Source: Candidatus Wukongarchaeum yapensis (GTDB lineage: Archaea > Asgardarchaeota > Wukongarchaeia > Wukongarchaeales > Wukongarchaeaceae). Taken from it: a DNA stretch of 6,125 bases. The notes under the pieces are model-generated. The model saw only the letters and a program-made list of their open reading frames with translations, made no database searches and was not told where the DNA came from. The position numbers were made by a program, and so were the translations under genes. The stretch spans positions 1 through 6,125 of the forward strand of contig JAEOSI010000142.1 in NCBI GenBank assembly GCA_016840425.1, given 5' to 3'. Positions 1 to 6,125 of this stretch are shown here, piece after piece. Position 1 is the first letter of the stretch. Each line of letters starts with the position of its first letter.

Positions 1-1
1 A

Positions 2-741
2 TTACTGCCTTTGCTAGCCCTTTTGATAACATTAAGCATTATTCCATCGGCACGGGCAACAGATACACGAGAACTGGAACCGGTTGCTGATTCATACGTT
101 AACATCGACCATCCAGACACTAATTACGGTAACTATTCTTGGCTATCTCTTGAGAGCCACTATATGATGGATGAACTTTCATACAATAAATTTGACTTGT
201 CGATCCTTCCAGAAGACGCTGTGATAGAGAAAGTGACGCTATATTTGCACGTAGGTTGGCTTAGCGACCCTGAAGAAGTCATAGTTTGCAATTCTGGTAC
301 AGATTGGTCGGAAATGGAAATAACGTGGAACAATAGACCCGGTTATGAACAAACACCTACTGATATAGTCTACGTAAGTTATGGTGAAAAGTGGTATTCT
401 TAGGATGTGACGGCAGACATTACAACGAATAAGGCTTACTTTTGGGCAATTCTCTTCGACTTACCGACTATACATGGTTGGCCTGATATGGACTTTGACT
501 CATCAGCAGAATGGACGAAGGCTTAAAACCGTACTTGGCCATCGAAGACTCGTATCTTGGAGTTTTAGGTTTTTCGCCTAGCATTTTCACATCGTTAGTA
601 GTGATAGGCGCAATAGTAGTAGTTTTTGCAATGGTGTTTGCGGAAAAACCGTCAGCAGGCCGTTTGAAGTTCGATATTTTGATTTGTGTATTAAAGGCGC
701 AAAAATTATGCGGGAAGAAACGAACTCAAACAAAAATGTAA
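2..741 (+). pseudogene. Disrupted secreted/membrane-anchored DNRLRE-domain (CBM96-like) surface protein; 5' end lies outside the window
   Basis: The frame is open from position 2 (LLPLLALLITLSIIPSARA, signal-peptide-like). Family motifs follow: ADSYV..HPDTNYG, SY.KFDLSILP..AVIEKVTLYL, DWSEMEITWNNRP. TAG at 401-403 interrupts WYS*DVT, where the family usually has W. The frame continues to DFDSSAEW and stops at TAA 524-526. The closing motif KPYLAIE and a hydrophobic anchor (SIFTSLVVIGAIVVVFAMVF) are in a different frame (511-741). Confidence 0.75.
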
Positions 742-1054
742 AAAAACAGAGAAAAAGGAAAATGGTGAGCCTTATAAAAATGCGGTTAGATATTGGATAA
801 ATAAAATAAATAAGGTTGAGAAAACCTCGAATTTTAAGCCTCAAGAAGCTTTAGGATTTTTAACCAGTTCAAGCAGTAGAGGGTTATTTGTAGTAGTAAT
901 TTTGTGGATAAGCGAAACGAATAATTGGCCTAGAAATATCGTGATACCTGTCATAGTGATAATCGTTCTAATTTTTCCTTTTTTGGAACTTTTTTTAATA
1001 GATTTAAGGAGAAAGGGAAGGAGGCAGTATGAGGAGTTCACGAATACGGTCTGA
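708..1054 (+). pseudogene. Frameshifted (or recoded) small two-TM membrane protein of about 115 aa, not in the ORF track
   Basis: ATG at 708 reads MREETNSNKNVKK and stops at 798-800. The -1 frame is open from 695 to TGA at 1052-1054 without an ATG. Joining at the A7 run (740-746) gives MREETNSNKNVKKTEKKENGEPYKNAVRYWINKINKVEKTSNFKPQEALGFLTSSSSRGLFVVVILWISETNNWPRNIVIPVIVIIVLIFPFLELFLIDLRRKGRRQYEEFTNTV: charged N-terminus, two hydrophobic segments, basic tail. Confidence 0.5.
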
Positions 1055-2101
1055 TGGAAGCCCTGCTTCTATGCCTAACGCAATAGCTCTAAGGTTTCTA
1101 ATCTCGAAATAGACTAAGTTATAGTAACCAGCGATCATTCCAAGGTGTAAAGGTGAAAGTTTGAACTGTTCAATGCTTTTTTCCAGAACCATGCGTTTCA
1201 AGTTATGCTCTAAAGCAAAAAAGCTTCCACTCTCAGCATAACCTCCTCGGAAAGCCTCTATGTAAGGCACATAATCACGGATTTTTAAAAGAAATTGAAA
1301 GGCGTCATCTAAGCTTTCAGAAAGGATAACCTCCTCTAATAAGCTTTCAGAAACGTTGTAATAAATAGGGATTAAATATCGTTTTATATCTTTTAAGTCT
1401 ATACCAAGGCTCTTACAACGGAAAATGGTTACTATGTTTTGAGCATCAATTTCTGAACCAACGAGTATGCTAACCCTTTCTCTTTCACTTTTACCCAGCT
1501 TTTGAACGTATTCCCATAGAATAGGGAACACGAAATAATCAATTGCAGTTTCCCATTCTACAATCTCTGAAGCTTCAAGTAATCCTTTTTTATAAACCTC
1601 TCTTAAGGAAGGATAATATTTGCGAGCGTTTATTTTTATAACCTCTAGAAACTCTTCAAAAGAAGTAGCACTAGTAATCCTAGAAAGAACTTCCTGAGTA
1701 AAAATGCCGACAGGAATTACCGAGGATAAAACTTCTTCTGGATCTATTTTACTGAGAAATCCTCGGATAACGGCTTTCAAAGTCTCGGCTTCAAATTTTG
1801 TCAAGAACTGGTCTAAAAAGTCTCTGACTATGCCTGTAGAAACTTTCATTATTTGCAAAACACTTGAGAAGAAATGTTGGGATAGGGCGCTCTCAATGGA
1901 GTTAGCAGATAATTTATCTGCTTCAATTTTTAGGAGCTCTTCGCGATAAGGAGTAATATCTAAGAAGGAAACAAGTTCTCCAAGGGAACGCATCTCAGCT
2001 AAACTACGCAGATCCCAAGGAGATAATAATTTTGCCTTCCTAACTGCAATTTTAGAAAGGGTGTAACCATGACTAATTAGGTAACTAAACGAACTTGGCA
2101 T
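1004..2101 (-). CDS. atpC: A/V-type ATP synthase subunit C (homolog of V0 subunit d)
   Basis: 365 aa ORF. N-terminal GYTLSKIAVRKAKLL...LGELVSFLDITPY, central KFEAETLKAVIRG and DAQNIVTIFRCKSLG, and C-terminal EIRNLRAIALGIEAGLPSDRIRELLI are typical of AtpC/NtpC. It lies downstream of atpI-atpK and has an SD-like GGAGTGG 6 nt before the ATG. Confidence 0.93.
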   Translation of the reverse strand: MPSSFSYLISHGYTLSKIAVRKAKLLSPWDLRSLAEMRSLGELVSFLDITPYREELLKIEADKLSANSIESALSQHFFSSVLQIMKVSTGIVRDFLDQFLTKFEAETLKAVIRGFLSKIDPEEVLSSVIPVGIFTQEVLSRITSATSFEEFLEVIKINARKYYPSLREVYKKGLLEASEIVEWETAIDYFVFPILWEYVQKLGKSERERVSILVGSEIDAQNIVTIFRCKSLGIDLKDIKRYLIPIYYNVSESLLEEVILSESLDDAFQFLLKIRDYVPYIEAFRGGYAESGSFFALEHNLKRMVLEKSIEQFKLSPLHLGMIAGYYNLVYFEIRNLRAIALGIEAGLPSDRIRELLILPPSLSP

Positions 2102-2107
2102 ATTAAA

Positions 2108-2114
2108 CCACTCC
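2108..2114 (-). promoter_or_regulatory. Shine-Dalgarno site of atpC
   Basis: Minus strand reads GGAGTGG-TTTAAT-ATG(2101). Confidence 0.7.
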
Positions 2115-2130
2115 AGGTATATAGTTAATA

Positions 2131-2184
2131 GAAGAAAAGAAAAAAATTCGAGAGCGCTACAGCAGGCAAAGCCGCGTCAGCGCT
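2131..2184 (-). terminator. GC-rich hairpin plus U-tract between atpK and atpC (terminator/attenuator or mRNA stability element)
   Basis: Minus-strand RNA AGCGCU-G-AC-GC-GGC-UUU-GCC-U-GC-U-GU-AGCGCU (2184-2153) folds to 13 bp with three single-base bulges. It is followed by CUCGAAUUUUUUUCUUUUCUUC (to 2131). Confidence 0.6.
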
Positions 2185-2195
2185 ATAAGTGAAAG

Positions 2196-2678
2196 TTATG
2201 GCAAAGAAGAAACCATTAGGAAACTTATGATTAAGCCGTAAATTGCTAGTGCTTCGCTAAGAACCACCGGAATCAAACTCATAACGAATAGGTCAGGGTC
2301 TTCTGCTGTAGCTTTAGCGTTGCTACTACCAGCATATCCGATAGCTATACCCGCAAAAAGTGCAGCAAACCCCATAGTTAACCCAGCCCACATCAGGGCA
2401 GGAGCACCGTTTTTAAATTCCTCGGAAGCGACATCATCAGGAAAGTATCCAGTATACCATGAGAGCCCTAAGAAAGCTATTATGAGGCCATATATTCCAA
2501 GTGCTTCAGCTAAGACAGTGCTGATTATCATTTTCGACGATTGCTCTTTTCTCTCGGTCATAGAGCCGCCAATTGAGGGGGATGAAAGCCCGATACCAAA
2601 AGCTGCTCCAGCTAAACTTAAAAATATGGCTGCACTAATGCCTACAGCTCCTTGAACAATCGGATCACCAAACACCAT
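2196..2678 (-). CDS. atpK: A/V-type ATP synthase proteolipid subunit K/c, duplicated four-TM form
   Basis: 160 aa with four hydrophobic helices in two hairpin repeats: VLAE58ALGIYGLII and VLSE142ALAIYGLII. Gly/Ala-rich helices 1 and 3. Located between atpI and atpC. Confidence 0.96.
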   Translation of the reverse strand: MVFGDPIVQGAVGISAAIFLSLAGAAFGIGLSSPSIGGSMTERKEQSSKMIISTVLAEALGIYGLIIAFLGLSWYTGYFPDDVASEEFKNGAPALMWAGLTMGFAALFAGIAIGYAGSSNAKATAEDPDLFVMSLIPVVLSEALAIYGLIISFLMVSSLP

Positions 2679-2684
2679 ATTTAA

Positions 2685-2693
2685 CCAACTCCT
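2685..2693 (-). promoter_or_regulatory. Shine-Dalgarno site of atpK
   Basis: Minus strand reads AGGAGTTGG-TTAAAT-ATG(2678). Confidence 0.65.
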
Positions 2694-2750
2694 ACTTAAT
2701 TATTCATTACATATACCATTTTTTTGATTACTTTGAAATCAATAAATTAG

Positions 2751-4955
2751 TTACTTAATTGCGGTAAATTCACGCTTAATAGTAAAGGGTTCATATTTGT
2801 ATCCATCAAAATTCAAACCCAATTTGCTGAAAAACTCGACCCACTGTAACCTGAGGCTGTGCAAGAGCGAAACCAAGGTTTCCAGCACGATGACTAGGAT
2901 GTTTCCGATGAGGAGGATTGGGACGCTTACAGGGGTTATTCCTTCTCCAGCCATTTCTATGAAAACAGCCATGAGTGTGATGTGGGCAAGGTTTAAAGCG
3001 AAAAGCCGTATATAACTTGCGGTGTTCCCAATACTACTTAGAGTCCCTTCAACAGCCTCTATAGCAGAATGACCTAAAGCAATTTTAGCCATTGCAGCAT
3101 CGCGATATAAGAGGATTTCTGCTATTCCTACGCCAAAAAACATCCCTAAGAGGCTAAGTATAGCAACATAAAACAATGGGGTGCCCGTTAAAATATTCAT
3201 GAAGGTATTAATAGCTCCTTCATGATCTTTATCAAAAAGCTCCCAATATCCTTCAAGATCCACAAGAGACCAGAGAATTAAAACCCCTAAAACTCCAAAA
3301 GTACTGGCATAAAAGACGAGCCAGCTAATGGAACCCACGACTTCTGCAAACTCGCCCTGTTTAATCTTATTATAAACATTTAACACAAGGCCGATCAATA
3401 TATGAATGACTCCTATGACAATAGCAAGTTTAATTTTAAACTTGTTAAATTGTGTTTCATCATGTTCTACCAGATGAAACATCTTTTCGCTTAGCATGTA
3501 ACGCATTAGTGGAAAATGCTTTTTAGTACTGGGTATTTTTTCGGTGAGATGATATCCAAAAATTTCGCCGAAAAAGAAACCGAAAAATATAGAAAAGATT
3601 CCGCAAAGAATAATAGCCTCTGCACCATTAAAGATCATTTTACCTATATCGCCCTTAATTTTCTTCGTTTTTCTAACATGTAGGGCCCATAAACCAACGA
3701 GTAAAAGAATAAGACCATGGCCTACATCAGGAAACATTATGCCAAAAAATATGGGGAAAGATAGTGCGACGAAAATACCAGGATTGATCTCGCGATGGGA
3801 GGGTACACCATAAGCATTAACGATTCCTTGAAAGGGTTGTATCATAGAAGGGAACTTGAAGTTGGAAGGAGGGGGGTCATTTTCGCCTTCATCATGACCA
3901 TGTTTTCCAGGATTGTTAGAAGAAGAAACGCTTTTTTCTTCTTTTTGAGAGTGGTTTTTATGCTTGGAAAAACCATTCCCTTTTAAAGCGATCATGGTAA
4001 CAGTGCCATAGGTGATTTCTTCAATCGATTTCTTTAAATCATCAAGGTTTTCTTCGGGAACCCAACCTTCGATCATTAAAGTTTTTTCTGTGCGGCCAAA
4101 CTTTTCCCTGCCTTCAGCTTTAATCCTTTCGATTTCTACAGCTTCTTTTAAAACGCACAGTTCTTTTCCTTTTTCCTTTGCTATTGATTCTAATGAAGCT
4201 TCAAGCTCCATGAGACGTTTTTCATCTTCTTTAAGCTTCTTTTCTATTTCTGGTAAAACTTTGTTAGGATCTGCATCAAACTCGTCTACAGGTTTTAGTT
4301 CTTGAAAATCAAAAAGGGAAAGGTTTTTCTGCACAATTCCTTTAAAAGGGGATAAAGAACTAATAAGAACGACTTGTCTTTCAGCAAATTCTTTCCCTTT
4401 TAGGAGGAGGATGTTGTTATAAGTGTCTTTACTTAATTTCTTTTCTAATTCTGGAAGTAAACGTGAGGGAGCTGTTCCGAAAAAAACTGCTAACATGGAA
4501 GTAGAACGAATTTCATAAGCAGTTATTTTAAAAGAGAGAAGGGCTTCATAAACGCGTTTAAGTTTGCTTAAACGTTCAGATTCTTCCTTAAGCGAATTGA
4601 TATTGGAAATGATTTTTTCAGTTTCCTTTTTAATTTTAGTAACCCTCTCTGCGAGATGATCAATCATTTGTTTTGGAGGTAAACGCTCAAAAACTTCACA
4701 AGAATCAACTATAACACTTTCTTCGTCCATGGCTAGGAGATCAAACGTATTTTTAACGTCTTTAAGGATTTCATTGGCTCTTCTTAAAGCATAAAATTCT
4801 TCCTTAGGCCTAACTTCGCCTTTATAAAGGCTAAGCTTTTTTCGTAGATCTGAAAGGTGTAAAACACCTTTTGCGGAGAGCATGTCGACAACATCTTCAA
4901 CATATTTTTCCAGCACTAATAGTTGGATTTTTACCATTGGTTCGGCGTATAACAT
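2751..4955 (-). CDS. atpI: A/V-type ATP synthase subunit I (subunit a)
   Basis: 734 aa. Soluble coiled-coil N-half with IEGWVP, then PFQGIVNAYGVPSHREINP, FPIFFGIMFPDVGHG, the essential-Arg motif NTASYIRLFALNLAH (Arg codon 3006-3008) and C-terminal HSLRLQWVEFFSK...GYKYEPF. Confidence 0.97.
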   Translation of the reverse strand: MLYAEPMVKIQLLVLEKYVEDVVDMLSAKGVLHLSDLRKKLSLYKGEVRPKEEFYALRRANEILKDVKNTFDLLAMDEESVIVDSCEVFERLPPKQMIDHLAERVTKIKKETEKIISNINSLKEESERLSKLKRVYEALLSFKITAYEIRSTSMLAVFFGTAPSRLLPELEKKLSKDTYNNILLLKGKEFAERQVVLISSLSPFKGIVQKNLSLFDFQELKPVDEFDADPNKVLPEIEKKLKEDEKRLMELEASLESIAKEKGKELCVLKEAVEIERIKAEGREKFGRTEKTLMIEGWVPEENLDDLKKSIEEITYGTVTMIALKGNGFSKHKNHSQKEEKSVSSSNNPGKHGHDEGENDPPPSNFKFPSMIQPFQGIVNAYGVPSHREINPGIFVALSFPIFFGIMFPDVGHGLILLLVGLWALHVRKTKKIKGDIGKMIFNGAEAIILCGIFSIFFGFFFGEIFGYHLTEKIPSTKKHFPLMRYMLSEKMFHLVEHDETQFNKFKIKLAIVIGVIHILIGLVLNVYNKIKQGEFAEVVGSISWLVFYASTFGVLGVLILWSLVDLEGYWELFDKDHEGAINTFMNILTGTPLFYVAILSLLGMFFGVGIAEILLYRDAAMAKIALGHSAIEAVEGTLSSIGNTASYIRLFALNLAHITLMAVFIEMAGEGITPVSVPILLIGNILVIVLETLVSLLHSLRLQWVEFFSKLGLNFDGYKYEPFTIKREFTAIK

Positions 4956-4960
4956 TTGGA

Positions 4961-4966
4961 CACCTC
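4961..4966 (-). promoter_or_regulatory. Shine-Dalgarno site of atpI
   Basis: Minus strand reads GAGGTG-TCCAA-ATG(4955), an archaeal-type SD. Confidence 0.8.
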
Positions 4967-4990
4967 ATCTCGCCTAGGAACAGATTTAGG

Positions 4991-5013
4991 GGCTTAGTTA
5001 AAGCCTTTTTGAC
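4991..5013 (-). promoter_or_regulatory. Candidate BRE/TATA promoter of the atpI-K-C unit, overlapped by a short inverted repeat
   Basis: Minus strand reads GTCAAAAAGGC-TTTAACTAAGCC: a purine run then a TTTAA box about 45 nt upstream of the ATG. GGCTT-N5-AAGCC (4991-5005) is an inverted repeat. Other AT-rich boxes upstream are equally possible. Confidence 0.3.
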
Positions 5014-5186
5014 AAAATGGGGATGGGAACAATCTATTATAATTGCTTTTATTTGACATATATCTATTTTACCGGTATAAAGGATGAATCTTTTTAGAAT
5101 AGTGTAAAACACTATTTTTAATATTTATGGATAACCATTCTGAGTATAAAAAATAGAAATACAAATATTGATTAAGAAAAATTGAT

Positions 5187-5219
5187 AAACGCGATCAAGA
5201 ATAAAACGCTCAAGAATAA
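5187..5219 (+). repeat. Imperfect tandem duplication just upstream of the AtpZ-like gene
   Basis: AAACGCGATCAAGAATA (5187-5203) is followed directly by AAACGCTCAAGAATA (5204-5218). TCAAGAATAA is exact at 5195-5204 and 5210-5219. Confidence 0.7.
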
Positions 5220-5237
5220 TTTAAAAGAGTGATAAAA

Positions 5238-5570
5238 ATGGGCGAAAACGAAGAAAACAAAGAAGAAACTTCTGGTGAAAGTATTATCGATAAAGAAGTT
5301 ATGGCAGCAATAAAAAGAAAAACGGAACTAAGGGAAGAAGAACAAAGAACAAGTAGGTTTATGGAAAGACCAGGAAGAGAGATATCGGATGCCCTTTATT
5401 ATGGTACGAGTATACCTATATTGTCGGTAGTTGGAGCGCTTATAGGGTGGTATTTAACTCGGGATTCGAGCGCAACTTTAAAAGTTTTAGGCGTCGCAGG
5501 CGGAGCCATTCTTGGACTATTATGGGGATTATTTGAAATAATCAGAAAAGAACAGAAAAAAAGCTACTAA
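5238..5570 (+). CDS. AtpZ/AtpI-like (ATPase_gene1-type) two-TM membrane protein, about 110 aa
   Basis: Acidic/charged N-terminus, then helix GTSIPILSVVGALIGWYL, a short loop, helix VLGVAGGAILGLLWGLFEII and a basic tail RKEQKK. The Gly spacing resembles the AtpZ family, and the gene is flanked by ATPase genes. ATG 5238 is preferred over GTG 5229 because GAGTGA (5227-5232) fits as its SD. Confidence 0.65.
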   Translation: MGENEENKEETSGESIIDKEVMAAIKRKTELREEEQRTSRFMERPGREISDALYYGTSIPILSVVGALIGWYLTRDSSATLKVLGVAGGAILGLLWGLFEIIRKEQKKSY

Positions 5571-5693
5571 AAATGAAGAAGGAAAAGTCCAGGATAGTTT
5601 TTAATAGAGATAAAATTGCGGCTAAACTTGTTATTTAACACTTTTTTAAATTCCTGATCTCTGCGGATTTTTTGATTTATAGTAACTGCGGGA

Positions 5694-5716
5694 GGGGAAT
5701 ATTTCCCTGTTTTTTG
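5694..5716 (+). terminator. Possible terminator for the plus-strand transcript
   Basis: GGGGAA-TAT-TTCCCT short hairpin (5694-5708) followed by GTTTTTT. Confidence 0.3.
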
Positions 5717-5813
5717 GGTTTTTATTCGCGATTTTCTGAGCAGTTATGAATTGAAAAAAAAACAGTTTTTGGAATTTTAAAGACTAATAAAATTGTTTTT
5801 TGTGGACCATTAT

Positions 5814-5862
5814 AAAAAAGTTAGAGGAAGGATCCGAGGCGGTTGTAAGAAGCTCGAATCCT
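5814..5862 (-). terminator. Hairpin plus U-tract downstream of the second proteolipid gene
   Basis: Minus-strand RNA AGGAUUCGAG-N14-CUCGGAUCCU (5862-5829) pairs 10/10 with one G-U wobble; on the plus strand this would be a C-A mismatch. Followed by UCCUCUAAC-UUUUUU (5819-5814). It starts 84 nt after the stop codon. Confidence 0.6.
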
Positions 5863-5945
5863 AGAACATAAATAAAATATAATAAAGGTTCGGAAAAGAT
5901 TGGTTATTTTAGCCACTTAGATGAGATCGAACAACAGCGTAGCGA

Positions 5946-6125
5946 TTACCCGATGGAAATTGTACCGAACAACAGAATAGCGATGACTAGACCGTAAATA
6001 GCAATAGCTTCCATCATAACGATGAAGATCATGGATTTACCGAAAACTTCTGGTTTTTCTGTTATAGCTCCAATTGCCGCAGCAGAAGCATTACCCATTC
6101 CGACACCAGCACCTAGACCAGCAAG
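5946..6125 (-). CDS. atpK: Second A/V-type ATP synthase proteolipid subunit K/c, C-terminal 59 aa (5' truncated by the window edge; absent from the ORF track)
   Basis: Translation from 6125: LAGLGAGVGMGNASAAAIGAITEKPEVFGKSMIFIVMMEAIAIYGLVIAILLFGTISIG*, TAA at 5948-5946. It has the GxGxGxG helix, the polar EKPE loop and the ion-binding E-A-I-A-I-Y-G motif. Confidence 0.95.
   Translation of the reverse strand, partial: LAGLGAGVGMGNASAAAIGAITEKPEVFGKSMIFIVMMEAIAIYGLVIAILLFGTISIG

What the first reader, a model, noticed from the sequence alone, without database searches (positions are those of the whole stretch)
1004..4955. Stand-alone I-K-C (a-c-d) membrane-sector operon with no catalytic or stalk genes
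Seen: atpI, atpK and atpC are co-oriented with 72- and 94-nt gaps. There is no room for atpE between K and C. The upstream neighbour is divergent (no atpH/G) and the downstream neighbour is convergent (no atpF/A/B/D). Established: the common euryarchaeal order is H-I-K-E-C-F-A-B-D, and a, c, d are the conserved core of the eukaryotic V0 sector, which assembles separately from V1. Inference: A0 and A1 are transcribed separately here, allowing separate regulation or assembly, or this is an alternative A0 module that docks on a shared A1.
Basis: partly seen in the sequence, partly recalled or inferred. Interest (0 to 1): 0.65.

Follow-up and report, generated by a model that had tools for sequence, protein, structure and literature searches.

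The report
Second, eukaryote-like ATPase membrane sector
An Asgard archaeon carries two very different gene sets for the membrane half of its rotary ATPase side by side but only one set for the ATP-handling head, and the set in this window looks like the closest prokaryotic relative found here of the membrane half of the eukaryotic vacuolar proton pump.

Summary
The three genes are real, at the stated coordinates and gaps: I2/a (2751-4955), K2/c (2196-2678) and C2/d (1004-2101), all on the minus strand. "Stand-alone" is only half right. The window is a whole 6.1-kb contig of a metagenome bin. Its far end holds the tail of another c gene, and a 144-nt exact overlap joins it to a contig carrying a second set, I1-C1-K1. 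An unbroken contig of a sister genome and a metagenome contig show the same tandem layout.

The two sets are only 24-28% identical, and both are under purifying selection. The genome has 2 a, 3 d and 4 c genes, but one each of A, B, D, E and F, all dispersed. Encoding the membrane sector apart from the head is routine in several Asgard families. The second set is not.

An alternative membrane sector sharing one head is therefore the best reading. This is inferred from gene counts.

New here: I2 groups with eukaryotic V0 subunit a. K2 shares the same hairpin duplication as the eukaryotic 16-kDa proteolipid but keeps both glutamates. The d subunit is inconclusive. I found no published description. 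Other notes of this scan cover the same genome's c genes and its extra C-K pair.

The parts
2751..4955 (-). I2: subunit a/I (stator, ion half-channels), 734 aa, with the stator arginine R650 in the motif NTASYIRLFALNLAH
   Evidence: PF01496 E 5e-65. Arg motif aligned with eukaryotic HTASYLRLWALSLAH. 28% identical to I1. dN/dS 0.20-0.33. Groups with eukaryotic subunit a.
2196..2678 (-). K2: four-helix (double-hairpin) proteolipid c, 160 aa, with a glutamate in both hairpins (E58, E142)
   Evidence: Two PF00137 hits. Best solved relatives are eukaryotic c'' (74 bits) and c (69 bits), against 38 bits for the E. hirae K. Its N- and C-hairpins fall in the eukaryotic N- and C-hairpin clades. dN/dS 0.12-0.25.
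1004..2101 (-). C2: subunit d/C (socket between the c-ring and the central shaft), 365 aa
   Evidence: PF01992 E 1e-59. 24% identical to C1. Best non-genus relatives are 32-35% identical. Among solved structures it hits only eukaryotic d, weakly at 32-33 bits. dN/dS 0.25-0.34.
2130..2184 (-). Hairpin (2153-2184) followed by a U7-C-U4 run (2130-2146) just after the K2 stop: a possible partial terminator that would give more K2 than C2 transcript
   Evidence: Sequence. Fold -15.3 kcal/mol, z -2.2 against shuffles. Function inferred only.
4956..5228 (.). A+T-rich divergent intergenic region upstream of I2, with a GAGGTG ribosome-binding site at 4961-4966; the presumed promoter region of the I2 module
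   Evidence: Sequence read directly. No archaeal promoter tool was available, so the promoter itself is not shown.
5229..5570 (+). orf113: small membrane protein between the two modules; weak relatives sit beside I-C-K clusters of other Asgard families
   Evidence: 92% and 69% identical orthologues at the same place in G002 and the SMTZ contig. phmmer hits of 20-36 bits to small ORFs next to I-C-K or C-K in f5, f16 and f30. Weak AtpZ/AtpI-like lead (Atlas score 0.82). No Pfam hit.
5946..6125 (-). 3' part of K1, the single-hairpin proteolipid of the neighbouring I1-C1-K1 module, cut by the contig end
   Evidence: PF00137 E 6e-18. 144-nt exact overlap with the end of C142. The full gene is 111 aa.
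660..1051 (+). Convergent downstream neighbour: a homologue of a 207-aa G002 protein, in two reading frames (frameshift near 760)
   Evidence: tblastn: residues 77-110 match 660-761 and residues 110-207 match 758-1051, at 71-74% identity.

Best explanation
The window encodes a complete, functional second membrane sector of the cell's rotary A/V-type ATPase. Its parts are a stator subunit a (I2) with the essential arginine, a rotor ring built of four-helix proteolipids (K2) with two ion-binding glutamates each, and the rotor socket d (C2). It lies directly downstream of the lineage's ordinary Asgard-type sector (I1-C1-K1).

The genome holds only one dispersed set of head and stalk genes (A, B, D, E, F). 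The most likely working is therefore that the same A1 head assembles with either sector, giving two enzyme forms that differ in stator, ring and socket, much as eukaryotic cells combine one V1 with alternative a, d and c isoforms. What differs between the forms (ring size and ion/ATP ratio, direction of work, conditions of expression, or place in the cell) is not known. A hairpin plus U-run after K2 may raise the K2:C2 transcript ratio.

In evolutionary terms this module is not a recent copy of the first one. It is an old lineage whose a and c subunits are the nearest prokaryotic relatives of the eukaryotic V0 a and c found here.

Shown: gene identity, the tandem layout, the gene counts, purifying selection and the tree positions. 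Inferred: sharing of the head and the existence of two enzyme forms.
For: Gene identity and key residues.

Tandem layout: seen in three independent assemblies.

Gene counts in G000 (92% complete): 2 I, 3 d, 4 c (7 PF00137 stretches), one each of A, B, D, E, F, on separate contigs among unrelated genes. The sister genome G002 also has 3 d genes and a single B.

Selection: dN/dS 0.12-0.34 for I2, K2 and C2.

Not a recent duplicate: 24-28% identity. The AU test rejects I2 as sister of I1 (delta lnL 71).

Eukaryotic affinity of I2:
- It groups with 13 eukaryotic a subunits (SH-aLRT 98, joint branch 0.42).
- A eukaryotic-a profile scores the I2 clade highest of 52 prokaryotic I proteins (244-250 bits, next 217).
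- With the fastest 30% of sites removed, the alternative is rejected (p-AU 0.015).

Eukaryotic affinity of K2:
- The whole-protein tree places it with eukaryotic c/c''.
- A eukaryotic-c profile gives 77-92 bits, against 23-51 for other double hairpins.
- In split-hairpin trees the N halves group with eukaryotic N halves (99/97 and 99/94) and the C halves with eukaryotic C halves (96/76 and 82/82). The double hairpins of f28, f6, f22 and f14 and of bacteria do not.
Against: - No expression, protein or assembly data exist; sharing of the head rests on gene counts in incomplete bins (92% and 87%).
- With all sites, the AU test does not reject I2 branching with the main Asgard group (p 0.18). In the slow-site test the site rates were estimated on the free tree.
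- Both I2 and the eukaryotes are long branches, and each alone attaches near the centre of the tree.
- The hairpin trees rest on about 70 columns.
- For d the evidence is neutral. C2 hits eukaryotic d at only 32 bits, while a broad Asgard d profile reaches 47 bits on eukaryotic d and 54 on Thermus C. No eukaryotic d sequence could be brought into a tree.
- K2 keeps both glutamates, unlike every eukaryotic c, and no V1 C or H homologue was found.
- G001, the only other family of the same class sampled, lacks this module.
Confidence: 0.6

Rival explanations
1. Routine arrangement: the I-K-C cluster is simply how this phylum encodes its one ATPase, and the extra copies are ordinary redundant paralogues without a separate role.
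For: Membrane-sector clusters without head genes are common in Asgard families: I-C-K or C-K in f4, f5, f16, f30 and f33. A and B lie on separate contigs in f28 and f30. Extra C-K pairs also exist in f30 and in this genus (C138).
Against: The two modules are 24-28% identical, differ in gene order (I-C-K against I-K-C) and in the type of c subunit (single against double hairpin), and both are under purifying selection. In 400 Asgard genomes, close I2 and C2 relatives occur only in this genus. A recent duplication is rejected.
Confidence: 0.12
2. There is a second head: each module has its own A1, and the second set of A, B, D, E and F genes was missed by binning or assembly.
For: The bins are 92% and 87% complete. 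G001, of the same class, does have two A/B pairs, one in a classic I-E-C-F-A-B-D operon. If the second head were one operon on one unbinned contig, it could be lost in one step.
Against: Neither G000 nor G002 shows a second A or B. In this genus the head genes are dispersed, so five separate losses would be needed if the second set were dispersed too. G001's extra operon brings its own very different I and d genes (I1 scores 71 bits and C2 32 bits against them) and is unrelated to I2-K2-C2.
Confidence: 0.1
3. Mixed assemblies: the paralogues do not form two separate sectors but mix, for example as heteromeric c-rings (K1/K3 with K2/K4) or swapped d subunits, as in the c/c'/c'' ring of eukaryotes or the mixed ring of Acetobacterium woodii.
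For: There are four c genes of two types and three d genes. K4, 76% identical to K2, stands alone on C194. In the SMTZ contig the c of the module is nearer to K4 (87%) than to K2. Mixed rings are known (10.64898/2026.10.01.756066, read).
Against: Each module carries its own a, c and d genes in one cluster, conserved in three assemblies, which fits co-adapted sets. Nothing tested here speaks directly for or against mixing.
Confidence: 0.13
4. The grouping with eukaryotes is an artefact: I2-K2-C2 is just a fast-evolving Asgard paralogue, pulled towards the long eukaryotic branch.
For: The stems are long (0.94 and 1.39). Each group alone attaches near the centre of the tree. With all sites the alternative is not rejected (p-AU 0.18). 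The d subunit shows no clear eukaryotic affinity.
Against: A merely fast protein should lose similarity to everything. Yet I2 scores highest of all sampled prokaryotic I proteins on a eukaryotic profile. The joint branch is long (0.42). The signal grows when fast sites are removed. An independent gene, K2, gives the same answer for both of its halves.
Confidence: 0.3

Closest known systems
Eukaryotic V-ATPase V0 sector (subunits a, c/c'/c'', d; e.g. yeast 3J9T/6O7T, human 6WLW)
   Same: The same three core parts. I2 carries the a-subunit arginine motif and groups with eukaryotic a. K2 is a four-helix proteolipid that shares the eukaryotic hairpin duplication. There are several a, d and c isoforms beside a single head, and the head genes are dispersed in the genome.
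   Different: K2 keeps the glutamate in both hairpins, whereas eukaryotic c keeps only the second and c'' only the first. No five-helix c'' and no V1 C or H homologue was found (weak test). The genes are clustered and co-oriented. Whether the enzyme pumps or synthesises is unknown.
Ordinary Asgard membrane-sector cluster I-C-K (this genome's I1-C1-K1; f30, f5)
   Same: A cluster of a, d and c genes without head genes. It shares the same flanking small membrane ORF and lies in the same genome.
   Different: The gene order is I-K-C, not I-C-K. The c subunit is a double hairpin of 160 aa, not a 110-130-aa single hairpin with an N-terminal extension. Identity is 24-28%. Close relatives occur only in this genus.
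Duplicated archaeal K subunits with both carboxylates (methanogen type) and bacterial or Pyrococcus four-helix K with one site (E. hirae NtpK, 2BL2)
   Same: Four helices from a hairpin duplication. The methanogen type also keeps two ion sites (background from 10.64898/2026.10.01.756066).
   Different: In the split-hairpin trees the bacterial-type halves, and those of the Asgard families f28, f6, f22 and f14, do not join the K2/eukaryote hairpin clades. These are therefore separate duplications. Methanogen sequences themselves were not in my trees.
Classic euryarchaeal or bacterial operon H-I-K-E-C-F-A-B-D (ntp/aha type)
   Same: Homologous I, K and C genes, with I followed by K.
   Different: There are no E, F, A, B or D genes in or next to the cluster. 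Such an operon does exist in the related genome G001 (L090), but with unrelated I and d sequences.

Membership tests
A/V-type rotary ATPase membrane sector (A0/V0) | Subunit a/I of family PF01496 with the conserved stator arginine in the penultimate helix | tested here: met
   PF01496 E 5e-65. R650 in SYIRLFALNLAH aligns with the arginine of the eukaryotic and archaeal sequences.
A/V-type rotary ATPase membrane sector (A0/V0) | Proteolipid c of family PF00137 with a membrane-buried carboxylate | tested here: met
   Two PF00137 stretches. E58 and E142 lie in the ...LAEAL.IYG... motifs.
A/V-type rotary ATPase membrane sector (A0/V0) | Subunit d/C of family PF01992 | tested here: met
   PF01992 E 1e-59, covering 17-355 of 365 residues.
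A/V-type rotary ATPase membrane sector (A0/V0) | Physical assembly with an A1/V1 head | not testable with these tools
   Only gene counts are available: one A, B, D, E and F.
Eukaryotic-type V0 (V-ATPase) | Four-helix c derived from the same hairpin duplication as the 16-kDa proteolipid | tested here: met
   The N- and C-hairpins of K2 fall in the eukaryotic N- and C-hairpin clades (99/97, 96/76; 99/94, 82/82). About 70 columns.
Eukaryotic-type V0 (V-ATPase) | Only one carboxylate per four-helix c subunit | tested here: not met
   K2, K4 and their orthologues keep Glu in both hairpins.
Eukaryotic-type V0 (V-ATPase) | Subunit a nearest to eukaryotic a in trees | tested here: inconclusive
   The free trees group them. 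The AU test does not reject the alternative with all sites (p 0.18) but does with slow sites (p 0.015).
Eukaryotic-type V0 (V-ATPase) | Subunit d nearest to eukaryotic d | tested here: inconclusive
   The C2 profile hits only eukaryotic d, at 32 bits. A broad Asgard profile reaches 47 bits on eukaryotic d and 54 on Thermus C. No tree with eukaryotes was possible.
Eukaryotic-type V0 (V-ATPase) | V1 subunits C (PF03223) and H (PF03224) present in the genome | tested here: not met
   No match at E 0.01 in G000. The control genomes include no eukaryote, so this is a weak test.
Classic A-type operon (H-I-K-E-C-F-A-B-D) | Head and stalk genes contiguous with I, K and C | tested here: not met
   None in the window, in the joined 26.5-kb stretch or on the G002 contig. 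A, B, D, E and F lie on five other contigs.

The most novel reading that the evidence does not exclude
I2-K2-C2 is a surviving prokaryotic member of the very lineage from which the eukaryotic V0 sector arose. On this reading the split between an 'A-type' and a 'proto-V-type' membrane sector, and the use of one head with alternative membrane sectors, already existed in Asgard archaea before eukaryotes. K2, with both glutamates, shows the ancestral state from which c (which lost the first) and c'' (which lost the second) were derived by reciprocal loss.
Probability: 0.4. Interest if true: 0.85.

Novelty: new variant of a known kind. Interest (0 to 1): 0.72.

Why it matters
How the eukaryotic V-ATPase arose from the archaeal A-type enzyme is still open. 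This includes its four-helix proteolipids, its isoform sets, and a V0 that is made and regulated apart from V1. The published trees I found deal with the head subunits A and B (PMC10656485).

If the reading here holds, a living Asgard lineage offers three things:
- a proteolipid that shares the eukaryotic duplication but still has both ion sites;
- an a subunit on the eukaryotic stem;
- a natural case of one head serving two membrane sectors.

That would make the order of events directly testable by expression, purification and structure work: duplication first, loss of an ion site later, and isoform use before endomembranes.

Tried and rejected
I could not read the gene neighbourhoods of the K2-like proteins P0167-P0171 (one cluster member is labelled Bathyarchaeota archaeon ex4484_205), nor of the 26,485-nt and 24,845-nt contigs listed.
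- The treekit AU test on 49 rows did not finish in two tries, and a first manual run timed out. It was replaced by a 28-row test. The constrained search for 'I2 sister of I1' may not have been fully optimised, but it is 71 log-likelihood units worse.
- No eukaryotic d sequence could be obtained by reference, so no d tree with eukaryotes was made. Profile searches against solved structures were used instead and were uninformative.
- The Atlas look-up of C2 gave only generic PF01992 clusters.
- The sigma-70/terminator scan does not suit archaea and gave nothing above chance.
- Rejected: a pseudogene or relic (dN/dS 0.12-0.34, key residues kept).
- Rejected: a bin chimera (same layout in G002 and the SMTZ contig; contig GC 0.374 against a genome mean of 0.379).
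- Rejected: a recent duplicate of I1-C1-K1.
- Rejected: transfer from crown eukaryotes (the K2 halves branch outside the c+c'' clades and keep both Glu).
- Ion specificity: both the K1 and K2 motifs read E-A, not the E-[STQ]-[STQ] of the Na+ motif quoted. No difference can therefore be claimed.
- Literature searches found no description of Asgard double membrane sectors or of eukaryote-like Asgard proteolipids. This covers only the library held.
Full report
**What is in the window**

Three long ORFs lie on the minus strand. I2 is at 2751-4955 (734 aa), K2 at 2196-2678 (160 aa) and C2 at 1004-2101 (365 aa). Pfam assigns them to V_ATPase_I (E 5e-65), ATP-synt_C (two stretches, so a double hairpin) and vATP-synt_AC39 (E 1e-59). 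NCBIfam agrees but scores far below its equivalog cut-offs, so all three are divergent members. Each gene has a Shine-Dalgarno-like site (GAGGTG, AGGAG, GGAG). I2 keeps the stator arginine (R650, SYIRLFALNLAH). K2 has a glutamate in each hairpin (E58, E142). After the K2 stop comes a hairpin (-15.3 kcal/mol, z -2.2) followed by a U-run. This is a possible partial terminator and nothing more.

The window is the entire contig C146 of a 277-contig bin of 2.16 Mb, 92% complete with 3.3% contamination. Its high end (5946-6125, minus strand) is the 3' part of another c-subunit gene. The last 144 nt are identical to the reverse complement of the end of contig C142. C142 carries a HEAT-repeat gene, then I1 (717 aa), C1 (374 aa) and the start of K1. 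Parts of the overlap also occur in a third c gene on C138, which explains the assembly break.

The join is confirmed independently. Contig C14 of the sister genome G002 (record title 'Candidatus Hodarchaeota archaeon DZ1B.339') reads HEAT-I1-C1-K1-(113-aa ORF on the other strand)-I2-K2-C2-convergent genes without a break. The metagenome contig SMTZ1_10011526 shows C1-K1-(ORF)-I2-K-C2. So the triplet is the second of two tandem membrane-sector modules, and the contig break hides no head or stalk gene.

**Gene inventory**

The genome holds:
- two I genes;
- three d genes: C1, C2, and C3 on C138;
- four c genes: K1; K3 on C138; K2; K4 on C194;
- one each of A (C158), B (C120), D (C189), E (C208) and F (C177), each among unrelated genes.

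C3 and K3 are 78% and 81% identical to C1 and K1. K4 is 76% identical to K2. Between the two sets identity is low: I1/I2 28% and C1/C2 24%. K1 is a single hairpin with an N-terminal hydrophobic extension, while K2 is a double hairpin. G002 also has three d genes and only one B; its A is missing from an 87%-complete bin. dN/dS against G002 and the SMTZ contig is 0.12-0.34 for I2, K2 and C2, and 0.08-0.22 for I1, C1 and K1. Both sets are therefore kept by selection.

**Is the arrangement routine?**

Partly. In other Asgard families the membrane genes also sit apart from the head genes:
- f30 has I-C-K;
- f5 has I-(small ORF)-C-K;
- f4, f16 and f33 have C-K;
- f28 has I-K with d on the other strand.

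A and B lie on different contigs in f28 and in a 100%-complete f30 genome. An extra C-K pair also occurs in f30. Other families differ. In f22, I sits in clusters with B, D and A (transcribed B-D-I-small ORF-A). G001, of the same class, has an A-B pair plus a classic I-E-C-F-A-B-D operon. So 'A0 encoded apart from A1' is ordinary for much of this phylum.

The second module is what is unusual. In 400 Asgard genomes, I2 has close relatives (92%) only in the same genus, and the next best are 32-34% identical. C2 behaves the same way: 90%, then 32%. In the large protein collection the I2 clade has four clusters at 79-100% identity, and the next hit is at 27%.

**Origin of the module: subunit a**

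- Against solved structures, I2 scores 133 bits on eukaryotic subunit a and 65 on Thermus I. I1 scores 112 and 55.
- In trees of 53 and 49 I/a proteins (LG+C20 PMSF, quick search), the I2 clade groups with the eukaryotic a subunits (SH-aLRT 95 and 98). In the 49-row tree the joint branch is 0.42.
- I1 groups with the I of the f30 I-C-K clusters.
- Without eukaryotes, I2 is sister to the main Asgard group. Without I2, the eukaryotes attach weakly in the same central region. This fits either true kinship or two long branches.
- A profile of eukaryotic a subunits scores the I2 clade highest of 52 prokaryotic I proteins: 244-250 bits, then 217, 205 and 198. A merely fast-evolving protein would not do that.
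- AU tests (28 rows, LG+C20+F+G4) reject I2 as sister of I1 (delta lnL 71). They do not reject I2 with the main Asgard group when all 640 columns are used (p 0.18).
- With the fastest 30% of sites removed, that alternative is rejected (p 0.015). The caveat is that the site rates were estimated on the free tree.

**Origin of the module: proteolipid c**

- K2's best solved relatives are eukaryotic c'' (74 bits) and c (69 bits). The double-hairpin K of E. hirae reaches only 38.
- Beyond its own clade and a few unnamed proteins (P0167-P0171), its best hits in the large collection are eukaryotic proteolipids.
- In the whole-protein tree, eukaryotic c/c'' joins P0169/P0171 (94/82). That group then joins the K2 clade plus P0167/P0168 (93/84), apart from f28 and the bacterial types.
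- When every double hairpin is cut in two, the N halves of the K2 clade, P0167 and P0169/P0171 form one clade with the eukaryotic N halves (99/97, then 99/94). The C halves join the eukaryotic C halves (96/76, then 82/82).
- The halves of the f28, f6, f22, f14 and bacterial proteins fall elsewhere.
- K2 therefore shares the eukaryotic hairpin duplication, while still having both glutamates. Eukaryotic c has Gly at the E58 position. Eukaryotic c'' has lost the E142 position. A two-glutamate ancestor like K2 would explain that reciprocal pattern. These trees rest on about 70 columns.

**Origin of the module: subunit d**

I could not obtain eukaryotic d sequences by reference. Profile searches against solved structures are neutral. 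No homologue of the eukaryote-specific V1 subunits C or H was found (a weak test). This is therefore not a eukaryotic-type V-ATPase. At most, its membrane sector lies on that stem.

**Mechanism**

The best-supported reading is that one A1 head serves two alternative membrane sectors, each with its own stator, ring and socket. This rests on gene counts in two incomplete bins, and on the argument that five dispersed genes would not all be missed. It is an inference. Three rivals remain open: an unbinned second head, mixed rings or swapped d subunits, and plain redundancy. What the second sector is for cannot be said from sequence. Both K1 and K2 read E-A after the glutamate, so no Na+/H+ difference can be claimed.

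**Literature and earlier notes**

In the library held I found trees of the A and B subunits that link eukaryotes to Asgard archaea (PMC10656485), and a 2026 preprint on rotary ATPase evolution. I found nothing on double membrane sectors or eukaryote-like proteolipids in Asgard archaea.

Other notes of this scan on the same genome had already flagged four things: the two-glutamate K2, the two kinds of c gene, the small ORF between the modules, and the extra C-K pair on C138. I re-derived each of these here.

**Verdict**

The separate A0 cluster is ordinary for Asgard archaea. The tandem second, eukaryote-like sector beside a single head is a new variant worth following up.

Noticed in passing
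L087:6875-10318 (G103, family f14); also L092-L101: A proteolipid gene of about 1147 aa made of many tandem hairpins follows the I gene in family f14. 15 of 19 f14 genomes have hits, many in open frames of about 1148 aa. This recalls the 13-hairpin c of Methanopyrus kandleri.
   Followed up: partly
L010:4102-6033 (G000 contig C142, just upstream of I1, same strand): A 643-aa HEAT-repeat protein (hits to HEAT, Adaptin_N and Cnd1) lies directly before I1, and is 85% conserved at the same place in G002. The eukaryotic V1 subunit H is also a HEAT/ARM-repeat protein, but no V-ATPase_H Pfam hit was seen and the gene is not next to I in other families.
   Followed up: partly
window 5229-5570 (+); L088:5215-5451; L081:7012-7269; L084:8562-9026: A small membrane ORF recurs beside I-C-K or C-K clusters in several Asgard families (phmmer 20-36 bits), with a weak AtpZ/AtpI-like lead. 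It may be an assembly factor or a small subunit of the membrane sector.
   Followed up: partly
L011:3619-5095 (contig C138) and L012:1130-1609 (contig C194): There is a third d-c pair (C3-K3, 78% and 81% identical to C1 and K1; an NYN-domain gene lies about 1.9 kb upstream on the opposite strand) and a lone fourth c gene (K4, 76% identical to K2). G002 also has a third d gene (contig C33).
   Followed up: partly
L058 (metagenome contig SMTZ1_10011526): The conservation is mosaic. C1 is 95% identical to this genome's, but I2 is 79%, C2 77% and the small ORF 69%, and the module's c is nearer to K4 (87%) than to K2 (77.5%). This suggests recombination, or faster change of the second module.
   Followed up: no
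L090 (G001 contig C40) and L091 (G001 contig C2): G001, the only other family of the same class sampled, has two heads. One A-B pair is close to this genome's. The other sits in a classic I-E-C-F-A-B-D operon with very different sequences, probably acquired from elsewhere. G001 lacks the I2-K2-C2 module.
   Followed up: partly
window 660-1051 (+): The convergent downstream gene matches a 207-aa G002 protein in two reading frames, with a frameshift near base 760 and no match to the first 76 residues. This is either a pseudogene or an assembly error.
   Followed up: partly
window 2-403 (+): The 3' part of a gene with a CBM96 / DNRLRE carbohydrate-binding domain, cut by the contig start.
   Followed up: no

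What the first reader, a model, noticed from the sequence alone, without database searches (positions are those of the whole stretch)
2196..6125. Two different proteolipid (c/K) genes in one ATPase locus: candidate heteromeric rotor ring
Seen: a 160-aa four-helix proteolipid (2196-2678) and a second, clearly divergent proteolipid (5946->6125) with a canonical archaeal hairpin, on the same strand about 3.3 kb apart and in separate units divided by a plus-strand gene and a hairpin/U-tract. Established: most prokaryotic A/F-type rings are homo-oligomers; mixed rings occur in eukaryotic V0 (c, c', c'') and the Acetobacterium woodii hybrid rotor. Inference: if the genome has only one atpI, one atpC and one A/B set, both proteolipids may feed a single motor. 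That would be an archaeal mixed ring analogous to the eukaryotic one, or switchable rings with different ion/ATP ratios.
Basis: partly seen in the sequence, partly recalled or inferred. Interest (0 to 1): 0.85.

Follow-up and report, generated by a model that had tools for sequence, protein, structure and literature searches.

The report
Two ATPase membrane sectors, one head
An Asgard archaeon encodes two complete and very different membrane halves of its rotary ATPase side by side, each with its own stator, ring protein and socket. It has only one set of catalytic-head genes, so the two ring proteins most likely build alternative motors rather than one mixed ring.

Summary
Both proteolipid genes are real. 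The window is a whole contig, and its right end joins contig C142 by an exact 144-bp overlap. A contiguous 26.5-kb public contig confirms the join, as do three more distant relatives.

The joined locus reads I2-C2-K2 (single hairpin), then a small opposite-strand gene, then I1-K1 (four helices, both Glu kept)-C1. So the right-hand proteolipid has its own atpI and atpC.

The genome (92% complete) has one copy each of A, B, D, E and F, every one on its own contig. It has 2 I, 3 C and 4 proteolipid genes.

- Set 2 is the vertically inherited Asgard type.
- Set 1 matches, in sequence and gene order, the E-I-K-C operons of Bathyarchaeia-like Thermoproteota.
- Both sets keep the catalytic residues and are under purifying selection.
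- A Bathyarchaeia genome shows the same design: two sectors and one head.

Best reading: two alternative, separately transcribed membrane sectors share one head. A K1+K2 mixed ring is unlikely. Mixing of close paralogues (K1/K4, K2/K3) is not excluded. Sharing of the head is inferred, not shown. The searched literature yielded no description of this design.

The parts
1004..2101 (-). atpC1: subunit C (eukaryotic V0 d) of set 1, 365 aa
   Evidence: PF01992, E 1.3e-59. It clusters with the C subunits of E-I-K-C operons at support 0.90. A model with the genome's only D subunit scores 0.87, against 0.00 for the best control.
2196..2678 (-). atpK1: four-helix (double-hairpin) proteolipid of set 1, 160 aa, Glu in both hairpins
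   Evidence: Two PF00137 domains. The best solved-structure matches are eukaryotic V0 c'' (74 bits) and c (69 bits). It is 47-49% identical to the K subunits of Thermoproteota E-I-K-C loci.
2751..4955 (-). atpI1: stator subunit I (eukaryotic V0 a) of set 1, 734 aa
   Evidence: PF01496, E 4.8e-65. The essential Arg, His and Glu are kept in the motifs SYIRLFALNLAH and VLETL. It is only 28% identical to I2.
4956..5228 (.). A+T-rich divergent intergenic region between atpI1 and the plus-strand ORF; presumed promoters of both
   Evidence: Read directly from the sequence; G+C about 0.32. Promoter function is inferred.
5229..5570 (+). Small two-helix membrane protein (113 codons), opposite strand, conserved in the locus; possibly an AtpZ/AtpI-like assembly factor
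   Evidence: No Pfam hit. It is 92% identical in G001 at the same position. A 110-112 aa gene sits at the same place in three more relatives. The nearest Atlas clusters are PF09527 at 0.82, which is a lead only.
5690..5717 (+). Stem-loop followed by a T-run, downstream of the plus-strand ORF
5754..5762 (-). T9 run on the minus strand, about 185 nt after the atpK2 stop; a candidate archaeal terminator that ends the set-2 unit
   Evidence: Read from the sequence. Terminator function is inferred.
5946..6125 (-). atpK2: last 59 codons of the single-hairpin proteolipid of set 2. The full protein is 111 aa with an N-terminal hydrophobic extension. The rest of the gene, with atpC2 and atpI2, lies on contig C142.
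   Evidence: PF00137.

Best explanation
The window is the right half of a conserved tandem locus. The locus encodes two complete, anciently divergent A/V-type membrane sectors.

- Set 2 is I2 - C2 - K2. K2 is a single hairpin with an N-terminal extension.
- Set 1 is I1 - K1 - C1. K1 is a four-helix proteolipid with two carboxylates.

A small opposite-strand two-helix gene and terminator-like signals separate the two sets. Each set supplies its own stator (a/I), rotor ring and ring socket (d/C). Each proteolipid therefore most likely forms the ring of its own sector.

The genome has a single copy of every head and stalk gene found (A, B, D, E, F). The two sectors are therefore inferred to be alternative partners of one A1 head. 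They would be chosen by separate transcription or assembly. This resembles the way eukaryotic V-ATPases combine one V1 with different a, d and c isoforms.

Set 2 is the lineage's own Asgard-type sector. Set 1 was probably acquired from, or shares ancestry with, the E-I-K-C type operons of Bathyarchaeia-like Thermoproteota.

Shown: gene content, linkage, conservation, intact key residues and purifying selection. Inferred: that both sectors dock to the same head, and what the physiological difference between them is. Both rings have H+-type E-A motifs by sequence.
For: Linkage
- The C142 end overlaps the window's right end by 144 identical bases.
- One 26,485-bp public contig carries I2(717)-C2(369)-K2(111)-[110 aa, opposite strand]-I1(734)-K1(160)-C1(365).
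- The same layout is found in G001. It is also found in contigs whose I1 is 87% and 79% identical.

Copy numbers in G000 (92% complete)
- A, B, D, E and F occur once each, on five different contigs.
- There are 2 I genes and 3 C genes.
- There are 4 proteolipid genes: K1, K2, K3 and K4.
- No second A/B turned up in G001 (87% complete). There only one PF00006 gene, B-sized, was found.

Divergence between the sets
- I1 and I2 are 28% identical; C1 and C2 are 26% identical.

Origins
- I2 groups with Asgard I subunits at 0.99, and C2/C3 with Asgard I-C-K-type C subunits at 0.99.
- C1 groups with E-I-K-C-operon C subunits at 0.90.
- K1's N-hairpin groups with those K subunits at 100.
- K1's best matches outside its genus are Thermoproteota at 47-49%.
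- The gene order I-K-C is the same.

Signs of function
- Both I subunits keep the essential Arg, His and Glu.
- Every hairpin keeps its Glu.
- dN/dS between G000 and G001 is 0.21-0.34 for all six genes.
- The D+C1 model scores 0.87 against 0.00 for the best control. The three runs share at least 95% of contacts, and partner pLDDT is 84. That mark was reached by 51 of 78 solved complexes and 2 of 108 mismatched pairs. D-d complexes are solved, so the pass may reflect likeness only.

Independent parallel
- A Bathyarchaeia genome has E-F-A-B-D-I-K(149 aa) next to C, K(105 aa), C and I on the other strand. It holds only one A and one B genome-wide.

Contrast
- Asgard genus g28 has two C genes, but with two I and two A/B sets. 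Full second ATPases are therefore detectable when present.

Weak hint of expression
- Contigs from an RNA library cover parts of C1, K1, I1 and K2.
Against: - No experiment or model shows that one head binds both sectors. C2+D and E/H with either I N-terminal domain were not modelled.
- The genome is a 277-contig MAG, 92% complete. A second head operon on an unbinned contig cannot be excluded.
- A same-order relative, G002, has a second full operon, although that bin carries 9% contamination.
- No subunit H was identified.
- Set 1 evolves slightly faster (dN/dS 0.25-0.34 against 0.21-0.22), and I1 sits on a long branch.
- The extra C3-K3 cassette and the stand-alone K4 show that the system is more complicated than 'two sectors'.
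- The RNA-library contigs may derive from DNA.
Confidence: 0.55

Rival explanations
1. Heteromeric ring: K1 and K2 co-assemble into a single rotor ring driven by one motor, as in eukaryotic V0 or the Acetobacterium woodii hybrid rotor.
For: There is a single A/B/D/E/F set. The two proteolipid genes lie 3.3 kb apart on one strand. Both keep the carboxylate and the same EAxxIYG motif.
Against: Each proteolipid lies in its own unit with its own stator I and socket C. Those partners are only 26-28% identical between the units. A mixed ring needs one a and one d.

The units are separated by an opposite-strand gene and terminator-like signals. They also have different evolutionary origins. In known mixed rings the different c genes share one a subunit (established knowledge of yeast V0 and A. 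woodii).
Confidence: 0.07
2. Two complete independent ATPases: a second head (A/B/D/E/F) exists but is missing from the incomplete bins.
For: The genome is 92% complete in 277 contigs. G002, of the same order, has a second I-E-C-F-A-B-D operon. Asgard genus g28 has two full sets.
Against: Neither G000 (92%) nor G001 (87%) shows a second A or B. No head genes flank the set-1 cluster in five independent contigs. G002 lacks a K1-type gene, and its extra operon is unrelated: its I is 21% identical to I1, and its C is the outgroup in the C tree. The Bathyarchaeia parallel also has only one A/B.
Confidence: 0.13
3. Only one sector works with the head. The other, most likely the laterally derived set 1, is either a decaying relic or acts as a head-less membrane complex such as an ion-conducting or other V0-only assembly.
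For: I1 is on a long branch and is the divergent copy. Set 1 has a slightly higher dN/dS. The set-1 unit lacks the E and H genes that accompany it in its relatives.
Against: All three set-1 genes are intact in at least five sequence-distinct contigs, down to 79% I1 identity. dN/dS is 0.25-0.34. The Arg, His and Glu of I1 and both Glu of K1 are kept. C1 is modelled onto the only D subunit with a score of 0.87 against 0.00. RNA-library contigs hit C1, K1 and I1 (weak).
Confidence: 0.15

Closest known systems
Eukaryotic V-ATPase isoform system: one V1 combined with alternative V0 a isoforms (Vph1/Stv1, a1-a4), d1/d2, and the proteolipids c, c', c''
   Same: There are several paralogues of a, d and c but a single set of head genes. 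The head genes are dispersed rather than in an operon. K1 has four helices, and its best solved-structure matches are V0 c'' and c. I1 carries the eukaryote-like TASY.RL.AL.LAH motif.
   Different: The paralogues are organised as two co-linear cassettes of a + c + d. This implies matched sets rather than one mixed ring. K1 keeps both carboxylates, whereas eukaryotic c has lost the first. No sharing of the head or reversible dissociation is shown. The two sets are not recent isoforms: they are 26-28% identical and of different origin.
Acetobacterium woodii hybrid F-type rotor (c1 four-helix plus c2/c3 two-helix subunits in one ring)
   Same: One organism encodes a four-helix and a two-helix proteolipid close together.
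   Different: In A. woodii all c genes sit in one operon with a single a subunit, and c1 has lost a site (established knowledge). Here each proteolipid has its own I and C, and no site is lost.
Archaeal A1AO operons with a four-helix K subunit (E-I-K-C, or I-K facing C-D-B-A-F) in Bathyarchaeia, Methanomethylicia, Culexarchaeia and several Asgard classes
   Same: Set 1 has the same gene order I-K-C. Its K has the same double-Glu four-helix form at 35-49% identity. Its C is of the same type.
   Different: In those genomes this is normally the only membrane sector, and it lies beside E and the head genes. Here it lacks E/H and head neighbours and sits behind a second, Asgard-type sector.
Asgard genomes with two full A-type ATPases
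   Same: More than one atpC and atpI per genome.
   Different: Those genomes also have two A/B pairs. G000 and G001 do not.

Membership tests
A/V-type ATPase proteolipid (subunit K/c, PF00137) | Helical hairpin matching PF00137 above the curated cut-off | tested here: met
   K1 scores 109 bits with two domains. The K2 piece scores 65 bits. The cut-off is 24 bits.
A/V-type ATPase proteolipid (subunit K/c, PF00137) | Conserved ion-binding carboxylate in the second helix of the hairpin | tested here: met
   Glu is present in both K1 hairpins and in K2, K3 and K4.
Heteromeric rotor ring (eukaryotic V0 c/c'/c''; A. woodii c1/c2/c3) | Different proteolipids served by one stator subunit a and one socket subunit d | tested here: not met
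   The genome has two atpI and three atpC genes. One atpI and one atpC are co-linear with each of K1 and K2.
Heteromeric rotor ring (eukaryotic V0 c/c'/c''; A. woodii c1/c2/c3) | Physical co-assembly of the different proteolipids in one ring | not testable with these tools
   This needs purified complex, mass spectrometry or cryo-EM.
Two independent complete A-type ATPases | A second catalytic A/B pair, with D, E and F, in the genome | tested here: not met
   PF00006 gives 2 hits, one A and one B. D, E and F give one hit each in G000. None is added in G001. Caveat: the bins are 92% and 87% complete.
One head with alternative membrane sectors (V-ATPase-like isoform logic) | Paralogous a, d and c genes with a single-copy head gene set | tested here: met
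   2 I, 3 C and 4 K genes against 1 A, 1 B, 1 D, 1 E and 1 F.
One head with alternative membrane sectors (V-ATPase-like isoform logic) | Both sectors bind the same head | tested here: inconclusive
   Only D+C1 was modelled. It scored 0.87 against a best control of 0.00, and it is a textbook pair, so the pass may reflect likeness. C2+D and the peripheral-stalk contacts were not tested.
Subunit I / V0 a (PF01496), functional stator | Essential Arg in the penultimate helix, plus the conserved His and Glu | tested here: met
   I1 has SYIRLFALNLAH and VLETL. I2 has SYARILALLMVH and PLEGL. Both align to the yeast-type LRLWALSLAH and MEGL motifs.

The most novel reading that the evidence does not exclude
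An Asgard archaeon runs a single, gene-dispersed A1 head on two interchangeable, separately transcribed membrane sectors. Spare rotor cassettes (C3-K3 and K4) may add to this. That would be a prokaryotic precedent for the eukaryotic V-ATPase logic of one V1 with several V0 isoform sets.

One of these sectors belongs to the four-helix-proteolipid family. The C-terminal hairpins of that family are the closest archaeal relatives found here of eukaryotic V0 c. Within a sector, close paralogues (K1 with K4, K2 with K3) might form truly mixed rings.
Probability: 0.35. Interest if true: 0.8.

Novelty: new variant of a known kind. Interest (0 to 1): 0.6.

Why it matters
Prokaryotic rotary ATPases are normally one operon and one enzyme. 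Combining one head with alternative membrane sectors is regarded as a eukaryotic V-ATPase trait, tied to organelle-specific a isoforms and reversible V1-V0 association.

A conserved locus with two complete a + c + d sets and one head, in an Asgard lineage, would show that this modularity exists in archaea. The Bathyarchaeon suggests it arose more than once. It would also give a concrete system for testing how one head recognises two very different sockets and stators.

The work also corrects the attractive but unsupported idea of an archaeal mixed K1/K2 ring. And it flags the four-helix, double-Glu K family of TACK and Asgard archaea as relevant to the origin of the eukaryotic V0 proteolipid.

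Tried and rejected
- The first IQ-TREE run with 1000 ultrafast bootstraps on 200 hairpins timed out. I replaced it with FastTree and IQ-TREE -fast with aLRT.
- The first hairpin tree put eukaryotic N-hairpins with the K1-family N-hairpins at 0.98. With broader archaeal sampling they moved to the NtpK-type N-hairpins that also lack Glu (aLRT 75). I therefore do not claim a duplication shared between K1-type proteins and eukaryotic c. Only the C-hairpin affinity is stable.
- The grouping of I1 with eukaryotic a subunits is weak (0.70 and 0.28, on long branches). I treat it as a lead only.
- Literature searches found nothing on two membrane sectors with one head in archaea, or on Asgard proteolipid paralogues. 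This is not proof that none exists.
- The sigma-70 promoter scan is not meaningful for archaea (2 found against 3.7 expected).
- An earlier-findings look-up by words returned nothing.
- RNA-library contigs do not cover orf113 or the non-coding parts. A part without cover is not evidence.
- I considered and rejected a bin or strain artefact for the extra copies. C3-K3 is present in G001 at 89-93% identity, and a K4-type gene stands alone in another assembly.
- I did not attempt ring-stoichiometry or mixed-ring modelling. The chain limit makes it uninformative.


Full report
**What is in the window.** On the minus strand the window carries three ATPase genes.
- atpI1 (2751-4955, 734 aa, PF01496)
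- atpK1 (2196-2678, 160 aa, two PF00137 domains)
- atpC1 (1004-2101, 365 aa, PF01992)

A 113-codon ORF with no Pfam match lies on the plus strand at 5229-5570. At the right edge, 5946-6125 (-) encodes the last 59 residues of a second proteolipid, K2. K1 has Glu in both hairpins. A stem plus T-run follows the plus-strand ORF at 5690-5717. A T9 run on the minus strand at 5754-5762 follows K2.

**What lies beyond the window.**
- The window is the whole of contig C146 of a 2.16-Mb, 277-contig bin. The bin is 92% complete with 3.3% contamination.
- The 3' end of contig C142 overlaps the reverse complement of the window's right end by 144 identical bases. Overlaps of this length also join other contigs of the assembly.
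- C142 ends with atpI2 (717 aa), atpC2 (374 aa) and the first part of K2. The joined K2 is 111 aa and has an N-terminal hydrophobic extension.
- A contiguous 26,485-bp public contig confirms the join. It carries I2-C2-K2-[110 aa, opposite strand]-I1-K1-C1.
- The same layout is present in the congeneric genome G001, named 'Candidatus Hodarchaeota archaeon DZ1B.339' in its record.
- It is also present in contigs whose I1 is 87% and 79% identical.

The right-hand proteolipid therefore has an atpI and an atpC of its own.

**Genome-wide copy numbers.** Six-frame profile searches of the whole bin gave the counts below.

| Gene | Copies | Where |
|---|---|---|
| A | 1 | C158 |
| B | 1 | C120 |
| D | 1 | C189 |
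| E | 1 | C208 |
| F | 1 | C177 |
| I | 2 | C142, C146 |
| C | 3 | C142, C146, C138 |
| proteolipid | 4 | K1, K2, K3, K4 |

- Each head or stalk gene stands alone, without ATPase neighbours.
- K3 follows C3 on contig C138. K4 is a second four-helix gene, alone on C194.
- K4 is 76% identical to K1. C3 and K3 are 78% and 81% identical to C2 and K2.
- These extra copies are not bin noise. C3-K3 occurs in G001 at 93% and 89% identity. A K4-type gene stands alone on a 62-kb contig of another assembly.
- G001 (87% complete) shows one PF00006 gene, B-sized, and no second set.

**The two sets differ deeply and have different relatives.**
- I1 and I2 are 28% identical; C1 and C2 are 26% identical.
- I2 matches the I subunits of other Asgard genomes over its full length at 30-39% identity. 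It groups with them in a tree at 0.99.
- C2 and C3 group with the C subunits of Asgard I-C-K loci at 0.99. Several Asgard genomes carry this I-C-K(single hairpin) order.
- Set 1 points elsewhere. K1's closest relatives outside its genus are 47-49% identical K subunits in Thermoproteota or Bathyarchaeia-labelled genomes.
- Those genes lie in E-I-K-C clusters with the same I-K-C order.
- C1 groups with their C subunits at 0.90. K1's N-hairpin groups with theirs at aLRT 100. I1 scores slightly better than I2 against their I subunits.
- Four-helix, double-Glu K subunits are the normal proteolipid of many Bathyarchaeia, Methanomethylicia and Culexarchaeia. The same holds for Asgard genomes labelled Promethearchaeota, Baldr-, Odin-, Thor- and Hodarchaeota.

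K1 is therefore not exotic as a protein. What is unusual is that it coexists with a second full sector.

**Are both sets functional?**
- Both I subunits keep the essential Arg and the conserved His and Glu.
- All hairpins keep the carboxylate, each followed by Ala. On established Na+-motif knowledge this suggests H+ coupling for both rings; this is an inference.
- Between G000 and G001, dN/dS is 0.22, 0.21 and 0.21 for I2, C2 and K2. It is 0.33, 0.25 and 0.34 for I1, K1 and C1.
- A model of the genome's only D subunit with C1 scored 0.87, against 0.00 for the best of three controls. The three runs agree in at least 95% of contacts, and partner pLDDT is 84. That mark was reached by 51 of 78 solved complexes and 2 of 108 mismatched pairs.
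- D-d complexes have been solved. The pass therefore shows that C1 still looks like a D-binding socket, not that it binds.
- Contigs from one metatranscriptomic library cover parts of C1, K1, I1 and K2. This is only a weak hint of expression.

**Comparison across Asgard archaea.**
- Among 268 Asgard genomes at least 85% complete, almost all have one atpC.
- Genus g28 has two atpC, but also two I and two A/B pairs. Those are two full ATPases.
- The window's genus is different: extra I, C and K genes without extra head genes.
- G002, of the same order, has the vertical A-B pair, a K-I-C cluster and a second, unrelated full operon. It has no K1-type gene.
- An independent parallel exists in a Bathyarchaeia genome (L149). 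E-F-A-B-D-I-K(149 aa) is followed on the other strand by I-C-K(105 aa, K2-like) and a further C.
- Its two C subunits fall in the two different C clades. The genome holds only one A and one B.

**Interpretation.**
- In all solved V/A-type enzymes one complex holds one a/I and one d/C subunit (established knowledge).
- Here each proteolipid is co-linear with its own, very different, I and C, in a separately terminated unit. This is the signature of two distinct membrane sectors, not of a mixed ring.
- With one head gene set, the simplest reading is that both sectors are alternative partners of that head. I give this 0.55.
- The rivals are a second head missing from the bins (0.13), a relic or head-less sector (0.15), and a K1+K2 mixed ring (0.07).
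- Mixing of close paralogues within a sector (K1/K4 or K2/K3) remains open. It is the more plausible form of a heteromeric ring here.

**Relation to eukaryotes (a side result, not settled).**
- After its own genus and the 38-48% relatives, K1's next best matches are eukaryotic V0 c and c''.
- Eukaryotic C-terminal hairpins nest within the C-hairpins of the E-I-K-C group (aLRT 83, 82 and 98).
- Eukaryotic N-hairpins, which have lost the Glu, change position with sampling.
- The I1-eukaryote grouping is weak.
- I therefore do not claim a shared duplication.

**Novelty.** The components are known families. The arrangement is not one I could find described in the searched literature: two complete membrane sectors plus spare rotor cassettes with one dispersed head. 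It is conserved in an Asgard genus and paralleled in a Bathyarchaeon. I rate it a new variant of a known kind, with interest 0.6.

Noticed in passing
G012:C36:61925-65308; also L130, L139, L154, L155, L157, L164, L166 (K ORFs of 999-1147 aa) and L141, L148, L162, L167, L170, L172 (535-644 aa): Asgard genomes labelled Hermodarchaeota, Promethearchaeota and Odinarchaeota encode giant proteolipid ORFs made of many fused hairpins, up to about 1149 aa. This recalls the single-polypeptide ring of Methanopyrus kandleri.
   Followed up: no
G000 contigs C158, C120, C189, C208, C177: The head and stalk genes A, B, D, E and F are each solitary on separate contigs, with no ATPase neighbours. The same dispersed layout is seen in Asgard genome G314, which is 100% complete.
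   Followed up: partly
G000:C138:3619-5095 and G000:C194:1130-1609: There is a stand-alone atpC3-atpK3 cassette, 78% and 81% identical to C2 and K2. There is also a stand-alone second four-helix proteolipid, K4, 76% identical to K1. Both are conserved in relatives and could be spare or mixing rotor parts.
   Followed up: partly
window 5229-5570 (+): A 113-aa two-helix protein is conserved at this position in five contigs. A weak homologue lies beside the K-I-C cluster of G002 (L096:4301-4651). The nearest Atlas clusters are AtpZ/AtpI (PF09527) at 0.82, which is only a lead. The protein ends in ...KKSY.
   Followed up: partly
L149 (CAYWPD010000006.1, Bathyarchaeia-labelled): This locus has E-F-A-B-D-I-K(149 aa) facing C(373), K(105), C(354) and I(560). 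That is two membrane sectors of the two different types beside one head, with only one A/B in the genome. L107 (Culexmicrobium) also shows two I genes.
   Followed up: partly
hairpin trees: Eukaryotic V0 c C-terminal hairpins (IFSEALALYGL) nest among the C-hairpins of the archaeal double-Glu four-helix K subunits from E-I-K-C loci (VLSEALA[IL]YGL). The position of the N-hairpin is unstable.
   Followed up: partly
Asgard genus g28 (for example G055:C1 and C13): Most genomes of this genus searched at 85% completeness or more have two atpC. The three examined further (G055, G045, G060) carry two complete A-type ATPases, with two A/B pairs, two I and two C.
   Followed up: partly
window 2-403 (+): The 5'-truncated ORF has a CBM96 carbohydrate-binding module (PF24517, E 4e-18) and a signal-peptide-like start.
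   Followed up: no
window 3850-4000 (I1 residues about 320-370): I1 carries a hydrophilic low-complexity insert, rich in Lys, His, Ser, Asn and Pro. It lies between the cytoplasmic N-terminal domain and the membrane domain.
   Followed up: no

Follow-up and report, generated by a model that had tools for sequence, protein, structure and literature searches.

The proteolipid gene and its flanks

The window, by which we mean the whole 6,125-nucleotide stretch of DNA analysed here, is an entire contig (C146) of a 2.16-Mb metagenome-assembled genome (MAG) that is 92% complete. It carries a gene for a four-helix proteolipid, which we call K4, flanked by genes for subunit I (PF01496) and subunit C (PF01992), all three on the minus strand, which together make up the membrane sector of an A/V-type ATPase. 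The features referred to below are:

2196..2678, minus strand: K4, proteolipid (subunit K/c) of an A/V-type ATPase, 160 aa, two hairpins and four helices (open reading frame, PF00137 twice, AlphaFold2 model, PDB and Foldseek matches, dN/dS)
2505..2507, minus strand: codon GAA of Glu58, the helix-2 carboxylate, aligned to the glutamate kept by eukaryotic c'' (human c'' alignment, column states)
2253..2255, minus strand: codon GAA of Glu142, the helix-4 carboxylate, aligned to the glutamate kept by eukaryotic c/c' (column states; c'' has Ser there)
2751..4955, minus strand: subunit I (stator a-subunit), 734 aa, 72 bp upstream of K4 (PF01496; PDB matches to eukaryotic a at 1e-37 versus Thermus I at 4e-17; trees)
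1004..2101, minus strand: subunit C (AC39; homologue of eukaryotic d; rotor socket), 365 aa, 94 bp downstream of K4 (PF01992)
5946..6125, minus strand: 3' part of a single-hairpin K (K2), the last gene of a neighbouring I-C-K2 sector, cut by the contig end (PF00137)

The K4 open reading frame is intact and spans 2196-2678 on the minus strand, and the plus strand is riddled with stops over the same positions. Its translation contains two PF00137 ATP-synt_C domains (E 1.3e-31; 109 bits against a Pfam cut-off of 24). In an AlphaFold2 model built from a 15-sequence alignment (mean pLDDT 92.4), the protein forms helices at residues 6-42, 44-76, 86-126 and 128-157, with Glu58 and Glu142 both in mid-helix, so that each hairpin has the mid-membrane carboxylate of a PF00137 hairpin. 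An earlier note on this DNA had described a four-helix proteolipid with a glutamate in both hairpins; the open reading frame on the minus strand, the paired domains, the modelled helices and the GAA codons at positions 58 and 142 bear this description out, and the helices quoted in that note are found in the K4 translation. Within K4 the N- and C-hairpins are 38% identical, helices 2 and 4 being much alike. Measured against a relative that is 94% identical, K4 has a dN/dS of 0.25, indicating purifying selection, and the same holds for each of K4, I and C, with values of 0.25-0.34. Five short contigs of a metatranscriptome (X20) lie over coding parts of C, K4, I and K2, the K4 piece being ∼94% identical; because the presence of a contig in RNA data is no proof of transcription, these provide a weak hint only. 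We predict, with high confidence, that K4 serves as ring subunit in a functional membrane sector of the A/V type.

Two membrane sectors and a dispersed head

The end of the window contig overlaps the end of another contig of the same genome (C142) over 144 identical bases, which puts I-K4-C and an I(717)-C(374)-K2 sector side by side in tandem. This tandem layout is repeated on three independent metagenome contigs (23-26 kb) and in a sister species. The genome has multiple copies of its membrane-sector genes, I, K2 and K4 twice each and C three times. The genes for head and stalk are single: A (contig C158), B (C120), D (C189) and E (C208) each sit among unrelated genes where their flanks were assembled. 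The B, D and E genes are equally solitary (contigs C55, C1 and C43) in a congeneric genome (G399, 87% complete), in which no subunit A gene was found; two classical A-B(-D) clusters are found in the one genome that represents the sister family of the same order. By sequence, the subunit A of the window genome is an ordinary archaeal one, scoring 846 bits with P. horikoshii A, 702 with Thermus A and 621 with eukaryotic A.

The second four-helix gene, K4b, is an orphan on contig C194 (L009, 1130-1609, minus strand). Its product is 77% identical to K4 and keeps both glutamates, and its dN/dS is 0.16. K4b occupies the spot at which the sister species has its I-K4-C module, and the K4 of that species is 91% identical to K4b; remnants of I or C were looked for beside K4b and none were found. 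A 90-bp inverted repeat (79% identity; L009 1639-1728 and 4520-4608) brackets the DNA that replaces subunit I near K4b.

Three further genes adjoin the ATPase genes. Between both sectors, on the opposite strand, lies an ORF of 110-113 aa (window 5229-5570, plus strand) that is conserved on all related contigs and has no match in Pfam or NCBIfam. Immediately upstream of the tandem locus, a gene on one related contig (L043:808-2730) encodes a 640-aa protein with HEAT/adaptin-N/Cnd1-like repeats. At the other edge of the window (2-403, plus strand), a gene represented by its 3' part encodes a protein that looks secreted and has a carbohydrate-binding module of type CBM96 (E 4e-18).

Host and distribution

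The reading in the earlier note would fit an Asgard/TACK-related host, and the genome does fall in the Asgard phylum, in a GTDB class with three species only in the reference set. A class of just three species puts the genome outside GTDB's large class Heimdallarchaeia, despite the NCBI label 'Ca. Hodarchaeota'. By K4, the nearest named genome is 'MAG: Candidatus Hodarchaeota archaeon DZ1B.339' (94% K4 identity), and the order Hodarchaeales has been placed in class Heimdallarchaeia (bioRxiv 10.1101/2024.07.04.601786). The subunit I of another MAG with the label 'Hodarchaeota' is almost the same as in a genome (G299) that shares only the phylum with the window genome. Metagenomes from about ten studies, of marine sediment, mangrove, soil and seawater, contain near-identical DNA. 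Close orthologues of K4 are confined, across 400 Asgard genomes, to the same genus.

Comparison with known proteolipids

In a phmmer search against all PDB sequences, K4 matched eukaryotic c'' at 7e-20, c at 2.5e-18 and c' at ∼3e-13, colinear over residues 6-157, with Enterococcus hirae NtpK (1.6e-8) and Thermus K (1e-6) far below c'' and c. A Foldseek search with the K4 model gave TM scores of 0.83-0.86 to c''/c and 0.77 to NtpK. Both searches are in accordance with the colinearity between the K4 helices and eukaryotic V0 proteolipids that the earlier note had pointed to. K4 thus has the same colinear four-helix core as c'' (ATP6V0B/Vma16) and c (ATP6V0C/Vma3), with orthologous N- and C-hairpins (see below), but it differs from both in having two glutamates and in sequence (33-39% identity), and from c'' in having no fifth N-terminal helix. 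Its gene belongs to a prokaryotic cluster that also contains I and C, and the enzyme has an archaeal head.

When K4 is aligned to human c'', Glu58 stands opposite the c'' glutamate and Glu142 opposite a serine. The two glutamate columns of a 270-row alignment read E/E in 113 rows, G/E in 105 (eukaryotic c type and NtpK type) and E/S in 43 (c'' type). With E/E in 113 of the 270 rows, two glutamates are the normal state of an archaeal four-helix K, and the two-glutamate state that the earlier note had singled out is therefore no special feature of K4. By the same columns K4 departs from c and c', which have a helix-4 glutamate and a helix-2 glycine (G/E throughout the eukaryotic c clade), and it departs from c'' in that Glu142 is present and that the protein starts at core helix 1, its alignment beginning at c'' residue 46.

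K4 reached no equivalog cut-off in NCBIfam. The closest model was that of eukaryotic c (TIGR01100, V_ATP_synt_C), at 58.1 bits against a cut-off of 61.45. The NtpK-type 'V-type c' model NF005124 gave 52.5 bits against 127, and K4 stands apart from that type in its two glutamates and in belonging to a separate clade; the models of duplicated methanogen K, NF011483 and NF004913, gave 53.8 against 188 and 63.5 against 211. K4 is a protein that would work like a duplicated two-site archaeal K, and it is not a eukaryotic c, c' or c'', nor of the NtpK type. The duplicated K of methanogen type, described with two active sites in a preprint (10.64898/2026.10.01.756066), likewise has two hairpins each with a carboxylate, so that ions per ring are not lost and ATP synthesis is compatible with it. 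E. hirae NtpK shares with K4 the four helices and the role of an A/V-type ring subunit but has one carboxylate and a distant sequence; NtpK-like 'V-type c' occurs in bacteria and in some anaerobic archaea (Litty & Muller 2022, PMC9171764).

Beyond the genus, the nearest K are four-helix proteins, 35-49% identical, of Bathyarchaeia, Methanomethylicia/Culexarchaeia, Baldr-, Odin- and Promethearchaeota, and other relatives are giant multi-hairpin K of Hermodarchaeota-type genomes. The Bathyarchaeia proteolipids encoded in the order I-K4-C are closer to K4 (40-49% identity) than the eukaryotic ones are, and they resemble eukaryotes equally, which removes the idea that K4 is uniquely eukaryote-like. 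The modules most similar to that of the window are those of Bathyarchaeia group A (e.g. L048, L054, L077) and an H-E-I-K4-C locus of the P0146 type, which have its gene order, length class and both glutamates. Group A differs in belonging to another phylum; the window K4 has a long stem, the window I is nearer to eukaryotic a than the group A I is, and the window module is a second sector beside I-C-K2, with the head genes dispersed.

Position among four-helix K

We placed K4 in a careful tree of 59 rows under LG+C20, rooted on the NtpK type, from which the K4 of the Asgard genome G285 (L035) was left out because of its branch of 2.7. In this tree, eukaryotic c and c'' fall into a clade (97/87) that excludes other four-helix K and consists of three parts in no resolved order: Bathyarchaeia A-1; Bathyarchaeia A-2 with a pair formed by P0144 and the window (90/79); and eukaryotic c plus c'' (98/92). 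Group B Bathyarchaeia and Loki-type K4 are sister to the whole clade (100/99). When the window genus is taken out, eukaryotes still join group A and P0144 (91). The alternative, monophyly of the archaeal K4 to the exclusion of eukaryotes, was not rejected (AU p 0.27). The earlier note had named a firm grouping with ordinary bacterial or euryarchaeal K as the outcome that would speak against its reading, and no such grouping appeared in the searches and trees against eukaryotic, NtpK-type and Asgard K; these trees were drawn without the duplicated K of methanogens and Pyrococcus.

The place of K4 itself within the clade is less clear. The free search pairs the window K4 with P0144 and group A (90/79, 87/76), not with eukaryotes, but a tree constrained to unite window and eukaryotes is 0.94 lnL better than the free search (AU p 0.54). 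From these sequences, a direct sisterhood of the window K4 and the eukaryotic V0 proteolipids is neither shown nor rejected, and the special affinity to the eukaryotic clade that the earlier note had proposed stands for the archaeal family to which K4 belongs, which nests with c and c'', and not exclusively for K4. The branches of both the window K4 (1.5) and the eukaryotes (0.9) are long, so attraction between them is possible.

The first three branches of c'' are eukaryotic proteins with both core glutamates: P0187 of Pygsuia biforma, P0204 (L126:788-1291) and P0268 (L127:6001-6808). Branches of the E/E type at this point fit an E/E ancestor. As candidates for archaeal near-eukaryote proteins the same three had been rejected, the first for its organism and the others for lying on a contig with a eukaryotic-type RPL10 and on an intron-bearing contig.

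Neighbouring subunits I and C

In a 52-row alignment of subunit I, R650 is invariant, with R702 and E707 close to it at 98% and 96% conservation. Every tree that contains both recovers the membrane domain of the window I as the sister of eukaryotic a, which was sampled with six sequences. The pairing received 97 in a quick LG+G4 tree of 92 rows and 78/37 in a careful mixture tree with 28 further Asgard I, there within a trio with G285 at 94/80; with Bathyarchaeia group A added it received 92 in the quick and 91/92 in the careful tree. In the careful tree, group A, G285/L087 and the window with the eukaryotes form a group (77/80) that is sister to the remaining Asgard/TACK I, and the I of the K2 sector next door groups with ordinary Asgard I. 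Forcing the prokaryotic members of this group together without the eukaryotes made the tree 9.6 lnL worse (AU p 0.043), a value to be read in the light of the post hoc choice of this group, made with the tree already known. Eukaryotic a still joins group A and G285 (87) once the window genus is removed, and the window I pairs with G285 (88) once the eukaryotes are removed; the module family reaches no more than 77/80 in the I tree, and its monophyly is not clear after removal of the eukaryotes.

The gene order I-K4-C is common to the group A loci and to the P0146 locus (H-E-I-K4-C). The nearest relatives of the window subunit C are 33-35% identical, and the sole one with an organism name is from Bathyarchaeota. 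Against the PDB, the window C matched eukaryotic d only (3e-7), and a profile of its family gave eukaryotic d (4e-15) slightly above Thermus C (5.5e-12).

These relationships bear on a different reading, which we consider possible but doubtful: that the genus acquired a fast-evolving I-K4-C cassette of Bathyarchaeia type horizontally, as a second sector, and that long-branch attraction explains why it appears as a sister of eukaryotic a and c. The family link might then still hold, but this genome would be uninformative on the eukaryotic ancestor. Such a transfer would agree with the Bathyarchaeia as the source of the closest non-genus relatives of both K4 (40-49%) and subunit C (33-35%), with the identical gene order, with the restriction of close K4 orthologues to one genus among the 400 Asgard genomes, with the long stems and with the free K4 tree that joins the window to P0144 and group A; Bathyarchaeota ATPases are, moreover, oddly placed in ATPase trees (Wang et al. 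2019, PMC6863869). It agrees less well with the window I, which under the mixture model is sister to eukaryotic a (91/92) and not inside group A, with the slightly better likelihood of the K4 tree that unites window and eukaryotes, and with a tree of separate hairpins in which the C-hairpins of all eukaryotic proteins have that of the window as their sister (80).

Origin of the hairpin duplication

We split the proteins into N- and C-hairpins and scored these on hairpin profiles of eukaryotic c and c''. The N-hairpin of K4 scores 46.5 / 46.8 bits on the c / c'' N-profiles versus 21.7 / 17.0 on the C-profiles, and its C-hairpin scores 67.2 / 65.4 bits on the C-profiles versus 36.3 / 35.7 on the N-profiles, a cognate excess of 25-30 bits in both directions. 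Group A Bathyarchaeia and P0144 have the same pattern, which was absent from the profile scores of the NtpK-type control and of Loki-type/group B and Hermod-type proteins. The tree of hairpins recovers one clade of N-hairpins, from eukaryotic c and c'', the window, Bathyarchaeia A and B and Loki (SH-aLRT 94), and another of C-hairpins, from eukaryotic c and c'', the window, group A and P0144 (97). Both hairpins of the NtpK type instead join single-hairpin K (98), which points to an independent duplication in the NtpK type; that this group is NtpK-like is seen from one member, P0080, which matches 2bl2 at 5e-36.

By scores and tree alike, each K4 hairpin is orthologous to its counterpart in eukaryotic c and c''. 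The pairing of N with N and C with C, missing in the NtpK type, suggests that the duplication is common to K4 and the eukaryotes. A likeness of this kind could also result from two independent duplications, in the archaeal family and in eukaryotes, followed by convergence under the constraints that act on inner and outer hairpins of four-helix ring subunits. Hairpins of ∼65 residues do yield weakly resolved trees, helices 2 and 4 of K4 are much alike (38% identity between the hairpins), and multi-hairpin K arose repeatedly in archaea, as the preprint cited above (10.64898/2026.10.01.756066) also reports. However, the NtpK type is under the same constraints and shows no cognate preference, its hairpins going with single-hairpin K, the Loki-type and group B K4 have no consistent cognate preference on the eukaryotic profiles, and the excess in K4 amounts to 25-30 bits both ways, so that we regard convergence as improbable.

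A transfer of a eukaryotic (stem) V0 sector into archaea, as the source of the I-K4-C family, would also make the two mutual nearest relatives, and unrooted trees alone give no direction, but we think it very improbable, given that the archaeal members are paraphyletic around eukaryotes in trees rooted on the NtpK type or bacterial outgroups, that the archaeal proteins have no c'' extra helix and keep both glutamates, that the modules lie in prokaryotic clusters with archaeal H and E and that the head subunit A is archaeal.

A model of the K4 sector

Our preferred reading is that K4 is the rotor-ring proteolipid of one of two membrane sectors and that its I-K4-C family shares the duplication of eukaryotic V0 while having the ancestral two glutamates, which we consider probable. 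In such a sector, copies of K4 would assemble into a ring in which Glu58 of helix 2 and Glu142 of helix 4 provide two protonatable carboxylates per protein at the interface of ring and stator. These would meet R650, the presumed stator arginine of subunit I, whose gene lies directly upstream. Subunit C would cap the ring and couple it to the central stalk of the single A3B3 head, which both sectors may share.

With one carboxylate in each hairpin, the ion/ATP ratio would not be halved and would be as high as in single-hairpin A-type synthases, and with an undiminished ratio the enzyme could run as an H+-driven synthase. Even rings of one-site 'V-type c' are able to synthesise ATP (Litty & Muller 2022, PMC9171764). 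As for the ion, the Na+ motif E[STQ][STQ]xxY defined in the preprint (10.64898/2026.10.01.756066) is absent from both K4 hairpins and from K2, which predicts H+ for both. A split of Na+ and H+ between the two sectors was considered and is unsupported, there being no Na+ motif in K4 or K2. What several rotor and stator sets on one head might be good for is a matter of guesses, such as different ring sizes (gear ratios) or mixed rings of K4 and K4b.

Evolutionary reading

In the textbook account, the eukaryotic proton pump arose by a doubling of the ring subunit, followed by the loss of one carboxylate. To our knowledge, no living intermediate on the line to eukaryotes has so far underpinned this account. 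The module described here would be part of a TACK/Asgard family with further members in Bathyarchaeia group A, the H-E-I-K4-C locus of the P0146 type and the Asgard genome G285. The hairpin duplication of this family may be the very event behind eukaryotic V0 c/c'/c'', the family retaining the ancestral two glutamates, eukaryotic c later losing that of helix 2 and most c'' that of helix 4. The earlier note had cast K4 as a protein in the state after the duplication and before the glutamate loss. For the I-K4-C family as a whole this fits well, with a duplication shared with eukaryotes, both glutamates and E/E in the basal c'', but it does not single out K4, and the same division applies to that note's reading overall.

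One step further, and tentatively, the I-K4-C module of the window genus might be the nearest extant relative of the eukaryotic V0 sector in its entirety, a-subunit and c-ring together, from a cell with two alternative sectors on one A1 head of dispersed genes. Eukaryotic V0 would then come from a second, specialised archaeal sector that predates the glutamate losses. We think this extension rather unlikely as it stands.

Pointers to living intermediates would be the two-carboxylate archaeal family with its apparently shared doubling, the stator next to eukaryotic a and the few protist c'' with both carboxylates. If the shared duplication is true, the order of events (duplication, c/c'' split and glutamate losses) becomes testable in extant proteins. 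It is unusual for a single head to be accompanied by several alternative gene sets for rotor and stator, and this arrangement bears on how one sector might be specialised for a new membrane. What appears to be new is the kinship, that is, an archaeal I-K4-C family that shares the eukaryotic duplication and has a stator nearest to eukaryotic a. A literature search of incomplete coverage turned up no paper stating a kinship of I-K4-C and eukaryotic V0; the ATP synthase trees of Mahendrarajah et al. 2023 (PMC10656485) appear to use the catalytic and non-catalytic head subunits.

Related loci in other genomes

Two observations were made on relatives outside the genus. The closest non-genus K4 (P0146, 48% identical) is encoded on a contig (L171) of GCA_040961345.1, in an H-E-I-K4-C cluster without A/B that is flanked by genes for Nuo/Mrp-type antiporter subunits, an H+-pyrophosphatase and cytochrome b. 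In Asgard genomes labelled Hermodarchaeota, Odinarchaeota H3S.115 and, in some cases, Promethearchaeota, we found single ORFs of 535-1149 aa composed of many fused K hairpins, with up to 12 four-helix matches per protein (L024, L083, L101, L102, L110 and others), which are reminiscent of the 13-hairpin K of Methanopyrus.
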